Sequence record: LR756500.1
Length of the DNA: 64,000 nucleotides
Direction: 5' to 3' (one strand)
Shown here: piece after piece, positions 1 through 64,000 of the stretch
Layout: each line of letters starts with the position of its first letter
How positions within the stretch are numbered: the first letter of the stretch is position 1
The notes under the pieces: model-generated
The model's input: only the letters and a program-made list of their open reading frames with translations
Database searches by the model: none
Told to the model about the DNA's origin: nothing
Made by a program: the position numbers and the translations under genes

Positions 1-89
1 TTTAATACTGGAACACCTAATTTTGAAAATAAAAAAGCTACAGTACTTTTACCTGCACCTATACCACCTGTTAAACCTATTTTTGCCAT
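1..89 (-). CDS. coaE: Dephospho-CoA kinase-like P-loop kinase, N-terminal fragment (runs off window start; not in ORF track)
   Basis: Manual translation [29 protein letters not shown] matches the CoaE N-terminal Walker A pattern. Confidence 0.7.
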
Positions 90-111
90 ATTAAATCTAT
101 TTAAAAATTTG

Positions 112-185
112 AGCCTCCAGTAGGATTCGAACCCACGGCCCTCTCGGTACAAACGAGATGCTCCGACCAACTGAGCTATAGAGGC
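112..185 (-). tRNA. tRNA-Thr(UGU)
   Basis: Acceptor GCCTCTA/TGGAGGC, anticodon arm TCTCG-TTTGTAC-CGAGA, T loop TTCGAAT. Confidence 0.92.
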
Positions 186-187
186 AT

Positions 188-225
188 TGGAGCGGGCTCG
201 GCGATTCAACCGAGGATCATCCCGC
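188..225 (-). ncRNA. tRNA-Gly-like minihelix (acceptor + T arm + CCA only)
   Basis: GCGGG-ATGATC-CTCGG-TTGAATCG-CCGAG-CCCGC-T-CCA; no D or anticodon arm. Confidence 0.55.
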
Positions 226-237
226 ATATTTTATTAG

Positions 238-309
238 AGCGAGATATCAGAATTAAACTGACGACCTGAACATTGGCAATGTTCCGCTCTATCACTGAGC
301 TAATCTCGC
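238..309 (-). tRNA. tRNA-Gly(GCC)
   Basis: Anticodon arm GAACA-TTGCCAA-TGTTC; U73; atypical T loop TTTAATT. Confidence 0.9.
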
Positions 310-447
310 ATTGTGTAGTTTTTGTAATATCCCCTGAACTACTAACAGTGCTAACCTATGATTTAGAGAACAGTTGCGCATTATTAAGAGGCAGTTCATA
401 TCTTCGATCCATTATAGTGCACCATAAGAGGGCTAATTTCTAAATTG

Positions 448-519
448 TTGTCTCTCACTGAGTCGAACAGTGATTTTTAGATCCAAATTCTAATATAATA
501 ACCATTATATCAAGAGACA
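448..519 (-). tRNA. tRNA-Gln(UUG)
   Basis: Acceptor TGTCTCT/AGAGACA, anticodon arm TTAGA-ATTTGGA-TCTAA, T arm CACTG-TTCGACT-CAGTG. Confidence 0.85.
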
Positions 520-673
520 ATTTAAAATGCGTAATAAAATAAAACAACGTTTCAACATGTTTCAATTTTATTTTATTACGACTATATAACAATAAGCAGC
601 TGACTACTAATTTCAGCATGTCTCCGTTTAAATTATCACTAACCCTAGGTGTAGAGAACTTATTATTACATTG

Positions 674-753
674 TGGAATCGGAGGGATTCGAACCCCCAA
701 GTCTTTCGAGCCTGATCTACAGTCAGGTAGGCCACCAATTGCCCAACAATTCC
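674..753 (-). tRNA. tRNA-Tyr(GUA)
   Basis: Anticodon arm CCTGA-CTGTAGA-TCAGG, extended variable region, T loop TTCGAAT. Confidence 0.9.
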
Positions 754-2023
754 AATTTATACTAATTCACTTAAAATTTGCCATTTAAATTTATCTTCTT
801 CTAAATCAATTCTTTGCATTACTAATGCTCTCAATATTCCGTAACTATTAACTGAAATATTTTCTTTAAATTTATCCATTGCATCATTAATAGATAAAAA
901 ACTTATCTTAGGTTCTTTTCCTTCATTACGTTCTATCTTTGTTAAATTTTCAATTATTTTACATACATTATATTCATTTAATTCATAAGAAACTGATACA
1001 TAATTTGATATTAAATATAATTTTTTCATTTAGATAACTCTTTAAAATAATTATAAACTTTTTTAAATATATTAATTTTTTCTTTGATATCTTCTTTAAT
1101 ATTAACTTGGCTATAGCCTATTCCAATTTGATTATTAGCAGTTTGAATTGTTTCAGTAATTATAACTTCTTCATTTTCATTTTCATCTAAAGAGTTAATT
1201 TTTAATCTACCTTCCTCGTAATATGAATAATAATTTGATTTAATTTTTTCTATAATAAAATTTGAAGGTATTTTACTTTCATTTTCATAAAATATTTTAT
1301 TGCCTGTTTCAATATGTTCTAATATCATAGCCTATTTATTTTGATTATTAATTTTTAATTTTTCTAATAAATCTTCTGTATCTTTAAGAGTTTTAGCAAA
1401 ATGTTTTTCTTTGTTTAAAACTCCTTGCCTATTAGCTTCATGCTTATCTAAATTTAAATTATTCAATAAGTCAGATGCTATTGATTTAGCATTTAAAAGA
1501 TCATTTGCTTTATAAGTCTTTGAAGGAATATAGGTATCACTTTTATGAGATTCTCTTAAATCTATTAGATGACCACAATTATAACTAAAAGATATTTCTT
1601 TATTAATGGTTCCTTCTACATAACCATACCTTTTTGTCCATTTTATTCTAGGCTTTCTCATCTTTAACTATTTTAATTAATTCTCTTAAACTTTCTAATT
1701 CAGCCTCTTCATAAGAAGATAAATTTTTCCAAGGAGTACCTTTTATTGTCCAACTAGTAATTTCACTTTCAGTTCCTCTATTACCGACAACTTTTCTAAT
1801 AGGAATATGTAAATTATATTTTTCTCTAAACCATCTAAAAGCTTGTTGATATAATGGTGCTTTAATGTAAACTCCATTATAAAATGCTAATTTATAATCT
1901 TTTATATAAATAGATTTATCATCTAAAAAAAACTGCAAAACATTCTTCATCAAATCCTAATTCTTTAAGAGTTAACGTTTCTTCATAAGGTACAAATTCT
2001 TTATTCATAATTTTTAAGATTTG

Positions 2024-2106
2024 TCGAGTTACAAGGATTCGAACCTAAAACTAGATTAATTACTTCTAGTACCACCCTTAATCGTTTTTGGATAAAGGTT
2101 AACTCG
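2024..2106 (-). ncRNA. Atypical or degenerate tRNA-like element
   Basis: 7-bp acceptor CGAGTTA/TAACTCG, T arm with TTCGAAT, CTAGA/TCTAG stem with 9-nt loop, oversized D-like loop. Confidence 0.5.
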
Positions 2107-2110
2107 TTTG

Positions 2111-2183
2111 TCGGAGTAGCTGGCCACGACCCAACGATCTCCACATCCCAAATGTGGCGCGATACCAACTTCGCTATACTCCG
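2111..2183 (-). tRNA. tRNA-Pro(UGG)
   Basis: CGGAGTA acceptor, anticodon arm CCACA-TTTGGGA-TGTGG; atypical T loop GTCGTGG. Confidence 0.9.
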
Positions 2184-2203
2184 ATATTTTTTTATTTAAA
2201 TTG

Positions 2204-2286
2204 TACCGAAAGTGGGAGTCGAACCCACACGCCTTATAGGCAAATCCTCTTAAAAGATTCATGTATAACCATTTCATCACTTCGGC
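2204..2286 (-). tRNA. tRNA-Leu(UAA)
   Basis: Anticodon arm AATCT-TTTAAGA-GGATT, long variable arm, A73. Confidence 0.9.
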
Positions 2287-2402
2287 ATCTTCAAGAAGAA
2301 CCCTATTAACATTTAAATTATCTAATTAATATTCGTCTTCCATCTAATAATTTTTTATTTCCAATACGTCAAAGACCTTTGAATCATTTATAGATTCAGC
2401 TG

Positions 2403-2551
2403 TGAGAGAGGATGGATTTGAACCACCAAAGACTTTCGTCCGCTGATTTACTGTCAGTTGAGTTTACCAATACTCAGTTTTTCTGTAATAGCTTTAAGTT
2501 CTATTTTCATAGATATTGTAAAAGTTATAAATTGAATTTATTAACTCTCTC
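2403..2551 (-). tRNA. tRNA-Tyr(GUA)-like gene interrupted by ~65-nt element (about 2478-2542) between acceptor and D stem
   Basis: Acceptor halves GAGAGAG / CTCTCTC are 149 nt apart; loop CAGTAAA (A33), variable arm GAC-GAAA-GTC. Confidence 0.75.
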
Positions 2552-2677
2552 ATTATTTCAAATAACTTCGGCTGAGTGTTATGGATATCTTTCAATCCTT
2601 TGTTCCTCATTTAATCTTCTAAGTTGCCATTTAGAACCGTTGTGGAATCTAAGGGGTTCGAATCCCTTTTTTAAACT

Positions 2678-3507
2678 TTATTTTAATGAATTTAAATTTA
2701 TATATGTTTCTAATTTATTTTTATAATAAGAACCATATTTTAATTCCCATTCATTAATTTTTTCTTTTAATTCTTCAATATTAATACTGCATTTAAATCC
2801 TTTTGATATATTATCATTATGTCTTAATAATTTACAATTTGCTGGATGAGCTAATAACAAAGGATTAATTTTTTGTTTATATCCTTCTGATACTGATAGC
2901 ATATGATCTCTACTTATGCCATTCATATTATTTCCCCTATTTTTAGCTTTATACCATCCGTATTTTTTATTAAAGTAAAATCAAATTCTTCATTATAACT
3001 ATTTAAAGAAAATTTAAATAGTGCATTATTATAATATTTTTTATAATTATCTAAATGTTTTCTTTTATATGCTCTTACACATTCATCAGAACAGTATTTT
3101 CTCATTAAAAAGTGCTCTTTTTCACAATAAGGACATTTTTTAATTCTAGGAGTTTTTAAAAATTTATCGTTCCATTTTTTATAAGAACCTTTTGATGCCA
3201 AACCGCTAACAGCTCTAGCACAAAATATACAACAATAATATTTTTCTTTAAATTCTCTTTTATTATTTGATTTAACTTCAAATTCTGTATTACATCTTAA
3301 ATAATTATTACACTTAACAATTTTTGTAATAATATTTTTATCTAATTCTTTTTTTCTTTTCTTTAATGATTTAGAAATTTTTTCTGATTGGTTTTTATAA
3401 TCTTTATTTTTATTAATCATTATATTTCTACATGCATAAGAACAATATTTATTAGTTAATTTATATTTTTCTTTACCACATACAGGACAATTTTTTTCGA
3501 GTTCCAT
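2678..3507 (-). pseudogene. Zn-finger/HNH-type homing endonuclease-like gene split by a 1-nt frameshift in an A-run near 2965
   Basis: ORFs 2923..3507 and 2678..2926 join into ...LIKKYGWYKAKNRGNNMNGISRDH... if one A is added; CxxC motifs. Could be a sequencing error. Confidence 0.55.
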
Positions 3508-3558
3508 AAATATTTTATTTTATATATTAGTGGAGCTATCAGAATTTGAACTTATTAT

Positions 3559-3639
3559 TGGTGGAGGAAATGGGGTTCGAATCCCATGAAACCTCTTGAT
3601 TGCAAATCAAGTACTCTAGCCAGACTGAGCTATACCCCC
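3559..3639 (-). tRNA. tRNA-Ala(UGC)
   Basis: Anticodon arm CTTGA-TTTGCAA-TCAAG, G3:U70, encoded CCA. Confidence 0.9.
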
Positions 3640-3685
3640 CCTAATAAAAATTTAATTCACAGTATTCCAAAGAACATTTTTAAAA

Positions 3686-3717
3686 CAAAAAAAATCCGAT
3701 TTGATTAGAACCGGATT
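3686..3717 (-). terminator. Intrinsic terminator of attenuator 1
   Basis: AAATCCG...CGGATTT stem followed by a T-run on the minus strand. Confidence 0.75.
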
Positions 3718-3750
3718 TAATATTTTAGTTTATATTTATACAAACATATC

Positions 3751-3819
3751 TCATCCGGTAATAGGTGGTGTTCCTAAAGTTTGTGCTTGACCTAATGGAT
3801 ATGTAGATAATGTTTTCAT
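3751..3819 (-). CDS. Leader peptide 1, MKTLSTYPLGQAQTLGTPPITG (22 aa)
   Basis: Manually translated; lies between promoter 3857-3885 and terminator; codons match the downstream tRNA cluster. Confidence 0.75.
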   Translation of the reverse strand: MKTLSTYPLGQAQTLGTPPITG

Positions 3820-3856
3820 TTTTTTATATATAAAACCTTTTTTGTGTAATTTGATT

Positions 3857-3885
3857 ATTATATGCATTTTTTCTAAAATGTTTCG
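3857..3885 (-). promoter_or_regulatory. CGAAAC-N17-TATAAT promoter (also at 25512-25540, 33125-33153, 38561-38589, 46540-46568, 62277-62305; N18 at 46604-46633, 47689-47718, 57014-57043)
   Basis: Same two hexamers with 17-18 nt spacing found by eye in at least nine intergenic regions. Confidence 0.7.
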
Positions 3886-4498
3886 AATAATTATTATTAT
3901 ATGTAAATATAATTAAAAAGAAATTAAAATAAAAATTTTTATAAAAATTAGTTAATTATATTCGATAATTGTTCTTGTTGTTGGTTTAACTTCATGCCAT
4001 ATTTGTTTTGCATTTACCATATCTTGTTTAATCCATGGAGAATCTCCTAATACGGCTTTAAAATATTTACCGCTAGATATTTCTTTAATAACATATTCAT
4101 GTTGAGTTGAATTTTTTGATTGATCGCTATCTATTATTTTTTCGCTTACTATTGTATAAAGTTTAATTTCATTTTTTGTATCATAAATACCTTCCTCATA
4201 CATTATAGATCGTATTTGTTCTTCCGTAAATGTTCTAGTTTCCATATTTAATTAATTTATGTTATACTTAATAGATTATGTAATTCCATTTGTAATTCTC
4301 GTCTACCCATTTGTTTTAAATAATAACCCATTTTTTCATATATTTCAATATCTGATAGATTTTGACCGTCTATAGCAAATCTTTGATTATTAATACCATC
4401 AAATACTACATAATCTTTATCTAATAAATCTTTAAATGAAGTTTTAGCATTAAAATTTAGACCAAGACTTACTCCTAATTTTATTATTTCGTTTGTTT

Positions 4499-5275
4499 TC
4501 ATTCGTACAATATTATTCCTTTATTTGAATCTAATATGGGATGATTTTCATTATCAAAAGCCCAGAAAGGAGCATGACTTAATAATTTACCATTTTCTTC
4601 TCCTGTAAAATTATGATTACAATTATGTAATAATCGTATTCTTTTTTCACTTGCATTTTTACACTGTTGTAAATATACATGAGAAATATATGTACCAACT
4701 ACTTCATCATTTTCTCCAATAATAATACTTAATTCGCCTTTAAAATCTTTATATGTTTCCATTATTTGTTTCATTTCAATATTACCAGATGGAGCACATA
4801 ATAATATTTTTTTAATTTCTTTATATCTATTAGCCATATAAGCAGCTACTGCTCCACCTGCAGAAGTACCAATTAAATAAATATTTGGATCTTTTTCTCC
4901 ACATATTTCAATAGAATTGTTTATACAATATTCAATAACTTCATGAGTTTTTGAAATTATATGAGAAGGATATAAATTTCTATTTAATGTATTATACATA
5001 GATCTCGGAACACTATTATTCATTCTAACAAATGAACCTAATTCTTTTGATACTATATAATCACCTAGTTTAATATATTTATTTTCATAACCTTCAGCAG
5101 TGCCACCGTAGCCTGGAATATTAATTATTATATTCTTTGAATTACATTCATGAATAAATATTTCAGAATTATTTAATTTTATCTGCATTTTCTTTAGAAT
5201 ATAAATATATTTGTTTATGTTCAAACCAAAATTGAGCCCATTGTTCTTTAGCTTCTTTTTTATTAAGTCCTTCAA
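4499..5275 (-). CDS. Alpha/beta hydrolase (true start probably internal)
   Basis: PGYGG oxyanion motif, GTSAGG nucleophile elbow, downstream D and H (GENDEVV, HNCNHNF). Confidence 0.65.
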   Translation of the reverse strand: MKDLIKKKLKNNGLNFGLNINKYIYILKKMQIKLNNSEIFIHECNSKNIIINIPGYGGTAEGYENKYIKLGDYIVSKELGSFVRMNNSVPRSMYNTLNRNLYPSHIISKTHEVIEYCINNSIEICGEKDPNIYLIGTSAGGAVAAYMANRYKEIKKILLCAPSGNIEMKQIMETYKDFKGELSIIIGENDEVVGTYISHVYLQQCKNASEKRIRLLHNCNHNFTGEENGKLLSHAPFWAFDNENHPILDSNKGIILYE

Positions 5276-5826
5276 TTAAAAATTTTTTAAGTCTTTTTTT
5301 CCATTTGCGAGGTTTTATTTTAAAAGTTTTCATTTAATAATAAAATTGCAGAATTATTATAATAGCCATCTCCTGTAAGTTTATAATTTTTATTATTGTA
5401 AGTAAATATTATCCAATAATCCCATTGATATCCATTACTATCAAAATTAATTAATATCTTGTCTAATGTATTAATGTAAGATATAATATCATTAGGTCTA
5501 ACATATAATAATTCTATTGTTTTTACTTTGCCTGATAAAACAGATTGAATATCTTCTTCCATCCATTTTATTACCTGTTTTTCAACATCTTTTTTATTCA
5601 TTATTTATTATTAAATAGTTCAATATCTTCATATCTAAAAGATTGACCACACAATGTACATCTATCTTGATCTATAATTTTAAATGTATTTACATCTCTT
5701 TGCATAAATAATATTCCCTCTTCACATTCTGGGCAAATAGATTTATAAATAGATTCATTACTATATCTTTTTAAATTCATGTATTTAATAATCTTTATAG
5801 GATTATTGATATTTATTGCAATTAAA

Positions 5827-6915
5827 TTATTCATATTTTAAAGATTTAATAAGTTTAGGATTTAATAAAATATATTGTAATAATTTTATTAAATCATCAA
5901 CATCATTTTTATGAACAGTTTCAACTGTAGTGTGCATATATCTCATCGCTAATTTTAATAAAGCAGTCGGTATTCCATGTGGATAAGCATATGAATCTGC
6001 ATTTGTTCCAGATCCTCTACCACTCGCAGTTAATTGATAAGGTATTTTATTTTCCTTTGCTGTATCAATTATTAATTTTAATAAATTCTTTTGAATTGAT
6101 GGAGCATTCATAATAACTAAACCTTTGCCCGCTGATACTGTACCTTGTTTACTTTTATTATATGCTGGGCTTTCAGTATCATGAGTTACATCTATGACTA
6201 TAGCTATATCAGGTTTAATTTTTTCAACAACCATTTGAGCGCCATGTAATCCTACTTCTTCCTGTACAGCATTAACTATAATTAATTCAAAAGGTAATTG
6301 AATTTTATTTTCATATAATTTTTTAATTAATTGTGAATTAACAAATCCTCCTATTTTATCATCTAGAGATCTACCACAATAATAATCTCCTAAATCCATA
6401 TAGCCATCAGACATTGTAATAGGAGTTCCAATTGTTATTCCTAATTTTTCAACATCTTCTTTTTTAGAAACTCCTATGTCTATAAAAATATTTTCTATTT
6501 TTAATTCGAATTTATCTTCTTGAACATGAATAGCAGGGTGACCAAAAACACCTTTAACTTTTCCATTGTCTCCCCATATATCAACTCTGGCTGATGGTGT
6601 AATTGTGATGTCAGAACCACCTAAACGTCCAACTTTTATAAATCCTTCATTTGTAATATCAAATACAAAAAAACCTATTTCATCACAATGAGCATCTAAT
6701 AAAACAGTTTTTATTTCTGATGTTTCTTTTAATGTTTTTAATGCTAAATTAGAAATATAATAAGCATATGCATTACCATAATTATCTATTTCAACTTTGT
6801 CAGCATATTTTTTAACATAATCTATCCATACTTTTTGACCTCCTAATAATAATTCGTATCCACTAGGAGATGGTGTATTAATATATTTTTTAAGAAATTC
6901 TTTTCTGTTTTTCAT
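5827..6915 (-). CDS. M42 family metallo-aminopeptidase (FrvX/YsdC-like)
   Basis: SPSGYE, AHCDEIG, LDDK, VQEEVGL, DVT, HT metal-binding motifs. Confidence 0.85.
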   Translation of the reverse strand: MKNRKEFLKKYINTPSPSGYELLLGGQKVWIDYVKKYADKVEIDNYGNAYAYYISNLALKTLKETSEIKTVLLDAHCDEIGFFVFDITNEGFIKVGRLGGSDITITPSARVDIWGDNGKVKGVFGHPAIHVQEDKFELKIENIFIDIGVSKKEDVEKLGITIGTPITMSDGYMDLGDYYCGRSLDDKIGGFVNSQLIKKLYENKIQLPFELIIVNAVQEEVGLHGAQMVVEKIKPDIAIVIDVTHDTESPAYNKSKQGTVSAGKGLVIMNAPSIQKNLLKLIIDTAKENKIPYQLTASGRGSGTNADSYAYPHGIPTALLKLAMRYMHTTVETVHKNDVDDLIKLLQYILLNPKLIKSLKYE

Positions 6916-7806
6916 ATTTTAATCGTTTAGCTTCATATTGTAATTTTTTAATACAACTATATTCATGCTTTAATATTTTTATTTCATTAAGCATAACTTT
7001 ATCGCAATATGAACATTTATAGGCTTTAACTATTATCATTTTTATATTAAAGCATTTAAAATTGTTAATTTATTATTAATTGTAAAATTTATCATTAAAA
7101 AGGAATTATTTTTAATTTTATTAATATCAATAATTTTTTCTATATAAGTAAAATTTTCATTTAATAAAACTTTTTCATTATTAAAAATATCAATATAACT
7201 AATATTTATATTTTTAATTCCATATATTTTTACTTTTATTTTTTTATTATATAAATTAATAACTTCTAAATATGTTTCTATGTTTATTAATTCATTTTTA
7301 TTTAAATCAATATTAAAAACATATGTTCTATAAATACCATTTTTATCTAATGTATTTAATATGATCTCAGTATTAGTTGTATCATTAAAAACATGAGTTA
7401 CTTTTGAATCATAATAAATAGATGATTCAAGTATCCAACGACAATATTCAAAATCATGATTTAAATTAATTTCAGTTATAATTAATTCATTTTTGTTAAT
7501 TTGATATTTAATAGATATATTTGCTAATAATGTAAAATTTATAACAAATAATAAGAATAGTAGAAAAATATTTTTCATATTAATTTTTTATAAATATAAT
7601 AAAAAAGTTAATAAAAAAAAAATTAAATCCACTTAATTGCTTTTTGAAGAAAATTTGGTTTTTCTTTTATTTTTCTAGCCAATTTTAATTGTTTGTCCAA
7701 TGGGATATTATTAATTATAGAAAGGATTAATTCTTGTATTTCTATAATTTCTTTTTTAGAATTACCATTAATTTCAATTTCAATTTTTTGAATCATAATT
7801 TAAATA

Positions 7807-8412
7807 TTAAATTGATTTAACTTCTTGTTTAAGTTTATTAATTTTATCTTTATTAATAGCTCCTTTTTTATTTATAGCAGGAGTTATATTTCCTTTTTTT
7901 GCTAATAAATCAGCTTGTACTTTAGCTAAATCTTCTTGCTTTTTATAATCTCTTAATTTATTTAATTCACTATTTTTAAGTGCACTTAATTCTTTTCTTA
8001 AAGATTCTTTTCTATTTAAATCTGTCTCATCTCTTAATAGAAATTCAATTTTTTTCTTTCTTTTTCTTATTGTTAAAAGTGTAGCTAATCCTCCAATTAA
8101 GGCTGCACCTGCAATTGCATAAGGTATATTGCTTTTTTTAAATATTACATCTGCTACTTTTCCTGCATCAATACCTTTTTTATGCAATGCTGCAGCTCCT
8201 ACAACTCCTGCTCCTGCTCCTAATGCCCATCCTGCTCCTGAAGCTGCTCCTTTTCCATATTCTTGACTAGTTGTAGTTTCATCAATGCCATCATCAATAT
8301 TTATCACTAAATTATATAATGTTTCATAATCTAAATTATTACATTCCTGATTAATACGTTCTTGTTCATTCCAATATTGTTGCCATTCATTGTAAGTATC
8401 GCAATATTTCAT
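7807..8412 (-). CDS. Gly/Ala-rich putative membrane protein with basic tail
   Basis: GAGWALGAGAGVVGAAAL and AIAGAALIGGLATLL segments. Confidence 0.4.
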   Translation of the reverse strand: MKYCDTYNEWQQYWNEQERINQECNNLDYETLYNLVINIDDGIDETTTSQEYGKGAASGAGWALGAGAGVVGAAALHKKGIDAGKVADVIFKKSNIPYAIAGAALIGGLATLLTIRKRKKKIEFLLRDETDLNRKESLRKELSALKNSELNKLRDYKKQEDLAKVQADLLAKKGNITPAINKKGAINKDKINKLKQEVKSI

Positions 8413-8542
8413 AAGTTTAATTTATTTTTTTATATATTTTAAATCTTATTGCTTAATTTATTTTAATACATTTCACCGGCCCTTTAACTGTAAATTTTAT
8501 ATTGGGTTTATATAATAAAGTTTCGAATGCTTACTGTTATTT

Positions 8543-10228
8543 TTATTTTTTATTAATTAAAAAAACTTGTGTTCCATTATTAACAACAATTCCAGCATTA
8601 GAATTGAAAACTTGTGACATTTCATCTACTAAATCACATTCATATTTTGCAATAGGATAAAAATCTTTTGCTCTTAAAAAGGTTAAATTATCATCTTCTG
8701 GTAAAATAATATAGCCATTATCTTTATTATAACCGAAATTTCTAAGATTATCATATGAATCATCAGATAATATTGCATCAAGTCCGTTTATAACAAATAA
8801 TGAAAACCTTTCTTTATCATCCTCGATAAAATGTGCTATACCAACATTACCTTTTTGATAAATATCTTTAAGAGGCAATGGAAAACTAACAGTATTTAAA
8901 ATATCATGCGATTGATAATAAATAAAATTTTTGCCATTTATTCTTTGGATTAATCCATTTAAATTTGAATATCCTTTTCCATATGTTGGAATAAGAGTTG
9001 TTTGAATATAATTATTTAAAATACCATCTAAATTTATTTGATATCTATTATCATTTGTTATTACTATCAAAGTATTATCTATTTGATAGTGAGTAATTAT
9101 TTCAGTTGGTTGAAATCCTTGTATAAGAATATTTTGTTTACGATTTAAATCAATTTTATAAAGTAATTTATCAATAAATATTATCACATTTTTATCTGTG
9201 GGAAATATTCCTCTAAAACCCGAGGGCTTACTTAGTGTATAAACCGGTTTAGCATGTCCCTTATATGTAAGGTCATATATATGGATATTTGCATCCTCTA
9301 AGATGCATCCGAATACATTACTACATGCCATATATTCTATATTTCCTTTAAAAATTTCTTTCATGACAAGTTCGCCTTTTGTAATACTAGTAGGCTTATG
9401 TGTTTTAATTTTTGTAATTATTTTAGTAGTAGGATTTAAATTTAATAAAAAGCGTTCTCCTTCATTAAATATTCTTTCAAATTGATTTAATAAGTTTTGA
9501 TCTGTTATAGGTTCATAACATTTAGGTATTTTTAAATTTGGATCATTTTTAAGTATGCTTAATTTATAAATCATTCTATCTTGAATATCTTTATATTTTT
9601 GATGTATACCTTTATATGGATGTACAGTTGTAATTAAATTAAATATTACAACTGCTAATGAAAAATAATCAGCATTTTTAGAAATTTCTCCATTATGATA
9701 AAAATCTCTAATATCATGTAAAAGTCTTCCCGAGTGTTTATTACCAGGTGTTTCATAGCTATCAACGTCTATAAATGCTATATCGCCATTTTTATGAGCT
9801 AATATATTAAATCCACTAAAATCACCAATCACGATGTTTAAAGAATGAATATAATTTAAACATGTAATTAATTTTTGAGACACAGATAATTTCCAAGATT
9901 CTGTTAAATTATTTCTTTGACAATAATTACTATTAAATGCTGAATGTAAAGGAAAAAAATCTGATGGAACCATATCCATTATAAATCCAATAATATCTTT
10001 ACTTGCTTGATGCGATATTAATAAAGCTTTAGGTTTTATAAATTCTTTTGCATTAATAGCATTAAGACTATTAAATTTTTGATCAGTAATCGGTTCAATT
10101 CCTTGAAGATATAATTTTGCAACTAAACCATGTCCAATTTCAATAATGCGGCCTTCACCACCTCTAGATAATTCTTTCTTTTCATCTATAGTAATTTTTT
10201 TACTAGATGCTTTATCATATACTATCAT
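8543..10228 (-). CDS. Ser/Thr protein kinase-like protein (TerY-triad kinase)
   Basis: RGGEG glycine loop, VAKLY, GDFSGFNIL catalytic loop, IDVDS, DYFSLAV. Confidence 0.75.
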   Translation of the reverse strand: MIVYDKASSKKITIDEKKELSRGGEGRIIEIGHGLVAKLYLQGIEPITDQKFNSLNAINAKEFIKPKALLISHQASKDIIGFIMDMVPSDFFPLHSAFNSNYCQRNNLTESWKLSVSQKLITCLNYIHSLNIVIGDFSGFNILAHKNGDIAFIDVDSYETPGNKHSGRLLHDIRDFYHNGEISKNADYFSLAVVIFNLITTVHPYKGIHQKYKDIQDRMIYKLSILKNDPNLKIPKCYEPITDQNLLNQFERIFNEGERFLLNLNPTTKIITKIKTHKPTSITKGELVMKEIFKGNIEYMACSNVFGCILEDANIHIYDLTYKGHAKPVYTLSKPSGFRGIFPTDKNVIIFIDKLLYKIDLNRKQNILIQGFQPTEIITHYQIDNTLIVITNDNRYQINLDGILNNYIQTTLIPTYGKGYSNLNGLIQRINGKNFIYYQSHDILNTVSFPLPLKDIYQKGNVGIAHFIEDDKERFSLFVINGLDAILSDDSYDNLRNFGYNKDNGYIILPEDDNLTFLRAKDFYPIAKYECDLVDEMSQVFNSNAGIVVNNGTQVFLINKK

Positions 10229-10980
10229 AATTCAATAATTGATTGTGATACATCATTTTGTAATATTAATCTAACAATAGATAAATCATCACTGGGATAA
10301 ATATTTTCTTTATTTTCTAAAATATTAAATTTTCTGGATAACATTACATCTAAATTTTCAAATTTTCTATCTATTAATAAAAAATCTAATATTTTTTTCT
10401 TATCTTCATCACTTAAAAAATGTCCATTTCTTTTTAATTGATCAATTCCATCTGATGTTATTGATATATCATTATAATTTGAAAATTTAATTTCATGTTT
10501 TATTTTGAAGAAATTATTTTGTAAATGATATGAAATATAATCAGGCGCATTATCTATTGGATCAACTCTTAATATTTCTGTACCATTATGAAATATTGAT
10601 CCATCCCCAATAATTATTCCATGAGCATCATTTCTTTTAATATCAGCTACAACCAATACAATAGTTGATAATATTTCATTTTCATTTAAATGTAAAAATT
10701 GACAAGTTTCTTTTAATTTAAGTTTAAAAGATTCTATTAATGAATTAGCAATAGATGAAGTGGTATTATAATCATATAAAAATTTTGTATAAGCTTGAAA
10801 TTCAGTCAACATTAATTTTGTAAATAAGGTTGATGCAAAATATGATTTTGTTCCTCCTGAACATCCATCGAATACTGCAATAAATACCCAATCTTTATAT
10901 TCAAAATATGTAAAATCATCTTCACAATGTAATGAATGAGACTCGCCTTTTCTTAAAAGAGTTTTAATACTATAATCCAT
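10225..10980 (-). CDS. PP2C-like protein phosphatase
   Basis: CEDD, AVFDGCS, IGDG, TSDG, DDLS motifs. Confidence 0.75.
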   Translation of the reverse strand: MDYSIKTLLRKGESHSLHCEDDFTYFEYKDWVFIAVFDGCSGGTKSYFASTLFTKLMLTEFQAYTKFLYDYNTTSSIANSLIESFKLKLKETCQFLHLNENEILSTIVLVVADIKRNDAHGIIIGDGSIFHNGTEILRVDPIDNAPDYISYHLQNNFFKIKHEIKFSNYNDISITSDGIDQLKRNGHFLSDEDKKKILDFLLIDRKFENLDVMLSRKFNILENKENIYPSDDLSIVRLILQNDVSQSIIEL

Positions 10981-11018
10981 TTGTTTAAAAAATAAAAGGG
11001 GCTTTAAGCCCCTTATTA

Positions 11019-11714
11019 TTAAAAGTTTGGTACAGAAATTGCTCCACTAGATGAAGCACTTGATACTGAAGAACTGATCCAGTTAATCATTTTACGTATA
11101 TCCTTAGCAGTTTGACCTACTCTTGCTACAAATTCTTTAGGAATTCCCATATTAGCAGCAGCTGATTCAAAATTTACTGAATCATTAATACCAAATAATA
11201 CAGTTGTAAAATTTCTATTAGTCTTTTCTTCTGCTGCTAATTTAGCATGTATTGCTTTAACTTTAGCAGCATCACCGGTAAGTGATGAATTATCTTCACC
11301 ATCTGTTAAAATAAATACTAAAGTTTTGCAATTAACACCGGAATTTTCAAGTTGATTTCTATAATTTAATGCATTTGTTAATCCTTTTTCTACTGCAGTA
11401 TAAAGTGCAGTTCCATAACCACTACCTTTAAATGTATCTAATTTTACATTTGCAATAGGTTGAAATCCAGATTTAACATTTACACTATCATTAAATTCAA
11501 CAATAGATACTAATAAACTATCTGCTATATGAGATTTTTGCATTTCTTCGGTAAAATCTTTAAGAGCAGAATTTAAATCATTTTCATAATCTGATATTGA
11601 AGGTGATATATCAACAATAAATACTGCATTTATTGTTTCATCAGCATCAATTGCATCAGGATTAAAATTTCCAAATTGATTACCAAATTGTACGTCATTA
11701 TAAAGTTCGTCCAT
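11019..11714 (-). CDS. vWA domain protein (TerY-like)
   Basis: DISPS MIDAS motif, GTALY, FILTDG; adjacent to PP2C and kinase. Confidence 0.75.
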   Translation of the reverse strand: MDELYNDVQFGNQFGNFNPDAIDADETINAVFIVDISPSISDYENDLNSALKDFTEEMQKSHIADSLLVSIVEFNDSVNVKSGFQPIANVKLDTFKGSGYGTALYTAVEKGLTNALNYRNQLENSGVNCKTLVFILTDGEDNSSLTGDAAKVKAIHAKLAAEEKTNRNFTTVLFGINDSVNFESAAANMGIPKEFVARVGQTAKDIRKMINWISSSVSSASSSGAISVPNF

Positions 11715-11725
11715 TGTTATAATTA

Positions 11726-12559
11726 TTAAAGGTTAATATCTGTTAATTTAGCAAATCTTATACCCATTTGTCTAGCTTGAGCATAAATTGGATCTGCAAG
11801 TGTTTCAAATCCTGGTACTGGAGACATTCCATCTTCAAGAATAATAAACTTTGAAGCTAATTGAGGGAATTCCATTGCTTGTTTAAGAGTATTTGCTACA
11901 CAATGACTAGAAGCTTCTCCTGCAAAATAAATTTCATTATATTTTTCTAATGTGTTAATTAGATATTGATTAAGTTGAGTAGCAGGAGCATTTTGAACTG
12001 GAATATTTGCTCTAAATGCACCAAAATGTTCACTTAATGGGTGTTCACCTTTTTGAATAACTTGAAAAAATCTTCCTTGTCTTGCCCAATTTTTAACAGC
12101 TGTCATTAATTCATCTACTATAGCAGCTCCTGTTGATCCAACTATACAATGTTCAGGCCAAATACAATGTGGAAATTCTTTTTGTCTTTCTAATTCTTCA
12201 ACATATTTTAAAGATTCATGAGGCATATATCTTGGAGTCCATTCTCCAGAACGTATTTGTGAAGAACTAATACTTGTAAAATGACCTGGATTATTTCCAT
12301 CTTTATCTTGCCAATATGATGGATGAGATATATCAATTACTTGATGTGTATCTTGAGTTAATCCTATATAATTAATTTGTGATTTATTTCTATCAATAAA
12401 ATCAACAATTCTTTTTACATCATTTTCGGCACCTTTAACATAAAGAGCACCTTGTGGAAAAACAATATCATCTTTTGGATCATTTGTTACTTTAATTCTT
12501 CTTTCTGGTAAACAAAAATCATTTTGTATATCAATAAGTAATAATGCAGATTTTTTCAT
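11726..12559 (-). CDS. Nicotinamidase/isochorismatase-family cysteine hydrolase
   Basis: LLIDIQNDF, TQDTH, WPEHC, GEASSHCV. Confidence 0.75.
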   Translation of the reverse strand: MKKSALLLIDIQNDFCLPERRIKVTNDPKDDIVFPQGALYVKGAENDVKRIVDFIDRNKSQINYIGLTQDTHQVIDISHPSYWQDKDGNNPGHFTSISSSQIRSGEWTPRYMPHESLKYVEELERQKEFPHCIWPEHCIVGSTGAAIVDELMTAVKNWARQGRFFQVIQKGEHPLSEHFGAFRANIPVQNAPATQLNQYLINTLEKYNEIYFAGEASSHCVANTLKQAMEFPQLASKFIILEDGMSPVPGFETLADPIYAQARQMGIRFAKLTDINL

Positions 12560-12628
12560 ATTTAAAAATATTTTAGTTAATATTAATTTTAATGTGTAAA
12601 TATAATAAAAAAGTTATTAATAAAAAAA

Positions 12629-13533
12629 TTATTCAATCCAATAATCATATACTTCTTTAGTTACTCTTGCATAAAAACTGGGACGATACCATGTATCATT
12701 ATTTTTATGCCAAGATGCTATAGTTTCTCCAGCATGTAATGGATCAAATATAATTCCATTTTGTTTATAAATAGTTTGCATAATATTTCCATCTGCATCT
12801 AAATATGAAACATACCAATAACTATATTCAGATTTATTATTTTCAAAATTATCATTTTGAGTTTTAAGTATAATTAATTCTTCTTTTAATAATTTTAATT
12901 CATTTATAACAGATTCTAATTGTTCATATGATACAGCAGATTTATTAGTGTTATTTTCATCTGCCCAATTACACTCATCTTTTGTAATATTTTGAAATTT
13001 TTCATTTTTAACTTTATCATTACAACTTATTAAAAATAAAAAAGGACTTATTATAAGTCCTTTTATAAAATACTTTATCATTTTAATTTATTTATTAAAC
13101 TTTTAGATTGATTATCGATGTATTTAGTTTTTTGTTTCCAAATATCTATATTTTCATTTAATTTATTTCTTTCTTCTTCGGTAAAATTAATTTGATTATA
13201 ATCTTTACTTGCTTTAATATAATATTGTACAGGACCATCTTTTATCCAAATTTGAACTCCATTTTTATTTATAAAATCATATTGTGTCATTTTCCAATCA
13301 TCTGTATGTGTTAAAATATCTATACACAAAATATCAATAACTTTTTCAGGATCAAAATTATTAGTTTTTTCTTTATTAAAAATAAGTCCATCTTTATAAT
13401 TATCTTGTGTAATATATTCGCCAGGTTTATTATAATCATCTGTTGGTCTTATATAAAAATCACCTTTCGATGATTCATATCCACATGAAAATAATGTAAA
13501 TATTATAAATGTAAATAAAATTAGTTTTTTCAT
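12629..13533 (-). CDS. Two putative lipoproteins (12629..13081 and 13078..13533)
   Basis: Short basic-hydrophobic N-termini ending FLISC and LFSC. Confidence 0.5.
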
Positions 13534-13543
13534 ATTTTAAATT

Positions 13544-14383
13544 TTAATTGTTTGTAAAATCTGTTATTTTTATAGAATTAACTTTAAATCTATATTTTAA
13601 TTTTCTTAATATATTATTCAAAGTTATTCTAATAGTTTCGCCTGAAACATCCAATAATTTTCCTATTTCCCAATATGTTTTGCCTTCTTTACCATTTAAT
13701 CCATAATAATTAATTATTATAATTTTTTCACGTTCTGATAAAGCATTAATAACATTTAATAATAATAATTTGTTATCATTTAATATTAAATTATTATCTA
13801 CTGGAATATAATTAGTATCAATCAAAGTATCTAATACACATAAATTATCACTTGATGTTTCGTCATATAAATATGATGTATGCATAAAATTATATTGATA
13901 AAATTTAATATAATCATTTCTATCAATATTTAATAAATCTTCATCAGTTTTAATAGTTTCTTCAAGTTTTCTAATTTTTAAATAGATACTTGAAGGTATT
14001 CTAATATGATTAGAATGATTATGTAATGCGACGTGAATAGTATTTTTAATCCACCATACTGCATATGAAATAAATTTAAATCCTCTTGTTGGATCAAACT
14101 TTTTAGCAGCAATTATAAGTCCTAAATTACCTTCATTTATTAAATCTTCTAATGGCATTAAACCTTGATACATTTTTGCTACACTTATAACAAACCTTAA
14201 ATTATTTAATATTAATTGATCTATAGCATTTTGATCATTTTCCTTTTGATATTTTATAACTAAATCAGTTTCATCTTCTATAGATAATGATTTAAATTTT
14301 TTAATGTCATTAAAATATCTATTAATATTATCGTTTCTGTCTGTTATAACTGATTCTTTGCTTACCTTAAAAACTTTCATCAA
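13544..14383 (-). CDS. Sigma-70 family RNA polymerase sigma factor
   Basis: NLRFVISVAK, DLINEGNLGL, KFDPTRGFKFISYAVWWI (region 2); C-terminal HTH LSEREK...EIG...VSGETIR (region 4). Confidence 0.88.
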   Translation of the reverse strand: MMKVFKVSKESVITDRNDNINRYFNDIKKFKSLSIEDETDLVIKYQKENDQNAIDQLILNNLRFVISVAKMYQGLMPLEDLINEGNLGLIIAAKKFDPTRGFKFISYAVWWIKNTIHVALHNHSNHIRIPSSIYLKIRKLEETIKTDEDLLNIDRNDYIKFYQYNFMHTSYLYDETSSDNLCVLDTLIDTNYIPVDNNLILNDNKLLLLNVINALSEREKIIIINYYGLNGKEGKTYWEIGKLLDVSGETIRITLNNILRKLKYRFKVNSIKITDFTNN

Positions 14384-14710
14384 ATTAAAATTTTACATAA
14401 TGGAACTTCAACAAATCCTATTTTAACATACTTTATAGGTTTACTTATTACATTAGCTTCTAATAAAGCTTCAAGCATGCCTTCATTTTCAGAATAATTT
14501 TTTATGAATATTTCATCATCAGCAATATCCTCGTTAGGTAAATTTATAGTTACAGTTGCTATACATTCTGTACCTAGTTGCATACTATAATTAGGTTCTT
14601 TTAATGATTTAGCATTCATTAATTGTAATGCTAATCTTCCATTACTATATGATTTTTTAACGATATGACATTCATATTCATTAAAAGTTATAATATCATT
14701 TAACATTATT

Positions 14711-15811
14711 CTATTTTGTTAAAACATTAATTAAATTTTCTATTTTATTATGATACAATTTGTTGTAAAATAAATTACTATCAACAATATTTTTATCAAC
14801 AATAATAAAAAAAGAATTATTAAATATTACAATTAATTTATAATCTAAATTATTTAAAACGGCTTTAAATTTTAAAATATTTTTATTTCTTAATTCTTCA
14901 TTTTCTGCACCATAAGACCAAGATGATTTTATCTCTATTATATATTTATTAACTTTATAATCAGATCTATATTGTTTATTAATATTATAATTAAATCTTG
15001 GTCCTCTTTCAACAATGCTAATTAAATTATTATTATACATTAAATCTAAAAAATATTTTTCATAACTACCTTGATAATATAATAAATCATTAAAATATTT
15101 AATAGATGAATTTTTACCAGCTCCATTTTTAAATCCCCGTTCCCATGAATCTAATCCATCTAATCCAATTGTACTTTTCGTTTTAATCATTTTTTTTATT
15201 CTTAATGATTGAATACTTTCATTATTTATAAATCTATTTTTCATTGTATTATTGGATTTTCTAGCATATATAGTAGAAAGTTTTTCATTATTAATAAATG
15301 TTGTCATTTTAGTTTTAGCCGATTTTTCAGCTATAATATTATTTAAAGTTTTACCGTTTTCTAAAATTTTATTTCTTTTAATTTGATTAAAATTATATAT
15401 ATTTACTGCTAAAGATTTACCATTTTCTTGAATAGTATTCATTGCAATACTTATTCCTTTTCCAGATAATTGATTAGGAGTTAATCCATCTTTTATTATA
15501 AAAGTAGATTTATATTTTTTAATACAGTTTTTTGATCCACAATGTTTTTTATATCCCCCCTCGAAATTTACATATTTACAGTATTCATTACAATATAGAC
15601 ATAATTTATGTTCTTTAATATTGTTAATTATACAATATATTCTTTCAGATAAAGTACAATCTAAAAATAAAAAATTTGTACATATTAAAATATTTTTATA
15701 TTCAAGTAAATATTTATTATTTATAAACCATGATTTTTTAAGTCTTGATCCATTTAAACCTATTTTATTCTTATATAAAATAAAAAGATTATCTTTAATA
15801 AATTGTTTCAT
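14711..15811 (-). CDS. Putative free-standing homing endonuclease
   Basis: Repeated basic helices, CxxC, C-terminal YQGSYE...YRSDY...IEIKS PD-(D/E)xK-like motif. Confidence 0.5.
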   Translation of the reverse strand: MKQFIKDNLFILYKNKIGLNGSRLKKSWFINNKYLLEYKNILICTNFLFLDCTLSERIYCIINNIKEHKLCLYCNEYCKYVNFEGGYKKHCGSKNCIKKYKSTFIIKDGLTPNQLSGKGISIAMNTIQENGKSLAVNIYNFNQIKRNKILENGKTLNNIIAEKSAKTKMTTFINNEKLSTIYARKSNNTMKNRFINNESIQSLRIKKMIKTKSTIGLDGLDSWERGFKNGAGKNSSIKYFNDLLYYQGSYEKYFLDLMYNNNLISIVERGPRFNYNINKQYRSDYKVNKYIIEIKSSWSYGAENEELRNKNILKFKAVLNNLDYKLIVIFNNSFFIIVDKNIVDSNLFYNKLYHNKIENLINVLTK

Positions 15812-15813
15812 AT

Positions 15814-15847
15814 TGGAGATGTTTTAATATATATTAAAACATCTCCA
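15814..15847. repeat. Perfect 34-bp palindrome 2 nt upstream of the endonuclease start
   Basis: tggagatgttttaatat/atattaaaacatctcca. Confidence 0.9.
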
Positions 15848-15853
15848 TGTAAT

Positions 15854-16714
15854 TTACAAATTCCTAAATAATACTGGACGTTCTATAATTATAGGTATAT
15901 GCCGTTTAAATTCAGATTTAATATGTCTATTAATAACTAAATGATCTTTATAAATAGATTTTTCTTTATTTACAATATAATCGTAAAGTATTTTATCAGC
16001 TTCTTGATAACTAGATGCACCTATTTGTTCTAAATCACTGTTACTAATTCCTAGCCCATCAGTTGGAACAGCATTAATACATTCTTGAAGAGCTAATTTA
16101 ACTTTACCTTCTAATTCATTATCAACTATATATTGTGATAATTTATAAACTTCAGTTTTCCAAAGCATTTGTATTTGTGCATAATCTCCTTGGTCGCCAC
16201 AGATCGTCCAAAACCCTAATAAATATTCAGTGTAATTATCAGTTGACATTACCATACCTTTATTCTTAGATGCTAAATTATAAAGATAAATCATTCTTAA
16301 TCTAGCTTTAATATTTCCTAATCTTATTTTTTTACCATTTAATGTATTATCAACAATTGGATCAACAATGTCATCAAAGTATTCTATATCATCATAATCT
16401 TCAGATAAATCTAAATGGTTAAAATCAGTACAGAAATTTTTACCAATATTCATAGATCTATTTATTTCATCTACTTTATTAGTTTTAATTGTTAAACTTC
16501 GTCCTATAATAGGAATATTTAATTCATCACATATAGGTTTAGATATTGCTGCAATTAATGCACTATCAATTCCACCTGAAATTCCTAATACAATTGATTT
16601 TAAATTATTGTTTAATAAATATTGTTTTAATTCATTTCTTAAATTTGTAATTACTAAATTGCATTCCTCTTTAGTATTAAGTAATGATACTGGATCGTTA
16701 GAAATATATTTCAT
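15854..16714 (-). CDS. nadE: NH3-dependent NAD+ synthetase
   Basis: LGISGGIDS, GNIKARLRM, TDNYTE, GFWTICGD, PTDGL. Confidence 0.9.
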   Translation of the reverse strand: MKYISNDPVSLLNTKEECNLVITNLRNELKQYLLNNNLKSIVLGISGGIDSALIAAISKPICDELNIPIIGRSLTIKTNKVDEINRSMNIGKNFCTDFNHLDLSEDYDDIEYFDDIVDPIVDNTLNGKKIRLGNIKARLRMIYLYNLASKNKGMVMSTDNYTEYLLGFWTICGDQGDYAQIQMLWKTEVYKLSQYIVDNELEGKVKLALQECINAVPTDGLGISNSDLEQIGASSYQEADKILYDYIVNKEKSIYKDHLVINRHIKSEFKRHIPIIIERPVLFRNL

Positions 16715-16771
16715 ATAATAAAGTATTAATTATGTAAATATAATAATAAAGTTTGATAAATAAAAAAAATG

Positions 16772-16842
16772 TAGCCCTAATAGGAATCGAACCCATATCT
16801 TATCGTCCGTGGCGATATGTTCTATCTTTGAACTATAGAGCC
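16772..16842 (-). tRNA. tRNA-Arg(ACG)
   Basis: Anticodon arm TATCG-CCACGGA-CGATA. Confidence 0.88.
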
Positions 16843-17203
16843 ATAAAAAGCAAGAATTAATTCTTGCTTTTATTATATTTTTCTTTTCTTTTAGCTAAAA
16901 TTTTTTCCCTATTTTTTATATAATAATTTGCATTATATTCTTTTAATAATATTTTAAGTTTCTTTTCTTTTTTATTAAAAATTATTTTTAAATCTTTTGG
17001 ATTAAAAATATATGCAAATCCTTCTAACATAATACCTTTTTTTCCTTTTGTTGTAGACCAATTAGCATCTACTATTTTTTCAACTTTACGAGTAATTCCT
17101 ATTAATGATATATCATCATGACCTAATGTTTTAATTGTTGATTTTATTACTACACTTTTTCCTTTTTTAAATTTTTTCATTTTTATTTTATTAAAAATTA
17201 ACA

Positions 17204-17653
17204 TTAAAATATTTCAAATTTTATTCCAGATATTTTTAAAAGTTCATCTGTTTCTTTTGTATATCCTGATTTATCATACGGACGTTCATATATAACTCTA
17301 GTAATACCAGCAGCTATTAAATGTTTTAAACAATTATGACAAGGTTGATGAGTACAATATAAAGTAGTATTTGATGTTTCTTTTCCTTCTTTAGAAGCAA
17401 ATAAAATACTATTCATTTCAGCATGAACCTCAAATAAATTGGACCATTCATGATGATCTTCTCTGTTAAATTCACCTATAAACTTTTCATTACAATTAAT
17501 AAATCCAGGAGGTGAACCATTATATCCAGTTGATATTATTCTATTACTTTTAACTAAAACTGCACCTACATGATAACTTACACAATTAGACTGTTCTGAT
17601 ATTCTTTGAGCTATATCTAAGAACATCTTATCTATTTTTTTATGTTTATCCAT
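17204..17653 (-). CDS. dCMP deaminase
   Basis: VGAVLV, TGYNG, HAEMN, PCHNC zinc motifs. Confidence 0.9.
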   Translation of the reverse strand: MDKHKKIDKMFLDIAQRISEQSNCVSYHVGAVLVKSNRIISTGYNGSPPGFINCNEKFIGEFNREDHHEWSNLFEVHAEMNSILFASKEGKETSNTTLYCTHQPCHNCLKHLIAAGITRVIYERPYDKSGYTKETDELLKISGIKFEIF

Positions 17654-17658
17654 TTAAA

Positions 17659-18012
17659 TTATATAAAAAAATTAATTAAACTTTTTAAATTATTTATGTT
17701 GTCATTTTTATTAAAAAATGCGTCAAATGGATCATAATTTAAATGCTTGTATTTTTTACTTATTTTACTTGTTGTACTTGAACCTATTATAGATGTCGCA
17801 GGTCGATGTGTTTTAATTATTGTTGCTGCATCATATCCACTCATATTTGTAGTTTGAATATTCATTAAAATTACATCATATTTATTTTCAGCTGCTTTCA
17901 TTATAGCTTCAGAATTACTTTCAACATAATCTATAGAATATTTTTTATCTTTTAAAATTAATTCTATTAAAGTAGAAAAATTTTTATCTTCATCAGATAC
18001 CAGTATATTCAT
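17659..18012 (-). CDS. Stand-alone receiver domain, phospho-acceptor Asp apparently replaced by Asn
   Basis: NILVSDED ... YDVILMNIQTTNMSGYDA (canonical DLILMDIQMP). Confidence 0.55.
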   Translation of the reverse strand: MNILVSDEDKNFSTLIELILKDKKYSIDYVESNSEAIMKAAENKYDVILMNIQTTNMSGYDAATIIKTHRPATSIIGSSTTSKISKKYKHLNYDPFDAFFNKNDNINNLKSLINFFI

Positions 18013-18070
18013 GTCAATAATTTTTTATTTAATTATATATCATGCAATTAAATATACTAATATATCTTAA

Positions 18071-18484
18071 CTAATGTTTAACATAATATTTTCCATTTTC
18101 ACAATTTATACATAAATCAGGTTGTAATTTAAAACCAATATTTAAATGTATTTTTATTGATGGAATGTTATCATTATCAATATAAACCAAACCTTTTTTA
18201 TCTTTATAAAATTCTTTAACAGCTAAACCTCCATATCCTTTATTTTGATATTCTTTTGAAATTTTTAATGGAACTAATTTCCAATAATCAGAATATCCAG
18301 TTATACAACATAACTGTGGATTTAAAAATCCTATAATAATATCATCTAAAAAAATTATTTTAAGAGATCTTTTTAAATTAATATCAAGTTTCCAATGATT
18401 TAAAAATATTGTATGTTCTTTTAATATTAAAGTAACTTTTTTTCGTTGATCTATATTTAAATCATAATAAGGTTTTAAAATCAT
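18071..18484 (-). CDS. GNAT family acetyltransferase
   Basis: YQNKGYG acetyl-CoA motif; NIPSIKIHLNIGF. Confidence 0.5.
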   Translation of the reverse strand: MILKPYYDLNIDQRKKVTLILKEHTIFLNHWKLDINLKRSLKIIFLDDIIIGFLNPQLCCITGYSDYWKLVPLKISKEYQNKGYGGLAVKEFYKDKKGLVYIDNDNIPSIKIHLNIGFKLQPDLCINCENGKYYVKH

Positions 18485-19335
18485 AAATCTAAATCTAAAT
18501 CGGAATTAATAAAATTATTAAAGTCTAAATTATCTTCAATATCTATAAATAAACTTAATAATTTAAATATTATAAATATAGAAAAATAAGCTATTATTGG
18601 TAATACTAAAAAAATAAATGTTCCAAAAATCCAAACTATAAATGAAATTATTCCCCAATAAATTACAGTGGATCCTTCTAGCATATTTTTAGACGGATTT
18701 TGTCTATTTTCTATCGAACAATATTTTCCATAAATTAAATCAAATTTAGCATGAATTTCTTCACCTTTATAATTAAAGGGTAAATTAACGTTATAATTAG
18801 TCGGTAAACCAAAATATTTTCTTCTTAAATACATTAATACTTGGGTTAATGCTCCTAACATAAAATAAAAAAATACACAAAATAAAATATAGATAATTAT
18901 CATAATTTAAAATATTTAATTAAAAATTCGTTTATATCAATTATAGGTTCATTTTTCTCTATTTTTAATTTAGCAGAATCATAGAAATTTTTATATGCAT
19001 AGTCTGATAACATACAGTTATCATCAAATAATATTATAGCTAAGCTTATCATTAATATTAATAATATTAATGAAATATTACTTATTATAAATGGTAAAAA
19101 AAGATGAGATGCTCCACAAGCAAAAAGAATTAAAAATACTACAATTAACATTGATTCGCATATTAATAATGCACCAACTATATTTTTGTATATTTGTCCT
19201 TCTATTCTAGATAAAAAATGTTTCATATATTTAAATTTAATTTGTAAATATAATAATTAAGTTAATTAAAAAAAACATTAAATGCATATTTAGACCAAAA
19301 AATTGTGATAAATATAATAAAATAAAATTATTTAT

Positions 19336-19674
19336 ATGGAACATTTAATTAGATATGAAGATTTCATGGTTGAAAAAATTATGAATGAAGAAGAATTAGT
19401 AAAAGCTGATCAATCTCAAATTATGAAAAAGATTGCTAGAAGTTTTGATAATGATGATTTAAAATTATATTTACAAGGTATGATGTTAGATCTAGATATT
19501 ACAACTAGAAAAAAATATAAAAAACTTTTAGATGACGGTAAATATAGAGAATTAATTACTTTTTTAATTAAAGGAACTTCTGATCCATTAACAAGTAATA
19601 AACTATTAGCAATTAAAAAGGAATTTCTTACAAGTAAAGGTGAAAGTACAACTACTGAAGAACCTGAATTGTAA
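19336..19674 (+). CDS. Hypothetical protein, the only credible plus-strand gene
   Basis: Fills a gap between minus-strand genes; ATATATAAAAATAAA upstream, hairpin terminator near 19795-19825. Confidence 0.7.
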   Translation: MEHLIRYEDFMVEKIMNEEELVKADQSQIMKKIARSFDNDDLKLYLQGMMLDLDITTRKKYKKLLDDGKYRELITFLIKGTSDPLTSNKLLAIKKEFLTSKGESTTTEEPEL

Positions 19675-19896
19675 GATAATTGAGCTTAATTGGACTTCTG
19701 CTTTATGATGTCATTTATCTAAGCCTCAACCTTATCCTATCAAGAGAAACGACTAGATTATTACGAGTTACACATTGTATACAGTATTAACGACAAAAGC
19801 TTAATTTAACATTAAGCTTTTTTTATCTCCTGTTTTCTCTTTATGTGGTACCAATTTTCTCTATATAAAAATATAGCGACATCTTCTCTGATTATC

Positions 19897-20457
19897 TTAC
19901 ATTAATTGGGTAATATATTTAGATGGAACATTATCAGTTAAATAAACATCATTTAAAGTTTTATAAAAAACAATATTATCTTTAACCATTGATTTACAAT
20001 CAATTAATAAAATTACTCCACCATTTTTTTTATCATGTCTAGCTCCGGTTTCTAAAGCCTTTTGTATGTGTTCTTCTCCATATAAATGAACATGATGTCT
20101 TGTCATTTTATTAAGACCTTCTTTTTTAATTTGTGATAATAAACGAAATCCTGTTCCATGATACAATTTTGTAGGAGGTATAACCTTTTCAAAATCATTT
20201 TTAATATTAATAGAATGACCTTGATTAGCTTTAATCATAGTTTTATTTTCATTAAAACGAAATCTTTGTTTAGGACATGTTTCTACTATATTAATAATAT
20301 CATCTACGGTAAAATCTTCTCGCTCACTTGCCTTAGATATAATTTCATCAACGTTAGCCCATCCATATTCATCTAATTTAAGATCAATAGTTTCAGGTCT
20401 ATGCCTTAAAACATAAGTTAAAAATTTACTTATTTTATTTTTTTTGTTTGAATCCAT
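19897..20457 (-). CDS. kptA: RNA 2'-phosphotransferase Tpt1/KptA
   Basis: LRHRP, LDEYGWA, KQRF, ANQGHS, LYHGT, RHHVHL, VYLTD. Confidence 0.9.
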   Translation of the reverse strand: MDSNKKNKISKFLTYVLRHRPETIDLKLDEYGWANVDEIISKASEREDFTVDDIINIVETCPKQRFRFNENKTMIKANQGHSINIKNDFEKVIPPTKLYHGTGFRLLSQIKKEGLNKMTRHHVHLYGEEHIQKALETGARHDKKNGGVILLIDCKSMVKDNIVFYKTLNDVYLTDNVPSKYITQLM

Positions 20458-20954
20458 TATTCCTTTAGTTCTACATAATCTTCAATCGTAACGAATGACC
20501 AACTATCTTTACCCCATAAATGAAACTTTTCTAAAGTTTCTAATATACCTTCAGCTTTTTCTATTGACGTAAATATTCTAGCAGAAGTCATATTTAATTT
20601 GTTATTTATTCCATATCTAGTAACAGTATCACTTATTGAAACATGTCTAAATAATTGTCTATCTGTATCATAACCGATTATAATAAATTTTTTTTCCATA
20701 TAATGAAATATTTTTTATTATATATCGATACACTAAATAGTTTCATTTATGTAACACAAATACTATATTACCTTTTAGCTCAATCTTTGAATCTTTACTT
20801 GCATATGTTGTTGAAACATTAGTAGATCCTGATACATGTTGTGCAATACAATGTTTAACATTATATCCTGATTCTAATAATTTATTTAAATCCATAACAT
20901 CTGTATTTGATTCTGGATTTAAAATATATACTTTTTCCATATTTAAAATTTTAG

Positions 20955-21028
20955 TGGACCCTATAGGACTTGAACCTATAACCTCATCGTTATGAGCGAT
21001 TTGCGCTCACCAATTGCGCCAAAGGTCC
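20955..21028 (-). tRNA. tRNA(CAU), probably Ile2 (lysidine type)
   Basis: GGACCTT acceptor and GCTCATAAC loop typical of Ile2; Met not excluded. Confidence 0.75.
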
Positions 21029-21035
21029 GTTTTTA

Positions 21036-21476
21036 TTATTTGTAAAGTTTTAATTTTCCTGTTATATTATTAATTTCTTCTTCATCAGCTGGTCCTATTG
21101 CTACACATGTTTTAGTAGGAACTCCATTAAATATAGTATCACCAGCATCTGTAATAAGTACTGTAGGAAGTTTAGCATCTTTAGCTTTATAATAAATTAA
21201 TTCTAATTCTTCTTCAGAATTACATTCTAAAACAATTTTAGTAAATTTTTCTTCCAACCATTTATCTAATGAAGAATTAATTGCATATGGAATAGTTATA
21301 ATTTTTTCATTATAAATAAAAGTTGAACCATCCTTAACTTCTTTTCTAATTCTAATATCTTTTTCACTTAAAGATAATACAGCACCTAAAGAAGCATGAG
21401 ATACTTGAGCAGCTAATTTACCAGCCGGCATATTTAAATCTTTTCTTGCTACTATTACTTGTTTTGCTTTTGACAT
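21036..21476 (-). CDS. pth2: Peptidyl-tRNA hydrolase type 2
   Basis: KQVIVARKDL, GKLAAQVSHA, TKIVL, TDAGDT, TCVAIGP. Confidence 0.9.
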   Translation of the reverse strand: MSKAKQVIVARKDLNMPAGKLAAQVSHASLGAVLSLSEKDIRIRKEVKDGSTFIYNEKIITIPYAINSSLDKWLEEKFTKIVLECNSEEELELIYYKAKDAKLPTVLITDAGDTIFNGVPTKTCVAIGPADEEEINNITGKLKLYK

Positions 21477-21525
21477 TTTTATTTACTTTATTTGTGAACC
21501 AGAGAGGATTCCCTATCTTTATTAG

Positions 21526-21597
21526 TACTCCTACTGGGAATCGAACCCAGATTTAAAGATTAGAAATCTTTTATTGTATCCATTCAATTATAGGAGC
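21526..21597 (-). tRNA. tRNA-Arg(UCU)
   Basis: Anticodon arm AAAGA-TTTCTAA-TCTTT. Confidence 0.88.
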
Positions 21598-21659
21598 ATT
21601 TTAATAATTTATATTTGTGAAAAATAAGTTAATTACTCTATCAATAAATTAAATAACTT

Positions 21660-22090
21660 ATAATACCTAGAAATTGAAACCGTTCAAAAATTGAATACTC
21701 AAAAGTATTCTACCGTTTATTTGAATAAAAATTCGGCAAAAAAGGTCATGATTCCGAGATTAAAGTGCAGAAATACATCCGAATTAGCACTTAACTTGAT
21801 GAGGTACAAGTTAAACCCATGTGATATAGCTCATTTGCAAAGCTGTACTGACGTCTTTTCATATGGAAAACCCGTATGAAATACATAGTAACTGACATCT
21901 TAAATATTTTATAATCTATATAATTCATAATATCAAAGAACGGTTTCAACTTCATCATCGGTATCCCACTAAGTAGGGAAACTTTTTAACTTTTCGACAG
22001 TTAACATCGTTTACATGTTTCGCTAGTAACCTACGACACACTGATGCGTTCAGTAGAGACGCCATTAATTAACCTTAATGGGAAGGTTAT
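21660..22090 (-). ncRNA. Candidate large structured ncRNA of unknown family
   Basis: No credible ORF, raised GC, many hairpins, 16-bp long-range helix 21670-21685 / 21938-21953. Confidence 0.5.
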
Positions 22091-22675
22091 AATAAATTAA
22101 TATTATGTGTAAATATAATAATTAAGTTTTACAAATTAAAATATTTATGATCTTTTTTCAAAATAATTTTAAATGAAAATTTAATTAAATATTTATAAAA
22201 AATGAAAAGGGTTATTATCATTTAAATCATCAGTATAAAGATTTTTATCATCAACTTTAACATTTTCTTCAATATTTAAATCCTCTTCTGAAAATTCATC
22301 TTCTTTTATATTTTCATCAATATGATATAAACCGATAATACAATCTTCTCTCTTTCTTCTATATGATTCAAAATAATCAGAATCTACAGGTATACATTTA
22401 TGAATTATATCTTCAGTTATAAGTGTATAACTTGATTCATCATAAACTACACCAGGATCTCCAAAATAATAACCTACTTTACCTTTTTCTTTATATTGCA
22501 AAACTCTGGGACCTGTTCTTCCCATTCCATCTGCATCATACACATATAAAGCATCTTTTATTAAAATATATTCTGCACTTACGAATTTAAATTGAATTTC
22601 ATTATAAACTTCAGGATAAAATTTCTTTAAATATTCAGATTGAAATTTTAATTTTTTTCTAATATTTCAGTATGA

Positions 22676-23203
22676 CTACTCATTATATTTTTTATTAAAA
22701 AGTTTTGTTGCTATTTTTAAACCTTCATTTTTATAATCAATATCTTTTCCTGATTTATAAACTCCAAATAGTCTCCATCTTTCATAATTAATCATATAAT
22801 TTAATCTTTTTTTACTTAGATATTTATATAAAGTATTTAAATTTAAAATGTTATTTCTTTTAAAGATTTTAATACATTCTATTTCATTAAAAGTAAATTC
22901 AAAATGATCATATATCTTTTTAATAGATTTAACATTAATATTAAAAAAATTATTATAAGGTTTTTTATCTTTATTTAATTGAGTTTCCTGATAAATTTTT
23001 ATTTTTTCTTTATTTTTATCTCTCCATTTCTCTTGATAATTTAAATCATGTTCACGTTTATCTTTAATTGTATATCTTAAAGCTCTTTGTTCATGACCAC
23101 ATTTTATACATTTACATTGTATACTTGATTTATATTTATACATTGAAAAAGTAGTAAAACCATGCACTTTACATTCTTTTTGTATTTCTCCTATTTTCAT
23201 CAT
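22676..23203 (-). CDS. Zn-ribbon/endonuclease-like protein (start trimmed to MMKIGE because the called N-terminus overlaps tRNA-Asp)
   Basis: CKVHG...CKCIKC motifs. Confidence 0.4.
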   Translation of the reverse strand: MMKIGEIQKECKVHGFTTFSMYKYKSSIQCKCIKCGHEQRALRYTIKDKREHDLNYQEKWRDKNKEKIKIYQETQLNKDKKPYNNFFNINVKSIKKIYDHFEFTFNEIECIKIFKRNNILNLNTLYKYLSKKRLNYMINYERWRLFGVYKSGKDIDYKNEGLKIATKLFNKKYNE

Positions 23204-23214
23204 TAAAAAATTTG

Positions 23215-23291
23215 CGGACTTAATCAGATTCGAACTGACCTGTTTTTCCTGAGTGACAGTCAGGTGGCCACACCAAGCAACCCCTAAGTCC
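23215..23291 (-). tRNA. tRNA-Asp(GUC)
   Basis: Anticodon arm CCTGA-CTGTCAC-TCAGG, G73. Confidence 0.9.
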
Positions 23292-23292
23292 A

Positions 23293-24186
23293 TTATGCTA
23301 TAAATACCTTTTCATTATTTTTAAATACTAATTTTCTTCCTTTAATCCAACCTTTATTTATCCATTCATAAACTTCTTCTTTTTTTACTCTTATAGATTT
23401 CTTCTCTTCTAAATTATGTATCCAACACTTTCCATACTGACTATTTCTTGAACCTAATTGAGATATTTTATTTGCTTTACTTATTTTTTCTCGATGCTCT
23501 TTAGCTAATTTACGTCCTATTTGAATTCCAACTAATTCACCTGATAAATATCTTGGATCATCTACATTTACCCAAAATTTATTTCCGTCTTTATCTTTTA
23601 CACTTGTTTTATGTTTCATTATTCCAACTAATTCACTACTTAAAACTCTAGAATCATTTAAACGACATCTAATAATANNNNNNNNNNNNNNNNNNNNNAA
23701 AGAAAAATATTTACTTTGATATTGATATTCACCTGATTTTAATTTTATATTATTTACATCACATTTAAAAGAATTTCCTTCTTTATCTATAACATTGACT
23801 TTTCCTATACTTATAGGGAAATATTCATTATTATATCTTGAATCACTTTTTAACATTAATGTTTTATTATTTTTTTTATCTTTAACTAATACCAATCCTT
23901 TAGTATTCCAACCATAACCACCTAACATAATATTATAAACATCTTTTCTTTTAACAAACTCTTCATTTACTAACTCAGCCTCTTTAGCAAACATCTCTTC
24001 AAATGTATCAAAATTATAAAGAACTATACGTTCAAAATTGTCTATTCCATACTTCTTAAATGCCTTATGCAAATAAGTACCTGATCCCATATAACCATCT
24101 TCCAACTTATCCGTCTGATGACAGCCTATATAAATTTTATTGTTAATTTTATTAATAATTTCATAAACTATATTATACTTACTCAT
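23293..24186 (-). CDS. GIY-YIG (Seg-like) homing endonuclease; contains a 21-N gap at 23678-23698
   Basis: NIVYEIINKINNKIYIGCH, YMGSG, YNIMLGG, repeated VKDK motifs. Confidence 0.8.
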   Translation of the reverse strand: MSKYNIVYEIINKINNKIYIGCHQTDKLEDGYMGSGTYLHKAFKKYGIDNFERIVLYNFDTFEEMFAKEAELVNEEFVKRKDVYNIMLGGYGWNTKGLVLVKDKKNNKTLMLKSDSRYNNEYFPISIGKVNVIDKEGNSFKCDVNNIKLKSGEYQYQSKYFSXXXXXXXXIIRCRLNDSRVLSSELVGIMKHKTSVKDKDGNKFWVNVDDPRYLSGELVGIQIGRKLAKEHREKISKANKISQLGSRNSQYGKCWIHNLEEKKSIRVKKEEVYEWINKGWIKGRKLVFKNNEKVFIA

Positions 24187-24243
24187 ACCAATGATATATT
24201 TTATTTTATATATCATTAATAGTTCGAGTAAATTATTCGAGGA

Positions 24244-24381
24244 TGGCCGAGAGGGGATTCGAACCCCTGATGTTATCGTGACAAGATAAGACTTTATCCA
24301 TTTATTCTGTAATAACTTTGAGTCCTATTGAGTAGGTAATTTATAAGTTATCTGTGAACTTATTACTAAGCTACTCGGCCA
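24244..24381 (-). tRNA. tRNA-Asp(GUC)-like gene interrupted by ~66-nt element (about 24301-24366) in the D loop
   Basis: GGCCGAG-TA-GCTT-AG|insert|TGGATA-AAGT-C-TTATC-TTGTCAC-GATAA; A73. Confidence 0.8.
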
Positions 24382-24450
24382 TTTTATCGTCTTTCCGATT
24401 GTCATTACATTTTTCCATCTTACGACTTACAGTATAATACTGGTACCATT

Positions 24451-25149
24451 TTAAATATTATATTCCTTTTTAAATTCTATTTTTTGTTTTCTATTTTGAA
24501 AATCTTTTAATATATTTAAATTTATTAAATCTTCATCTATTAAAATTTTTAATTTACAGGGAAAATTATTCCATTTTGCTAAATCTTTTAATGTAACGTA
24601 TCCTTTAATTTCAATATAAATTTTTTCATCTAATAAAAAGAAATCAGGTCTATATCTTCGAGTTTTTCCTTCATATTCATATTCAAATGTAATATAAGGC
24701 CTTTCCCATTTAATATTATTTTCATCTAAATATTTAGCATAAAGATATTCCCATTTTACTTGTAATTTTATTCCATTATATTCATAATAATTTTTTTTAG
24801 AAAAAGATGTATGCCATTCTCCATTTTTTATTCTTTCATTTATTTTATCAGATATTTTTTGTTTATGTTCTTTTGTTAATTCTGTATTTTTAGAATGATG
24901 TTTAAATAATCCTTCTTTTAAATGTTTCGTTAATGTTTCACCACATCTTTTAACTCTTTCATCAGTATCTTTAGTTAAACCTTTATTCCAAATTATTCTA
25001 CCTTTTTTATATCCGGCATTAGGATCATGATTTCTACCTTCTCCATGCATTTTCCAAATATGTGATCCTATTCCATAAATTGAATATTCTTTATTACATA
25101 TTAAACATTTACATTTTCCGTTATCTAATTTTACATATTGTTTATCCAT
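24451..25149 (-). CDS. Homing endonuclease (zinc finger, WNKGLT repeat, PD-(D/E)xK C-terminus)
   Basis: CxxC-H, WNKGLTK, YRPDF...YIEIKG. Confidence 0.65.
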   Translation of the reverse strand: MDKQYVKLDNGKCKCLICNKEYSIYGIGSHIWKMHGEGRNHDPNAGYKKGRIIWNKGLTKDTDERVKRCGETLTKHLKEGLFKHHSKNTELTKEHKQKISDKINERIKNGEWHTSFSKKNYYEYNGIKLQVKWEYLYAKYLDENNIKWERPYITFEYEYEGKTRRYRPDFFLLDEKIYIEIKGYVTLKDLAKWNNFPCKLKILIDEDLINLNILKDFQNRKQKIEFKKEYNI

Positions 25150-25213
25150 GATATATTTATTTTATATATCATGTTAACTCTTGTGCTCTAGCAAATGTAA
25201 TTTATTAAAATTG

Positions 25214-25285
25214 CTGGGATGAAGGGAATCGAACCCCTATCGATGCGTTAACAGCGCACAGCTCGGACCATTGAGCTACATCCCA
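25214..25285 (-). tRNA. tRNA-Asn(GUU)
   Basis: Anticodon arm GTGCG-CTGTTAA-CGCAT, G73. Confidence 0.92.
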
Positions 25286-25369
25286 ATATTTATTTTCAAT
25301 GAACTAATATGTAAATATAATAAAAAAGTAATTAATAAAAAAATCCAGCATGTCAAAGAACCATTTAAA

Positions 25370-25398
25370 CGAAAAAATCCAACTTGTTAGGTTGGATT
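25370..25398 (-). terminator. Intrinsic terminator of attenuator 2
   Basis: AATCCAAC-CTAACAA-GTTGGATT then T-run; boxA-like GTTCTTTGAC at 25352-25361. Confidence 0.75.
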
Positions 25399-25424
25399 CT
25401 TTAATATTATTTATATTGTTAACA

Positions 25425-25496
25425 TTAAGCCCAACTCGATTGGATGATATTATTATCATCTCTTCTATTGTCTATTATGTTAACTAAATTAATCAT
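25425..25496 (-). CDS. Leader peptide 2, MINLVNIIDNRRDDNNIIQSSWA (23 aa)
   Basis: Manually translated; between promoter 25512-25540 and terminator. Confidence 0.75.
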   Translation of the reverse strand: MINLVNIIDNRRDDNNIIQSSWA

Positions 25497-27416
25497 GTTC
25501 AAAAATTTATTATTATATGCAAATATAATAAAATGTTTCGCTTTGGTAATAAATTTATTTTTAGATATCATTTAAATTAGATTTACCTTCGCAGTTATCA
25601 GATTTAGCAACCATATTATCTCTTTTATCAATTATAGATTTAATTGATTCTTCTAATTTAAGACATTCAAATCCTTTTGATCCGCAACCTACATATTTAC
25701 AACAATTTTTACCTTGTCCTATTTTACAAACCTCTTTTATATGATTATTCATTTTTAATAATTTTAAGTTGTTGTTCAATATAATTAGCTATTTCAATAC
25801 ATTCTTCATCTTGTATCCAATAAAAATCTATTCCATTAATAGTTACTGAAAAATCAGAATCAGTTGGATCAAGAACTACATTTGTTAAACTTACAACTGG
25901 ATTGTGTCTTTCTTTATCTTGCTTTTCCCATCGTTCTTCAAATTTACTAATAACAGAAGGAACTTTGCTTATTTTATTTAATTTTTTTAATGCCTCTGAT
26001 TGATTTTCTTTTGGTTTTATAGGCCAATGATTATCATAATTAAAAAATTCGGTTGATTTTCTAGTAAGTCCATGAGTTATTTTTAATTCTAAACCACTCC
26101 AATCTGTAATTTTATTATAATTTTTTAAAATAAAAATTTTAGCACTATTAGCAACTATAACTAATGCACTAGTATATTTACTATATGTTTCATAAAAATC
26201 TTTATCAGTCCAAAATTCTGTAGATTTATAAGCATTCTCAAAATCTTCTTCTGATGTAAAACACGGAACAAATGAAGGTGAAAAATTACTCATTAATTTT
26301 ATTCGCTAAATTAGTCATTAAATTATTCATTTCATTTGTTGGTTCTTTACTACCATTTTTAAGTGCTTCTAATTCTTCATCAAATATAATAAATGGATCT
26401 TTTGTTATAGATGGAAATCCATTTGCTATTCCTTCTGCATCGAGTTCATTTATATTTAATAAAAAATCTTCAATAATTAATGGACATCCTTCATACTGTA
26501 AAATAGGATAAAAAGAAGCTTCTATATAAACAGTATCTCTACGTAAAACTTTTAAATCTTTAAAAGATTCATGATTATTTATTTGTTTAGTTATTTCTTC
26601 TTGTTGATCAGACCATGATGTAGGACCATCTTTTAATAAAAGTTTAATAACTTTATATTCTTCATCCATCCATACATATCTAAGTCTTCCTAACAATGGA
26701 TATTTTTTTTCAGGATCATGAGGTTGAGCCCAATTTATACAGGCTAATAAATATTTTCCTAGAGGATGTGGTTTAACAACCATATTAAACATTGACATAA
26801 TAATTTATTTTAAATTTATTAAACTGTATGTAGTATTATCAGAATTTAAAAAATATCCACTATTAAAAAGTTTAAGAATATTTTCTTTTTTAATATCTAT
26901 TATAATATTATGATCATTATATTTATACATTTTATAATAAATAGAATCTATATCATATATTAAAAATAGCTGTCTATCATTTTTAATTAAACATAAAAAT
27001 GTTCCAACTGGAATATTATACTGTGTATAAGTTACTAGTTCATTATTTTCATTAAACGATTCACCTAAAAATCTTATATTAGATTTATGTAATTCTTTAG
27101 CAGTTGGACCGCAAGATATAAATAAAACACCAACTAAAAGTATTAAAATATATTTATTCATAATTAAAATATCTAATGTTTCGTTTATAATGAATTTTTT
27201 TAACCATTTTTGATAATAAAAGATATTGTATAATATTTTTATAATTTTTATAATGAGCATTACCATCAAACATATAATGACTATTATTTAAGCATTTTTT
27301 ATTTTTGTCTATAATTCGTTTTACATCTCTCTGTATTATACCTTCAGGATTTTTTTTAATCTCCTCATACACAATCATAGCTGCTTCAAAATTTTCTTTT
27401 CTTAATTTTGGTATCA

Positions 27417-27773
27417 TCAATTAAGTTTTTCTATTTCTCGATTAATCATCATTCTTGATACTGGTTCATATGCTCTTAATAAAACATAATGAAATATTCC
27501 AGATATACAAATTATAGCAAAACATACTATTATATAATCAATTATACTAATAAATGTAATTGGTAAAATATTAACCTTATCATAAATAAATATTGATGAA
27601 ATAATTAATATCCAATGACTTAAACACCATGGACAGTGAATTAATTCTTCTATTTTAGGATGTATTTTAGACAATAATTCTCTTAACCATTTAAAAATAC
27701 TAGTAAAAGTAATTGTAAAAGATATTGCTGATAAACAACATGCAATAATAAAAATATTTGATAATGTATCCAT
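27417..27773 (-). CDS. DUF1360-like membrane protein
   Basis: LRELL...ELIHCPWCLSHW plus transmembrane segments. Confidence 0.45.
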   Translation of the reverse strand: MDTLSNIFIIACCLSAISFTITFTSIFKWLRELLSKIHPKIEELIHCPWCLSHWILIISSIFIYDKVNILPITFISIIDYIIVCFAIICISGIFHYVLLRAYEPVSRMMINREIEKLN

Positions 27774-28015
27774 ATTAACGTAAAGTTTTATCTCCTCTTT
27801 CTATACTTTTTATATAATCTCCGCTTTGTAATAAAGAATCATAAGGAACAATTCTTTCAACTTTAGTTTCATAACAGCCACAACCACAACAAGATTTATA
27901 TAAAAGAACTACAGTACGATGTGTTTTTTGTTCTTTAATTTTATCATATTCATCAAGAACAGATGATGAATTGTTTTTACCCTTTTGATCTTTTTTTACT
28001 TGTAATTGTTCCATA

Positions 28016-29146
28016 TTAAAAATTATGTTGATTTATTAATGTATTTACAGCTTCTTTTATATCACTAAGTATTATTCCTTTAGTTGTAGTATCGTCTTTA
28101 ATATATCTAGATAATGAATTTTTAGTTGCAAATTTTACAATTGATTGAGCCATAGCACCATCTATTTTATCTTTTAATTTAGATTCAAAAATAAGTTTAC
28201 TACCAGTAGTAGATAATTTATTAATTGTATCTATACATAAAACTTTATTTAAATGAATATTTAAAATATCGGAAAAATCACTTTCAATTGGTCGTTTTAT
28301 ATTTAATCTTAAATCTATTCTACCATCTCTTAATATTGCGGGATCAAGTGATCTTTCTAAATTAGTTGATAAAACAATTAACGGTTTTATTTTATTTAAT
28401 CCATCCATTTCAGCTAAAAATGAAGGAACAACAGAAAAACTTTTATATAAACTATCACTTCTATGACTTAATAAAGCTTCAGCTTCATCTATAAAAATTA
28501 CACCTTGTTTACCGGTTTTTTCTGTATATTTTCTAGATCTTTTAAAAATATTAGATACAATTTTTTCAGATTCACCTACATATTTATCTAAAATATCTCC
28601 ACCTTTAATTGATATAAATGCATCTTTATTAACGTTTTTTTCTTTTAAAATTGTATATCCTATAGCTTTTGCTATTAATGTTTTTCCGCAGCCTGAAGGT
28701 CCATATAATAAAATACCATTAAGTGGTTCTAATCCAAACTTTTTAACTAAATCAGGATGTTTTAATGGAATTTCAATTGCATCTCTAACAAGTTGTATTT
28801 GATCTTTTAATCCACCTATTTCTTCCCATTTAATAAGAGAAATATTTTCTTCTGGAATAAATTTATTAAGAGATTCTGGAATAACTTCAACAATAGTATC
28901 TTTAAGTATCATTACTTCGGTACCTTCTTTAATAGATAATTTTTGTTTAGAATCTATAGATTCTAAAATTGCTGGAATAATACTTTCGCCTGATCCAGTA
29001 TCTACCCTATAAAAATTTATACCTCCTACTATATAAGATTTAGAAGTTATAGTTCCAATACTTCTCGATTCTTTTTTTAAAGTATCAAGTATTTCTTCAT
29101 ACTTTTTAATTTTTTCTTCTAATTTCTTTATAACTTCAACACTCAT
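28016..29146 (-). CDS. AAA+ ATPase (ARC/PAN/Cdc48-like)
   Basis: N-terminal coiled coil, WEEIGGL, GPSGCGKT, IFIDEAE, DPAILRDGRID. Confidence 0.85.
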   Translation of the reverse strand: MSVEVIKKLEEKIKKYEEILDTLKKESRSIGTITSKSYIVGGINFYRVDTGSGESIIPAILESIDSKQKLSIKEGTEVMILKDTIVEVIPESLNKFIPEENISLIKWEEIGGLKDQIQLVRDAIEIPLKHPDLVKKFGLEPLNGILLYGPSGCGKTLIAKAIGYTILKEKNVNKDAFISIKGGDILDKYVGESEKIVSNIFKRSRKYTEKTGKQGVIFIDEAEALLSHRSDSLYKSFSVVPSFLAEMDGLNKIKPLIVLSTNLERSLDPAILRDGRIDLRLNIKRPIESDFSDILNIHLNKVLCIDTINKLSTTGSKLIFESKLKDKIDGAMAQSIVKFATKNSLSRYIKDDTTTKGIILSDIKEAVNTLINQHNF

Positions 29147-29220
29147 ATAAATTTATTTTTGTAAATATAATAAAAAAGAATTAAAATAAAAAAGGAATTA
29201 AAAATTTTAATTCCTTTTTG

Positions 29221-29293
29221 TAGCGAGAGAAGGATTCGAACCTTCGACCTTATGGGTATGATTCATATGCTCTGCCAACTAAGCTACCTCGCC
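29221..29293 (-). tRNA. tRNA-Met(CAU), elongator-type
   Basis: GGCGAGG acceptor, loop ATCATAC. Confidence 0.82.
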
Positions 29294-30095
29294 ATATTAA
29301 AAAAGAGTTATTACTAACTCTTTAATATTATGATAACGCTGGATTTTCATCAAATAATAATTTGTATAATTCAACACCTTCTTCATGTGCTAAAGTAGCT
29401 TCTTTTACTGCAAGACTTGCAGTAAGAATTTCGTTAAAATTTGTACCATTTTTAGCATTTTCAATAGTTTTCTTGAAATTTGCATTTGTAGCTCTTACTA
29501 CATTTTTTCTTTTAATAATTACGCTTTCGGCATCAATTCTTAATTCATCAAATGCGCCTTTTGCTGCCTCTTTTGCAATTGTGTCTTTGTCTTTACTCCA
29601 TAAAGAAATTAAGTCAAATTTTTCTACTGTTTTTTCTACTGTTTTTTCCATAATTTTCAATTTTATTGTTAAACTTAAATTTATAATTTATATCTTAATA
29701 TCATTAATCTTCTATATATTGATTTTTGATTTGAAATTATTGTCCATTCTCTAAAAAACTTAGGATCAACTTCAATTTCATCACCAACATTTTTAATATC
29801 CTTTACAGAAAATCCACATAATGATGTTAAAGATCCATCTTCTTTTAAACGTATAGGTACTTTAATATCAGTTAATTTAATTTTAATTAAATTATTTTTA
29901 ATATTATCAACATCTATAACCTTTGCTATTATAATCTTTCCTAAATCTGTAAAATTATATTCTATAGAATTTTTATAAGGAATTATCATATCTCCTACTC
30001 CAAATTTTTCCATTTTTATTTCTATTATGTAAATATAATAATAAAGTTTTAATTATATTTTAAAATTATTATTCATCAGTTCCCATATTTTAATT

Positions 30096-30803
30096 TTAAT
30101 TAAATACTACTTTATCAGCTGTTACAGATCCATTAATCTTTTGACATTTAACATTTTCTGCATCAACATCTCCTTCAATATTATTACAAATAACATTATT
30201 AGATTCAACATTACCTGCTATATCATGAGCAGTAACTTTATCTGCTTCGACATATCCTTCGACATTATTGCATGTAACATTATCTGCAGTAACATCTCCT
30301 CCTATATCCTTACATGTAATATTATTTGTTTCAATACTACCTTCAATATTAATACAAGTTAAATTTGTTGAATGTACATCTCCTTGACAATTTCCATGTA
30401 TAGTTGCATTAGTACATTCTAAATCTGCAATATCACCTATAAACTTTATTTCTACTATTCCTTTTAAATTATCTTTAATTAATTCATTATCAACATATAT
30501 TTTGTTATCAATAACTTTTATACTTGATCCTTCTATATTTTCAAAAACTTCTCCATTTATTATTATAGAATTTTTAATTTTAGAACTATTTTGAACATAC
30601 ATTAATTTATTTAAAATGTCATTAAAATCATCAGTACATTTTATTTTAATAATTTTTTCAGGTTTTCTAAATATTATTTTAAAAAAATGTCCAAATTCTT
30701 TAATTTCTTCAAAATTTATTTTAGTATCAAAAATATATTCATATATTTTCCATATTATTACTAAAACTAATATAACAACTAATATAACAATTATTGTAAT
30801 CAT
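30096..30803 (-). CDS. Membrane-anchored beta-helix repeat protein
   Basis: N-terminal transmembrane segment; 15-residue G(D/N)V.A..V.C..I repeats. Confidence 0.5.
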   Translation of the reverse strand: MITIIVILVVILVLVIIWKIYEYIFDTKINFEEIKEFGHFFKIIFRKPEKIIKIKCTDDFNDILNKLMYVQNSSKIKNSIIINGEVFENIEGSSIKVIDNKIYVDNELIKDNLKGIVEIKFIGDIADLECTNATIHGNCQGDVHSTNLTCINIEGSIETNNITCKDIGGDVTADNVTCNNVEGYVEADKVTAHDIAGNVESNNVICNNIEGDVDAENVKCQKINGSVTADKVVFN

Positions 30804-30829
30804 AATTAATAAATTTAAAAGTTAAAAAT

Positions 30830-31050
30830 AAAGAGGTGATCAAACCTCTTTGTTTAAAGTGATACAAGGGATCAATCTCTTACACTTTCCTTCGTAAAGT
30901 GAATGGTTACTAAGTCATTAACTACATAGTATTTTTGCTATCGTGAAAAATACAACAACGCTATTAATATAGTTCAATAGTAAACTGGGATATACTTAAC
31001 GACGAATTCCCAATGACGCATTTGTTATAGTACAAATGTTAAACTGTACA
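30830..31050 (-). ncRNA. Candidate structured ncRNA 3' of tRNA-Phe, ending in a terminator
   Basis: Consecutive hairpins, closing AAGAGGT/ACCTCTT plus T-rich tail; no ORF. Confidence 0.4.
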
Positions 31051-31059
31051 TCTTAAAAG

Positions 31060-31132
31060 TGGAACAACGTGGAATCGAACCACGATTGTTAGATTTTCAG
31101 TCTAATACCTTTACCACATTGGTTATTGTTCC
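31060..31132 (-). tRNA. tRNA-Phe(GAA)
   Basis: Anticodon arm TTAGA-CTGAAAA-TCTAA. Confidence 0.9.
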
Positions 31133-31195
31133 TTTAAAAATATAAGATAATAGTTATCTATTACTTAATATATTTGTTGCAGAGTTGAATTGTCA

Positions 31196-31792
31196 TTATC
31201 TTTTTCTTTTTCTACCTACTCTAGGCAAAGTATCTAATTTATCAATTAGTTCTAGATTAAGTTTTTTAATATCTTCTGTCAAAGAACCACTTACTGTTTT
31301 ATAATAATCAGATTTAATCCATTCTTCGTAAGGAGTATTTCCTCTTATTCTATTACATTTTCTGCAGCATGATACTAAGTTATCTGGATGCGATTCTCCT
31401 TCACTCTCCCATGTTATAATATGATCAACTGTTAAAGGAACATTATCAACTCCACAATATCTACATTTATAATTATCTCTTCTATAAACTTGCCAAGATA
31501 CTATGCTTTCAATATTTCTTTGAGATTTTCTCAAAATAACATTTTGTCCTTTTCTAATTCCAGATACTTCAACATTATCTAATTGAAATAATATTTTATG
31601 CCACGTATTTATATCCGGTCTTATTACTTTAATATCATTTGAAGTTATTTCTTCATCTGGTAATTTTACAATAAAACATTCACCTTCAGGAGAACTTAAA
31701 GCTATTCCACTTATAGTATTATAAATACCTAATTTTTTAATTTCGTTTTCATTCATCATTTTAAAAATTAAATTATCTTCCTCACTCTTCAA
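31196..31792 (-). CDS. HNH endonuclease domain protein
   Basis: VYRRDNYKCRYCG, LTVDHII, NLVSCCRKCN. Confidence 0.75.
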   Translation of the reverse strand: MKSEEDNLIFKMMNENEIKKLGIYNTISGIALSSPEGECFIVKLPDEEITSNDIKVIRPDINTWHKILFQLDNVEVSGIRKGQNVILRKSQRNIESIVSWQVYRRDNYKCRYCGVDNVPLTVDHIITWESEGESHPDNLVSCCRKCNRIRGNTPYEEWIKSDYYKTVSGSLTEDIKKLNLELIDKLDTLPRVGRKRKR

Positions 31793-31985
31793 TTTTATTT
31801 CTTAAACTTATCATAACAGAATTACCAAAGGAAGTAAGTTTATTTGTCCAACCTAACTCAATAAATCCAATAGTTTCTAAATCCTTTAAATAATTTATAT
31901 CAGGCGAAGTAAGATATTCATTACCAGTTCCTATTGATTTTAAAGTATTATATAATATTTTTTTTCCATTCAATAAAAAGTTTAG

Positions 31986-32057
31986 TTGCGGGGGCAGGAT
32001 TCGAACCTGCGACACACGGCTTATGAGGCCGTTGAGCTACCACTGCTCTACCCAGCA
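31986..32057 (-). tRNA. tRNA-Met(CAU), initiator-like D arm
   Basis: GAGCAGTGGTAGCTC D arm, ACGGC-CTCATAA-GCCGT; lacks the full GGG/CCC initiator stem. Confidence 0.75.
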
Positions 32058-32065
32058 ATTTAAAT

Positions 32066-32141
32066 TGGTTGGTCCGGTAGAAATTGCATCTACGGCCCAT
32101 AAATTAAAAGTTTATTGCTCTACTATCTGAGCTACGGACCA
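32066..32141 (-). tRNA. tRNA-Lys(UUU)
   Basis: ATAAA-CTTTTAA-TTTAT, encoded CCA; atypical T loop TGCAATT and D loop without GG. Confidence 0.85.
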
Positions 32142-32511
32142 ATTTATTTTTTATGACTATCTGGAATTATATTATATGCTTTCATTTCAAAAGGATATAA
32201 CCCTATAAACTCCATTTCATTAGGAATACATTTTTGAATTTCAATTGCTTCATCATCATTATGGCATGCTGCTAAACATACTAATCTTATTGCTTCTGTT
32301 ATATCATCTTCTGATTTAACAATATCACTTAAATGTTTACCTAATAAAGTTTTTACAATTTCTTTTGCTTTAATTAATTCCATTTTCAAAATTTCAAATA
32401 ACATGTAAATTTAATAAATTAGTTTTAATTTAAAAAATTTAGTTTAAAAATATACCGGTTTAATGTAAGGAAGGGGTCTAAATAATAAAGATAACCGGTA
32501 TATTTTTAGAG

Positions 32512-32921
32512 TGGAGCTGCAGGGGTTTGAACCCTGGTCCGTCGAAAGAACTATTAAAATTTCTACATGCTTAGTAACTTTTATCTTTTAATTATTTTAA
32601 TGGTAAGTTACATCCTAATAAAATACTTAGTTGTTATTTTTCGATTAAATATTTCAACTTATATTTAACTTATTTAAGTTCAGTTATGCCATAAAATTAA
32701 AGTACTTAAAACACTTTAAAGTATGACAGCAAATTTAAATACCTAGTATTCAATTTTGCAAGAGTGACTATTAAACAGTACTACCCGTTAAGCTGCCATT
32801 CTCATTTCAGCATTGTTGCCATTTATTATTTGTTATTCATTTCTGTTTAAAGAGAAAAATAAACAAATTCTCTGCATGCTTAATTAACAATTTACTAACA
32901 CGTCAATTCCATGTCAGCCCC
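32512..32921 (-). ncRNA. ssrA: tmRNA; tag ORF 32788-32820 reads (A)GNNAEMRMAA*
   Basis: GGGGCTG/CAGCTCC acceptor with G3:U70, GGAATTGAC 5' motif, T arm, tag ending AA-stop. Confidence 0.92.
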
Positions 32922-32980
32922 CATATTTTCAAAGAACATTATTTAAACTAATATGTAAATATAATAAATTAGTTTAAAAT

Positions 32981-33013
32981 AAAAAAACCCAATTCAAAAA
33001 ATGAATTGGGTTT
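32981..33013 (-). terminator. Intrinsic terminator of attenuator 4
   Basis: AAACCCAATTCA-TTTTT-TGAATTGGGTTT then T-run. Confidence 0.8.
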
Positions 33014-33041
33014 AATTTTAAATTATAGTCTAAGACCCAAT

Positions 33042-33104
33042 TCAGCCGAGTGAAGATTTTCCACTAAACTTTGCTATCATATGCATATCGAATCTTTGAA
33101 GCAT
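33042..33104 (-). CDS. Leader peptide 4, MLQRFDMHMIAKFSGKSSLG (20 aa)
   Basis: Manually translated; the stop codon begins TGAATTGGGT, a perfect 10-nt complement of the terminator 5' arm. Confidence 0.7.
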   Translation of the reverse strand: MLQRFDMHMIAKFSGKSSLG

Positions 33105-36100
33105 TTTTATTTTTTAAATTTATTATTATATACAAAAAATTAAAAATGTTTCGATATTTTATTCAAATACCTCATACTCTGAATTTTTTGTTTTAAATTT
33201 GCAATAGATCATATGATTATCTTTATCATATTTTTCTTCTATTATTTCGGTTACTTCCGTTGTTAACCAATAATCTTTAGTACTATAAGATCTTGCTGTT
33301 AGAGATCCTACTAAAAAAGAACATCCAACTACAGGTTTACCATTTCCAATAACTTCCTTTAATGTGCCATCTTCATTCCATTTAATAGCTTCGGCTCTGC
33401 TGCCAGAGTCACCTTGTCCGTCTTTTATTCTTCTTAATGTAGGCATTATTATTTATTTTAAAGTATCTGCAATAGCTATACTATCAGTTACTGTTACTGC
33501 AGGTATAGTAATTAATGTTGAATCAGTTGCTAATGAATCAATTGATGTTGTTACTGAACCTTCTGGTATACCACAAGATGATACCATTAAAATCATTGCT
33601 AAAATTAAAAATGTAAATTTCATTGTTTTTATTTTTTTATTATTTCTTATTATAGTATATTTATAAGATTATAATCATTAAAGGTTATACTATTAACCAT
33701 TATCAATTATCTCTTTAAATTGAGAATTACTGATTACTTAACTTAATATATATTAGTTTTAATTTTTAAAATTGTACTTGATCAACTATATTTTGATAAT
33801 TTTCATCTTTTTGCATATTCCATAATTTATTTTGTTGTTCTTCGGTAAAAAATCAAAATGGATAACAATGTACAGATAAAAATGCTATATCAATATTTTT
33901 AACATTTAATTGATCTGCAATATACTTAACATACATTAAATTTAAAATCCAACCACCAGGTCTATCAGATGTTGTAATTAATAAAAACATTGCAGCTGGA
34001 GTAAATTCTAAATTTAATTTAAAAACCTTTATTCTAGTAGAAATTATTTTATACGGAAATAAATCTTTTAAAGCGTTTAATAAAGATTCAGATGTTTCAC
34101 TCTCTTTATTAAGAGTAGAATTAATTATTATTTTCATTTGATCATCTGTTCCCTTTAATCTAGGTTGATCATTTTTTAAAAATGTATCAAAAATTTCTTT
34201 AATTCTTTTCATATTTTTATATTAAACCTTTTTCTGTAATATCATAGGGTATTACGGTATCTATTTCACTTTGTGTTTCTAAAAATTGTATTACAGTTAG
34301 TAATTCTTGACCTCTATCAATATTATCCCAAACACCACAAGATTCAATATTAGACGTAGCTTCTATAGCACTAAAATAATTAAATTCAAATATACCATTT
34401 CCACTTCCTTTAAAATCATTTGCCTTTTTTAAGATTTTTGGCGGTTTAAGTTGACATTTATTTGGATCAAAAATATCTATTCCAATGGTATCAAGTAATG
34501 TAATAAGATTTTTTATTAATTTTGGAAAATGATTTTTAATATATTTCCAACTATTTTCAGTATTATTAATATAACGCTTAATATCTGGATCATATAATAT
34601 CATGCTAGAATATAACATATTATCATATACCCTTACATTTTTAAATGGTTCATTATTAACAAGTATAACCATATCAAAATCATCTATAATATGTTTTAAA
34701 GCATTTACAGATAAGCTATATTGTTTATACATTAGTGCACTAAGAGAATATAAAAGATTTTGCACTAAATTAAATTCTTTAGTCCATTCGTTGTGTTTAG
34801 CTAAAAGCTCAGATTCTTTTAACATTTCTAATGGTTCTAAAAGAACCCCTAGTTTATTATCATTTAATACGTCAACTAATGAATTTAATGATTTAGAAAT
34901 CATATTCATTTGGGTTCTAGCATTATCATATATCGTAATTTCAGGATTATGAAATTTTGACATAGATTTAGGTTTTAATGTTTGTATATTTTCTACATGC
35001 ATATTAAATAGATTAAGATATATCCGATGACACGTGTTAAATTAAAAAATTGGTAATATGGTAATATTAAATAATAAAAAAGATTTAAACGGTATCACGG
35101 TTTAAATCTTGTATGCATTATTTTTTCCTTTCCCATAACCCTAAATTTTTATTATCCTCTGTTGTTTCTACAATTGGAAAAGACTTAGATTTAATTGTTG
35201 TTGTTCTTCCAATTTTAATAAAATATTTTTTAGTAGGATCAGGCTTATAAACTTTATCATATGGTTCATACTGTTCAATTTCTTCATAATTCATTCCAGT
35301 ATTATCATGATAATAAAACCATCTTCCACTTTGAAATAAAAATAAAGAAACTATAAAAATAGATATAAAATATGAAGGTAAAACTAATTTACTAATATCA
35401 AATTTTCTTTTATTTTTCATAACTCATAAAATTAAAAAGTATCACTATTCCATCCATTTTCTGTATACCATCTATTAGATACATTTAAATCAGTAGATCT
35501 AAGAGCTGACCAAATAGCTCCTAATCCTGCTCCTAAAATTAAAGAAATACCTAATGAAGGTAAAAAAGGCATGCCAATAATACCTAATATTGGTAATATT
35601 ACTAAATGTGCTATAATAATGCTATTAACAATCCAATGATTTAAAGAAGTTGCTCTTGTAAAACCTTTTATTCTTCTTGTAATTGTAAAATCATTACCCC
35701 ATGAAAATACATGTATAAATTTATCAGATTCTTGTAATGAATAAGGATTGCCATCTACTTTATAAAAAAGCATAGGATCTTTAGGAGCCTTTTGTAATTT
35801 AAAATTTTCTCTTGGAGCAAGAATAAAAAAATTTGCAGCATCACCACTCCATGTATCTCCATTTAAACCTACTCTTTTTCCGTATTTTTTAGCAAAACCT
35901 TTAATACGAGCCGGCACTTCAGGAGAAACGTTTCCTTCGTAATGATTAGTTTGTAAAAAGCGAAGATCATATTTAATAGCTAAATTTTTAATTTCTTTAA
36001 CTGTAAATACTTCTTCATTGTATTCAGTTTCTATTTTTTTACGTTCTAAATCTATTCCTCTAGCAGCTTCAACTTTTTTTACATTTTTATCTAGTCCTAA

Positions 36101-36304
36101 TTTATTAAGAATTAATCTATCTTCAGCTGCATTATTTTCTAATAAAGCTTTTACTTCTGATACTATTAATTCACCTATTTCTTCTTCTGAATGAATTCTT
36201 TCATTTTGAAGTTCTTTTTTAAGATTTACTTGCATAATTTTTATTTAATCAATATTTGTAAATATAATAATTTAGATTATATTAAAAAATATGGGTAATA
36301 AATT

Positions 36305-36730
36305 TTAGTTTATTACCCACTTTTCTTTAAATTGTTTTTCAGTATAATCAAAATATTTTTCTATATTATTTTTATTAATAGCTTTAACAACTTTTCCATA
36401 TACAGCAGTTGTCCAACCATTTATATGTCCTTTATTGTTAGCAATTAAATATCCTTTTGTTTCATTTACTTGTATACATAGATGAGAATCTATATATTTT
36501 CCACGTATCTTACAAAAAAGAATATCTCCTTTTTTATAACTCTTTTGTTTAATAAAAAATGTAAGTGAAGGATTATCTAATTTAGGTAACATGCTATTAC
36601 CATAACATTTCATACTGCCATATCCAAACTTATATAAATTATATCTTAATCTTTCATACTTGTTTGTTTTAATTAATTGTTCGTCAAATTCTTCTTTTAT
36701 TTTTTCTTCTTCTTTTGTTTCTTCGTTCAT
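36305..36730 (-). CDS. S24/S26 peptidase-like protein
   Basis: CYGNSMLP serine motif, KKGDILF. Confidence 0.45.
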   Translation of the reverse strand: MNEETKEEEKIKEEFDEQLIKTNKYERLRYNLYKFGYGSMKCYGNSMLPKLDNPSLTFFIKQKSYKKGDILFCKIRGKYIDSHLCIQVNETKGYLIANNKGHINGWTTAVYGKVVKAINKNNIEKYFDYTEKQFKEKWVIN

Positions 36731-37305
36731 GTTGTTATTTCTTCATAATTTTTTATATTTGCTTTTAAAAGAGTATCTGGAAATATTGTTTTTCCTAAAT
36801 AAAAATCTTCATAAGCAATTCTCATTTTATTAGCACATTCGAAAGGATATACTCCTCCTGTTCCTGTTCCTAATCCAGGACATACTATAGTTCTTAATTG
36901 TGGATTTTGTTTAGCTAAAATAAATATAGCTTTTGCTGCTAAAAATATATTAGGAGTGTTAGATAATAAACTAGGGACTCTCATTGTAGGTGCAGAAATT
37001 AGAGTAGGAAATAAAGGATATTTTGTACTTATAGTTGTTGCTTGACCTACTAATAATTCTCCATTAAATTCATTTTTTATTTTATTTTGAAGTTCATATT
37101 GAATATGCCATCCCATTTTTAAAGAATATAATAAATCTATTCCTCCATCCATAAATCCAAATGAATTAGCTGGACTAACTATAGCATCTCCTGTAAAATT
37201 AAATATATCACCTTTATATACTTCAAAATTAGAATATAATTTAAATTCTTTTTCCCATGCTTTAACTAGAACATCTTTAGTATCTACTAAAATAAATTTT
37301 GTCAT
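36727..37305 (-). CDS. Macrodomain (ADP-ribose binding/hydrolase)
   Basis: GDIF, AIVSPANSFGFMDGGID, APTMRVP, PGLGTGTG. Confidence 0.88.
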   Translation of the reverse strand: MTKFILVDTKDVLVKAWEKEFKLYSNFEVYKGDIFNFTGDAIVSPANSFGFMDGGIDLLYSLKMGWHIQYELQNKIKNEFNGELLVGQATTISTKYPLFPTLISAPTMRVPSLLSNTPNIFLAAKAIFILAKQNPQLRTIVCPGLGTGTGGVYPFECANKMRIAYEDFYLGKTIFPDTLLKANIKNYEEITT

Positions 37306-37664
37306 TTTATTAAAAGTTTTTCTTCAATTCTTTTTTGAACTATTTCTCTATCTTTTTTAGTTTCTTTATAATCATTCATAAGTTCATTTGGTAAATTATC
37401 CCATGAAGAACCATAATAACTTACGTTAAATCCTCTATCTATACATTCTTGATATAATTTTTCATATCTATTTTTAAGATATAATAATTTATCATAAAAA
37501 AATTTAACGTGACCTGTACCTAATTTAAATTCTTTAGGCTGTCCATTTAAAGAATAAGTACCTTTACTAATATAATTAGGAATTCTTTTAATTTCTCTAT
37601 GCTCTGCAATAAGATGTTTATTATTTAATTCTTTAGGTAATATTGCAACATTTATTCTAGTCAT
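37302..37664 (-). CDS. denV: Pyrimidine dimer DNA glycosylase (T4 endonuclease V-like)
   Basis: MTRIN, HLIAEHREIKRI, FKLGTGHVKFFYDKL. Confidence 0.88.
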   Translation of the reverse strand: MTRINVAILPKELNNKHLIAEHREIKRIPNYISKGTYSLNGQPKEFKLGTGHVKFFYDKLLYLKNRYEKLYQECIDRGFNVSYYGSSWDNLPNELMNDYKETKKDREIVQKRIEEKLLIK

Positions 37665-37934
37665 ATGATCAAATGTTTTAAAAATAAATATTATAAGTAG
37701 GCCCTAACCCTACATAATCGTCCTGACTTCCACAGTATAGAACATCTCGAAGTAAATCTTTCATTAGTAATCATATTTATCGTATGTGCCCCTATTACTA
37801 AATGATTAACGTTGAATGTTAATTACAGTTGCTTAATCCATCATAATATCCAGTTATAAATTTGGCAAAATTTTATACTGTTTGAGATTTTTTTATTATA
37901 TTGCCATAATGAAAATCAATAAAAACATTAACAG

Positions 37935-38017
37935 AGGAAGGAGTGGGATTCGAACCCACGGTACCGTAGTACGTCAGTTTTCAGGACTGAATTCATAAAC
38001 CTCTCGAACACCCTTCC
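37935..38017 (-). tRNA. tRNA-Ser(UGA)
   Basis: TCAGT-CCTGAAA-ACTGA, long variable arm GTAC-TACG-GTAC. Confidence 0.88.
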
Positions 38018-38198
38018 AGTATATTTTAATTCAAATAAATATCTTGTTCTACACAATAATTATTGAACTCAAAAGCCATCATATATAATTTATCAAAAAT
38101 TTTATCATTATTAGTTTGTTTTAATTGACTAATAAAAAAATTAGCGATTTTTTGATAAATTTTTATTTTTATTTTTTTTATCATTTAATTAAAATTTG

Positions 38199-38286
38199 CA
38201 GAGAGAGCGGGATTTGAACCCGCGGATCAATTACTCGATCATCACCTTAGCAGGGTGACCTATTAAACCAGCTCTAGCACCTCTCT
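38199..38286 (-). tRNA. tRNA-Ser(GCU)
   Basis: TCACC-CTGCTAA-GGTGA, long variable arm, G73. Confidence 0.9.
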
Positions 38287-38291
38287 AATTT

Positions 38292-38543
38292 TTACGAATA
38301 TAATAAACTTGAAGATGAATCTGAATTTAAACTCGAATTTTCACTCAGATCAAGCGGTGTCATATGTTGATGTCCTTTAAGAGTCCATAAAACTAAACCT
38401 TTAGTAATTTTGATATAACCTTCACTCATAAGTTGATTAACTCTATTCTGACCATATATAGCATGTAAATTTGCTATAGTATTGCTCATATTGAATTCAC
38501 CATTCTTAATTGTATTCATTATTGAAATGTCTATCGATTTCAT
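38292..38543 (-). CDS. Small protein with Ser-rich C-terminus directly upstream of two tRNA-Ser genes
   Basis: Ends LSENSSLNSDSSSSLLYS; promoter at 38561-38589. Confidence 0.6.
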   Translation of the reverse strand: MKSIDISIMNTIKNGEFNMSNTIANLHAIYGQNRVNQLMSEGYIKITKGLVLWTLKGHQHMTPLDLSENSSLNSDSSSSLLYS

Positions 38544-39205
38544 TTGAACTTTTATTTTTTATTATATACAAAAAATTAATTTTGTTTCGAATTATTTATT
38601 TGCATAATGATTTTTATGCCATTTATATAAATTTTGATTTAAATAATGTTGAGCTAATTTATCATTTGGACAATTAATCTTATACCATTCACTTAATTCT
38701 TCTATAGTTGCAATTATAGGATAATTAATAATAACACGCATATTTCGCACTTCAACTCTATGCTTATGATAAAACCATTCCCAATTTTCTTTAGAATTAT
38801 TTAATTCGTATTGTGTTTGTGTTATATTATAAAATGAAGTGTTTAATAATAAAACACTTCCTAATTTAACTGTAGATTTTTCACTATTTTTATAAGCATT
38901 TAACCAATGCTTGCAAAAAGCAATAGCTAAATCTTTTTTATATTTCTTTTTTCTTTTTCTACTAAGTTTAAATTTTTGATATGGCTTTTGATATTGCGAA
39001 TTCACATCTTTGTTTTGATCTATACCAATTTTCACTTTTAATTAAATTAATTTTCTGTTCATTATCTAATGCAGACCAAGATATAGAATTAGGTTCTAAA
39101 ATATATGTAAAAGTATTTGTTCTTATATAATAAATTAAAACTTTTTGTCTTTTAGATGCTGCATCTAATTGCATTATTATATTTGTTATGTCTAAATCTT
39201 TCATA

Positions 39206-39778
39206 TTAATCAGTTGATCCAATATCACGTATTTTCTTTATAAATTTTGGAGCAGAATTTAAAGATACTTTAAATGTTTCTCCTGTATACTGTAATAGAA
39301 ATTCAACATATGAATCTGTTTTATCAATTATTAATGCCCAGGAATTACTATTAATTTTTAGATTACAATCTCGACCTACATCTAAATTTGATGTAATATA
39401 TTCTCTATCTTGATCTGGAACAATATCTTCAAATCGTTTTATTATTTTATATGCATTATTTTTTAATACATTAAATATTCTAATATTATATGTAGAATGT
39501 AACATAAAAAATACATAAGTTGAATCTGTCTCATCTATTATTAATATTTCTACGCCACTCCTTAATATACAACATTTTCCAACATCTATATTCTTTTTAA
39601 TAAATTCTTCATCTAATTCTCTTTGCTTAATAGCAGATAATGTTTCATCATTATTAACCATTTCAGATTCTTTAGAAGACTCAGAATAAGTTTCATTATC
39701 ATTAGTTATAACAGGTTCTTTTTTAGAACTACATGATAAAAATAAAATCGAAATTAAAATTAATGTTAAATATTTCAT
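39206..39778 (-). CDS. Putative lipoprotein
   Basis: MKYLTLILISILFLSC lipobox. Confidence 0.55.
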   Translation of the reverse strand: MKYLTLILISILFLSCSSKKEPVITNDNETYSESSKESEMVNNDETLSAIKQRELDEEFIKKNIDVGKCCILRSGVEILIIDETDSTYVFFMLHSTYNIRIFNVLKNNAYKIIKRFEDIVPDQDREYITSNLDVGRDCNLKINSNSWALIIDKTDSYVEFLLQYTGETFKVSLNSAPKFIKKIRDIGSTD

Positions 39779-40836
39779 AATTACAATTTTTAAAAAGATA
39801 GCAAAGAATCGGTAACTACCCGATAAAGTTGTTAAAGTTTAACCTGATTTATAACAGTATAAAGTTATTAGTTATTTATTCTTCAGTATCTTTTAGATTT
39901 TTAAATATTTTATTTGCTTCTTTCGAATTAATTACTGCTAATAATAATTTATTAGTTTGTAGTGCTAATTTAAAAACAGAATTTGATGCTTTATATTTAT
40001 ATAAAATATAAGATTCATATGAATTTAAAAATTGTTCTACGTTACCATCAAATATTTTAGCTATATGTTCTTGTGTAGGAGCTTCTAGTTTGGTTAAACG
40101 TTTACAATATAATTTATATTCATATTGTGCATCAGTTAATATTGATATTAAAACATTATTAAATCCTAATTTTTTAGCAACTGATTTAAGATGAGCAACT
40201 AACATTCCAGTCTTTTGATTACTATTTAATTTTTGATATATCTTATATTTATTTTCTTTCATTGGAAAACCATACAATAAAAGACTAAAATTAAACGATA
40301 AATCTCTAATTAAATTAGCATTGCCTATTTTTTGAAAATCTTTACTCATCTGGTAATTTATTATAATATATTAGTATTATTGTATACCATAAATAACCAG
40401 GTATAAATGATAATTTAAATTCTTTTTTAGTTACTACTTGTTTATTATAATGCTTATATGCATAAAATGAATACAGTTCTAAATAATAAATAAGCAATGC
40501 AAAAAATAAAATAATCGTTAATACTACTAAAAATATTTCCATGATTAATCGGGTATTTTATTATAACTACTTAGTATTGAATTATACCACCAATAAAAAG
40601 GTATTAAAGACATTTTAGCTTCTTTTTTATTTTTAAATCCATTTATTAGTTCATATTCTCCCCAGTATTTATCATATTCTTGAAAAAATCTTATTACATA
40701 AAGAATATAATAAATGATTAAAACAAATGTAATTAATATTAATACAACACATAATTAATAATTTTAATAAATTTAATAATAAAGTTTATAATTAAAAAAT
40801 AAAGGTGCAAATATTTTATAAATGCACCTTTATTAA

Positions 40837-41874
40837 TTAGATTGTAAATTCTTTAGCTTTATGCCATTTAGAATTTTTTACCCATCCATTGTTAGCAATA
40901 AGTGAAAAATAAATTATAGCTTTATCTTCAGATATTATTTGACCTAAAAATTGAGTATTCTTAACATGAATTCTTACATTATTATTAGTAGTTTCATCTA
41001 CTTCTGAAACAAATTCTTCATCAATAAGATCTCTAACAATTTCAGCAACTTTATCTTTTTGAGATAATTCAGTTTTAGTTAATTCTTTTTCTAATTGATC
41101 AAAAGTTGTTATACCGGTAATTGATAATTTAGTTCTAATTTTTTCAACAGATGCATTATCTACTTTTCCAGTTTGTTGATTTTCAATAGCTAAAGATCCA
41201 TAACAACCTCTAATAAGTTGAGACCAGATAGATTTCCAATAATCATAATTAGGAGCTCTTTCTATTCCTACTACAGTTCCATTAATAAGAATTATAGCAC
41301 CTACTTGTTTAGGAACTGTTTCAAATTCTGCAGCAAATTCCTCTAATTCTTTTTCAAATTTTTTAAAGAAAAATTCTAAATGACCTCGATTTTCATATCC
41401 ATTTTGTACAGATTTAGTTCTTGTATTAAATTCTATAATGGCTGGCCACATTTTATTATAGGATCTTTCCTTTCTTACTGCATGCGATTTTTCACGTAAT
41501 GAAAATGGCATAATAACAAACTCATGATTATCCATAGGAATATGGCCCGCTTGTGTTTGTTGAACACATGCTGCAGTATCATATGTTTTAGTCATTTTTT
41601 TACAAATTATTCCTGCATGCATCATTCCATGATCTTGAGCTGCATGTTTTGTCATATATGTAGCATTAGATGGAATAATCATTTTTTTATCACTATCATT
41701 TTGAAAATTCATAGAACCATAACTATTAGTTCCAAATTTTCCAGCTTGTTTAGGAGATACATAATCATTAAACTCTATATCTGATAATAGAGGAATAACT
41801 TGCATAGCTCCAACTGTTTGTAAATTTCCCGTGACAGTTCCCTTAAGAAGTTCTCTTACTGTTAATTTTGACAT
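40837..41874 (-). CDS. Hypothetical protein, ARPP-1/DUF6569-like (tentative)
   Basis: General resemblance from memory (GAMQVIPLL, QVGAIILING); paired with the vWA gene. Confidence 0.35.
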   Translation of the reverse strand: MSKLTVRELLKGTVTGNLQTVGAMQVIPLLSDIEFNDYVSPKQAGKFGTNSYGSMNFQNDSDKKMIIPSNATYMTKHAAQDHGMMHAGIICKKMTKTYDTAACVQQTQAGHIPMDNHEFVIMPFSLREKSHAVRKERSYNKMWPAIIEFNTRTKSVQNGYENRGHLEFFFKKFEKELEEFAAEFETVPKQVGAIILINGTVVGIERAPNYDYWKSIWSQLIRGCYGSLAIENQQTGKVDNASVEKIRTKLSITGITTFDQLEKELTKTELSQKDKVAEIVRDLIDEEFVSEVDETTNNNVRIHVKNTQFLGQIISEDKAIIYFSLIANNGWVKNSKWHKAKEFTI

Positions 41875-41882
41875 AATTTTTC

Positions 41883-43448
41883 TTATTTTTTAGTAGGTTT
41901 AAGTTTAGGAAGTGTTAAGTTAAATAGTCCAATAATGCCATCTTGTAAATTAGATTCTAACATTGCTTTAATCATTCCTAGTCCTAATGAACTAGGTTTA
42001 TTAGCAGGTATTACTGATAATTTATCACTTAATCTTTTAATTCCAGATGATTCAGCGCTCATTACTGGAGTTACTTGATATACTGGTATATTACATCCCA
42101 TATTTCTTACTGCATGCAATACTTCGTTTACTCTACCAGCTGGAGCATTTTCATATCCATCAGATATAATAAATATTGCATTAGGTTCTTCTTTAAATAA
42201 TTGAACAAGCGGTTTTGCTAAATTTGTTTCTCCTAATGGATAGATAAGATCATTTTTATCTAAACCTCCGGCATAAACTACTTTACTTTTCTTAGCTGTT
42301 GCTTGTAGCATATCTCTTATTGCTAATGTTATTGCAATAGGTCTTAATTCTTGGGTTGAATCACCTCTTGAAGAATTTGATCCATCAACAAGTATTCCAA
42401 TATTTTCATAAGATAAAGGAGCCTTTTTAGCAGCATCTTCAGCTTTAGCTTTTAATGCTATTTTTACTTCAGGACTCATTCCTGTTTTATATGCATGAAT
42501 ATAAAGGTCAACCACCTCTTGTTTTGAAGGATCCCAAGCAATACTTATTCCAGCCTGCTTAGCTCTTGTTTGAACCTTCATTTTTTCTTTTTCAGTAAAA
42601 TTATCTTTAGCAACTTCTATAACTTTTTCTTTAGTTACATTTTTATGATAAATACTTCTTATACCTTCAAGTACTTCTGGGGGTAATTTTTTACCTTTTG
42701 TAATATTGGTTTTAGCTTCATTATAAGATTTAAGTGTTTCTATATTTAAATCTTTTTCATTTCCTAAAATAAAACTTAAGCATTCATATACGTATTCATT
42801 AGTATTTGAAACAATATATTTATGAACATTTTTAATCATAATAGTTTGCTCTTTAGCATCCCATGTATTTGATTTTCTTTTAAGAATAGAAGCAATAATA
42901 CTTGATGTTCTTTTTCCCCAGGCATGCTCTAATGCTGAACGAAGTTTTCTTCTATATTTAATTGACCAATAATCTAAACTTTTAGAATTAATTATTGTTC
43001 TTAAAATAATATTTCTTGTTCTAGAATTATTAATTCTTTTTTCTTTAATTTCTTCATAAAGTTTTAGCATCCTTTGAGGAGGAAGTTGATTTAACAAATA
43101 AATAACAATATTTGTTTCAATATCTAATGGAAGCATTGACGATTCTCTATTATCTTTTTCTGATAATAATTTTTCAACACCTACCATTTTAGAATAATCT
43201 GTTAATCCATCTAAAAGTAATGTAGCACCATATAAACCTCTATTTATAGTAAATAAATTTCGGTGAATTGCATTAACTGCATCTCTTTGTTCATCCTTTG
43301 TGTTATAAGCAGTTGCTCGATCTGTTGATGTATTTGCTACATCAATAAAACTAAGAAACGTTTTTATAACAACATCTTCATTTAAACCAGAGAAGTTTTG
43401 CAGATTAATATCTGTACCTGCAACTTGAATTGATCTAGTTTCTGTCAT
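41883..43448 (-). CDS. Helical N-terminus plus C-terminal vWA domain (TROVE/Ro-like architecture, tentative)
   Basis: ILVDGSNS, GETNL, FIISDGYEN. Confidence 0.45.
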   Translation of the reverse strand: MTETRSIQVAGTDINLQNFSGLNEDVVIKTFLSFIDVANTSTDRATAYNTKDEQRDAVNAIHRNLFTINRGLYGATLLLDGLTDYSKMVGVEKLLSEKDNRESSMLPLDIETNIVIYLLNQLPPQRMLKLYEEIKEKRINNSRTRNIILRTIINSKSLDYWSIKYRRKLRSALEHAWGKRTSSIIASILKRKSNTWDAKEQTIMIKNVHKYIVSNTNEYVYECLSFILGNEKDLNIETLKSYNEAKTNITKGKKLPPEVLEGIRSIYHKNVTKEKVIEVAKDNFTEKEKMKVQTRAKQAGISIAWDPSKQEVVDLYIHAYKTGMSPEVKIALKAKAEDAAKKAPLSYENIGILVDGSNSSRGDSTQELRPIAITLAIRDMLQATAKKSKVVYAGGLDKNDLIYPLGETNLAKPLVQLFKEEPNAIFIISDGYENAPAGRVNEVLHAVRNMGCNIPVYQVTPVMSAESSGIKRLSDKLSVIPANKPSSLGLGMIKAMLESNLQDGIIGLFNLTLPKLKPTKK

Positions 43449-44362
43449 AATATAAAATTTATTTGTTTAATTGATTTATTTGTAAATATAATAATTTTGT
43501 AATTAAATAGGTATTTAATTATCATTTAATTTATAAATAGTTATTATAACCATTTATAAATTCTATTACTCATTTGTTCTAAAATGTGTTTTCTATCTTT
43601 ATCTAAAATTTCAATTTCATTTAATATTTCAGTTAAACTATTTTGAAGAATAATTTTAACATTAGCTTGTTCAAATTTATGTTGTGTTTTACTAAAAATA
43701 TTAAACTCACCTGTTAATAAATCTTTAACAACTATTTGATATTCATTTACTGCTATAATTTCAAAATAGTTTAATCCATTTGTAGTTATTTTATTTTCAA
43801 TTTCAAACATAAATTTATTTAGATATTATATCGAATTCATCTCCAAGTTTATTAATTGTATTTGCTAATATTTTAACTAATGATTTTATCCATTCATTAG
43901 ATTGTCGTTCTAAAATTTCATCTTGTTCTTTATCGGTTAAATCTTCAAAAACAACATTTTCCCATTTACTTGTTTCTATATTTTTACTTCTAAAAAAGCA
44001 ACCTGATAATTTTCTTTGTGTTTTAGGCATTTTTATTTTTTGAAATTTTTATTATAACTTTTTCATTTAAATCATTTACATGTTCTAAACTTTTTATATT
44101 TAATTTTTTTAAATCTTCAATGTTTTTTATTCCTATTAATTCATTATAAGCATTAATTTGATCTTCTGATAATGAATTAACAAAATCGATTGATTTTGTT
44201 ATATGTAATGAAAAATTATAATCTTCTTCTGTTAATATATTTTCACCACATAATGGACATGTTTTATTAATCCAATTAATATAGTCTTCATGTTTAATTG
44301 TTTCATCTTTCCAATCACAATTAGGATTATCACATTGTAATCCTTCATTTATTACTTCTATA

Positions 44363-44845
44363 TTATTTTTCATTTTTTCTTTTCCATTTTTTAAAAGGAT
44401 TTCTAGCTAATTCCGCATTATAGTATTTTTTAGTATAACTAACTTCTTTTTCAATCCAAATAGGTTTTTCAAATTCTTCATTTTCAGATGTTAATTCAAT
44501 TTCAGCCATAATTAATCCCTCATTATCATCTTCGAAAAAATCAATTTCCCATTTCTTATCTTTATACATTAAAACAGATCTTGTTTTTTTAATTTTATTT
44601 TTACAAAATTTTTCGTATAGTTCAGAACCTTGTTTAAAAGGAATTTCATATTCAATTTCTTCTCGAGATATTCCTTTTACTTTACTTTTAATTGTCATTA
44701 ATCCAAGACTGCTATCTATTAATCTAACTCTAATAGAACACTCTGAATTTTTAGATAAATAACCTTGTTTTATTTTATATGATATATCAAAAGATACATT
44801 ATTAATAAGATCTTTGTTAACTAAAAATTTTCTTTCTATTTCCAT
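44363..44845 (-). CDS. CYTH domain protein
   Basis: MEIERKFLV, QGYL, RVR, TIK, EIEYEI, KTR, WEID, AEIEL. Confidence 0.88.
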   Translation of the reverse strand: MEIERKFLVNKDLINNVSFDISYKIKQGYLSKNSECSIRVRLIDSSLGLMTIKSKVKGISREEIEYEIPFKQGSELYEKFCKNKIKKTRSVLMYKDKKWEIDFFEDDNEGLIMAEIELTSENEEFEKPIWIEKEVSYTKKYYNAELARNPFKKWKRKNEK

Positions 44846-44919
44846 ACGTGTGTTTAAACAATTAAACCGAACTCACATAGAATTTGGTTTAATAATGGAG
44901 ATAATTCAACAATTATTTT

Positions 44920-44995
44920 TGGTTGAATGTATCGGATTTGAACCGAAGACCCTCTGCTTTTAAGGCGGATGCTCTACCAACTGAGCTAATATTCT
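44920..44995 (-). tRNA. tRNA-like gene with UAA anticodon in a class I (Lys-like) body, flanked by the permuted element
   Basis: TCCGC-CTTAAAA-GCAGA, 5-nt variable loop, two acceptor mismatches, encoded CCA. Confidence 0.65.
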
Positions 44996-45078
44996 GTAAT
45001 AATTATTAGTTCTCCATTATTTTTTATTAATTAAAATATTTATATGCAATATTAATAATAATGTTTAAATAATAAAAA

Positions 45079-45885
45079 TTACCAATATTTATAAATATCT
45101 CCATCAATTCCATCAACATGTATTTTTAGATTATATGCTTCTTCTAAAGACATTATTATTTTTTGCATATCTGCATCATAAAATCCTGCACAAGCAATAC
45201 TTCCACATTCTACAATTTTCCACCTATATTCACTAAGACATATATCTATAGTAAATGCTTTAGCCAATTGAAATATTTTAATCATTTGTTTAACATATTC
45301 AATTGCATCATTATCAACTATATCATCATAAGCAATATATGTTCCTCTTCTATAAGTACTTTGTGTAACTATTTTTCCATCTATTATCCAAAATCTTATT
45401 TCTTGAGTAATATTTTTAACAGTTGCTACTTGTAATAAAGTTTCATTTGTTATAGTCGTTTTAGGTAGTAAATTATTTTTAAAATTTGTCCATTCTTCAT
45501 ATGTAAATACTCTTCCAGTAAATACTTTACTATCTAATGTTGGTCTAATAAAATGTTTATCAGAAATCCATTCAAAATCATTTCCAAATTTAACTATTCT
45601 AGAATCATAATTAAGTAAATTTTCTTTATAATGTTTAGAATAAACATCATAATCATGATTTTTAGTTATTAGAGTGCCTGGAAACCAATTATATTGTTTT
45701 GATAATCTAGCTAGTTTTAAAGATCCAAATATAAAAACATCTTCACGATCAGTATTAAAATCTAATGTTTCTTTATCATTACTAACATTTATTAATTCAT
45801 AAGATATATTAAATCTATCTAATGTTTTAATAAGTTTATCATAACCTTCTTCTCTAAATAAATTTTTTTGTATAATATAATACAT
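45079..45885 (-). CDS. ATP-grasp domain protein (DUF4343-like)
   Basis: FIRP...KVFTG, EIRFWIIDG, FTIDI, KIVEC, AGFY. Confidence 0.65.
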   Translation of the reverse strand: MYYIIQKNLFREEGYDKLIKTLDRFNISYELINVSNDKETLDFNTDREDVFIFGSLKLARLSKQYNWFPGTLITKNHDYDVYSKHYKENLLNYDSRIVKFGNDFEWISDKHFIRPTLDSKVFTGRVFTYEEWTNFKNNLLPKTTITNETLLQVATVKNITQEIRFWIIDGKIVTQSTYRRGTYIAYDDIVDNDAIEYVKQMIKIFQLAKAFTIDICLSEYRWKIVECGSIACAGFYDADMQKIIMSLEEAYNLKIHVDGIDGDIYKYW

Positions 45886-45973
45886 TTATAGTTAAATATT
45901 ATTTTTTGAATTTTATATATCTAAATAATATAAAAAAACCTATATAAATAAATTATATAGGTTTTTTTGGGGC

Positions 45974-46114
45974 TGGAGGGAGTAGGAATTGAACCTACAA
46001 TATCAAAACCCTAAATTTTGCGTGTTTACCGTTTTTCTGTAATGACTTTGAGTTCACCTTTAAAAGATGGTATTGTAAAAGACATAATTGAATTTTTATT
46101 TTCACCATCCCTCC
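45974..46114 (-). tRNA. tRNA(UAG), Leu-like with short variable loop, interrupted by ~69-nt element (about 46032-46100) in the D loop
   Basis: GGAGGGA-TG-GTG-AA|insert|CGGTAAA-CAC-G-CAAAA-TTTAGGG-TTTTG. Confidence 0.8.
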
Positions 46115-46369
46115 ATGTAATGTTTGTAAAAATTGAGTTAATTAATAAGATAAGTTTTTGTATATTTTTTATAACGCTTACAAGCTTTAAGTAATTTAAA
46201 TAGTTACTACTATGTTGTTTTGAACCTTATCAAAACTTCTAACAAACAATGTTTATTAGACTCGCTTTTTATTTGATAAATTATTATCAATTTTTCTGAA
46301 CTATCTTAGAGTTCTCAATTTTAATCATAATGTTAAAGAACGTATTTTACTTTTTAAAGTAAATGTATT

Positions 46370-46506
46370 TGGCGGGGGAATTCGGGATCGAACCGAAACT
46401 GAATGTTTTCAACACATTTGCTCTACCAATTAAGCTTTTATACTGTAATAACTTAGAGTTTCTTTTCAGACTAATTTTAAAGTTATAGATGTAAATCTAT
46501 TCCCCC
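46370..46506 (-). tRNA. tRNA(UGA) in a class I body, interrupted by ~62-nt element (about 46436-46497) after position 9
   Basis: GGGGGAA-TA|insert|GCTT-AATTGGTA-GAGC-A-AATGT-GTTGAAA-ACATT; G73 plus CCA. Confidence 0.78.
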
Positions 46507-46672
46507 ATATTTTATTTTTAAAATGTTAATGAACGTTTAATTATATAAAATAAATTAAAAAAGTTTCGAAATTAATAAAAATTATTTAATTTATTTTATA
46601 ATTATTATATGTAAATATAAATATAAAGTTTCGCATTTAAAATTTTTTCCTGTAAAAATTAAAAAATATTTT

Positions 46673-47662
46673 TTATTGCACATTAAATCCTATATTTCCT
46701 TTAGTTCCTAATTGACCATTTGCTTTTAACTTTCCATTCATCATTGATTTTATTTCATTAACAGCATCTTTAAAATCATATCCTAAAACAAATACAGATA
46801 AAAGAAGTTCTTTTAAATGATCTAAAGTAAATCCTTCGGATACTTTAACCCATTCATTTAAATTAATATTTTTTAATTCTTCTATACTTAATTTTTTTTC
46901 TATATAATATTTTCGTACTTCTTTAGAAGGTAATCCTATTTCATATCTTCTATCAAATCTTGAAGGTCTATTAGCTATTCTTTCTTCTAATTTTTCTTGA
47001 TAGTTTGTAGTTGCAATAGTTATAATATTATCTAACTTATTACTTCCATCTAATATTTGTAAAAGTTTTGTTAACAACGCTTTATCAACATTAATAAAAT
47101 TATCGATATCTTCTAATATAAGAATAATTTTTCTATCTGGTTCTATTTCTCGTAAAGGAACCATTATTTTATTAAAGTCGTATATGTGATCAGGTTGAGT
47201 TATATTGATTATAATACCTTTATGATCGTTAATTAAATTTTCACTTACTAATTGAATTAAAGAAGTTTTTCCACAACCTGGATGTCCATATAATATAATT
47301 CCACGTTTATAAATAAATGAATGATTATTATATTTGTTTTGACTTGTCCAGAATTTTTTAATATCTTCTAAAATCAATTCAAAATTATTATCTGGCAATC
47401 TAAGTATTTCTTCTGTTATAATATTTCTTTTTCTTAAGAAGAATTCATCTCTTCTAGGATCATATTCTAACTCATAAAATCCGCTTGGTAATTTTTCTTC
47501 GGTTTTTCCAGTTGGATAAAAAGCATTTCCTATTACACTCCATTGTACAACACCACTTTTATATTCAACACCATCATCATCAATATTAATTTCAGAAATA
47601 TTAATGTCTTCTTCATCTCCTAAAATATCACTTAAAGATATTCTTTTATTTTTGCTGCCCAT
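46673..47662 (-). CDS. AAA+ ATPase
   Basis: GHPGCGKT, LILEDID, TTNY, NRPSRFD. Confidence 0.85.
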   Translation of the reverse strand: MGSKNKRISLSDILGDEEDINISEINIDDDGVEYKSGVVQWSVIGNAFYPTGKTEEKLPSGFYELEYDPRRDEFFLRKRNIITEEILRLPDNNFELILEDIKKFWTSQNKYNNHSFIYKRGIILYGHPGCGKTSLIQLVSENLINDHKGIIINITQPDHIYDFNKIMVPLREIEPDRKIILILEDIDNFINVDKALLTKLLQILDGSNKLDNIITIATTNYQEKLEERIANRPSRFDRRYEIGLPSKEVRKYYIEKKLSIEELKNINLNEWVKVSEGFTLDHLKELLLSVFVLGYDFKDAVNEIKSMMNGKLKANGQLGTKGNIGFNVQ

Positions 47663-47710
47663 CCCATATAATTTAAAATTTAACAGTAATTATATGGGAT
47701 GGGCAGCAAA
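47651..47710. repeat. Perfect 23-bp inverted repeat covering the AAA+ ATPase start codon
   Basis: tttgctgcccatcccatataatt / aattatatgggatgggcagcaaa with a 14-nt loop. Confidence 0.92.
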
Positions 47711-47721
47711 TAGTTTCGTAA

Positions 47722-48591
47722 TTATATAGTAATAATATTTAAAATCCTATTAGTTTCTAGTGCAATTTTAGCTGTGTCTTGACCTCTAAATGATTCAGTA
47801 TAGCAATTATAAGCGTTTAAAGCAGATACTTGAAAATCATCCTTTTTATTATAAAGAATTAATTCAGGTCTAAATAAATAAGTATTCATTGAACTACTTA
47901 TAGTATCTAATTTATCGGTTTCAGATGAAATTAAATTTTGAGCTAATTTTCTAGCTAATGATATTTTCGATGTTTGCATTTCTTTTTTGCTTTCATCATA
48001 TATAAGACCTTTAACTATATCATGAAATGATACCATTTTTCCATTAAGATTAGATATAATTTCTAATTGTTTATCAATTATAATTCCAAATCTTTTTAAT
48101 TTATCACTAAATGATTCTATTTTTTTAGAAAGTGAATTATGAAAATGTTTTGATTTAATTGAAGCATTTTCTCCTGGAACAGCAGCAACCATTCCATTAG
48201 CACAAACTAATCTTAATAAACCAATATTAATTTGAAGAGATTTCATTCTATTTGATGAATTAAGTAAACTTAGCATTTTAAAATATTTTTCTCCATTAAC
48301 ATCTACTTCATCCCCAAATATTCTTAATTCTTGAATTCCTCTATTTATATCCATACGATATCTTACAGGTTTAAAATAATTATCTATTTTACTAACAATA
48401 CTTTTTGTGAAATCTGGAAAATCAAATGCATAATATCTAGTCGAAACTTCTTGTTCATGTACAAGTTTATCATAATAAAATGTAGAAACTAAATTATTTT
48501 TTTTATCAATTCTAAGATGATCTAAATTTTCAAAAATCTTTTTTTCATCAAAAGGTACTGCTGTCTTAATATAATCTGTAGCGAAACTCAT
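47722..48591 (-). CDS. DUF932-like protein
   Basis: LLNSSN...LQINIGLLRLVCANG. Confidence 0.5.
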   Translation of the reverse strand: MSFATDYIKTAVPFDEKKIFENLDHLRIDKKNNLVSTFYYDKLVHEQEVSTRYYAFDFPDFTKSIVSKIDNYFKPVRYRMDINRGIQELRIFGDEVDVNGEKYFKMLSLLNSSNRMKSLQINIGLLRLVCANGMVAAVPGENASIKSKHFHNSLSKKIESFSDKLKRFGIIIDKQLEIISNLNGKMVSFHDIVKGLIYDESKKEMQTSKISLARKLAQNLISSETDKLDTISSSMNTYLFRPELILYNKKDDFQVSALNAYNCYTESFRGQDTAKIALETNRILNIITI

Positions 48592-48652
48592 AACTAAATT
48601 TTTTAAATTTCTAATAAGTAAATATAATAAAAATGTTTTAATTAAAAATTTG

Positions 48653-48720
48653 TAGGACTAGTGGGAGCTGAACCCACGTTATCGGTTTTAGAGACCGATT
48701 TCTAACCACTAGATAGTCCC
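48653..48720 (-). tRNA. Amber suppressor tRNA(CUA) with tRNA-Pyl-like geometry
   Basis: GGGACTA / TCTA-GTGGT-TAGA / ATCGGT-CTCTAAA-ACCGAT / AAC / GTGGG-TTCAGCT-CCCAC / TAGTCCT-A; 68 nt. Confidence 0.8.
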
Positions 48721-48725
48721 CTTTG

Positions 48726-48909
48726 TGATTGTAGAAGGACTCGAACCAACAACCCCTCACTTTCAAATTACTGACAAAAATACTATTAAGCGTCCCTAAA
48801 TTCATTTTGTTTTTATTCTATTTATTATAAATATATCATCCACTTATGCGCTATAAGCTTATATACACCTACAATAAAAATAAGACTCTAACCATTGAGC
48901 TATACAACC
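48726..48909 (-). tRNA. tRNA gene with ~112-nt insertion in the anticodon loop; anticodon unresolved
   Basis: Acceptor GGTTGTA/TACAATC, intact D and T arms, stem CTTAT/GTGAG separated by about 48764-48875. Confidence 0.7.
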
Positions 48910-48946
48910 ATGTAAATATAATTAAAAAGATCGAAATATAAAAGGC

Positions 48947-49381
48947 TTATAAGCCTTTTATATTTTTATAGAATGTTCCTTTTTCATCTTTATAATCTTG
49001 TAATGCTAAATCTGCAGCATCTTTTAACTTTAGCCATTCTTTACGAAGCTTTTGAATTCTTTCATGCTGCTCAGATACTAATTTAACTCTTTCATCTGAT
49101 TTTAAAATCTCTTTAGCAACAAAATGAAATAATCTATTTATACTACCTAAACTATTAACAAATCTACATTTATTTAAAAATCTTTTAAGCCTTTTTCTAT
49201 CACATATTCCTAAATCAGTTATATGACTTTCTTTTACTTCTTGTAAAAGATCTTGTTTACCTTTAAAGGTATATACCTTTTTATCATCAATAATTGTGTT
49301 ATTTTGTAATTTTTCAATTTCATTTATTGTATTATAATATTCATTGAACAAATTTGCGTTGTGATCTACTATTTTTTCCAT
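48947..49381 (-). CDS. Hypothetical protein in the amber module
   Basis: ORF track; C-terminal coiled coil; no family recognised. Confidence 0.6.
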   Translation of the reverse strand: MEKIVDHNANLFNEYYNTINEIEKLQNNTIIDDKKVYTFKGKQDLLQEVKESHITDLGICDRKRLKRFLNKCRFVNSLGSINRLFHFVAKEILKSDERVKLVSEQHERIQKLRKEWLKLKDAADLALQDYKDEKGTFYKNIKGL

Positions 49382-49435
49382 TGTTTTAAATTTTTTATTT
49401 TAAGTTGTTTTATTTTTGTTGGGTTTGTAATTAAT

Positions 49436-49483
49436 TTAAAACAAATACGTAGGACCTCTAATTGTAATTTTAATCTATTTCAT
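49436..49483 (-). CDS. Short amber-containing peptide MK*IKITIRGPTYLF (not in ORF track)
   Basis: ATG AAA TAG ATT ... AGA GGT CCT ... TAA; start context 15/16 identical to the upstream gene. Confidence 0.55.
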
Positions 49484-49495
49484 AACTTTAATTTT

Positions 49496-49837
49496 TTAAA
49501 TTTCACGAAGCATAAGTGGTAAACTTGAACATATTCTTTTAGACTCAATTCCTGGCTCAACAGCAATTGCAGTAAGTTGATTGCCTATATCAGGTTCTCT
49601 AAATTCTGTATAAGCCAACTTAGAATGCATAAATTTAGAAATATACTTTTCTAATTCGCATTCATTTTTAACAGATAATAAACAAAGATAATTTGAATTT
49701 TTATTCCAACATTTAGAAATTTCTGGATATTGATGTTGAAAATCTATAGCAGCATGTGTAGCCTGAACTGCCTGATAACCAGGCTTTAAATCTTCCCTAG
49801 TAATAATAATTAGTTTATGATTATTAATCTACTTCAT
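49496..49837 (-). CDS. Pth2-fold protein with in-frame TAG at codon 3 (113 codons; not in ORF track)
   Basis: MK*INNHKLIIITREDLKPGYQAVQATHAA...LSVKNECEL...EFREPDIGNQLTAIAVEP. Confidence 0.75.
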
Positions 49838-49893
49838 AACAAAATTTATTTAATTATTATATGCAAATATAATAAAAATGTTTCAAATAAAAA

Positions 49894-50316
49894 TTATTTT
49901 TTTAATTTATTTTTAACTATTATTTTTAATAATTCATAATTTAAATCATTTGGATGTAATTCCATACAATTTTTCATAAAAAAACCAAAATATGATTGTT
50001 CTCCATATATATGTTTATTAAATTCTTCATTATTATTTTTAATAACGTTATTTACTAAATTAATAGTTTCTTCTTCTGATAAATATTTTGGAAGATATTT
50101 TTCAATTATACAAATTTCATTTATTGCTTGTATGGTTCCTATTGTTTCTAGATTACTTATTAATGTTCTTAGAATAAAGTTAACTTCATAATCTTTTAAT
50201 ATTTTATTAAATTGTCTATGAAACTCTCCAATAATTACTTTTAATATACTAATATATTCCTTATCTTTATTTTTGATAGCTATTTTTAAGTCATTTTTAA
50301 TTTTATTTTGAAGCAT
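49894..50316 (-). CDS. GatB/YqeY domain protein
   Basis: KIKNDLKIAIKNKDK...ILKVIIGE...EKYLPKYLSEEE. Confidence 0.65.
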   Translation of the reverse strand: MLQNKIKNDLKIAIKNKDKEYISILKVIIGEFHRQFNKILKDYEVNFILRTLISNLETIGTIQAINEICIIEKYLPKYLSEEETINLVNNVIKNNNEEFNKHIYGEQSYFGFFMKNCMELHPNDLNYELLKIIVKNKLKK

Positions 50317-50568
50317 AATGAATGATCTTATTTATTTATTTATTAAAAATAAAGTATCTGTCTTTTATTATTTTGTGGAAATATTTCCAATAATTTTTTT
50401 CTTTTATATTCTAATTCTAAAATATGATATCTTTCTAGTATTTTATCATATGCTTCTTTATCATTGTATTTTTTAAAAAATAATTCTAAATACTTTTTAG
50501 AATTATTTAATTGTGATAATGTTTTACAATTATTAACAGTACTAAAACATTTTTCGTATAATTTTACA

Positions 50569-50783
50569 CTAATTAACAATTTCATTATTTATTATTTTAA
50601 TAATTTTAGAAGAAACTAATTTATATTTATTCATAATTTCTTTAATTCTTTTTTTGGAATATCATAATGATCTGAGTGAAACTAACATTTTTTTACATTT
50701 AATTTCATTGTCATTAAATGTAAATTAAGCACGGAATACGGAATACAAATTAAATGCCTGCTATTATCACAGATAAATTCCAT
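50569..50783 (-). pseudogene. DUF4031-like small gene with an in-frame TAG and a frameshift
   Basis: MEFICDNSRHLICIPYSVLNLH...KKC*FHSDHYDIPKK then out of frame in a 7-A run. Confidence 0.45.
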
Positions 50784-50793
50784 CTTTAATTAT

Positions 50794-51336
50794 TTAAGAT
50801 ATATCAATAATTAAATCTAATATTTCTTCTGCAGAATCTTCTATACTTAAAATATCAGTTCTTAATTCAAGATCTGGATCTTCTGGAGCTTCATATGGAG
50901 AATCTATTCCTGTAAAATCTTTTATTTTACCAGCTCTAACTTTTTTATAAAGTCCTTTAACATCTCTTCTTTCACATAATTCAATTGGAGCATTAACATA
51001 AATTTCTATAAAATTTTCTAAACCTATAATTTCTTTAGCTAAATCTCTAATTTCCTTAGTAGGACTAATAAAAGAAACTATTACATTTCTATTATTTAAT
51101 ATAAATAATTTTGCAATTTCGGCAACTCTTCTAATATTTTCTTTTCTATCATTATTAGTAAATCCTAAATCTTTATTTATACCAAGTCTTAAATCATCTC
51201 CATCAAGAATTATAATACCTGAATATTCTTTTTTTACCTGCTTTGCTATTGTTGTTTTACCAGCTCCAGATAATCCAGTTAACCAATATACTTTTTTCAT
51301 TGTTTTTAATTTATATATCGTATACTTCAGCGACAC
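50794..51336 (-). CDS. cysC: Adenylyl-sulfate kinase
   Basis: WLTGLSGAGKTT, LDGDDLR, DRKENIRR, RDVKGLY, FTGIDSPYEAP. Confidence 0.92.
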   Translation of the reverse strand: MSLKYTIYKLKTMKKVYWLTGLSGAGKTTIAKQVKKEYSGIIILDGDDLRLGINKDLGFTNNDRKENIRRVAEIAKLFILNNRNVIVSFISPTKEIRDLAKEIIGLENFIEIYVNAPIELCERRDVKGLYKKVRAGKIKDFTGIDSPYEAPEDPDLELRTDILSIEDSAEEILDLIIDIS

Positions 51337-51744
51337 CGTGATCTACTATTACAACCATAGTTTCTGTTAAATTTTCTTTTAATTTTAAAGCAGCTTCTTT
51401 ATCAATAATATCAAGAACTTTTTGCATGTATTCTCTTAATGCTAAACCTCTTGCAAATGGAATTTCACCTCTATCTCTAATATCTTGCCAATTAAAATTA
51501 GGCATTAATGCATTAGCTATATCTAATCCAAATGGAGCATCAACATTAATAATAACTATAACTACATCATTATTTGTTAAATGTCTTTCATTAATTCTAT
51601 TTCTAAAATGTACAATTCTATCTATATTGAGATGAAATGTATTTATACAATTACTTTTTTCAACTGCTTTAATTACAGAAACTGCTTCAGGATCAATTAA
51701 AACAATTTCGCCATTAATATTTTCTATTCGTGGTAAATTTTCCA

Positions 51745-52221
51745 TTATTTTATAAAATCATTACGTAATTGTGTTAATACTTTTCCTAATAAATTTTGAC
51801 CTGGCCATTTATTTTCTGGAATATTTACAGCATCTTCTTCTAATAATCCAATACCCCATATTTTATCATAAGGACTTGCTTCTACTAAAGTTCTAGTTTC
51901 AGTAGCAATTAATTGTTTTAATAGGTTTGGATTTTGTTCAAATTTTTCTTTATTAACATCATACATAAAATTATATGATATTTTACTCCATTTATCAGTA
52001 TCAAATCCTTTAACTTTTCTTCCTAATTTTTTATTTAAACTCGGATTAGGTTCATTTAAAATTTCATTTGCTGTTTTAGAATCATTAAAATAATTTGCTT
52101 TTTCCCACATAAAAGCTTGTTCACTATTTGAAAATTCTAAACTTTTATAATTAAATTTAACAGAATACCAATTGGAATATATTCCATTCCAAAAAAATAC
52201 ATACTTATCAGTTGTTATCAT
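51745..52221 (-). CDS. NADAR (YbiA-like) family protein
   Basis: YSNWY, SEQAFMWEKA, KKLGR, KFEQN, EASPYDKIWG, GQNLLGKVL. Confidence 0.9.
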   Translation of the reverse strand: MITTDKYVFFWNGIYSNWYSVKFNYKSLEFSNSEQAFMWEKANYFNDSKTANEILNEPNPSLNKKLGRKVKGFDTDKWSKISYNFMYDVNKEKFEQNPNLLKQLIATETRTLVEASPYDKIWGIGLLEEDAVNIPENKWPGQNLLGKVLTQLRNDFIK

Positions 52222-52243
52222 TTCTAAAAATATTAAAAATTAG

Positions 52244-52314
52244 AGGGCCTAGAGGGATTCAAACCCCCGTAGTCAGCTTTGCAGGCTGCGACCTAATCAC
52301 TCGGACATAGGCCC
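52244..52314 (-). tRNA. tRNA-Cys(GCA)
   Basis: CAGC-CTGCAAA-GCTG, U73. Confidence 0.88.
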
Positions 52315-52321
52315 ATATCGT

Positions 52322-53278
52322 TTATCTATTAAAAAACTCTTTTTCGTTATAATACAACATACTTAATCTAGTAGCAAATGTTTTATCAGATGTACTATCT
52401 CCTATCATTATACATTGTTTAGGATCTAACATATATTTATATATTAGATCTATACCCATTCCACTTTGAGGTTTTCTACAATAACAAATTTCCTTAGGTA
52501 TACTATGAGGACAATATTTATAATCATCAATAATATTATTCATTAAAGAATTTGTTTCTTTAATTATATCTTCAACGTTATCTATAAAGTGACCTTTATT
52601 AACTCCTGATTGATTAGTTACTGCTAAAATTAAAAATCCTCTATTTTTATATTTTTGTAAAATGCTTACGGTATTTTCTAAAATATATTGATCATTTAAG
52701 TTAATTGGATATTTTTCTCCACTAACTGTTTTTCTAACAGTACCATCTAAATCAATTAATAATGCTTTATTTTTTAAATTAGTATCCCAAATTCTTTCAA
52801 ATTCTGTAATTACTAATTCATTATAATCTGTAACTTTAGGCTTTTTAAATTCTTTTGAATACTTAAATATTGCTGGAAGAACCCAAACATTTGGATTATT
52901 TTTAAATATAATAGGAATAGTATCTGTATAATTATGAAAGCTTCCTGTAATTTTTTTAATTCTAATATAAGAATTAATTAATGCATCTTCTTTAGAAGTA
53001 TTCATTAAATGAAATCCTATTGTGTGTTTATGATATTTACAATTATCTATAAATAAATATCTTGTATTTTCATTAGGAAGAGTTGCATCAATTACTATTT
53101 TCTTAACACCGTCTTTTATATGTTTTTCATGAAGTGCAGCTAAATCTATCATAGAAATATTTAAGCTATCTCTATTTAAAATTAAATATCCTAATTTTTC
53201 GTATTCTTTTGAAATACTAGATTTTCCACTTGCTGGATATCCTCCAATTAAAACAGTATCAGTATTACAAAGTTTCAT
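52322..53278 (-). CDS. Polynucleotide kinase/3'-phosphatase (P-loop kinase + HAD domain)
   Basis: GYPASGKS, VIDAT, LIDLDGT, TNQSG, CRKP, IGD. Confidence 0.75.
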   Translation of the reverse strand: MKLCNTDTVLIGGYPASGKSSISKEYEKLGYLILNRDSLNISMIDLAALHEKHIKDGVKKIVIDATLPNENTRYLFIDNCKYHKHTIGFHLMNTSKEDALINSYIRIKKITGSFHNYTDTIPIIFKNNPNVWVLPAIFKYSKEFKKPKVTDYNELVITEFERIWDTNLKNKALLIDLDGTVRKTVSGEKYPINLNDQYILENTVSILQKYKNRGFLILAVTNQSGVNKGHFIDNVEDIIKETNSLMNNIIDDYKYCPHSIPKEICYCRKPQSGMGIDLIYKYMLDPKQCIMIGDSTSDKTFATRLSMLYYNEKEFFNR

Positions 53279-53428
53279 ATTTCTTTATATTTTTTGAATA
53301 GTTCATCATATAATGCTTCATCTAACTTTTTCATTTTAGTAAACAATTTACCAATTCCTGATTCAGCTTTTGTTTTAGTACCATTCTTAATAGCATTCAT
53401 TAAGCCGATAATCTTTTGTTCAAGTTCT

Positions 53429-53680
53429 TTAATATGCTTCATATAATTCAACAATATGTCCAATTTCTTTAAATTGCTTAGCTATTTCATTAGCTTCATT
53501 TATATCTTTTCTAAAAGATACTGTAATAGGTTCATTAGTATAATAAAGCTCATCATATATTTTTTTACATTCATATAATGAAAAATCAGTATTATCTTTT
53601 ATTAACCTAATTGTAAATAAAGGTCTTTTACCTTTTGTTAATAAGCTTACATTATATTTAATTTCCTCGTCTTCTTTCAT
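53429..53680 (-). CDS. Ribosomal protein L7/L12 C-terminal-domain-like protein (tentative)
   Basis: IRLIKDNTDFSLYECKKIYD...EANEIAKQFKEIG resembles the L7/L12 CTD pattern. Confidence 0.4.
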   Translation of the reverse strand: MKEDEEIKYNVSLLTKGKRPLFTIRLIKDNTDFSLYECKKIYDELYYTNEPITVSFRKDINEANEIAKQFKEIGHIVELYEAY

Positions 53681-54279
53681 ATTCTATATATAAATAATAT
53701 GATATTATCGTAAATAAAACCCAAAATAAAACATGATACAGATGTATCATAGTAGGTAAAAACGGCAAAGAAAGTGTTTGTAAAATTACTTCACTTACAC
53801 CAATTACTAACCACTTATTAAAAATACCTTTCTTCTTCCAAAAGTTTTTTAATTTATTCCAATAATAATTAAATTCTTTAATCATATTGTAAATATAATA
53901 ATAATGTTTAACAAATAAAAATGTAATACTTTAAAGAGTGTAGTGAAGCTGCAGCTTCTGTGGGTACTACACATTTTATCCACTTTTATTAAAATCTCAT
54001 AGGTTAACAACCAATCATTTGAGAGTTTAATATGTTATTTGAATTCTTTTTTTCCCTTTACATGAATCAAGAGAGCACTGTAAATTATAATTTTCAGTTT
54101 TTAAATAAAAATTTTCTTTTTTAATTATTTCTAAATTTATTTCTTGTTCATCATTAATTTCATTATTATTTTCATCTGGAATAAACCATATAATAATTAT
54201 AATCATTATCATACCAATAAATGTAATATAGTCTTGTATTAAAATTTTATTCATAATCTATTTATATATTGTAGCCGGG

Positions 54280-55098
54280 TTAATATCTTATTGTAAATAA
54301 AGAATAATCTATTTTATAATCTTTATAATATTCTTTAAATATTGGTAAATTTTCTAATTTTAAATTATCTAAATTTTTAAATTCATTTTTTTCTATTAAT
54401 CTTAAATCTATATTATTATATTCTAATACTTTATTCATTTTATAAATATCTCTATCTTTCATCCAGCCTTTTACTTCGATATAAATGTTAAAGTCAGGTA
54501 AATAAAAATCTGATGTATAAAACCTATTATTTAAATATTTTAATCTTTTTCTTTCCCAATAGATATTATTACTAGTTAACCATTCTGCAACTTTCTTTTC
54601 CCAGGTCCCTTGTACTTTAATATTAAATTTACCATTAAATACTTCATACCATAAAGTATGATGATCACCGTTATTTTCTAAAAATTTTATTCTACCTCTA
54701 CTTATAGATTCTTTATGTTTTTCAGTTAATGATATACCTATTCTCCGTTTAGTTGCACCTATAGATAATTTATTTCTATATTCTTTAGCCTTTTCTTTTC
54801 CTAATGCTTCTTCTAAAGTTCTTCCCTTTCTCCAAATCCATCCGTTAGTTGTAATACATCTTTTAATAGGTTCTTTCCCATTTCTATGAATTAAACAAAA
54901 TGAAAAATGTCCATTTAATGATTGTGCTTTTTCAAACTCTTTACCACATTCACATATATAAATATTTTTATCAACTATAAAATACTTACTTTTTTTCTTA
55001 ATAGCCTTTAAAATTATATCAAACTTATCACATTTAAATCCATATGTTGATAATCCTCTTTGTGTTTTAAATTCTTTTCCACAATTACACTTAAACAT
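54280..55098 (-). CDS. Homing endonuclease (two C2H2-like fingers, NUMOD3-like, PD-(D/E)xK)
   Basis: CNCGKEF, CECGKEF, VQGTWE, YTSDF...YIEVKG. Confidence 0.65.
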   Translation of the reverse strand: MFKCNCGKEFKTQRGLSTYGFKCDKFDIILKAIKKKSKYFIVDKNIYICECGKEFEKAQSLNGHFSFCLIHRNGKEPIKRCITTNGWIWRKGRTLEEALGKEKAKEYRNKLSIGATKRRIGISLTEKHKESISRGRIKFLENNGDHHTLWYEVFNGKFNIKVQGTWEKKVAEWLTSNNIYWERKRLKYLNNRFYTSDFYLPDFNIYIEVKGWMKDRDIYKMNKVLEYNNIDLRLIEKNEFKNLDNLKLENLPIFKEYYKDYKIDYSLFTIRY

Positions 55099-55160
55099 AA
55101 TGATATTTTTATTTTATATATCATTATATCTAGTCTAAACCAATTACCATTATGACCTTG

Positions 55161-55242
55161 TAACGAAGGAGAGATTCGAACTCTCACGCAATTAAGCATC
55201 AGTTCCTAAGACTGACGGGTCTTACCGTTCCCCCACTTCGTC
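55161..55242 (-). tRNA. tRNA-Leu(UAG)
   Basis: TCAGT-CTTAGGA-ACTGA, long variable arm, A73. Confidence 0.9.
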
Positions 55243-56367
55243 ATTTATATTTAAAACATTATACGGTCATCATCGGGTTCATATCGTGATTTATCAAATA
55301 ATACATGTATTGGACTATTACCATCACTTTGTATTTTAACCGTATAACCGGTTTGCTCTTTAATTCTATTAAACATCTTTTCCATTGCAGCTGGCATATC
55401 TTTAGTTGCTATACCTTCTATTTGATCACCAAATGAAATAGGCTGAACATTTCTAACTATTGGAAAACTCCATTCAAAATCCATAATTTTATTTTTTAAA
55501 TTGTATCAATTTCTGGTGAACCATCATTCATTGTTATAAAATAATAATCTCTCGCAAACATTAATGTACTTGGATCTTCAACCATTTTATTTATCTTTCT
55601 TACTGCATCGAGAATAATCTTTGGTACATTTGAAATTCTTTTATCATTAAAATTAATTACACTTATATTTGGATAATTCTTTTTAATATAATGTTTGTGT
55701 ATATCAGGATATGATAAACTTGAAAGATAATCTATATCCCATAGTTTACCTTGATTTTTTTCAGATAGACCTATAAGCTTTCCTGATCTCCATATTCCAA
55801 ATGCATTATTTCCTAAAATTAAAATACTTAAATAAACATTCTTTATATTATTTGAACTCATAATTTTATTTTTTAACTCTATAACATATTCCTTCTAAAA
55901 TATATTTATCTTCTTTATCTATTCTAATTTTAGGAGCAGGAAGATCTTCATATTTACTATAAATAGCTTCTAATACACCACCATCACATTTTTTATTTTT
56001 ACATTTAGGACCATTATAATTTCTTTCGAATGATGTCCACATTTCACTTCCACATTTACTGCATATAGCAGATAGTCCTATATCATATATTCTTCCACTC
56101 ATGACTTACAAATACTTAGATTACTTTCAAATACAAATGAATTTTGTTCAATTGCTTTTCTAATATATCTCATAAAAAGAATCGCTTTATCTTCATTTGA
56201 AAAAGTTGCATCTCCAATATCTTGAATAGGTACTGGAAATAAATATTTTTTATTATCAACATTTACATTATAATATAAATGTCCTGCTCTATAATATGAA
56301 AAATAAACTTTATTGTCTTTTATAATTTCTTTTATATTTGGTAACATAACTTTTTTTATTTAGTTTG

Positions 56368-56444
56368 TCCGCTAAGATGGATTTGAACCAGCATGTAACC
56401 AATTAACCTTTCAACCGGGTATCAGCCGGAGGGTATATTAGCGG
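56368..56444 (-). tRNA. tRNA-Ile(GAU)-like RNA with non-canonical arm order
   Basis: CCGCTAA/TTAGCGG acceptor, CCGG-CTGATAC-CCGG arm only 8 nt from the acceptor, D-loop-like AATTGGTTA placed 3' of it. Confidence 0.6.
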
Positions 56445-56455
56445 TTTATAATTTG

Positions 56456-56526
56456 CAGATCTACAAAGATTCGAACTCTGAAAGACGGGTCTGGAATCCG
56501 TCGTGTTACCATTACACTATAGACCT
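56456..56526 (-). tRNA. tRNA-Trp(CCA)
   Basis: ACGGA-TTCCAGA-CCCGT, G73. Confidence 0.85.
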
Positions 56527-56537
56527 ATTTAAATTCG

Positions 56538-56613
56538 TGGGAACTGAGAGATTTGAACTCCCGGCCTTAATTTTGTAAGAATTCTGCTCTAAACCAAACT
56601 GAGCTAAGCTCCC
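56538..56613 (-). tRNA. tRNA-Val(UAC)
   Basis: Loop CTTACAA, GGGAGCT acceptor, A73. Confidence 0.88.
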
Positions 56614-56632
56614 ATTTACACCTAAACTTTTG

Positions 56633-56716
56633 TACTACGTATGGGATTCGAACCCATGAGTTGTTTCCAACACAACAGTGAAAGTGTTGCGACCTAAACC
56701 TCTAGTCGAACGTAGC
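56633..56716 (-). tRNA. tRNA-Glu(UUC) with long variable arm
   Basis: CAACA-CTTTCAC-TGTTG then GTTG-GAAA-CAAC. Confidence 0.85.
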
Positions 56717-56738
56717 ATTTAAATTTGGGTGGAAGATG

Positions 56739-56822
56739 GGTACCTGATAGGATTCGAACCTACGATGTTTCTAATGTATAGAGCCACAATCTATTGCCTT
56801 CGGCCGCTAGGCTACAGATACC
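56739..56822 (-). tRNA. tRNA-His(GUG) with 14-nt variable region
   Basis: G-1:C73, ATAGA-TTGTGGC-TCTAT. Confidence 0.88.
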
Positions 56823-56845
56823 ATATTAAATATTTCAAAGAACAA

Positions 56846-56880
56846 AATAAAAAGGTTCAAATCTTGCGATTTGAACCTTT
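56846..56880 (-). terminator. Intrinsic terminator of attenuator 3
   Basis: AAAGGTTCAAATC-GCAA-GATTTGAACCTTT then T-rich; boxA-like GTTCTTTGAA at 56834-56843. Confidence 0.85.
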
Positions 56881-56910
56881 AAATATAGAATTATATAGTT
56901 AATGCACAAA

Positions 56911-56985
56911 TCACATAATATTAATGTTCACCTCTTCTAGAAGATGTTCCCAAATATGAATGATATGTACAGAAATTGCTTTCAT
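56911..56985 (-). CDS. Leader peptide 3, MKAISVHIIHIWEHLLEEVNINIM (24 aa)
   Basis: Manually translated; between promoter 57014-57043 and terminator. Confidence 0.78.
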   Translation of the reverse strand: MKAISVHIIHIWEHLLEEVNINIM

Positions 56986-57070
56986 TTGTTTATATATTAA
57001 AATTTTATTTGTAATTATATGCAAATATATATAAAAAGTTTCGCATTTACAAATTTATTTTAAATTATTT

Positions 57071-58135
57071 TTAACTTATTTTATTTTGAAGTTCTTGTAT
57101 ACCTTTTTTATCTTTAATTTTATTACCAATATATTCAAATTGTCCTCTCCATTCATCACTTGAACTGTATGATTCTTTTTCTGTAAGAATTTTTTTATGT
57201 TGTAAATAAATTAAAATCGCATCTGCTAATTCAAAAAGTTGTTGATATTTTAATTTGCCTTTGTATTTTCCGATAAATTGATTAGTTTTAACATTATTGT
57301 ATTTTGTATTACCATTAAGTATTTTAGCAATTGAAGTACTACTATGTGAAGAAGGCAATTCATATATAAGTGTAAGTATATCATTTATGATTTCTTTTTC
57401 ATTAATTGAAAGTTCCGTTTTATCAAAAATATATAATGATAGAAATTTTTGATAATTATTCCATGAATCATTGGAATGATTATATACCGTATTCAAATCA
57501 TAATTATCATAAGTATCAATTTTATTTAAATCAAACGATTCATAACATTGTTCTTTAATAAAAAATATTTTATCAATTTCGTCTTGTGTATGAATTTGTG
57601 TATGTGGTAAGTGTAGTCTATATAACATAGCATTAGTATCTAAGTTATTATCCTTTTGGAATTTTGCCCAAAAATCATAAAAATCTTGTTCCTTTTTAAT
57701 GTAATAATTTACGCTATCATCATAATGATATTTATAACCAGAACCATTAGGATTGTTTATATCTAATTTATATTTTGTTATGCTTGCTATAGCATCAGGG
57801 TTATCTAAAAAATGAGCTCTTGATATTTTATAAAAATCTATTCTATTGAAATCATACGTATGTCCAGGTGACCATGTTATTAATTCAATATTATTTTTCC
57901 AGAAAAATTGTAATCTTGCTGCTAATTTTCTTTTTTGTAAAGTTTCATATAAATTATTATCGAATTTAAAAAGATGTAATGGAACTTCTTTTCCATATTT
58001 ATCTAAAACTATAATAAGTGGAATTTTATTGTGTATAAATATTTTAGAAATTTTATACATTTGATCTCTATGAAAATATAAAGATTGTTGTGATGCTTTT
58101 AAGCTATCACCAGGCATAAGATATTCTCTATTCAT
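57071..58135 (-). CDS. Hypothetical protein with possible C-terminal RQC-like winged helix
   Basis: SSTSIAKILNG...FIGKYK. Confidence 0.3.
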   Translation of the reverse strand: MNREYLMPGDSLKASQQSLYFHRDQMYKISKIFIHNKIPLIIVLDKYGKEVPLHLFKFDNNLYETLQKRKLAARLQFFWKNNIELITWSPGHTYDFNRIDFYKISRAHFLDNPDAIASITKYKLDINNPNGSGYKYHYDDSVNYYIKKEQDFYDFWAKFQKDNNLDTNAMLYRLHLPHTQIHTQDEIDKIFFIKEQCYESFDLNKIDTYDNYDLNTVYNHSNDSWNNYQKFLSLYIFDKTELSINEKEIINDILTLIYELPSSHSSTSIAKILNGNTKYNNVKTNQFIGKYKGKLKYQQLFELADAILIYLQHKKILTEKESYSSSDEWRGQFEYIGNKIKDKKGIQELQNKIS

Positions 58136-58490
58136 TTAATAAAATATAAAAAAAGAACATAACTATATTAACTATATTATGTTCTTTTTAATTAATAAAA
58201 ATATTATTTACTTTCATCAAAATATTCTTTATGAATTTTTTTCTGAAGCTCAATAGAAGCTTTAACTTCTTCAATTTCTTTGTGAATTTCTCTTATTGAA
58301 GCGAAATTTAGAGTTTGATGTTGAAATGCAGTGTTTAAAGCTCTTTTCTTAATAACAATTTCTTGTTCTAAAGAAGATACTTCTTTGTTTGATGCTGCAA
58401 TAGCTTCTTCTAATCTTAGAGAAGCATCTTGATTTGCTGTTTCTTTATCGTCAGCGCTGATTAGTTTAAGGTACTTGTTCATAATAATAA

Positions 58491-59750
58491 TTATTTGGTT
58501 AATAAATTAAAAAATATATCAATTAAATGTTTTTCAAATTTTAAAGTTTTTTGTTTTGCATCACTTCTTATTAATTCTTGTTCTTTTATAAGAAGTTTGA
58601 AAAATTCCGTTTTTCTTAAATCAAATGCTTGTTCAGAAAGATAAATAGTTCTTTTAATATTATGAGATAGCAGCCCATTGTTATTAATTAAACCTTTAAT
58701 AGAAGCATTTAAGAAATATCCCTTTTTAGCTAGAAATAATCTAGCTTTTTCTACTTCATTTAGTTCTTTAGGTAAAAGTTCTCTTTCTTCACAACCTTCC
58801 GAGTTTTCAGCTAATCTACCTGCAACATGATTTATTCCACTAATTGTTTTAATGTTTTCAACCATTCCTTTAGGTAAAGATATAACTTCCTTTTTTGTTG
58901 ATTTAATAGATACCTTATAAGTATCTTTAAATTCAGATTCAACTATTCTTTTATTGCTTAAAACTTTTTTCCAAGAATCATTATAAGTATAAGCTCCAAA
59001 CCAATCCCATCTAAGATTTGCTTCATAAGTTTTTTCGATTTCATTACATACAGTAATTACTAAATCTTCTGGAAGAGATCCCGCAATTATTCTCACTATC
59101 TTATCATCCATATCCCAAGTATCTTTTACAATACGAGATTCATTTATTTTAAGATTATCTATATCATAATGAAAAATAGATGGAGCATTATATTCATAGC
59201 ATTTAATTCCTTTTCTGTAAATAATTAATTTATCTCCTCCTTTAAAAAGTTTAAATCCATTTCCTGTATATAATAAATCTTTTCGTTCAAATGAAAAATA
59301 ATAATCCCATTTATTAATAACTTCTTTTATAGATGGAATGATATCAATAAAAATACAAGTCTTATTATCTTCAGAATTAACTTCTTCAACAATTTCCCAT
59401 ATAGGATTTTCTTCATCTAAAGCATTACAATAAATTTCACGTATTACCATCCAAGGTTCCCATATAGTACCTCCCATATCAACACAAAAAGAAGTTTCTT
59501 TTCCATCTATAACAATAAATTCTGCATCTTCACCTCTAAATTTATGTGATGTTATACTAAAAAGTATTTCTCTATGACCAGAAAATGCATGAAATTTTAT
59601 TTTATTTCTCATTAACCAAGCAATAGCATAATTAAGACCACTTCCATATTCTCCTATTTTAGTGTCATCATTTTTCTTAGTAGAAAATCCTATTTTTTCA
59701 AAAGCTTTAGGTTCTATTTTACCTTTATTTGAAATTTTTAAGAATGCCAT
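58491..59750 (-). CDS. GHKL/Hsp90-like ATPase domain protein
   Basis: ISNKG, IGFSTK...IGEYGSGL, REIYCNALDE. Confidence 0.6.
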   Translation of the reverse strand: MAFLKISNKGKIEPKAFEKIGFSTKKNDDTKIGEYGSGLNYAIAWLMRNKIKFHAFSGHREILFSITSHKFRGEDAEFIVIDGKETSFCVDMGGTIWEPWMVIREIYCNALDEENPIWEIVEEVNSEDNKTCIFIDIIPSIKEVINKWDYYFSFERKDLLYTGNGFKLFKGGDKLIIYRKGIKCYEYNAPSIFHYDIDNLKINESRIVKDTWDMDDKIVRIIAGSLPEDLVITVCNEIEKTYEANLRWDWFGAYTYNDSWKKVLSNKRIVESEFKDTYKVSIKSTKKEVISLPKGMVENIKTISGINHVAGRLAENSEGCEERELLPKELNEVEKARLFLAKKGYFLNASIKGLINNNGLLSHNIKRTIYLSEQAFDLRKTEFFKLLIKEQELIRSDAKQKTLKFEKHLIDIFFNLLTK

Positions 59751-60659
59751 TTAAATTATATTTAATGAATTAATTATGTAAATATAATAAAAAAGAGTTT
59801 AATTAAAAACAAAAAGAGCATAATTAAAAATTACACTCCTTATTAATTTAAAATATTTTGTTTATTTATTTTCAGTTGTTCCTTTTGCAGATTCTTTAAT
59901 TTCCTCAAATTGCTTTTGTACTTCAGCATAAGGTATTTGTTGTAAATCAAATGCTATAATATGTATAACCTTTAATTCATTATCTATAGTATTTGTAAAT
60001 GATGAATCAATTATAGAAGTAGATAAATATGTTTGAATTTGATTATCCATATTTGCATACATTTTATAATGTTCTTTATTTGAAGATAAATTTTCATCCA
60101 TTTTTAATCCTAATGGAATTATTTTACTAAATAATAAAATACCAGTACATATCAAAAATGTTGCTAATAAATTATCTGAAGAATCTCCCCATCCTTTTTT
60201 AGAAATAATTAAACCTAAAATTAAACAAACTATCATAAATATAGTTTGTAAAATTATAAAATAATATAAATTAGCTATAAAAAAATCTATAGTTTTATCG
60301 TGTGAATCTGCTCTTTTTCTTATAATTTTTAGTTGATTAAATATTCTATTTAATGTATATTTATCTTCATTTTTTTTAGGATTAACAATATATCTAGCAT
60401 TAGATACTTTATCATAAATGACTACAGTTTTTTCAGAATTAATAGAAGTATCCTTTAGGGTTAAAATATTTTTATCACCAGATAATTTATCTGATTTAGT
60501 TTCAGCCATTCTAATAGTAATAAAATGAAATATAAATAACATTAATATTAATATAATGGCTGAAACTAAAACAAATCTTTTTTTAATAAAATTTATAACC
60601 TTTACATAATTCATAGAATTAACTATATTAAATTATATATTGATCATAAACCCTTTTAA

Positions 60660-61280
60660 TTAGTCATTTAATAAACTAGATTTAGATTTATATAATTTTT
60701 CTTTACTCATACCTCTATAATTAGATGTACCTTTACTTATAGTGGCATAAGCGTTATTTGTTCCATCTGCAGTAGCTGCAAAACACATAGAATTACTTGT
60801 TGACATTCCCATAGATTGTCCAGCTTGCATAGCATCTTGATTTGCTGCTAAAAATATAAATTCCCAATCACCTTTTCTTTTCTCTTCAATAAGTTTAAAA
60901 ATATTTTCTCTTGTGAATTCTCTACTTGCATTTTCTTCTCCATCTGTAAGAATAACACATAGATATCTATCTGCTTCTATTTGCATTGATTCAACTTGGT
61001 GTACTCCTTTTCCAATTGCATCATATAATGCAGTTGAACCTCTAGGTACAAAAGTTTTGTCATTTAATTCTTCTATATTTTTGATATCTTCACCATGAGC
61101 AATAAGATCATATTCAGTATCAAATAAAGCTATGCTCATCATACATTTTCCTTCAATATTTTTTTGATCATTTAAAAATGTATTAAATCCACCTATAGCA
61201 TCATTTTTTATAGTTGACATAGATCCTGATCTATCTATAATTGCTAATATAACTGTTCCGTCAAATTTTTCTTTTTTCAT
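60660..61280 (-). CDS. vWA domain protein
   Basis: IIDRSGSM, PRGSTALYDAIG, ILTDGEENAS, WEFIFLAAN. Confidence 0.82.
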   Translation of the reverse strand: MKKEKFDGTVILAIIDRSGSMSTIKNDAIGGFNTFLNDQKNIEGKCMMSIALFDTEYDLIAHGEDIKNIEELNDKTFVPRGSTALYDAIGKGVHQVESMQIEADRYLCVILTDGEENASREFTRENIFKLIEEKRKGDWEFIFLAANQDAMQAGQSMGMSTSNSMCFAATADGTNNAYATISKGTSNYRGMSKEKLYKSKSSLLND

Positions 61281-63330
61281 AATTATTTTTATTTAAATTT
61301 AATTGTTAAATATTCTCACTTTGTTGATTAAGTTGTTAAGGCTTTTAATCTAATTTTTCTCCACATGTTGGACAAAATTTCCATGTCGATTTTTTAATTC
61401 TTGATCTACATTCTGGACAATATTGTCTATTATCAGTTGGAAAAATAACAGTTTTTTGAGATTCAGGAAGAATCTTATATTCAACAAATGATGAACAATA
61501 AGAATTAAATTCAATATCTATTTGATCAAAATATTGACTTGAAGTTTTACCTTTAGATATTCTACCAGTTTCTTTTGTCGCAGACATTTTAGAACATTTA
61601 ACTGATCTTTTATTTTCATTTAAAAATCCTTTAGTTTGTTCTTGATTAGAATTTACATTAATATTGATATCTAAGCTATCTGTTGTAGTAGAATATTGTC
61701 CACTAGTATTTGTAACTCCTGTTGAATAAAAACATGTATTAATATTTTGAGTTCCATTTGTATACGTACCAGGAAACCAATAATCTTTGTCAAAAGATAA
61801 TGTTAAATTTTGATTTTTAACTTTTTCATCATAAAATTCTATACGTAAAATACCATTTTTTGCAATAGCATGATTAGTTGATTGATTATTTTCAACTTCA
61901 TACGTTTCAAAAAGAAATTTACGATTCTGATCTAAATATCTATCTAACCAAACTCGTTCACCTGGTTTTAAAACAAGTAAATTCTTTGACATAGAATTAC
62001 CATTAAAGATAATTTTAATACCGATAGTATTTTGTTTTGGATTATAGAGTTCTAATTCAAACTCATCTTTGTCTCTTAAAAAGACATTATTATCGTTTGC
62101 CTGGGAACGATAAACCCTTTGTCTGTTTTTGCCTATGGCCACGTGAGCCTCTGGCGTTCCATAAAATAATTGTACCATTTTTAATCTCTATTTTTATTTT
62201 TGCTAATTTTTTTGTCGCTCTTAAACGACTCTAAGCTTATTAAACTCAAAACTAACAAAGTGAGACCTTAACATTAATTATATGAAAATAAAATTAAAAG
62301 TTTCGATTTAATTATCGAAAAATCCGAAATCACTTGAATTTTTTAAATGTTCATATTTATCTTTAAACCAGTTTGGAAAAAATTTCCAATTTTTATCATT
62401 TATATTGTTTATAAATTTTAAATTTTTAGATAAAATATCATCTAAATCTTTCCAAATATTTTTATTTTTATTTATTAATTTAGTATCAAATTCTAATGTA
62501 TCTTTTTCAAACATTGTATAATTTTTTCCTAAATCAAAAATTTTACGTATTTTATCTCCATCTTTATGATATTCTAATAAAGCAAAAAATAATCTACCTA
62601 AACTATTAAATTCTTCTGAATTTCCTACACCATTAGAATCTTCTATATCACCAGAATATAAAGCAGGATTACTAGTATTACTTGCTTCACATACAACATA
62701 TCTTATAGGAATATTTATTAAAAAATTATCATTAAATATATCATTTAAATTATCAACTCCACTAATATTATAATACTGATATCCTTTAAGAGATGGTAAA
62801 ATAGCAATTATAATTCTATAATCATCATTTTTTAAAAAAATTGGTGATACATCTGTTATATCACCTTCTTCCTTTAAATATTTAGTTGACCAATATTCTA
62901 ATTCAATACTTATAATATTAATATCATTACCGTGTTTAGATTCATAATTTTTAACTAAATGTTGAAATATTTCAATAACTATATCACCTTTAGCATTGTT
63001 ATATAAAATTTTACTAATTTCAGGGTATGGATTTCCATATGATTTACCTTCATTTAAAAAACTAATATAATCTTTAATAAATTTCATTAATTATTTTATT
63101 TTATATATTTTCTTTTTTAGCTCTTAAAATTTTTGGTATAAATTCTTCATTAATATTTTTGCAATCTGCACATCTAAAACCTGGTATAGGTAAATTTTCC
63201 TTTTTACCTGTTCCTGATTGTAAAATAGATGCAATTTTAATTATATAAATTTGTTCAAATACATCACTACCACATTTTGAACAAACTGCATTAGGCATAT
63301 TTGGAATTTCATTTTTAATTGTTAATTGAT

Positions 63331-64000
63331 TCATGACATTAAATTTTTTAATCTGTTATTAAAGTGATCTGGAAAATTTTCTCTATTATTTAATATATTC
63401 ATTATAGTACCATCTATAAAATAAGTTATAGCCCAATCGTCTTTTGTTCTAATTGATCTACCCACGCCCTGAAAAATACTGATTTCTGTTTTCCAAGAAT
63501 ACCATTCATTTGATTTTTTTAATTTTGCTTTAACTAATGGATCTGATAATGATGGATATGGAACTTTAAAAAATATTTGAAATCTACTTATATCATCTTT
63601 TAAATCTAAACCTTCTAAAAGAGATGGTCCTATAAGTATTAAACCTTCTTTGTTATTTTTAAAAGTATTTAATATTTGTAATTTTTCTTGAGTATTAACG
63701 TAACTAATTAATCTATTTTTGTATTTTGAATTTTTTAAAATATAATTCATGAATTCATAAGATCCAGTATGAATAATACCTGAATTATTTTTATGTTTTT
63801 TCTCAATAATATAATCCATTACTTTTAATACATACGGAAGATTTTTTTCTTTTTCTTTATATGATAATTTATATTTAGGTAAATAGAAAATAGGTGATTT
63901 ATCATAATTAAAATCACTAGGTATTCTCATAAATTTAACTTTATCTAAAGCTATAACATTTGCATATCTCTGAGGTGTTCCAATAGTAGCACTCATAAAA
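63331..64000 (-). CDS. DinG/XPD-like helicase, C-terminal part (gene starts beyond the window)
   Basis: MSATIG, EGLDLKDD, KVPYP, QGVGRSIRTKDDWA. Confidence 0.82.
   Translation of the reverse strand, partial: FMSATIGTPQRYANVIALDKVKFMRIPSDFNYDKSPIFYLPKYKLSYKEKEKNLPYVLKVMDYIIEKKHKNNSGIIHTGSYEFMNYILKNSKYKNRLISYVNTQEKLQILNTFKNNKEGLILIGPSLLEGLDLKDDISRFQIFFKVPYPSLSDPLVKAKLKKSNEWYSWKTEISIFQGVGRSIRTKDDWAITYFIDGTIMNILNNRENFPDHFNNRLKNLMS

Follow-up and report, generated by a model that had tools for sequence, protein, structure and literature searches.

The control of amino-acid operons by leader-peptide transcription attenuators, such as those of E. coli trp, his, thr, leu, ilvGMEDA, and pheA, depends on a short promoter-proximal ORF that holds a run of regulatory codons. 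Several amino acids can share one leader, as in thr and ilv. An intrinsic terminator follows, a segment near the stop codon competes for the terminator's 5' arm, and an upstream segment holds that competitor in untranslated RNA. The E. coli pheST attenuator uses a leader of Phe codons to govern phenylalanyl-tRNA synthetase, and so gives feedback on the supply of charged tRNA. T-box riboswitches also decide between a terminator and an antiterminator upstream of translation-related genes, but they do so by binding uncharged tRNA directly, without translation and by means of conserved structural motifs. In rRNA operons, boxA in the leader and spacer serves as a NusB/NusE site in antitermination. 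Finally, the T4 tRNA gene cluster is interspersed with homing-endonuclease genes (segB) and is transcribed together with protein genes, but no leader-peptide attenuator for it was found in the literature searched.

Here I consider a stretch of 64,000 nucleotides (the window) from the 429-kb genome of a huge phage, record LR756500.1, in which a short ORF and an intrinsic terminator stand in front of tRNA genes. The codons of the ORF are those read by the tRNAs encoded downstream, which suggests that the phage probably makes more of a tRNA when ribosomes run short of it. No such control of tRNA genes turned up in the literature searched. In contrast to the amino-acid operon leaders, the genes downstream are tRNA and tmRNA genes rather than those for biosynthetic enzymes, the element lies in a phage (probably one infecting Bacteroidota), the leaders are longer (20-24 codons) and mix up to seven or eight amino acids that mirror a tRNA array, and a boxA-type site follows the terminator. 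In contrast to pheST, which controls a synthetase for a single amino acid in a cellular genome, the product is the tRNA itself.

The leader ORF and the tRNA genes downstream

The leader and the tRNA genes lie on the minus strand. A promoter, P1 (25540-25512), consists of CGAAAC at 25540-25535, a 17-nt spacer, and TATAAT ending at 25512. It belongs to a recurrent class (class B): the motif GAAAC-N16-18-ATAWAAT occurs 28 times in the genome against 4.7 expected, and 18 of the copies are intergenic and lie on the gene strand, usually 18-35 nt before a gene start. The first ATG after P1, 15 nt past the -10 box, opens a leader ORF of 23 codons plus TAA (25496-25425, with the stop at 25427-25425) that encodes MINLVNIIDNRRDDNNIIQSSWA, containing five Asn, three Asp, AGA AGA, ATA ATA, and five Ile in all. 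Its start context lies at the 92nd percentile of all ATGs and within the range of real gene starts in this phage, which uses no Shine-Dalgarno sequence. The frame stays open upstream to an ATG at 25571 (48 aa), but that ATG has a poor start context. The ORF is followed by an intrinsic terminator (25402-25372), composed of AAAGAATCCAAC, a 7-nt loop, and GTTGGATTTTTT, with a stem of 8-12 pairs and a U6 run, at about -8.7 kcal/mol.

The first gene after the terminator is tRNA-Asn(GTT) (25285-25213), as judged by ARAGORN and by an Rfam tRNA match of 65.1 bits. There follow tRNA-Asp(GTC) at 23291-23214, also found by both methods, tRNA-Arg(TCT), which reads AGA, at 21597-21525, and a tRNA with anticodon CAT at 21028-20954. 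HNH and GIY-YIG genes are interspersed, much as segB is in T4. The initial annotation counted two tRNA-Asp genes, which is only partly right. The second is an interrupted, 137-nt tRNA-like gene (24380-24244) with anticodon GTC at 24282-24280 and an internal insertion, and it gives only a partial Rfam tRNA match of 23.7 bits. The same annotation took the CAT tRNA to be of the Ile2 type, which is unproven: comparison by BLAST with annotated phages was uninformative, and the acceptor pairs C4-G69 and C5-G68, which seem to fit the TilS determinants, provide no more than a lead.

The match between leader and tRNAs is far beyond chance. Twelve of 22 codons belong to the set read by the tRNAs lying between this module and the next one (binomial p about 0.001), and 0 of 1276 small ORFs of the genome reach that share. 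Codons 6-16 (25481-25449: Asn, AUA, AUA, Asp, Asn, AGA, AGA, Asp, Asp, Asn, Asn) are 11 consecutive codons of this kind, supposing that the CAU tRNA reads AUA. This is the only run of 11 or more in all six frames of the genome, where the maximum in called genes is 7, and it is also the longest N/D/R/I run genome-wide.

Sister modules in this genome and in other phages

A genome-wide scan for a promoter, short ORF, and terminator found only four such modules outside of called genes (eight other hits lie inside called genes), and all four lie directly upstream of tRNA or tmRNA genes. The class-B promoter is conserved in each. Besides the module described above (module N), module H (57043-56854) has a promoter, a 24-codon leader (56985-56911), a terminator, and boxA, followed by tRNA His-Glu-Val-Trp. 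Module T (33153-32987) has a promoter, a 20-codon leader (33104-33042), and a terminator, followed by tmRNA. Module A (3885-3692) has a promoter, a 22-codon leader (3819-3751), a terminator, and boxA, followed by tRNA-Ala and onward; 15 of its 21 codons are cognate to the downstream tRNAs (p 1.5e-5). All four leaders are 20-24 codons long, where about 13% of ATGs would open 20 or more codons by composition, and their start contexts are normal. The spacing from stop codon to terminator is 26-33 nt.

When each leader is scored against each tRNA set, the values for the true pairs are 10, 6, 12, and 15, while those for all other pairs are 0-5. The true assignment scores 43, the best of 24 permutations (the next best scores 34), with a Fisher combined p of 3.5e-7. 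The codon match of the tmRNA module is nonetheless weak by itself (p about 0.08-0.18). Ten more modules of the same build were found in seven other phage contigs, again with matching leaders. Five are in LR756501.1 and LR745206.1 (Fisher about 1e-9 to 1e-10; rank 1 of 120 permutations; antiterminator p 0.007-0.13), and five are in IMG/VR contigs found through the boxA pattern alone (Fisher 1.3e-5).

The conservation of this particular leader is another matter, since no close relative of the phage was found. No relative of the 48-aa or 182-aa neighboring ORFs turned up in viral contigs or in the phage collection apart from LR756500.1, which is identical to the window outside of the 21 masked bases (23698-23678) and so carries no variation. 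Homologues of the upstream 182-aa protein (37-52% identity) sit in contigs without synteny and without tRNAs downstream, though one contig has no DNA on file and a 453-kb JGI record could not be searched. Scans of viral contigs with promoter patterns gave only chance hits.

A proposed attenuator that senses tRNA supply

I propose, from sequence and folding alone, that the region is a ribosome-mediated transcription attenuator placed in front of a phage tRNA cluster. RNA polymerase would start at P1, and the leader would be translated. If one of the charged tRNAs that read codons 6-16 is scarce, the ribosome would stall within that run, opening the pairing between segment 1 (CAAUAGA, 25470-25464) and UCGAGUUG (25439-25432) and leaving segment 2 (GUUGGG, 25435-25430), 2 nt before the stop codon, free to pair with UCCAAC of the terminator's 5' arm as it emerges. 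The terminator then could not form, and transcription would run on into tRNA-Asn, the two Asp genes, and possibly further. If supply is good, the ribosome would reach the UAA and cover GUUGGG, and the transcript would end near 25372. Untranslated RNA would also terminate, because segment 1 holds segment 2, as is predicted by the minimum free energy (MFE) fold of the free leader. The net effect would be negative feedback that matches phage tRNA output to translational demand. The initial annotation also took the region to be an attenuator, and that interpretation is supported by the sequence. I regard the model as probable, although regulation itself is inferred, because no RNA data exist for this phage; the sequence occurs only in DNA runs from a groundwater study and in one soil run.

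The antiterminator is weak at this locus. GUUGGG and UCCAAC form 6 pairs (-6.2 kcal/mol), not significant alone as judged by shuffled sequences (p 0.067). The pairing does behave as required in folds of nascent RNA, forming when a ribosome sits at codons 2-16 and blocked when the ribosome is at the stop. The case is clear in module T, where a 10-nt copy of the terminator 3' arm overlaps the stop codon (p below 0.0005), and in module A (p 0.006), but not in module H (p 0.11). At equilibrium the terminator is favored by about 7 kcal/mol, so the choice must be kinetic, and the region as a whole folds no better than shuffled sequences (z -1.2). The terminator itself finds some support in a comparison with the tmRNA module, where a C-to-U change in the 5' arm is matched by a G-to-A change in the 3' arm. 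A 7-bp hairpin (GAUGAUA/UAUCAUC, 25460-25443) inside the ORF, covering codons 13-18 and present in MFE folds, is a possible pause hairpin. It explains the rare ATC ATC pair, which is the complement of GAT GAT.

Between the terminator and the next promoter lies a boxA-like element (25361-25342; GTTCTTTGAC...TGGA) that matches the extended consensus at 15 of 20 positions. GTTCTTTGR occurs 6 times on this strand against 0.9 expected, once after each of the four terminators, and the extended box also lies directly before tRNA arrays in other phages. The conserved box, GTTCTTTGA(C)GTATTGRAAT, is the same sequence that lies about 30 nt upstream of 23S rRNA in five rRNA-operon loci of two Bacteroidota genomes (a Crocinitomicaceae MAG and a Fluviicola MAG), after the spacer tRNAs where the locus reaches them. 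This is the position of the spacer boxA in E. coli. The 59 genome matches are mostly Bacteroidota, which provides a clue to the host of this groundwater phage. I therefore read the box as a boxA-type antitermination site, here preceding phage tRNA arrays and coupled to a putative leader-peptide attenuator. The alternative view that GTTCTTTGA is part of an extended -10 promoter is rejected as a general reading: in the tmRNA module the box abuts the mature 5' end. A search of the literature with the box sequence returned only primers and siRNAs.

The initial annotation cautioned that a second promoter-like box lies after the terminator and that the Arg and CAT tRNAs are about 4 kb away, and both cautions are correct. 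Promoter P2 (25335-25305, core ATTATATTTACA at 25321-25310) belongs to a class (class A) with 103 copies allowing at most one mismatch, 59 of them intergenic and nearly all oriented with the next gene. In the model, P2 gives a basal input independent of the attenuator. Since boxA lies upstream of P2, only read-through transcripts carry it. The Arg(TCT) and CAT tRNAs lie 3.7-4.3 kb downstream, behind another class-A promoter (22119), a boxA-like box (21941), and a weak hairpin at about 21690.

More broadly, it is somewhat more likely than not that tailed phages with large tRNA arrays, probably infecting Bacteroidota, regulate their tRNA and tmRNA genes with a family of such attenuators, each leader spelling out, codon by codon, the tRNAs it controls. 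The phage would thereby measure the decoding capacity of the host and top up only what is missing, in a tRNA-homeostasis circuit coupled to an rrn-type boxA antitermination site. Why phages carry tRNAs and how they use them is an open question. A switch of this sort would show that tRNA output is tuned to the decoding state of the infected cell, which could follow from codon-usage mismatch, host shut-off, or tRNA-cleaving defenses, and it would extend attenuation to tRNA and tmRNA genes. The leaders would also serve as labels of tRNA transcription units and of decoding identity, for example of the CAU tRNA, offering a purely computational way to find such units, and possibly to assign ambiguous tRNAs, in uncultivated phages.

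Other explanations

It is possible, though unlikely, that the attenuator depends on ribosomes but senses general translation capacity, any stalling or uncoupling, rather than specific tRNAs, or that it works with the opposite sign, so that stalling favors termination. The tmRNA module has the strongest alternative pairing but only a weak codon match, and tmRNA responds to stalling of any kind. Furthermore, in three of the modules from other phages the competing segment lies 5-9 codons inside the ORF, which does not fit the classical geometry, and the sign of regulation is not certain there. However, a general sensor has no need of a specific match, module by module, between leader codons and downstream tRNAs, and in the present module the competitor abuts the stop codon, as in classical attenuators. 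Slightly less likely still is the view that P1, the ORF, and the terminator form a separate small gene, encoding a micro-protein or a small RNA, and that the tRNA cluster is expressed only from P2 and other downstream promoters. P2 is indeed a genuine copy of the commonest promoter motif, the terminator is thermodynamically dominant, and cassettes of a terminator followed by a promoter are common in this genome. But this view does not explain why such units occur only before tRNA and tmRNA genes, why the codons of each ORF match its own downstream tRNAs, why a copy of the terminator arm lies at the stop codon, or why boxA lies upstream of P2. Modules H and A have no class-A core between terminator and tRNA, and no homologue of the peptide was found.

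It is very doubtful that the region is merely an ordinary gene boundary, a terminator for the upstream operon followed by a promoter, with a chance ORF in between. The genome is 25% G+C, so Asn, Ile, and Asp codons are common, and the ORF frame is open back into the end of the upstream gene. Chance is rejected, however, by the empirical tests described above, a promoter placed 130 nt before a terminator makes no sense at a plain boundary, and the pattern is replicated in other phages. Slightly more remote is the idea of a sensor at the level of RNA, in which the codon run pairs directly with tRNA anticodons, as the T-box specifier does, without translation. The run is complementary to the anticodons of the downstream tRNAs by construction, but there is no T-box-like scaffold, no T-box or other riboswitch match appears at E up to 5, and the ORFs are kept open with good start contexts and a narrow length range, which implies translation. 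Nor does any Rfam leader family match at 25560-25286, even at E up to 5. Only module A gives a Thr_leader match, and it is below threshold (30.5 bits against a gathering score of 55). A sequence resembling a T4 late promoter, TATAAATA, is found at 25415-25408, as expected by chance at this base composition.

A leader and terminator before tRNA genes

The window is part of a 429-kb phage contig and is identical to LR756500.1, an uncultured 462-kb phage, apart from 21 masked bases. A masked N stretch (23678-23698) lies inside the ORF of a GIY-YIG homing endonuclease (23293-24216). The genome is about 25% G+C and uses the standard code at about 90% coding density. All of its 27 tRNA/tmRNA genes sit in one 58-kb island on the minus strand, interspersed with small ORFs and homing-endonuclease genes. 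Gene starts have no Shine-Dalgarno sequence, only A-rich, G+C-poor leaders.

Read on the minus strand, the upstream gene ends at 25561 and is followed by a promoter-like site, here called P1, consisting of CGAAAC, 17 nt, and TATAAT (25540-25512). Fifteen bases later an ATG (25496) opens a 23-codon ORF that ends in TAA at 25427-25425. Next comes a terminator at 25402-25372, with a stem of 8 to 12 pairs, a 7-nt loop, and a U6 run, and then tRNA-Asn, which starts at 25285. The initial annotation was correct in its residue counts for the leader, in its tandem AGA and ATA codons, and in the complementarity between GTTGGG and TCCAAC. Of the tRNAs it listed (Asn, two Asp, Arg, and a CAU tRNA of the Ile2 type), Asn, one Asp, Arg(TCT), and a CAT tRNA are clear calls, while the second Asp is a 137-nt tRNA-like gene (24380-24244) with anticodon GTC and an internal insertion.

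In an A+T-rich genome, Asn, Ile, and Asp are common, so nulls were drawn from the genome itself. The relevant codons were defined in advance as those read by the tRNAs lying between this module and the next module downstream: Asn, Asp, Arg-TCT, CAT taken as an AUA reader, and Arg-ACG. Twelve of 22 leader codons fall in this set, against 5 expected (p about 0.001), and none of 1276 ATG-started ORFs of 18-30 codons from all six frames reaches that share, with or without the AUA assumption. Codons 6-16 form an unbroken run of 11 set codons. In all six frames of the whole genome this is the only run of 11 or more, and the longest run in 128,000 codons of called genes is 7. At the amino-acid level, the 13-residue N/D/R/I run is the longest in the genome.

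Correspondence between leaders and tRNAs

A listing of the larger intergenic gaps showed the same build three more times: before tRNA His-Glu-Val-Trp (module H, leader 56985-56911), before the tmRNA (module T, leader 33104-33042), and before tRNA-Ala (module A, leader 3819-3751). All four share the promoter motif, which occurs 28 times genome-wide against 4.7 expected, 18 of the copies being intergenic and usually 18-35 nt before a gene start. A mechanical genome-wide scan for a -10 box, a first ATG, an ORF of 8-45 codons, and a hairpin with a T-run returns only these four outside called genes. The leaders are 20-24 codons long, whereas by base composition about 13% of ATGs would open 20 codons, and their start contexts fall within the range of real starts.

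The main result is a matrix in which each leader is scored against each module's downstream tRNA set. It is strongly diagonal, with 10, 6, 12, and 15 on the diagonal against 0-5 off it. The true assignment scores 43, the best of 24 permutations, with the next best at 34, and Fisher's combined p is 3.5e-7. The Ala leader, for example, uses Thr, Leu(UUA), Pro, Gly, Gln, Tyr, and Ala codons, and the tRNAs that follow are Ala, Leu(UAA), Pro, Tyr, Gln, Gly, Thr, and Gly. The tmRNA leader matches only weakly.

Then there is the evidence from other phages. Two other huge phage records that share tRNA similarity carry the same build on the strand of their tRNA arrays. In LR756501.1 (locus L021), a leader rich in Ser/Lys/His/Phe/Trp (L021:232-327) precedes Trp-His-His-Phe-Lys-Ser, a leader rich in Leu/Asn/Ile (L021:12566-12634) precedes five Leu tRNAs, which are followed by Ile, Cys, Asp, Asn, and Tyr tRNAs, and a leader rich in Gln/Met/Ile (L021:33509-33589) precedes Met-Gln-Gln. 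In LR745206.1 (locus L020), a Tyr/Glu leader (L020:18645-18731) precedes a Glu/Tyr array and an Ile/Gly leader (L020:19697-19780) precedes Ile(TAT)-Gly-Met-Gly. Each leader is followed by a strong terminator. The combined p is about 1e-9 to 1e-10, the true assignment ranks 1 of 120 permutations, and complementarity to the terminator 5' arm has shuffle p 0.007-0.13.

A further, unbiased sample came from scanning viral contigs not for leaders but for a conserved box that follows the terminators (considered in the next section). Five contigs have a leader ORF, a terminator, the box, and a tRNA array, and again the leaders are enriched for the tRNAs that follow (Fisher 1.3e-5). Two of these leaders, in the IMG/VR phage contigs L022 (L022:2417-2524) and L031 (L031:2942-3049), are clearly related to each other, although the contigs differ in G+C (0.29 and 0.37). 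Both have a W-x-D-D-A-E-E core, both precede Asp-Asp-Glu-Glu-Val tRNA arrays, and both hold the same copy of the terminator arm inside the ORF.

A proposed attenuator and a boxA-like site

For each module, the nascent RNA up to the terminator loop was folded, both free and with 30 nt masked by a ribosome. In all four modules the terminator's 5' arm pairs with a segment (segment 2) that overlaps or abuts the leader stop codon. That predicted pairing disappears when the ribosome sits at the stop and persists when the ribosome is held at earlier codons. In module T the competing segment is an exact 10-nt copy of the terminator's 3' arm. Against dinucleotide shuffles the pairing is significant for T (below 0.0005) and A (0.006) but only marginal for the module before tRNA-Asn (0.067) and for H (0.11). 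In three of the foreign modules the competing segment lies inside the ORF rather than at the stop, so the sign of the response may differ there.

In the module before tRNA-Asn, the free RNA also shows GUUG of segment 2 held by CAAU in codons 9-10. A 7-bp hairpin is formed by GAU GAU AAU AAU AUC AUC, which explains the two rare ATC codons and could serve as a pause hairpin. At equilibrium the terminator wins by 6.5-9 kcal/mol in three modules, including this one, and the decision would therefore be kinetic. This module and the tmRNA module look paralogous: a C-to-U change in the 5' arm is matched by G-to-A in the 3' arm, while segment 2 keeps GGG and pairs through a G-U wobble.

The box after the terminator, GTTCTTTGR, occurs six times on the minus strand of the window against 0.9 expected. 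One copy follows each of the four terminators and another lies before tRNA-Arg(TCT). Its extended form, GTTCTTTGA-N-GTATTGRAAT, also precedes tRNA arrays in the other phages. A scan of one genome per prokaryotic species found 59 matches, mostly in Bacteroidota and often at contig ends. In the Crocinitomicaceae and Fluviicola loci examined, the box lies about 30 nt upstream of 23S rRNA, after the spacer tRNAs where the locus reaches them. That is the position of the spacer boxA of rRNA operons, the NusB/NusE antitermination site, and the E. coli boxA sequence, which appears to be GCTCTTTAACAA, is similar. I therefore read the box as a boxA-type site that protects the untranslated tRNA array from premature termination. 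Together with the lack of Shine-Dalgarno sites, it also points to a Bacteroidota host. In the module before tRNA-Asn the box (25361-25342, 15 of 20 positions) lies between the terminator and a second promoter, P2. Only transcripts that read through the terminator carry it, which argues that read-through happens and matters.

I propose that this module is a functional leader-peptide attenuator feeding the tRNA cluster. The interpretation offered in the initial annotation is supported and I consider it likely, though regulation is inferred from sequence and folding, with only DNA sequencing runs, mostly from groundwater, containing the sequence. The main alternatives are that the element is a general stalling sensor or that it is a stand-alone small transcription unit. 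P2 (core 25321-25310) belongs to the commonest promoter motif of the genome, with 59 intergenic copies, and tRNA-Asn therefore has an input independent of the attenuator. The tmRNA module has the same arrangement, whereas the His and Ala modules have no such core between terminator and tRNA. Moreover, Arg(TCT) and the CAT tRNA lie 3.7-4.3 kb downstream, beyond two homing-endonuclease genes and a further class-A promoter at 22119, and read-through from P1 might or might not reach them. The Leu leader of LR756501.1 likewise matches tRNAs 7-9 kb away. The CAT tRNA has C4-G69 and C5-G68, which may be the TilS determinants, but its identity as Ile2 could not be confirmed. The statistics hold without it.

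Mechanistically, this would be classical ribosome-mediated attenuation. The closest case in logic is the pheST attenuator, a leader-peptide attenuator that controls a translation-machinery gene. The element is not a member of any curated leader family, there being no Rfam match at this site and only a sub-threshold Thr_leader match at the Ala module, and it is not a T-box. What appears to be new is the link that such an element would make between phage tRNA genes and a demand sensor, in a build that is widespread. Full-text searches for leader peptides or attenuation combined with phage tRNA genes found nothing, though prior work in closed journals cannot be excluded, and a 2020 survey paper on huge phages does not mention attenuators, leaders, or terminators.

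Other features of the tRNA island and genome

Two promoter motifs organise the genome, with examples at window 29171, 30039, and 59788 on the minus strand. Class A is AAACT-N-ATTATATTTACA, whose 59 intergenic copies often lie directly after a terminator, and class B is CGAAAC-N17-TATAAT, which is enriched in the tRNA island. Between the class-A promoter at 22119 and tRNA-Arg(TCT) lies a non-coding stretch of about 450 nt with higher G+C (22100-21600, minus strand). It holds a boxA-like box at 21941, has no Rfam match, and may be an unknown structured RNA. A long perfect inverted repeat with arms of about 20 nt (47718-47650, minus strand) lies immediately after a class-B promoter and before ORF 46673-47662, and produced spurious microRNA-type Rfam hits. 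A repeated element of about 45 nt begins with the GAAAC promoter half and continues CCAATATAAAATTTACAG...GGCCGGTGAAATG. It has six copies, at window 8525 (minus strand) and at genome positions 83548, 155357, 171347, 253773, and 269433.

The interrupted tRNA-like gene with anticodon GTC (24380-24244) is not alone. Several tRNA-like genes on the minus strand, the others at about 46460-46379, about 46060-45982, and about 48910-48725, carry internal insertions of 60-130 nt, and three of the insertions share the 16-mer CTCWAAGTYATTACAG (3 copies against 0.03 expected). They may be a new kind of tRNA intervening sequence or decayed genes. One tRNA (52314-52244, minus strand) was missed by ARAGORN but found by Rfam (46.6 bits), and by eye its anticodon loop reads GCA (Cys).

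An ORF resembling PTH2 (peptidyl-tRNA hydrolase; 49837-49382, minus strand) behind a class-B promoter reads M-K-stop(TAG) and then continues open for about 110 codons, and a suppressor-type tRNA with anticodon CTA (48720-48652, minus strand) lies 1 kb downstream. Expression of the gene may depend on TAG read-through. Finally, the same 17-mer (ATGATATATAAAATAAA; 25172-25156, 24216-24200, and 55124-55108, minus strand) forms a hairpin over the start codon of three genes, an HNH endonuclease, a GIY-YIG endonuclease, and a third ORF of unknown family, with 3 copies against 0.13 expected. This resembles the translational occlusion known for T4 homing endonucleases.

Follow-up and report, generated by a model that had tools for sequence, protein, structure and literature searches.

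In enterobacteria, the operons for amino acid biosynthesis (trpL, hisL, leuL, thrL and pheL) and the pheST synthetase operon are preceded by leader-peptide attenuators. In these attenuators, a short ORF follows the promoter, four regions form mutually exclusive 1:2/3:4 and 2:3 pairings, an intrinsic terminator lies before the regulated genes, the stop codon is placed so that a terminating ribosome covers region 2, and sensor codons are found upstream of that point. T-box riboswitches, which are tRNA-sensing attenuators of Gram-positive synthetase genes, also respond to shortage of charged tRNA through a choice between terminator and antiterminator. Why phages carry tRNA genes and when they use them is still an open question, for which the proposed answers include codon-usage compensation, host tRNA decay and escape from anticodon nucleases. 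In this study, we analyzed a window of 64 kb from a 429-kb groundwater phage, in which a predicted leader-peptide attenuator precedes the tmRNA gene. It is one of four such predicted units at the heads of the tRNA clusters of this phage, which suggests that the phage makes its own translation RNAs on demand when ribosomes stall.

Results

The elements of the tmRNA unit, referred to as unit D, were all found on the minus strand. They are listed below; the promoters are motif matches and the structures are thermodynamic predictions.

33125..33153, minus strand: predicted promoter P1 (CGAAAC, 17 nt, TATAAT), which starts 5 nt after the stop codon of the upstream gene for a 95-aa protein.
33042..33104, minus strand: leader ORF of 20 codons plus TGA, translating to MLQRFDMHMIAKFSGKSSLG.
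33087..33096, minus strand: region 1 (AAGATTCGAT, codons 3-6), which pairs with region 2 when no ribosome is present.
33044..33070, minus strand: small central hairpin inside the leader (codons 12-20), a possible RNA polymerase pause hairpin whose role is only inferred.
33032..33044, minus strand: region 2, starting at the leader stop codon, of which TGAATTGGGT (33044..33035) pairs with the terminator 5' arm as antiterminator and ATTGGGTCTT (33041..33032) pairs with region 1.
32978..33013, minus strand: intrinsic terminator (regions 3 and 4) with a 12-bp stem, a 5-nt loop and a T-run.
32954..32967, minus strand: core of a second predicted promoter, P2 (TTATTATATTTACA), of the main promoter class of the genome; the T-run of the terminator doubles as its upstream T-rich element.
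32924..32938, minus strand: conserved motif TGTTCTTTGAAAATA just before the RNA gene.
32511..32921, minus strand: tmRNA gene with the tag peptide GNNAEMRMAA.
32445..32508, minus strand: 16-bp hairpin with a 32-nt loop followed by a T-run, directly after tmRNA (-17.2 kcal/mol), which could be a terminator or a processing site.
32404..32417, minus strand: core of predicted promoter P3 (main class, 33.4 bits) ahead of orf86, tRNA-Lys and tRNA-Met.
31985..32141, minus strand: tRNA-Lys(UUU) and tRNA-Met(CAU).
31059..31132, minus strand: tRNA-Phe(GAA), separated from Lys/Met by an HNH endonuclease gene (31792..31196).

Our results confirmed the observation of the first-pass annotation, which had described a leader with 3 Met, 2 Phe and 2 Lys that ends in a perfect 10-nt complement of the terminator 5' arm, a second promoter-like box after the terminator, and tmRNA, Lys(UUU), two Met(CAU) and Phe(GAA) tRNAs downstream. 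The leader contained 3 Met, 2 Phe and 2 Lys and ended in TGA. It used the first ATG after P1 and had an A-rich start context without a Shine-Dalgarno sequence, similar to the other genes seen here. The tmRNA gene was identified by ARAGORN and by Rfam RF00023, with 95.5 bits over model positions 1-374, and was followed by Lys(UUU), Met(CAU), Phe(GAA) and Met(CAU). The core of P2 scored 34.7 bits on the main promoter matrix of the genome, ranking 33 of 72 sites. The P1 type of promoter occurred 12 times on the minus strand, and five of them sat directly before the leader ORFs of units A-E.

TGAATTGGGT was an exact copy of the 3' arm of the terminator and so a perfect 10-nt complement of its 5' arm. 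GAATTGGGT occurred only at these three places in the 64-kb window, against 0.44 expected. The terminator had a predicted energy of -15.1 kcal/mol and lay 28 nt after the stop codon. Among 80 terminator-like hairpins genome-wide, it was the only one with an upstream arm copy longer than 6 nt. When the terminator of unit B was added (81 hairpins), its antiterminator duplex of -14.0 kcal/mol was the strongest (z -5.0), and 0 of 300 random windows matched it. Folding predicted 1:2 plus 3:4 for the naked RNA, 2:3 when a ribosome masked region 1 and 3:4 when a ribosome sat on the stop codon; 2:3 was also the predicted fold when region 4 was absent. The 1:2 duplex was -11.5 kcal/mol and 3.2% of random windows did as well, which is moderate support for this pairing.

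Unit D was one of four units with the same build. The others were units A (His/Glu/Val/Trp), B (Asn/Asp/Arg/Ile2) and C (Ala/Leu/Pro/Tyr/Gln/Gly/Thr). Each had a CGAAAC-N17/18-TATAAT promoter, which also preceded the Ser-unit ORF, a leader of 20-24 codons, a gap of 26-32 nt from stop to terminator, region 2 at or beside the stop codon, and 1:2, 2:3 and 3:4 alternative pairings. The four leaders shared no peptide similarity, only design. The leader-by-cluster codon matrix was diagonal and frame-specific. In the window where a stalled ribosome would leave region 2 free, the codons read by the downstream tRNAs were 9/19 in A (P 1.3e-4), 12/15 in B (P 3.4e-6), 12/15 in C (P 1.8e-5) and 6/15 in D (P 0.027), while the last 4-7 codons held almost none (0/4 in D). 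Over the whole ORF, the Lys/Met/Phe codons of D were 6/19 (P 0.08). Thus, the match of the D leader is weak and only nominal.

The same module of promoter, leader, terminator and TGTTCTTTG was found at the heads of tRNA arrays in unrelated metagenomic phage contigs, with different leaders that matched their own arrays. For instance, MNKTINILPISLRPSSRRS preceded Ser, Arg(UCU), Pro, Ile(UAU) and Met (10/18, P 1.6e-4). Moreover, the huge phage LR756511 had an analogous unit with 8 Ser, 5 Leu and 2 Tyr before its Ser/Leu/Tyr tRNAs (P 1.1e-5), with 1:2, 2:3 and 3:4 folds. The motif before the tmRNA gene of unit D also followed the terminators of units A, B and C and of the foreign phage units. Neither a -35 nor a Bacteroidetes -7 reading of TGTTCTTTG as a promoter worked, as no consistent -10 followed and the distance to the RNA 5' end varied from 6 to 25 nt.

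No relative carrying this particular tmRNA unit was identified in the phage, IMG/VR, metagenome or protein collections, apart from an identical copy. A blastn search against 50,697 phage records found only LR756500.1, which was 100% identical. IMG/VR scans with the upstream 95-aa protein, two neighboring proteins and two tmRNA patterns gave nothing useful, and one chance hit (record L034) was not a tmRNA. The 95-aa protein had 56 homologs at 51-72% identity, but all seven contexts fetched lacked tmRNA or any synteny. Homologs of the 354-aa protein upstream of unit A likewise lacked synteny. A second groundwater sample carried the same strain with no substitutions, and no RNA-seq run was found to hold this phage. 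Thus, no conservation or covariation evidence supports this unit. LR756511 and LR756504 had tmRNA genes without a leader unit, LR756501 and LR756502 had no tmRNA hit above the cut-off, and the IMG/VR records of the related module family had no tmRNA.

Two further readings of the leader were rejected. Reading TGA as Trp would extend the leader, but the longest ORFs were unchanged and code 11 already gave a dense coding map. The similarity of DMHMIA in the leader to EMRMAA in the tmRNA tag was weak at the nucleotide level and is treated as coincidence.

Discussion

The interpretation in the first-pass annotation, that tmRNA is induced upon ribosome stalling through a Met/Phe/Lys leader, is partly supported by our results. 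The architecture is that of a complete classical leader-peptide attenuator, but the Met/Phe/Lys match is weaker than claimed, the level of tmRNA cannot depend on the leader alone given the typical promoter between terminator and gene, and a hairpin with a T-run and a further promoter separate tmRNA from the Lys/Met/Phe tRNAs. With moderate confidence, we propose that this unit is a ribosome-mediated transcription attenuator that adds conditional read-through into tmRNA, and perhaps into the Lys/Met/Phe tRNAs. In this model, transcripts from P1 and from the operon upstream would carry the leader ORF. If the leading ribosome runs to the TGA stop, it would cover region 2, the 12-bp terminator would form and transcription would end. 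If the ribosome stalls at codons 2-16 because a charged tRNA is scarce, it would cover region 1 and leave region 2 free to pair with the 5' arm of the terminator (10 bp), and RNA polymerase would read on through P2 into tmRNA and, if the hairpin after tmRNA is leaky, into tRNA-Lys, Met and Phe. With no translation at all, region 1 would pair with region 2 and the terminator would form. P2 would give tmRNA a second, leader-independent supply, probably at another stage of infection. The sequence elements, their statistical rarity, the alternative predicted folds, the shared design and its presence in other phages are demonstrated by this analysis, whereas translation of the leader, promoter activity, the codons that act as sensors, the dependence of read-through on translation and tRNA charging, and how far read-through extends are inferred.

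An alternative, which we consider unlikely, is that the attenuator is real but is a generic stalling sensor for tmRNA alone. In this view, any elongation arrest in codons 2-16 would raise tmRNA, the Lys/Met/Phe resemblance would be chance and read-through would stop at the hairpin after tmRNA. The leader holds 13 different amino acids, its Lys/Met/Phe match is only nominal, and the hairpin with T-run and a fresh promoter follow tmRNA. tRNA scarcity and rare codons are reported to trigger SsrA tagging, so tmRNA demand would rise with any tRNA shortage. However, the leaders of the sister units are tuned to specific tRNA sets, and all six matches in D fall in the control window and none in the tail. 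In unit B the matched tRNAs are spread over 4.5 kb with ORFs and a promoter between them, so dispersed targets are normal in this system.

Slightly less likely is that the hairpin merely ends the upstream operon (the gene for the 95-aa protein and its neighbors), that the 10-nt copy is a duplication relic, that the ORF is not translated and that tmRNA is made only from P2. P2 is a typical main-class promoter, the T-run of the terminator overlaps its upstream element as at many terminator-promoter junctions in this genome, the codon match is weak and conservation data are lacking. Against this reading, a separate promoter of the leader-specific class sits 5 nt after the stop codon of the upstream gene, the ORF length, stop position and spacing match three units with strong codon evidence, and the antiterminator is a z -5 outlier. 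Moreover, unit B also has a P2 behind its terminator, yet its leader is strongly matched, so a second promoter does not argue against attenuation. Finally, it is very unlikely that the stretch from P1 to the terminator is a gene in its own right, either a small RNA of roughly 130 nt or a 20-residue micropeptide without a role in read-through, because, although a promoter and terminator bracket a short transcript and sub-threshold Rfam hits to sRNA families exist, those hits are driven by the terminator, no Rfam family reaches its threshold, and neither product explains why the composition of the four leaders tracks the downstream tRNAs.

A broader possibility, which remains tentative, is that phages with large tRNA sets gate those genes, and here a tmRNA gene too, with leader-peptide attenuators whose codons mirror the tRNAs behind them. 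The phage would then supply a tRNA only when ribosomes stall for lack of it, for instance after host shut-off or cleavage by anticodon nucleases. If so, this unit would be the first tmRNA gene under ribosome-stalling control, coupling ribosome rescue to tRNA scarcity. The module also carries a conserved element (TGTTCTTTGA) shared across unrelated phages. Full-text searches of an incomplete literature collection found no description of attenuators before phage tRNA genes or before any ssrA gene. A switch that reads tRNA supply directly at the ribosome and answers by transcribing the matching tRNAs would show that phage tRNA expression is demand-driven, and the leader sequences would say which tRNAs the phage expects to run short of. 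The design can be searched for in any phage genome with a tRNA array, and it offers compact, codon-programmable sensors of tRNA availability.

Similar to the leader-peptide attenuators of enterobacteria, unit D has a short ORF after the promoter, mutually exclusive pairings, an intrinsic terminator and a stop codon placed so that a terminating ribosome would cover region 2. Different from them, the genes behind the switch are RNA genes and not those of biosynthetic enzymes or synthetases, the switch sits in a phage, and the charged tRNA that would be sensed is the product class being supplied. The sister leaders mix several codon types that mirror a whole tRNA cluster and not a run of one amino acid. 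There is also the extra conserved TGTTCTTTG element after the terminator and, in unit D, a second promoter. No sequence similarity to any Rfam leader family was found. In the comparison with T-box riboswitches, no Rfam match for a specifier structure or T-box was found in 32900..33200 at the gathering threshold or at E up to 5, and sensing here would go through a translating ribosome and not through direct tRNA binding. Similar to bacterial ssrA and other phage tmRNA genes, the downstream gene is a full-length tmRNA with an alanine-rich tag ending in AA, but the tmRNA genes of LR756511 and LR756504 are preceded by a plain promoter or by a tRNA, with no leader or terminator. Units A, B and C and the modules in the metagenomic phage contigs L049, L055 and L069 share with unit D the promoter type, leader length, spacing, terminator and the TGTTCTTTG motif before the first RNA gene. 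Different from these, unit D has the strongest antiterminator but the weakest codon match and is the only one that heads a tmRNA, and only unit B shares with it a second promoter behind the terminator.

Genomic Context of the tmRNA Unit

The window comprises bases 324,729-388,728 of a single 429,198-bp contig with 24% G+C, which is a virus record from a groundwater metagenome. A 1.9-kb stretch around the tmRNA unit was identical in the 462-kb "uncultured phage" LR756500.1. All 27 genes identified by ARAGORN in the genome, comprising 26 tRNAs and one tmRNA, are on the minus strand in or just beside the window. In addition, Rfam identified three tRNA matches there that were not listed by ARAGORN. 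Standard code 11 gave a dense coding map, and the longest ORFs were the same under code 4. The stop codons were 81% TAA, 13% TGA and 5% TAG. On the minus strand, a 119-aa ORF at 34212..33757 ends in TGA, but its frame stays open for another 32 plausible-looking codons until TAA, which could be read-through or chance.

The tRNA genes of the window also include unusual members, all on the minus strand. At 48924..48652, a tRNA-like gene appears to be split by a long insertion, with its 5' half at about 48924 and its 3' half ending at about 48725. It is directly followed by a suppressor-type tRNA with anticodon CUA (48720..48652). TAG makes up only 5% of the stop codons, and reading TAG as sense lengthened few ORFs. 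At 46506..46376, an odd tRNA-like gene has a GGGGGAA acceptor strand that is separated from the D arm by about 60 nt of extra sequence, and its 3' end is TTCCCCCGCCA. Rfam matched only model positions 6-65 of this gene, and two tandem CGAAAC-type promoters precede it. At 52244..52314, tRNA-Cys(GCA) was found by Rfam but missed by ARAGORN. The neighboring ORF at 53278..52325 matches a polynucleotide kinase family, which hints at tRNA repair.

Read on the minus strand, the region upstream of tmRNA runs in the following order:
33161..33159, stop codon of a 95-aa gene
33153..33125, promoter motif CGAAAC-N17-TATAAT
33104..33042, ORF of 20 codons, MLQRFDMHMIAKFSGKSSLG, ending in TGA
33044..33035, TGAATTGGGT, starting at that stop codon
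33013..32978, 12-bp hairpin with a 5-nt loop and a T-run
32967..32954, core of a copy of the commonest promoter motif of the genome (P2)
32938..32924, TGTTCTTTGAAAATA
32921..32511, tmRNA (Rfam 95.5 bits, tag GNNAEMRMAA)

The 10-mer at 33044..33035 is an exact copy of the 3' arm of the terminator, and GAATTGGGT occurs nowhere else in the window. Of 80 terminator-like hairpins in the genome, no other has an upstream arm copy longer than 6 nt. When the terminator of unit B, one of the sister units described below, was added to make 81 hairpins, RNAduplex showed that the upstream segment pairs with the 5' arm at -14.0 kcal/mol, which is z -5.0 against random windows and the best of the 81. Everything described in the first-pass annotation, including the leader that ends in a perfect 10-nt complement of the 5' arm of the terminator, the second promoter-like box after the terminator and the tmRNA, Lys, Met and Phe genes downstream, is present, and it is not chance.

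Predicted Alternative Folds

The naked RNA is predicted to fold with codons 3-6 paired to 33041..33032 (1:2) and with the terminator formed (3:4). When the 5' part was masked as by a stalled ribosome and region 4 was not yet made, the 10-bp 2:3 antiterminator was the predicted structure. With a ribosome on the stop codon, only the terminator remained. Only 3.2% of random windows paired with region 2 as well as region 1 does. In addition, a small hairpin in codons 12-20 could act as a pause site, which is inferred only.

Four Units With One Design

The same analysis of every tRNA cluster head identified three more units with one design. Units A, B and C are located at 57043..56821, 25540..25285 and 3885..3639, respectively, on the minus strand. 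Together with the tmRNA unit (unit D), they head four of the main clusters of the tRNA island.

Leader units at the heads of the tRNA clusters: unit; leader coordinates; leader peptide; downstream tRNAs
A; 56985..56911; MKAISVHIIHIWEHLLEEVNINIM; His, Glu, Val, Trp
B; 25496..25425; MINLVNIIDNRRDDNNIIQSSWA; Asn, Asp, Arg(UCU) and a CAU tRNA
C; 3819..3751; MKTLSTYPLGQAQTLGTPPITG; Ala, Leu, Pro, Tyr, Gln, Gly, Thr, Gly
D; 33104..33042; MLQRFDMHMIAKFSGKSSLG; tmRNA, Lys, Met, Phe, Met

The CAU tRNA of unit B possesses C4-G69 and C5-G68, which are the acceptor-stem pairs recognized in tRNA-Ile2 of E. coli, and is therefore inferred to be tRNA-Ile2. All four leaders have 20-24 codons, a gap of 26-32 nt between stop codon and terminator, region 2 at or next to the stop codon, and the three predicted alternative folds. 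Moreover, each is preceded by CGAAAC-N17/18-TATAAT. This promoter type occurs 12 times on the minus strand, of which five head the leaders of units A-D and an ORF before the two Ser tRNAs. The latter, within the region 38589..38286 on the minus strand, is an 83-codon ORF whose last 17 residues include 9 Ser. Of its last 20 codons, 8 are read by the two Ser tRNAs that start 5 nt after its stop codon (P 9e-7). However, no terminator is found between them, so if this ORF is regulatory it works differently. A CGAAAC-type promoter is also found at 47718..47640 on the minus strand, where its spacer and -10 region form a 19-nt perfect inverted repeat with the transcript start region, which looks like an operator or a 5' hairpin ahead of an ATPase gene.

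A matrix of leaders against clusters, in which only the codons read by the downstream anticodons under standard wobble were counted, was diagonal. The matches were 9/23 for A, 10/22 for B, 15/21 for C and 6/19 for D, with off-diagonal cells at or below expectation. The match was also frame-specific. The count was then restricted to the codons where a stalled ribosome would still leave region 2 free, a window that is set by the mechanism and not by the data. The matches were then 9/19 for A (P 1.3e-4), 12/15 for B (P 3.4e-6), 12/15 for C (P 1.8e-5) and 6/15 for D (P 0.027), while the last 4-7 codons held 0, 0, 3 and 0 matches, respectively. Thus, the leaders of A, B and C are strongly enriched in codons read by the tRNAs behind them.

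A conserved motif, (T)GTTCTTTGA, is shared among the units. It was found at 56844..56836, 25361..25354, 25307..25294, 3676..3668 and 32938..32930, where it lies 0-18 nt after the T-run of the attenuator and 6-25 nt before the first RNA gene. It is also shared with unrelated metagenomic phages (contigs L049, L055 and L069), where it extends to GTTCTTTGACATACTGG. It does not fit a promoter, and its role could lie in processing, termination efficiency or protein binding.

Similar Units in Other Phages

Our searches did not identify any relative of this phage, but the design was found in others. In the distant 595-kb phage LR756511 (41% G+C), an analogous unit is located around 437,520-437,900 of LR756511.1 on the minus strand. 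A TTGACA-type promoter and a 27-codon leader with 8 Ser (all six Ser codons), 5 Leu and 2 Tyr precede a GC-rich terminator, behind which lie four Ser, five Leu and two Tyr tRNAs (P 1.1e-5). The 1:2, 2:3 and 3:4 folds were also predicted. Furthermore, a scan of metagenome contigs for the promoter plus the post-terminator motif returned the three expected sites in this genome and 37 foreign loci, six of which carry large tRNA arrays with the same module.

The leaders of these foreign units differ from those of units A-D and follow their own arrays. For instance, one before Ser(UGA), Arg(UCU), Pro, Ile(UAU) and Met has eleven consecutive cognate-type codons (10/18 strict, P 1.6e-4). One before two Thr, two Ile and two Val tRNAs has six Thr codons (P 0.004), and one before a 15-tRNA array contains all 15 of its amino acids (24/34, P 0.001). 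However, two before Glu/Asp arrays are only locally enriched (P 0.15-0.18). Moreover, six IMG/VR contigs from other samples carry the 15-tRNA unit with a nearly invariant leader. The phage contigs with this promoter-leader-terminator-motif module (metagenome contigs L049, L055, L056, L063, L073 and L069, and IMG/VR contigs L075-L080) have 34-39% G+C and tRNA arrays of up to 23 genes. Thus, the module is conserved and portable, and a weak whole-ORF match such as that of unit D lies within the range of the family.

Features of the tmRNA Unit

Different from the other three units of the phage, unit D has the strongest antiterminator and the weakest codon match. P2, which sits between terminator and tmRNA, scored 34.7 bits on the main promoter matrix and is typical (rank 33 of 72). 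tmRNA can therefore be made without read-through. However, unit B has the same arrangement and a strongly matched leader, so a second promoter does not speak against attenuation. It suggests two modes of supply, possibly at different times, although the timing is inferred only.

Directly after tmRNA is a 16-bp hairpin with a 32-nt loop and a T-run, followed by another main-class promoter, an 86-aa ORF, tRNA-Lys and tRNA-Met, an HNH endonuclease gene (31792..31196, minus strand) and tRNA-Phe. The HNH endonuclease gene is probably a mobile insertion that split an older tmRNA-Lys-Met-Phe cluster. Given that the matched tRNAs of unit B are also spread over 4.5 kb with ORFs and a promoter between them, read-through from the leader into the Lys, Met and Phe tRNAs cannot be excluded. 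Finally, the tmRNA genes of the phages LR756511 and LR756504 have no such unit.

Proposed Mechanism and Comparison With Known Systems

Most likely, unit D is a classical ribosome-mediated attenuator, a reading that we hold with moderate confidence. In this view, smooth translation to the stop codon would give termination, a stall in codons 2-16 would give antitermination and extra tmRNA transcription, and no translation would give termination. The sequence elements, their statistics and the shared design come from the analysis itself, whereas the structures are predictions, the promoters are motif matches and, without expression data, the function is inferred. The tmRNA unit itself has no comparative support, and its standing rests on its own statistics and on belonging to a family that does have such support. 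Lys, Met and Phe are the best candidates for the sensed tRNAs, but a generic response to any shortage within the window of control codons fits as well. tRNA scarcity and rare codons are reported to provoke SsrA tagging. Raising tmRNA when ribosomes stall for lack of a tRNA is therefore a coherent circuit, as proposed in the first-pass annotation, whose interpretation is supported in part. A plain terminator with a chance repeat is considered unlikely.

Full-text searches, although of an incomplete literature collection, found no description of such units before phage tRNA or tmRNA genes, so that novelty is probable and not proven. The unit would work like the trp, his, leu, thr and pheA leaders, and every structural criterion that can be tested in silico is satisfied. 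No sequence match to any Rfam leader or T-box family was found. The unit differs from these systems in what it would control, namely RNA genes of the translation apparatus in a phage, in using mixed codon sets that mirror a tRNA cluster, and in the conserved TGTTCTTTG element.

What the first reader, a model, noticed from the sequence alone, without database searches (positions are those of the whole stretch)
44890..45021. Fifth copy of the element is circularly permuted and wraps around a whole tRNA
Upstream of the UAA tRNA lies the element's 3' half (GGAGA-ACTAA-TAATTAT-TACAGAA). Downstream of its CCA lies the 5' half (ATAATTG-TTGAATTA-TCTCC). AATAATGGAGA pairs perfectly with TCTCCATTATT, TAATTAT pairs with ATAATTG, and the basal TTC/GAA pair is part of the acceptor stem. 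The same fold therefore forms either inside a tRNA or from its leader plus trailer. This parallels how archaeal BHB motifs serve both for intron removal and for release of RNA ends, and it argues that the fold is a recognised processing or binding site.
Basis: partly seen in the sequence, partly recalled or inferred. Interest (0 to 1): 0.85.

Follow-up and report, generated by a model that had tools for sequence, protein, structure and literature searches.

The report
tRNA wrapped by split intron-like module
In a 429-kb groundwater phage, a small three-helix RNA module that interrupts four tRNA genes is formed at a fifth gene by the sequences before and after the tRNA; this suggests, but does not prove, a shared cut-and-rejoin processing signal in a bacterial virus.

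Summary
tRNA(UAA) at 44920-44995 (minus strand) has a leader that is a paralogue of the 3' half of a module found in four other tRNA(-like) genes. These are copies A (24k), B (46.4k), C (2.5k) and D (46.0k). In them the module sits between nucleotide 8 and the D arm.

The trailer pairs with the leader in the same layout:
- an 11-bp helix;
- an 8 x 5 internal loop;
- a 7-bp helix;
- the conserved UACA loop;
- a GAA/UUC helix that here lies inside the acceptor stem.

This flank duplex (-19.7 kcal/mol) is the strongest of 26 tRNAs, with p about 5e-4 against random genome sites. One caveat applies: the trailer resembles the 5' halves only structurally, not by significant sequence similarity.

The motif is not an archaeal BHB, and the phage has no EndA, RtcB or RNase III. 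It does encode a Pnkp-like enzyme, an HD-kinase, two RNA ligases, Tpt1, Macro and NADAR, several of them inside the tRNA island.

Best reading (about 0.4): a phage-specific cleavage-ligation signal used in two topologies, with the endonuclease unidentified. No RNA data and no relatives carrying the module were found. A rearrangement relic, a plain RNase III stem, or a retained structural domain remain possible.

The parts
45011..45021 (-). Leader strand of the apical helix S2 (AATAATGGAGA)
   Evidence: 100% complementary to 44891-44901 (I21). Pair probability is about 0.9 in a 341-nt context.
45006..45010 (-). Leader side of the internal loop (ACTAA). It matches the conserved ACUYA loop of copies A-D.
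44999..45005 (-). Leader strand of helix S1 (TAATTAT)
   Evidence: Pairs with 44910-44916 by 6 Watson-Crick pairs plus 1 G-U. It carries two pair changes relative to the ATAACTT/AAGTTAT of copies A and B.
44994..44998 (-). Conserved TACAG. Here it spans the last three leader bases and tRNA nucleotides 1-2.
   Evidence: TACAG is invariant in all five copies. The 13-mer TTATTACAGAATA is shared exactly with copy A.
44920..44995 (-). tRNA with anticodon UAA. It has a class-I shape, discriminator A73 and an encoded CCA. Its acceptor stem contains the GAA/UUC helix (S0) of the module.
   Evidence: ARAGORN. Rfam tRNA 51.5 bits. Non-Watson-Crick pairs at 1:72 and 6:67, one in the anticodon stem and one in the T stem.
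44910..44916 (-). Trailer strand of helix S1 (ATAATTG), 3 nt after the CCA
44902..44909 (-). Trailer side of the internal loop (TTGAATTA, 8 nt). It is the same length as the 5' loop of copies A and C.
   Evidence: The MFE pairs three of its bases with the leader loop.
44891..44901 (-). Trailer strand of helix S2 (TCTCCATTATT)
   Evidence: I21
45051..45082 (-). Upstream A/T-rich arm that can pair weakly with the leader. It may be a decayed hairpin partner, or a chance match.
   Evidence: I1, 75% complementary. Duplex -12.4 kcal/mol. Its similarity to the trailer arm is not significant (P 0.28).
24245..24380 (-). Copy A: a tRNA-like gene with acceptor GGCCGAG/CTCGGCC and the module at about 24305-24358.
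   Evidence: ARAGORN calls it Ile(tat) with a 62-nt intron, or Asp(gtc) after removal of the module.
46370..46506 (-). Copy B: tRNA(UGA) with acceptor GGGGGAA/TTCCCCC, G73 and CCA. The module lies at about 46441-46493, between U8 and the D arm.
   Evidence: (Rfam tRNA positions 6-65). Its basal helix is UAC/GUA instead of UUC/GAA.
2403..2551 (-). Copy C: a class-II tRNA(GUA) with acceptor GAGAGAG/CTCTCTC and the module at about 2481-2536.
45974..46114 (-). Copy D: a tRNA-like gene (UAG) with acceptor GGAGGGA/TCCCTCC and the module at about 46035-46092.
   Evidence: (Rfam tRNA positions 9-63, 23 bits)
19897..20457 (-). RNA 2'-phosphotransferase Tpt1/KptA. It is a candidate for the last step of a heal-and-seal pathway (inferred link).
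   Evidence: PF01885, 2e-47. It aligns to PDB entry 7kw8 (titled tRNA 2'-phosphotransferase) at 8e-40.
52322..53278 (-). Pnkp-like protein with an N-terminal kinase-like part and a C-terminal PNK3P/HAD phosphatase. It is a candidate end-healing enzyme (inferred link).

Best explanation
The window lies in the tRNA island of a 429-kb, 24% G+C phage from groundwater. The phage carries a small paralogous family of five tRNA(-like) genes that share a three-helix RNA module. From base to tip the module is:
- S0, 3 bp;
- a loop with conserved UACA;
- S1, 7 bp;
- an asymmetric 8 x 5 loop with conserved ACUYA;
- S2, 3-11 bp.

In four genes the module is a hairpin inserted after U8, and it has to be taken out to give a cloverleaf. 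It therefore behaves like an intron. In the fifth gene the connectivity is turned inside out. The 3' half is the leader, the 5' half is the trailer, and S0 is part of the acceptor stem.

Most likely mechanism (inferred): the fold is the recognition site of a structure-specific endoribonuclease that is still unidentified. The phage's own end-healing and sealing enzymes then rejoin the ends. These are a Pnkp-like protein, an HD-kinase, two RNA ligases and Tpt1, with Macro and NADAR for the ADP-ribose by-products.

In the four hairpin copies this removes the insert. In the wrapped copy the same cuts would release the tRNA from the polycistronic transcript between the ATP-grasp and CYTH genes, possibly through a circular intermediate, before RNase P and 3' trimming.

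Shown: the anatomy, the covariation, the statistics of the flank pairing, and the enzyme genes. Inferred: every RNA cleavage and ligation step.
For: - Five copies share helix positions with pair changes that keep pairing. S2 differs in every copy. S1 changes in copy D and in the fifth copy. S0 is UAC/GUA in copy B.
- The loops are conserved.
- Each of copies A-D has a perfect 7-bp acceptor stem closed across the insert. They are the only such long G/C-containing cases in the genome.
- Removing the insert in silico gives ARAGORN tRNAs for all four.
- Rfam aligns the sequence after TACAG to tRNA positions 6/9-63/65 in copies A, B and D.
- The flank duplex of the fifth copy is the strongest of 26 tRNAs and rare at random sites, 4.5e-4.
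- The flank helices have no mismatch in 18 pairs, whereas the tRNA's own stems have four.
- An encoded CCA sits exactly after the pseudo-acceptor.
- Healing and sealing genes are present:
  - RNA ligase next to an HD+kinase protein;
  - a second ligase;
  - inside the island, Tpt1, a Pnkp-like protein, Macro and NADAR.
- Unexplained introns in huge-phage tRNAs are on record (doi 10.1101/356790).
Against: - No RNA evidence exists. Only groundwater DNA runs hold the sequence.
- No endonuclease candidate was found. There is no EndA, RtcB or RNase III, and Pfam scans of about 70 island ORFs showed none.
- The repair enzymes are usually read as a defence against host anticodon nucleases (PMC9503650), so they are not specific evidence for splicing.
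- No 2H phosphoesterase that would make 2'-phosphate ends was found in the phage.
- The helices are A/U-rich and weak. RNAalifold predicts nothing on the four copies, and S1 has low ensemble probability in the fifth copy.
- The distance from U8 to the module varies from 5 to 14 nt, so the 5' cut site is undefined.
- No other genome was found with the module, so covariation rests on five paralogues.
Confidence: 0.4

Rival explanations
1. Rearrangement relic. The fifth locus is a by-product of local duplication and deletion among tandem module-bearing tRNA genes, in an island full of homing endonucleases. Leader and trailer are complementary only because they descend from the two arms of the same hairpin in neighbouring duplicates. 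The tRNA is a decaying pseudo-tRNA and the wrap has no function.
For: - Copies B, D and the fifth copy lie within 1.7 kb.
- Copy B and the fifth copy are clear paralogues.
- The fifth tRNA has four non-Watson-Crick pairs and an A/U-rich pseudo-acceptor.
- Homing endonuclease genes flank copy A, and an HNH gene lies nearby.
- A weak upstream arm could be the leader's decayed former partner.
- In a relative, repeated spacer hairpins flanking a tRNA also give a strong leader-trailer duplex.
Against: - It needs several independent deletions that happen to leave the tRNA in register. There are exactly 3 nt between the T stem and UUC, 9 nt between TAC and the D stem, and a CCA in the right place.
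- The flank helices show no decay (0 mismatches in 18 pairs) while the tRNA stems do.
- The similarity of the upstream arm is not significant.
Confidence: 0.25
2. Generic double-strand processing stem. The leader-trailer duplex, two 11-bp segments around a small internal loop, is simply a host RNase III or stabilising stem. It would excise the tRNA from the mRNA in the way the stems around rRNAs do, independently of what the module does in the other four genes.
For: - The MFE gives 11 + 11 bp separated by a 2 x 5 loop.
- The tRNA lies between two protein genes on one strand, with no promoter or terminator signal of its own.
Against: - The leader is a paralogue of the module's 3' half, with its conserved loops.
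- The hairpin versions have only 7 + 3-5 bp and are poor RNase III substrates. Cutting them would sever the tRNA.
- The phage has no RNase III of its own, and the host is unknown.
Confidence: 0.15
3. Retained functional domain. The module is not removed. The five RNAs are tRNA-like small RNAs whose conserved extra domain binds a protein or is catalytic. The permutation reflects selection on three-dimensional structure, as in permuted ribozymes and two-piece tmRNA.
For: - Copies A and D have degenerate D and anticodon arms but perfect acceptor and T arms.
- The loop sequences are more conserved than a discarded insert would need.
- Natural circular permutation is typical of structured functional RNAs (general knowledge).
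Against: - Copies B and C give canonical cloverleaves with the usual conserved nucleotides once the insert is removed, and their discriminator bases fit their anticodons.
- There is no match to any Rfam ribozyme or Y-RNA-like family, even at E up to 10.
Confidence: 0.12
4. DNA-level mobile element. The module is a miniature palindromic transposable element of the IS200/IS605 or REP kind that has landed in tRNA genes, and the inverted 11-mers are its ends.
For: - The genome holds six to seven TnpB genes.
- The element is a hairpin followed by a conserved short motif at a fixed distance, which resembles HUH-nuclease recognition logic (general knowledge).
Against: - There is no Y1 transposase.
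- There is no similarity between the module and the TnpB loci.
- All copies lie in tRNA genes, on the transcribed strand, at the same tRNA position, with compensatory changes that fit RNA pairing including G-U.
Confidence: 0.05

Closest known systems
Archaeal bulge-helix-bulge (BHB) processing of tRNA introns and of rRNA/permuted-tRNA flanks
   Same: One RNA fold is used in two topologies: inside a tRNA as an intron, and formed by leader plus trailer to release an RNA, there through circular intermediates (PMC3978253, PMC7714728).
   Different: The motif here is not two 3-nt bulges around a 4-bp helix. No EndA or RtcB is encoded. The insert sits after nucleotide 8. The organism is a bacteriophage.
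Enigmatic tRNA introns of Lak megaphages (Devoto et al. 2019)
   Same: Huge-phage tRNA genes are oversized because of inserted sequences of unknown splicing mechanism.
   Different: Here the inserts form one conserved structural family at one unusual position, and one member is turned inside out around a tRNA. No module of this sequence was found in other viral or metagenome contigs.
Circularly permuted tRNA genes of Cyanidioschyzon merolae and some Archaea
   Same: The leader and trailer of the precursor pair to form the processing motif.
   Different: There the tRNA halves are swapped. Here the tRNA is colinear and the module is what is permuted.
Phage and bacterial RNA repair cassettes (Pnkp/HD-Pnk + RNA ligase + Tpt1/KptA, Macro, NADAR)
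   Same: The same enzyme set is encoded, partly inside the tRNA island. Its presence in jumbo phages is known.
   Different: These cassettes are known as a repair system against host tRNA nucleases. A role in removing phage tRNA inserts is my inference and has not been described.
RNase III processing stems around rRNA and in phage T7 transcripts
   Same: A long, interrupted duplex is made from sequences flanking a stable RNA.
   Different: One arm is a paralogue of an intron-like module with conserved loops. The other copies are too short for RNase III.

Membership tests
Archaeal/eukaryal BHB-EndA tRNA splicing | Helix-bulge-helix-bulge-helix: two 3-nt bulges on opposite strands separated by 4 bp | tested here: not met
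   The loops are two-sided internal loops (8 x 5, or 5 x 2 in the MFE; about 4 x 4-8) separated by 7-11 bp.
Archaeal/eukaryal BHB-EndA tRNA splicing | A splicing endonuclease of the EndA/Sen family is available | tested here: not met
   PF01974 has no match in the 96%-complete phage record while the controls respond. The host genome is unknown.
Archaeal/eukaryal BHB-EndA tRNA splicing | Ligation by RtcB, or by a heal-and-seal ligase with Tpt1 | tested here: inconclusive
   There is no RtcB. Two PF09414 ligases, an HD+kinase protein, a Pnkp-like protein and Tpt1 are present. No 2H esterase was found. Activity on these RNAs is untested.
Circularly permuted tRNA gene | The 3' part of the tRNA is encoded upstream of the 5' part | tested here: not met
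   ARAGORN and Rfam read a colinear tRNA over positions 1-71.
Circularly permuted tRNA gene | A circular RNA intermediate | not testable with these tools
   No RNA runs hold the locus.
Protein-spliced or unexplained phage tRNA introns (Lak-type) | A phage tRNA gene enlarged by an insert whose removal restores a cloverleaf | tested here: met
   Met for copies A-D. The fifth copy has no insert. It carries the module in its flanks.
Group I self-splicing tRNA intron | A P1-P9 catalytic core, usually more than 200 nt, in the anticodon loop | tested here: not met
   The inserts are about 60-85 nt and lie after nucleotide 8. There is no Rfam intron match at E up to 10.
Known self-cleaving ribozymes (hammerhead, twister, pistol, hatchet, hairpin, HDV-like) | A match to the family covariance model | tested here: not met
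   No such hits in the gathering scan or in the E<=10 scans.
RNase III processing stem | About two turns of duplex RNA formed by flanking sequences | tested here: inconclusive
   There are 11 + 11 bp with a small internal loop in the fifth copy. Cleavage is untestable here, and the other copies are too short.
IS200/IS605-type miniature element (PATE/REP) | A cognate Y1/HUH transposase, and ends similar to those of the autonomous elements | tested here: not met
   There is no PF01797 match. TnpB genes are present, but their loci show no similarity to the module.

The most novel reading that the evidence does not exclude
A bacteriophage has its own protein-dependent tRNA splicing and processing system. 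It is built on a new RNA motif, analogous in function to BHB but unrelated to it. The motif works both as an intron after nucleotide 8 and, turned inside out, as an end-release signal around a whole tRNA, possibly through circular tRNA precursors. Ligation would be done by the phage's Pnkp/HD-Pnk, RNA ligase and Tpt1. This would give phage-encoded Tpt1 a defined physiological substrate in a bacterial setting.
Probability: 0.2. Interest if true: 0.85.

Novelty: new variant of a known kind. Interest (0 to 1): 0.6.

Why it matters
Enzyme-spliced tRNA introns are regarded as a feature of archaea and eukaryotes. Bacteria and phages are known for self-splicing group I introns, and the short inserts reported in huge-phage tRNAs remain unexplained.

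A conserved fold that occurs both inside tRNAs and wrapped around one gives a concrete, mutable RNA signal to test. It lies in a genome that also supplies kinase/phosphatase, ligase and 2'-phosphotransferase genes. If it is processed, several things would follow:
- it would define a new splicing motif;
- it would point to an unknown endonuclease;
- it would offer a natural substrate for bacterial-type Tpt1;
- it would show that phages can gate tRNA supply through their own RNA-processing enzymes.

If it is a relic, it still documents how intron-like modules and tRNA genes are reshuffled in phage tRNA islands.

Tried and rejected
- **RNA evidence.** Only groundwater DNA runs hold the locus. Laying their contigs at 80% likeness gave only unrelated organisms' tRNA bodies and spurious joints. 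There was no insert-free allele.
- **Relatives.** The neighbouring ATP-grasp gene found loci at about 60% identity. They have dozens of tRNAs and oversized tRNA-like genes, but inserts at other positions, no module and no synteny.
- **Pattern scans.** Scans of viral and metagenome contigs returned coding-sequence chance hits or the genome itself.
- **Structure prediction.** RNAalifold on the four hairpin copies predicted no structure, because the helices are weak and A/U-rich and MAFFT misaligned S2.
- **Profile searches.** Profile HMMs of the two halves did not recover the fifth copy. The leader ranked 18th at E = 26 and the trailer was absent.
- **Known RNA families.** Known ribozymes, group I introns and Y-RNA-like families were rejected.
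- **Mobile DNA.** An IS605-type element was rejected.
- **Spliceosome-like motifs.** The resemblance of ACUAA...UUAUUACAG to a branch site plus 3' splice site was judged coincidental. There is no consistent 5' site, and this is a phage.
- **Hairpin-ribozyme loop B.** The resemblance of UAUUAC was rejected because the partner strand is absent in most copies.
- **Stop-codon recoding.** Recoding by the CUA tRNA was rejected. Opening TAG or TGA hardly changes ORF coverage.
- **Endonuclease search.** No candidate emerged from Pfam or PHROG scans of about 70 island ORFs.

Full report
**Setting**

- The window is positions 324,729-388,728 of a single 429,198-bp virus record with 24% G+C, estimated 96% complete, from groundwater.
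- All of its roughly 30 tRNA genes and a tmRNA lie in this window on the minus strand, interspersed with protein genes of the same orientation.
- The finding concerns the tRNA at 44920-44995. It lies in the 233-nt gap between an R2K ATP-grasp gene (45079-45885) and a CYTH-domain gene (44363-44845).

**The observation**

Read on the minus strand, the locus has this order:
- AATAATGGAGA, ACTAA, TAATTAT, TAC;
- a 76-nt tRNA ending in ACCA;
- AAA, ATAATTG, TTGAATTA, TCTCCATTATT.

- The two 11-mers are perfectly complementary (I21).
- The two 7-mers pair with six Watson-Crick pairs and one G-U.
- G2-A3-A4 pairs with U69-U70-C71 in the acceptor stem.

RNAfold puts both flank helices in the minimum-energy structure, with a z-score of -3.8. 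In a 341-nt context the 11-bp helix has pair probabilities near 0.9. The inner helix is in the MFE, extended there to 11 bp, but competes with local alternatives and has a probability of about 0.08.

The flank duplex of -19.7 kcal/mol is the strongest among the 26 ARAGORN tRNAs. The only near rival arises from neighbouring tRNA sequence. Only 9 of 20,000 random genome sites with the same spacing reach this energy. That corresponds to roughly 0.01 after allowing for about 30 tRNAs.

**The other copies**

Short-word BLAST and pattern searches located four hairpin copies, all on the minus strand:
- A at 24245-24380;
- B at 46370-46506;
- C at 2403-2551;
- D at 45974-46114.

Each has a perfect 7-bp G/C-containing acceptor stem whose 5' strand lies 60-85 nt upstream of the tRNA body. 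These are the only such long G/C-containing cases in the genome.

After the 5' acceptor strand and U8 the order is:
- 5-14 variable nucleotides;
- a 3-bp helix S0 (UUC/GAA, or UAC/GUA in B);
- a loop with invariant UACA on its 3' side;
- S1 (ATAACTT/AAGTTAT and variants);
- an 8 x 5 internal loop with conserved ACUYA;
- S2, which differs in every copy (CCUA/UAGG, UCU/AGA, UCUAU/AUAGA, UACC/GGUG);
- an apical loop.

The D arm then begins 8-10 nt after TAC, and 9 nt after it in B and in the fifth copy.

Two tests support reading the inserts as removable:
- Rfam aligns the sequence following TACAG to tRNA positions 6/9-63/65 in A, B and D.
- Deleting the insert in silico makes ARAGORN call tRNAs for all four: B UGA, C GUA class II, D UAG, and A GUC or, by another reading, UAU.

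**How the fifth copy relates to them**

- Its leader is a true paralogue of the module's 3' half. It shares the exact 13-mer TTATTACAGAATA with copy A.
- It aligns without gaps with copy B from the ACU loop through TACAG, the D arm and the T arm.
- Its trailer pairs with that leader in the same order of helices, with the same 8-nt and 5-nt loop lengths.
- Relative to copies A and B, S1 carries two pair changes (C-G to U-A, and U-A to G-U). S2 is entirely different and longer.
- S0 is now three pairs of the acceptor stem. The discriminator and CCA lie in the loop opposite UACA.

The connectivity is therefore that of the module opened at its tip and closed through the tRNA.

The caveat is that the trailer cannot be shown to be homologous by sequence. 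A profile of the 5' halves does not find it, and local alignments to the four 5' halves give P of 0.07-0.95 against random genome segments. The assignment rests on complementarity and layout.

An upstream A/T-rich arm (45051-45082) can also pair weakly with the leader, at -12.4 kcal/mol. Its similarity to the trailer is not significant.

**The tRNA itself**

- It scores 51.5 bits with the Rfam tRNA model. It has A73 and an encoded CCA.
- Its anticodon is UAA, which reads UUA. It is not a suppressor.
- It has a class-I shape, and four of its stem pairs are non-Watson-Crick.
- The flank helices have none in 18 pairs. At the mismatch rate of the tRNA's own stems, that would be expected about 2% of the time. 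This argues weakly for selection on the wrap.

**What the module is not**

- It is not a BHB motif, and the phage has no EndA or RtcB.
- It matches no Rfam ribozyme, intron or Y-RNA-like family, even at E up to 10.
- The phage has no RNase III.
- Six to seven TnpB genes exist elsewhere in the genome, but there is no Y1 transposase and no similarity between their loci and the module.

**Enzymes**

Elsewhere in the genome:
- an RNA ligase (PF09414) lies next to an HD-plus-polynucleotide-kinase protein whose kinase part resembles the Clostridium thermocellum Pnkp kinase;
- there is a second ligase.

Inside the tRNA island:
- Tpt1/KptA RNA 2'-phosphotransferase (19897-20457);
- a kinase-plus-PNK3P phosphatase protein (52322-53278);
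- NADAR (51745-52221) and Macro (36727-37305);
- NAD synthase, PTH2 peptidyl-tRNA hydrolase and a deaminase.

No 2H phosphoesterase was found. Such sets are known in jumbo phages and are usually read as repair of tRNAs cut by host nucleases (PMC9503650). They show that the phage can heal and seal cyclic-phosphate and 5'-OH ends and remove a junction 2'-phosphate. They do not show that it splices.

**Interpretation**

The best-supported reading is that the module is a recognised RNA fold serving cleavage and rejoining. In copies A-D it acts like an intron. In the fifth gene it acts as an end-release signal, possibly with a circular intermediate. The cutting enzyme is unknown. Confidence is about 0.4.

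The rivals are:
- a rearrangement relic in an island rich in homing endonucleases, 0.25;
- a generic RNase III or stability stem, 0.15;
- a retained functional domain of tRNA-like RNAs, 0.12;
- a DNA-level mobile element, 0.05.

**Comparative and expression data**

- No RNA run holds the locus.
- Contigs from the groundwater DNA runs showed no insert-free allele.
- Relatives at about 60% protein identity carry many odd, oversized tRNA-like genes, but not this module and not this gene order.
- Scans of viral and metagenome collections returned only chance hits or the genome itself.
- Covariation therefore rests on five paralogues in one genome.

**Comparison with what is known**

- Unexplained introns in huge-phage tRNAs were reported for Lak megaphages.
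- Using one motif both for introns and for flank processing is the archaeal BHB logic, which is also used by permuted tRNA genes.

This case shares the logic but fails the defining features of those families. It differs in motif, in position and in being found in a bacteriophage. I rate it a new variant of a known kind, of real but unproven interest.

Noticed in passing
window 48725-48909 (-) and 48652-48720 (-): A tRNA-like gene with acceptor GGTTGTA/TACAATC carries a 112-nt insert in its anticodon loop and lacks the TACAG module. Depending on the junction its anticodon is UUA or UGA. Five nucleotides downstream lies a 69-nt tRNA with anticodon CUA. Opening TAG or TGA hardly changes ORF coverage anywhere in the genome, so no recoding is evident.
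   Followed up: partly
window 19897-20457, 52322-53278, 51745-52221, 36727-37305, 15854-16714, 21036-21476, 17204-17653, 49894-50316 (all -): The tRNA island also encodes Tpt1/KptA, a Pnkp-like kinase-phosphatase, NADAR, Macro, NAD synthase, PTH2 peptidyl-tRNA hydrolase, a cytidine/tRNA-type deaminase and a YqeY/GatB-like protein. The Tpt1 has Lys where the aligned structure 7kw8 has Arg, in the IRANQGHS motif.
   Followed up: partly
window 44920-44995, 46370-46506, 45974-46114, 2403-2551 versus 2203-2286, 37934-38017, 55160-55242, 673-753: At least four of the five module-bearing tRNAs (the fifth copy, B, C and D) repeat the anticodon of a conventional tRNA in the same genome: UAA, UGA, UAG and GUA. 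Copy A repeats GUC only under one of its two readings. Three of them have a class-I shape although Leu and Ser tRNAs are normally class II. Relatives also have 75-nt 'Leu/Ser' tRNAs.
   Followed up: partly
window 23293-24216, 24451-25149, 31196-31759 (all -): Free-standing homing-endonuclease-like genes sit among the tRNAs. A GIY-YIG type (phrog_314, 6e-37) lies directly downstream of copy A, another endonuclease-like ORF lies upstream of it, and there is an HNH gene.
   Followed up: partly
G000:C1 around 25.2k, 38.2k, 131.3k, 137.0k, 152.0k, 185.0k and 233.6k (loci L147-L153): There are six to seven TnpB (Cas12f-like) genes, two pairs of them 93-95% identical. No Y1 transposase is present in the phage genome.
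   Followed up: partly
window 56632-56716, 56738-56821, 3559-3639, 23214-23291 (-): The Glu, His, Ala and Asp tRNAs have unusually long variable regions, giving lengths of 78-85 nt.
   Followed up: no
window 52244-52314 (-): A tRNA with anticodon GCA (Cys) is found by Rfam (46.6 bits) but missed by ARAGORN. It lies between the Pnkp-like and NADAR genes.
   Followed up: no
L003:3060-3203; L001:3328-3454, 10026-10149; L003:2195-2329: Related phages carry oversized tRNA-like genes with inserts in the anticodon or variable region. One tRNA-Val is flanked by direct copies of a G/C-rich spacer hairpin, which by itself gives a strong leader-trailer duplex.
   Followed up: partly
window about 45930-45967 (-): An A/T-rich perfect hairpin followed by a T run, directly after copy D, looks like an intrinsic terminator. 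The scan missed it because it requires G-C pairs.
   Followed up: no
L026:246-275, L027:2167-2196: An unrelated phage (35% G+C) has a tRNA gene with an insert of about 50 nt in the anticodon region. Insert-bearing tRNAs are therefore not confined to this clade.
   Followed up: no

Follow-up and report, generated by a model that had tools for sequence, protein, structure and literature searches.

A giant phage from groundwater, with a genome of 429 kb that otherwise uses the standard code, places a TAG stop near the start of two short reading frames, so that a peptidyl-tRNA hydrolase of the Pth2 family and a small protein of unknown function are probably made only when the phage's own amber-suppressor tRNA is working. 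The locus was examined in a 64,000-nt stretch of sequence record LR756500.1, here called the window. The initial annotation, made from the letters alone, had described a local amber-readthrough module in which one promoter precedes a Pth2-fold ORF with TAG at codon 3, a 15-codon ORF with the same start, a 144-aa ORF, an interrupted tRNA and a tRNA(CUA). That observation proved to be correct, and its support is much stronger than could be seen from the window. The features, all on the minus strand, are as follows.

49863-49887 (-), promoter-like element TTTG-N13-TAtaTTTG (TTTG ... TATATTTG), of the class TTATTATATTTAC/GC that precedes about 17 genes on this strand of the window
49496-49837 (-), Pth2-family peptidyl-tRNA hydrolase gene of 113 codons, opening ATG AAG TAG ATT at 49837-49826 with the in-frame TAG at 49831-49829, and ending TAA at 49498-49496
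49436-49483 (-), 15-codon leader peptide MK-TAG-IKITIRGPTYLF-stop, opening ATG AAA TAG ATT at 49483-49472, with TAG at 49477-49475, the R-G-P codons at 49459-49451 and TAA at 49438-49436
49433-49444 (-), 5' arm of a hairpin, TTGTTTTAAATT, overlapping the last two sense codons and the stop of the leader
49381-49392 (-), 3' arm of the hairpin, AATTTAAAACAA, ending on the A of the ATG of the 144-aa ORF
48947-49381 (-), 144-aa ORF, here called ORF-X, of unknown function
48934-48965 (-), intrinsic-terminator-like hairpin plus T run, overlapping the ORF-X stop codon
48725-48909 (-), interrupted tRNA-like gene with a roughly 112-nt insert, probably a relic or non-standard tRNA
48652-48720 (-), amber-suppressor tRNA, anticodon CUA, class I, with a short D arm, G1-U72 and A73

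The distance from the promoter-like element to the ATG at 49837 is typical of the other genes with this motif, although a generic sigma-70 scan did not flag it. The sequence GTTATGAARTAG occurs only at the starts of the Pth2 gene and the leader in the 429-kb genome, and only one mini-ORF in the genome combines an early TAG with an R-G-P motif. A sequencing error had been named in advance as a possible refutation, but contigs from a second groundwater sample are identical across both TAGs, which excludes it. The YqeY-like gene upstream (49894-50316) is not conserved with the module.

The Pth2 reading frame matched Pfam PTH2 (PF01981) with E 3.7e-7 and 30.8 bits against a cut-off of 23, over profile positions 2-103 of 115. 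A profile of the phage homologues matched solved Pth2 chains over the full length at E 1.8e-8 to 5.5e-6. The active-site segment, K-D-A-G-x-T in solved Pth2, aligns with an invariant F-R-E-P-D ... T-A in the phage clade; the Lys-to-Arg and Asp-to-Glu changes are conservative but the motif differs, so that this segment speaks neither clearly for nor clearly against the assignment, and hydrolysis of peptidyl-tRNA or N-acyl-aminoacyl-tRNA was not assayed. No canonical start occurs for 66 codons after the TAG.

The initial annotation had proposed, as its own test, that homologues should retain the early TAG and co-occur with a CUA tRNA. Among 69 distinct phage Pth2 homologues, 65 start M-x(1-6)-TAG, and 57 of these have a tRNA(CUA) within the retrieved locus of 8 kb or less. 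The 4 without a TAG have none, although two of them sit among 14-18 other tRNAs. The TAG is retained at the same site across homologues down to about 27-50% identity and from 25 to 45% GC. The base after the TAG is A in 48, G in 16, C in 1 and T in 0, whereas after the genuine terminal TAGs of this genome it is T in 9 of 21. The loci are related by descent, and these counts are not independent events. Database entries for the homologues show Q at this position, but these residues are TAG codons read under code 15 by the gene caller; the proteins translate only with TAG=Q, and taking the Q as evidence that TAG means Gln would therefore be circular.

The 15-codon ORF, which the initial annotation took to be unrelated to the Pth2 ORF, proved to be a conserved leader peptide. 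Relatives read M-x-TAG-[I/V]-x-(R/K)(A/G)PP-stop, with RAPP (5), RGPP, RPP, KPP or RGP directly before the stop. RAPP and RGPP are established, context-tolerant arrest cores (PMC10951233, PMC12992588). The leader in the window is a variant, in which I-R-G-P is followed by T-Y-L-F before the stop, and the closest leader, at the related locus L125, reads MK-stop-IIRGPT-stop; whether the window's copy has the C-terminal core R-A/G-P-P or R-A-G-P of the known arrest peptides is left undecided by this. A search for TAG-containing mini-ORFs ending in an arrest-like motif found 49 on the gene strand, compared to 0 on the opposite strand, 0 with an inner TAA, and 0 and 2 with an inner TGA. The leader's own stop is TAA in 31, TGA in 2 and TAG in 1. 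When loci were seeded independently through ORF-X, 32 of 37 had such a leader 52-155 nt upstream, 33 had Pth2 within 3 kb and 30 had a suppressor tRNA.

Sequence at the end of the leader pairs with the bases just before the start of ORF-X. In the window the two arms form a perfect 12-bp duplex (dG -9.5, z -4.2, matched by 0 of 200 shuffles), which is the MFE and centroid structure of the 125-nt region. The hairpin is nonetheless weak, being AU-only with a 40-nt loop and an MFE of -6.4 kcal/mol, no better than shuffles of the whole 125 nt. RNAalifold on concatenated arm windows was unsuccessful because the arms are out of register between loci, and we therefore used per-locus duplex energies with shuffle and swap controls. 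In 25 of 34 loci the duplex energy fell in the best 5% of shuffles, with a median z of -3.9, while some KPP-type loci showed little complementarity in the windows tested. Cognate arms from the same locus averaged -11.1 kcal/mol against about -6 for non-cognate arms (permutation p < 2e-4). Individual related loci show matched changes, for example TTTCTT/AAGAAA in L012 and TGTCTTTTATTT/AAATAAAAGACA in L019.

In two independent lineages the identity of the sensor stop codon covaries with the suppressor anticodon. The lineage G001/L051 has Pth2 MKET-TAA-I and leader MKDT-TAA-...-TAG, and its only suppressor among 41 tRNAs is UUA. The locus L132 has Pth2 MT-TAA-V, leader MT-TAA-VNKPP-TAG and an adjacent tRNA(UUA). 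Both sensors thus carry TAA, and the leader's own stop has switched to TAG. An opal version (TGA with UCA) was looked for in the locus L002 and not seen.

The tRNA(CUA) was found by Rfam with 43.7 bits. It has the G2-C71 and G3-C70 pairs of the Gln identity set (in E. coli a weak 1-72 pair, G2-C71, G3-C70 and G73) together with G1-U72 but has A73, and it resembles neither the phage tRNA-Gln nor the phage tRNA-Trp; comparison with the phage's other tRNAs was uninformative, and the CUA tRNAs of relatives are heterogeneous. The only other TAG-bearing gene in the genome, encoding a DUF6794 protein, has its TAG at a Trp-conserved column, so that these features did not settle a Gln identity, and the amino acid inserted was not identified. 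Genes for release factor, GlnRS/GluRS and TrpRS/TyrRS are absent from the genome. In the interrupted tRNA-like gene the acceptor, D arm and an anticodon arm reading UUA are intact, followed by a roughly 100-nt insert and a weak T arm with two U-U mismatches. ARAGORN found this gene only in intron mode and Rfam did not find it. ARAGORN intron mode found no conserved interrupted tRNA beside tRNA(CUA) in relatives, and the element, included in the module by the initial annotation, is not a conserved part of it.

ORF-X in the window belongs to a family (family B, 319 cluster representatives) predicted to form an N-terminal helical bundle plus a 40-residue C-terminal helix (pLDDT 93.8), with an invariant YK-EKG-FYK tail. 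Searches with Pfam, PHROGs, the ESM Atlas, Foldseek against the PDB, a wide VIA-align search and an atlas fold search gave nothing for family B, the best Z being 5.8 on generic helical bundles and coiled coils, and Foldseek against the PDB gave nothing for family A. Profile-profile comparison found no homology between families A, B and C. ORF-X thus belongs to at least three unrelated families with no known fold, which leaves the output of the switch undefined. We make no binding claim for these proteins, and no complexes were modelled.

The above considerations indicate a small regulon gated by nonsense suppression, a reading we regard as likely although not certain. In this model, the phage transcribes the suppressor tRNA(CUA) and the Pth2-leader-ORF-X mRNA from ordinary phage promoters. 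Ribosomes would start at ATG 49837 and meet TAG at codon 3; if release factor 1 wins, a dipeptide is released and no enzyme is made, and if the charged phage tRNA(CUA) wins, full-length Pth2 is made. The start region of ORF-X would be held in the hairpin whose 5' arm lies at the end of the leader. Ribosomes that stop at the leader's TAG would never reach that arm, while those that read through would run into the R-G-P motif (in relatives RAPP, RGPP, RPP or KPP-stop), arrest, and sit on the arm, opening the hairpin and freeing the ORF-X start. The tRNA would therefore act as a trans-activator, of Pth2 directly and of ORF-X through the arrest-peptide/hairpin switch, and the two early stops as sensors of suppression efficiency, the contest between tRNA and release factor.

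The analysis itself demonstrated the anatomy in the window, the conservation of both sensors with the suppressor tRNA, the covariation of sensor stop codon with suppressor anticodon, and the complementarity of the hairpin arms. Actual read-through, ribosome arrest on such short peptides, control at the level of translation rather than transcription, and the physiological aim are inferences. There are no expression, proteomic or ribosome-profiling data, no RNA run holds the locus, and arrest was not measured; known RAPP-type arrest peptides are much longer than 8-15 residues, and arrest by such short chains is unproven. Why Pth2 should be the gated product was not explained by the analysis. Our guess is that the circuit times and doses Pth2 and ORF-X to the period when stop-codon read-through, with its stalled ribosomes and dropped peptidyl-tRNAs, is under way.

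The interpretation offered by the initial annotation is supported only in part. Its views that the recoding is local rather than genome-wide, that the TAGs are under selection rather than decaying, and that Pth2 expression is gated by the adjacent suppressor tRNA were supported, the last with the reservations on read-through given above. Its proposed circuit, in which MK-stop minigenes shed peptidyl-tRNA in the absence of suppression and thereby feed Pth, is not supported. One to three sense codons before a stop is the length range in which drop-off is high in E. coli, as with the lambda bar minigenes, and the gated product is indeed a Pth2-family protein. However, the loop does not close, because without suppression no Pth2 is made; the in-frame continuation is the conserved Pth2 domain or an arrest motif, indicating that the stop is selected to be read through rather than to end a minigene as in a bar-type element; and three lineages have 6 sense codons before the TAG. 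We consider this circuit highly unlikely. Initiation downstream of the TAG, for example at ATT, had been listed beforehand as an outcome that would refute gating. In that view the TAGs are true stops of two- or three-codon upstream mini-ORFs, Pth2 and the second half of the leader are translated by re-initiation or from a non-canonical start, and the nearby tRNA(CUA) is coincidental. ATT is the commonest codon after the TAG, in 35 of 65 homologues, two lineages have TAG-ATG, and AUU is a rare bacterial start codon, as in infC. This was nevertheless disfavored, and we consider it very unlikely, since 23 of 65 homologues have codons after the TAG that are not usual starts (GTT, GTA, AAC, AGC, ACA, CTT or AAA), the stop is always TAG except in the two lineages with TAA and a UUA suppressor, where a simple uORF would tolerate any stop, and there is no tRNA(CUA) in the four homologues without the stop.

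The strongest competitor, although still unlikely, retains the same sensors but has the leader act on transcription, a ribosome arrested at its end blocking a terminator hairpin or Rho loading as in TnaC or trp-type attenuation. This would control read-through into ORF-X and, in relatives, into the co-transcribed tRNA itself, giving feedback on suppressor dosage. In many relatives a T-rich run (GATTATTATTTTT) follows the leader stop; by our reading the codons after the TAG can pair with that run in the related loci L007 and L017; in relatives the tRNA(CUA) sits directly behind ORF-X with only a hairpin between them; and a synthetic amber-in-leader switch works this way (PMC6412442). On the other hand, the conserved partner of the post-leader sequence is the stretch abutting the ORF-X start codon and not a sequence inside the leader, with the arm in the window ending on the A of the ATG. 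No terminator-like site was scored between leader and ORF-X in the window, where the tRNAs lie behind a terminator and have their own promoter-like motif. Ordinary reassignment of TAG (a code-15 phage) or plain decay of dying genes is all but excluded. A tRNA(CUA) is present, TAG ends only 21 of 575 genes, and the DUF6794 gene carries an internal TAG, yet genome-wide only two protein genes and one leader carry an in-frame TAG, and conservation of the TAG among divergent homologues argues against decay. ORFs of 100 codons or more sum to 397.6 kb of 429.2 kb, and freeing TAG adds 6.6% against 24% for the TGA control; TAG likewise gains less than TGA in 84 related loci, and the relatives' loci, like the genome, are standard-code. 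No excess of backup stops was found after TAG-terminated genes.

We found no published description of such a system, although its parts have relatives. RAPP-type arrest peptides (ApdA, ApdP, ApcA) and SecM (RAGP) regulate downstream genes by stalling. Common to these and the phage loci are a short upstream ORF ending in R-A/G-P-P or R-x-G-P, with motifs matching those shown to arrest with little N-terminal context (PMC10951233, PMC12992588, PMC7897499), and the placement of the stall site over one arm of a stem masking the downstream start, although the window's copy has RGP-T-Y-L-F rather than a motif at the very end. The phage leaders differ in being only 8-15 codons long, in lacking a signal peptide, hydrophobic segment or link to Sec or YidC, the downstream ORFs being unknown helical proteins, and in having as input the read-through of an early stop rather than pulling force on the nascent chain. 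Synthetic switches with a TAG in the tna or trp leader (reviewed in PMC6412442, which cites Liu et al. 2011) have identical logic, but are engineered, act through Rho-dependent transcription termination and use unnatural amino acids, whereas the present one is natural, probably translational, and paired with a second TAG-gated gene. Autoregulation of prfB (RF2) also uses an early in-frame stop, UGA, to sense a contest between termination and alternative decoding, but by a +1 frameshift that senses its own product; here the alternative is a dedicated suppressor tRNA and the products are not release factors. Stop-codon-recoded (code 15 or code 4) phages with suppressor tRNAs (Borges et al. preprint 10.1101/2021.08.26.457843, PMC9523058, PMC10879173) share the phage-encoded tRNA(CUA), a low-GC genome with rare TAG stops and the idea that suppression times expression, but carry in-frame stops in many late and lysis genes, and none of those papers mentions Pth2 or leader peptides. 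PTH2 has been noted as typical of jumbo phages and proposed to help rescue jammed ribosomes (Iyer et al. 2021, PMC7824862), with no mention of the early stop or its link to a suppressor tRNA. The lambda bar minigenes (AUG-AUA-stop) are formally two-codon ORFs with a functional connection to peptidyl-tRNA hydrolase, but have no conserved in-frame continuation and are toxic only in Pth-defective hosts, while here the continuation is the gene itself.

A broader possibility, which we regard as tentative and less likely than not, is that large environmental phages that keep the standard code carry a dedicated suppression-state circuit. A suppressor tRNA, amber or in some lineages ochre, would be deployed as a global switch of translation termination in the infected cell, and the two early-stop sensors would read out how far the switch has gone, turning on a peptidyl-tRNA hydrolase and a family-variable small effector that protect or retune phage translation or drive the next stage of infection. 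If so, the suppressor tRNAs of many standard-code phages are regulators rather than leftovers or precursors of code change, and the ochre version would mean that a phage deliberately suppresses UAA, the main stop codon of both phage and host.

The module would be, as far as we could find, the first natural leader peptide that senses nonsense suppression, a device that synthetic biologists built by hand, and its short, modular and portable parts (a tRNA, a 30-45-nt leader and a hairpin) are attractive as orthogonal genetic switches. It extends RAPP-type arrest motifs to peptides of about ten residues and to viruses, although arrest itself is inferred, and the ochre variants suggest that some phages tolerate or exploit suppression of UAA. 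It ties the hitherto unexplained Pth2 of jumbo phages to stop-codon read-through, and offers a concrete answer to why phages that do not use an alternative code still carry suppressor tRNAs, in which the tRNA would be a trans-acting regulator with a tiny, defined set of targets.

Examination of the 429,198-bp virus record that holds the window, at bases 324729-388728, showed a genome of 24% G+C, rated 96% complete by CheckV, in which nearly all genes of the window lie on the minus strand. Identical or near-identical sequence was found in groundwater metagenomes. The genome uses the standard code, in keeping with the initial annotation, which had described the recoding as local. ORFs of 100 codons or more sum to 397.6 kb, and freeing TAG adds 6.6%, while freeing TGA, used as a control, adds 24%. 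TAG ends 21 of 575 confidently coding ORFs. Elsewhere in the record (G000:C1), near 72305 on the minus strand, a class-I SAM methyltransferase-like ORF has no canonical start before its motif I; its frame opens right after TAA ACA ACA TAG ATT, with no in-frame ATG upstream, suggestive of a non-canonical start, a frameshift or an intron. Two near-identical copies of a stretch longer than 1.2 kb lie about 127 kb apart, at 24223-25440 and 151009-152226 of the same record, and appeared as twin 405-codon frames and twin ATGAAATAG contexts.

The genome carries 26 standard tRNA genes, a tmRNA and two tRNA-like genes with inserts. One of the latter, at window 24241-24381 on the minus strand, was not found in the default scan but was called by ARAGORN in intron mode as tRNA-Ile(UAU) with 62 extra bases at position 29/30. 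A 76-nt class-I tRNA with no long variable arm, an encoded CCA end and anticodon UAA lies at window 44920-44995 on the minus strand; ARAGORN labels it Leu, yet its body is unlike the other, class-II tRNA-Leu(UAA) of the phage at 2203-2286. The tmRNA (window 32511-32921, minus strand; tag GNNAEMRMAA) is preceded by the same promoter motif as the Pth2 gene described below, and together with Pth2 it gives the phage two ribosome-rescue or recycling functions.

Every feature listed in the initial annotation was present where it had been placed, on the minus strand:

49887-49863, minus strand: promoter-like TTTG...TATATTTG, of a motif class, TTATTATATTTAC/GC, that precedes about 17 genes in the window
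49837-49826, minus strand: ATG AAG TAG ATT, opening a frame that ends at 49496 and is a Pth2-family protein
49483-49472, minus strand: ATG AAA TAG ATT, opening a 15-codon frame
49381-48947, minus strand: 144-aa ORF
48965-48934, minus strand: terminator-like hairpin, inside which the 144-aa ORF ends
48909-48725, minus strand: interrupted tRNA-like gene
48720-48652, minus strand: tRNA(CUA)

The Pth2 assignment rests on a Pfam score of 30.8 bits against a cut-off of 23, and a profile of the phage homologues matched solved Pth2 chains over the full length at E 1.8e-8. After the TAG there is no ATG, GTG or TTG for 66 codons. The sequence GTTATGAARTAG occurs nowhere else in the genome. Sequencing error had been named at the outset as something that would overturn the observation, but contigs from a second sample were letter-identical over both TAGs. 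The gene directly upstream of the Pth2 promoter (49894-50316, minus strand) encodes a YqeY/GatB-C-terminal-like domain (Pfam E 2e-10) and is not conserved beside Pth2 in relatives.

The initial annotation had proposed that homologues be examined for retention of the TAG and for co-occurrence with a CUA tRNA. We fetched 84 Pth2-encoding loci, 80 of them from an IMG/VR scan with a profile of the homologues, and read the DNA upstream of the conserved domain. Of 69 distinct proteins, with 27-66% identity to that of the window and from loci of 25-45% G+C, 65 begin with ATG, one to six sense codons and then TAG, and 57 of those have a tRNA(CUA) on the same strand within the fetched 8 kb or less. The four without a TAG have no tRNA(CUA), although two of them sit among 14 and 18 other tRNA genes. 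The base after the TAG is A in 48, G in 16, C in 1 and T in 0, and the codon is ATT in 35, GTT in 9 and GTA in 7. After real terminal TAGs of this genome, by contrast, the next base is T in 9 of 21. A purine after UAG is the classical context for efficient amber suppression (Bossi 1983).

A start at the codon following the TAG, such as ATT, had likewise been named as a reading that would refute suppression. Because 23 of 65 homologues have a codon after the TAG that is not a usual start, re-initiation there is not a general explanation. In two lineages (Pth2 starts of loci L091/L092, at 4001, and L093/L094) the codon after the early TAG is ATG (ATG ACG TAG ATG... and ATG AAT TAG ATG...), so that Pth2 could be made with or without suppression, which may be an escape from gating. 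The Q seen at the TAG position in database proteins might suggest insertion of Gln, but it is the gene caller's reading of TAG and says nothing about the amino acid.

The initial annotation had treated the second ORF as unrelated to the first, but comparison with relatives showed it to be a leader peptide. In relatives the mini-ORF reads, for example, MKH-stop-INRPP-stop, MKTSHW-stop-INNRPP-stop, MS-stop-IKPP-stop, MM-stop-IIRAPP-stop, MRIDYL-stop-IRVRGPP-stop, MKTHW-stop-IKIRGP-stop and, closest to the window, MK-stop-IIRGPT-stop. Across 82 loci, 49 mini-ORFs with an inner TAG end in PP or [RK][AGSN]P on the gene strand, whereas the controls gave none on the other strand, none with an inner TAA, and 0 and 2 with an inner TGA. 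The leader's own stop is TAA in 31 of 34 distinct leaders and TAG in one. RAPP and RGPP are experimentally established arrest cores that work with varied upstream sequence and resist EF-P, and RAGP is the SecM core (PMC10951233, PMC12992588, PMC7897499). The copy in the window, MK-stop-IKITIRGPTYLF-stop, is the only mini-ORF of its kind in the genome.

Each leader is followed after 40-155 nt by an ORF of 105-165 codons. The products, here termed ORF-X proteins, fall into at least three families with no detectable homology to each other. The 144-aa protein of the window belongs to family B, which has 319 cluster representatives in a library of 1.8 billion proteins. Its AlphaFold model is confident, at pLDDT 93.8, and shows a predicted helical bundle plus a 40-residue helix with no informative structural neighbor, and no function could be assigned to it.

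The sequence at and just after the leader's stop is complementary to the sequence just before the ORF-X start codon. In the window, TTGTTTTAAATT (49444-49433) pairs perfectly with AATTTAAAACAA (49392-49381), whose last base is the A of the ATG, and this is the minimum-energy and centroid fold of the region, although the hairpin is weak at 37 C. Across 34 distinct loci the median z against shuffles was -3.9, and 25 loci were in the best 5%. Arms from the same locus pair much better than arms from different loci, at -11.1 against about -6 kcal/mol, with none of 5000 permutations as low, and individual loci show matched changes. A ribosome that ends at the TAG would stay 4-7 codons short of the arm in most leaders, while one that reads through and pauses at the arrest motif would sit on it. 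This is the geometry of the SecM-secA and ermC switches.

Two lineages have changed the sensor codon. In the 675,678-bp record G001 (locus L051), Pth2 starts MKET-TAA-IYNRLYVITR and the leader is MKDT-TAA-IFTRGSPSP-TAG. Of the 41 tRNA genes of that genome the only suppressor is tRNA(UUA), and there is no CUA. The same phage has a tRNA-Leu(UAA) with a 208-nt insert between anticodon positions 34 and 35 (G001:C1:134369-134664, locus L099), the classical site of the cyanobacterial and plastid group I intron. In a second locus, L132, Pth2 starts MT-TAA-VHKLTTVTRRD and the leader is MT-TAA-VNKPP-TAG, with a tRNA(UUA) just behind ORF-X, whereas its amber relatives, such as locus L062, have MT-TAG-V..., MT-TAG-NKPP-TAA and two tRNA(CUA) genes. 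Four features thus change together, namely the Pth2 stop, the leader stop, the suppressor anticodon and the leader's terminal stop, which is hard to explain unless the stops are decoded by the phage tRNA.

We also searched viral contigs with the ORF-X family B profile instead of Pth2. Of the 37 distinct loci obtained, 32 had a stop-containing arrest leader upstream, 33 had Pth2 within 3 kb and 30 had a suppressor tRNA. The relatives' loci are otherwise standard-code, as freeing TAG gains no more ORF cover than freeing TGA.

Gln is the precedent in phages for the amino acid inserted at such a codon, but the residue used here was not identified. The only other clear TAG-bearing protein gene in this genome, a DUF6794 gene outside the window (G000:C1 about 195443-195853, minus strand; locus L087 644-1054), carries one in-frame TAG inside the conserved domain (Pfam E 4e-24 across the TAG), at a column that is Trp in 16 of 20 homologues (IRNN-TAG-GLW against IRNNWGLW). 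It is either a third client of the suppressor or a very recent nonsense mutation. The CUA tRNAs of the relatives are diverse. In one Pth2 sub-lineage a conserved element of about 120 nt sits directly upstream of tRNA(CUA) (L003 3330-3455; L027 4341-4450; L045 5036-5160; L056 4675-4795; L064 4383-4506). It has a tRNA-like acceptor stem, a TAGCTCAGT...GAGC D stem with a roughly 60-nt insert, a stem-loop with loop YATTTAA, and a T arm (GTGCGAATC), and was not identified with any known RNA family. The interrupted tRNA-like gene of the window has an intact anticodon arm reading UUA, a roughly 100-nt insert and a poor T stem. As an active ochre suppressor would defeat the leader's TAA stop, we regard it as a relic or a non-standard RNA, and it is not part of the conserved module.

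The interpretation first offered was supported in part: gating of the hydrolase-like protein by suppression was supported, but the second ORF has a different role from the one proposed. We propose that the suppressor tRNA is a trans-activator. In this view Pth2 is gated directly at codon 3, and ORF-X indirectly, by read-through of the leader, arrest, and unmasking of its start. Arrest by peptides this short was not assayed, and a transcriptional variant of the leader mechanism is possible. Placing the stop two or three codons from the start would mean that failure costs only a di- or tripeptide. The phage has no release factor and no Gln, Glu, Trp or Tyr tRNA synthetase gene, and charging and the competing termination therefore depend on the host. 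As to why Pth2 should be the gated product, read-through of natural stops sends ribosomes into 3' regions and to mRNA ends, and arrested short peptides are prone to drop off. Both raise the load of peptidyl-tRNA, so that a hydrolase induced in step with suppression makes sense; this last step is inference.

Papers on recoded phages and on suppressor-linked ribozymes do not mention a hydrolase or leader peptides, and a jumbo-phage survey notes PTH2 without the stop. A literature search for arrest or leader peptides linked to suppressor tRNAs in phages found only the engineered analogue, in which an amber codon is placed in a leader. We therefore consider the parts, an arrest-peptide leader, a suppressor tRNA and Pth2, to be known, and their arrangement into this module to be new. 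The module is widespread in large environmental phages.
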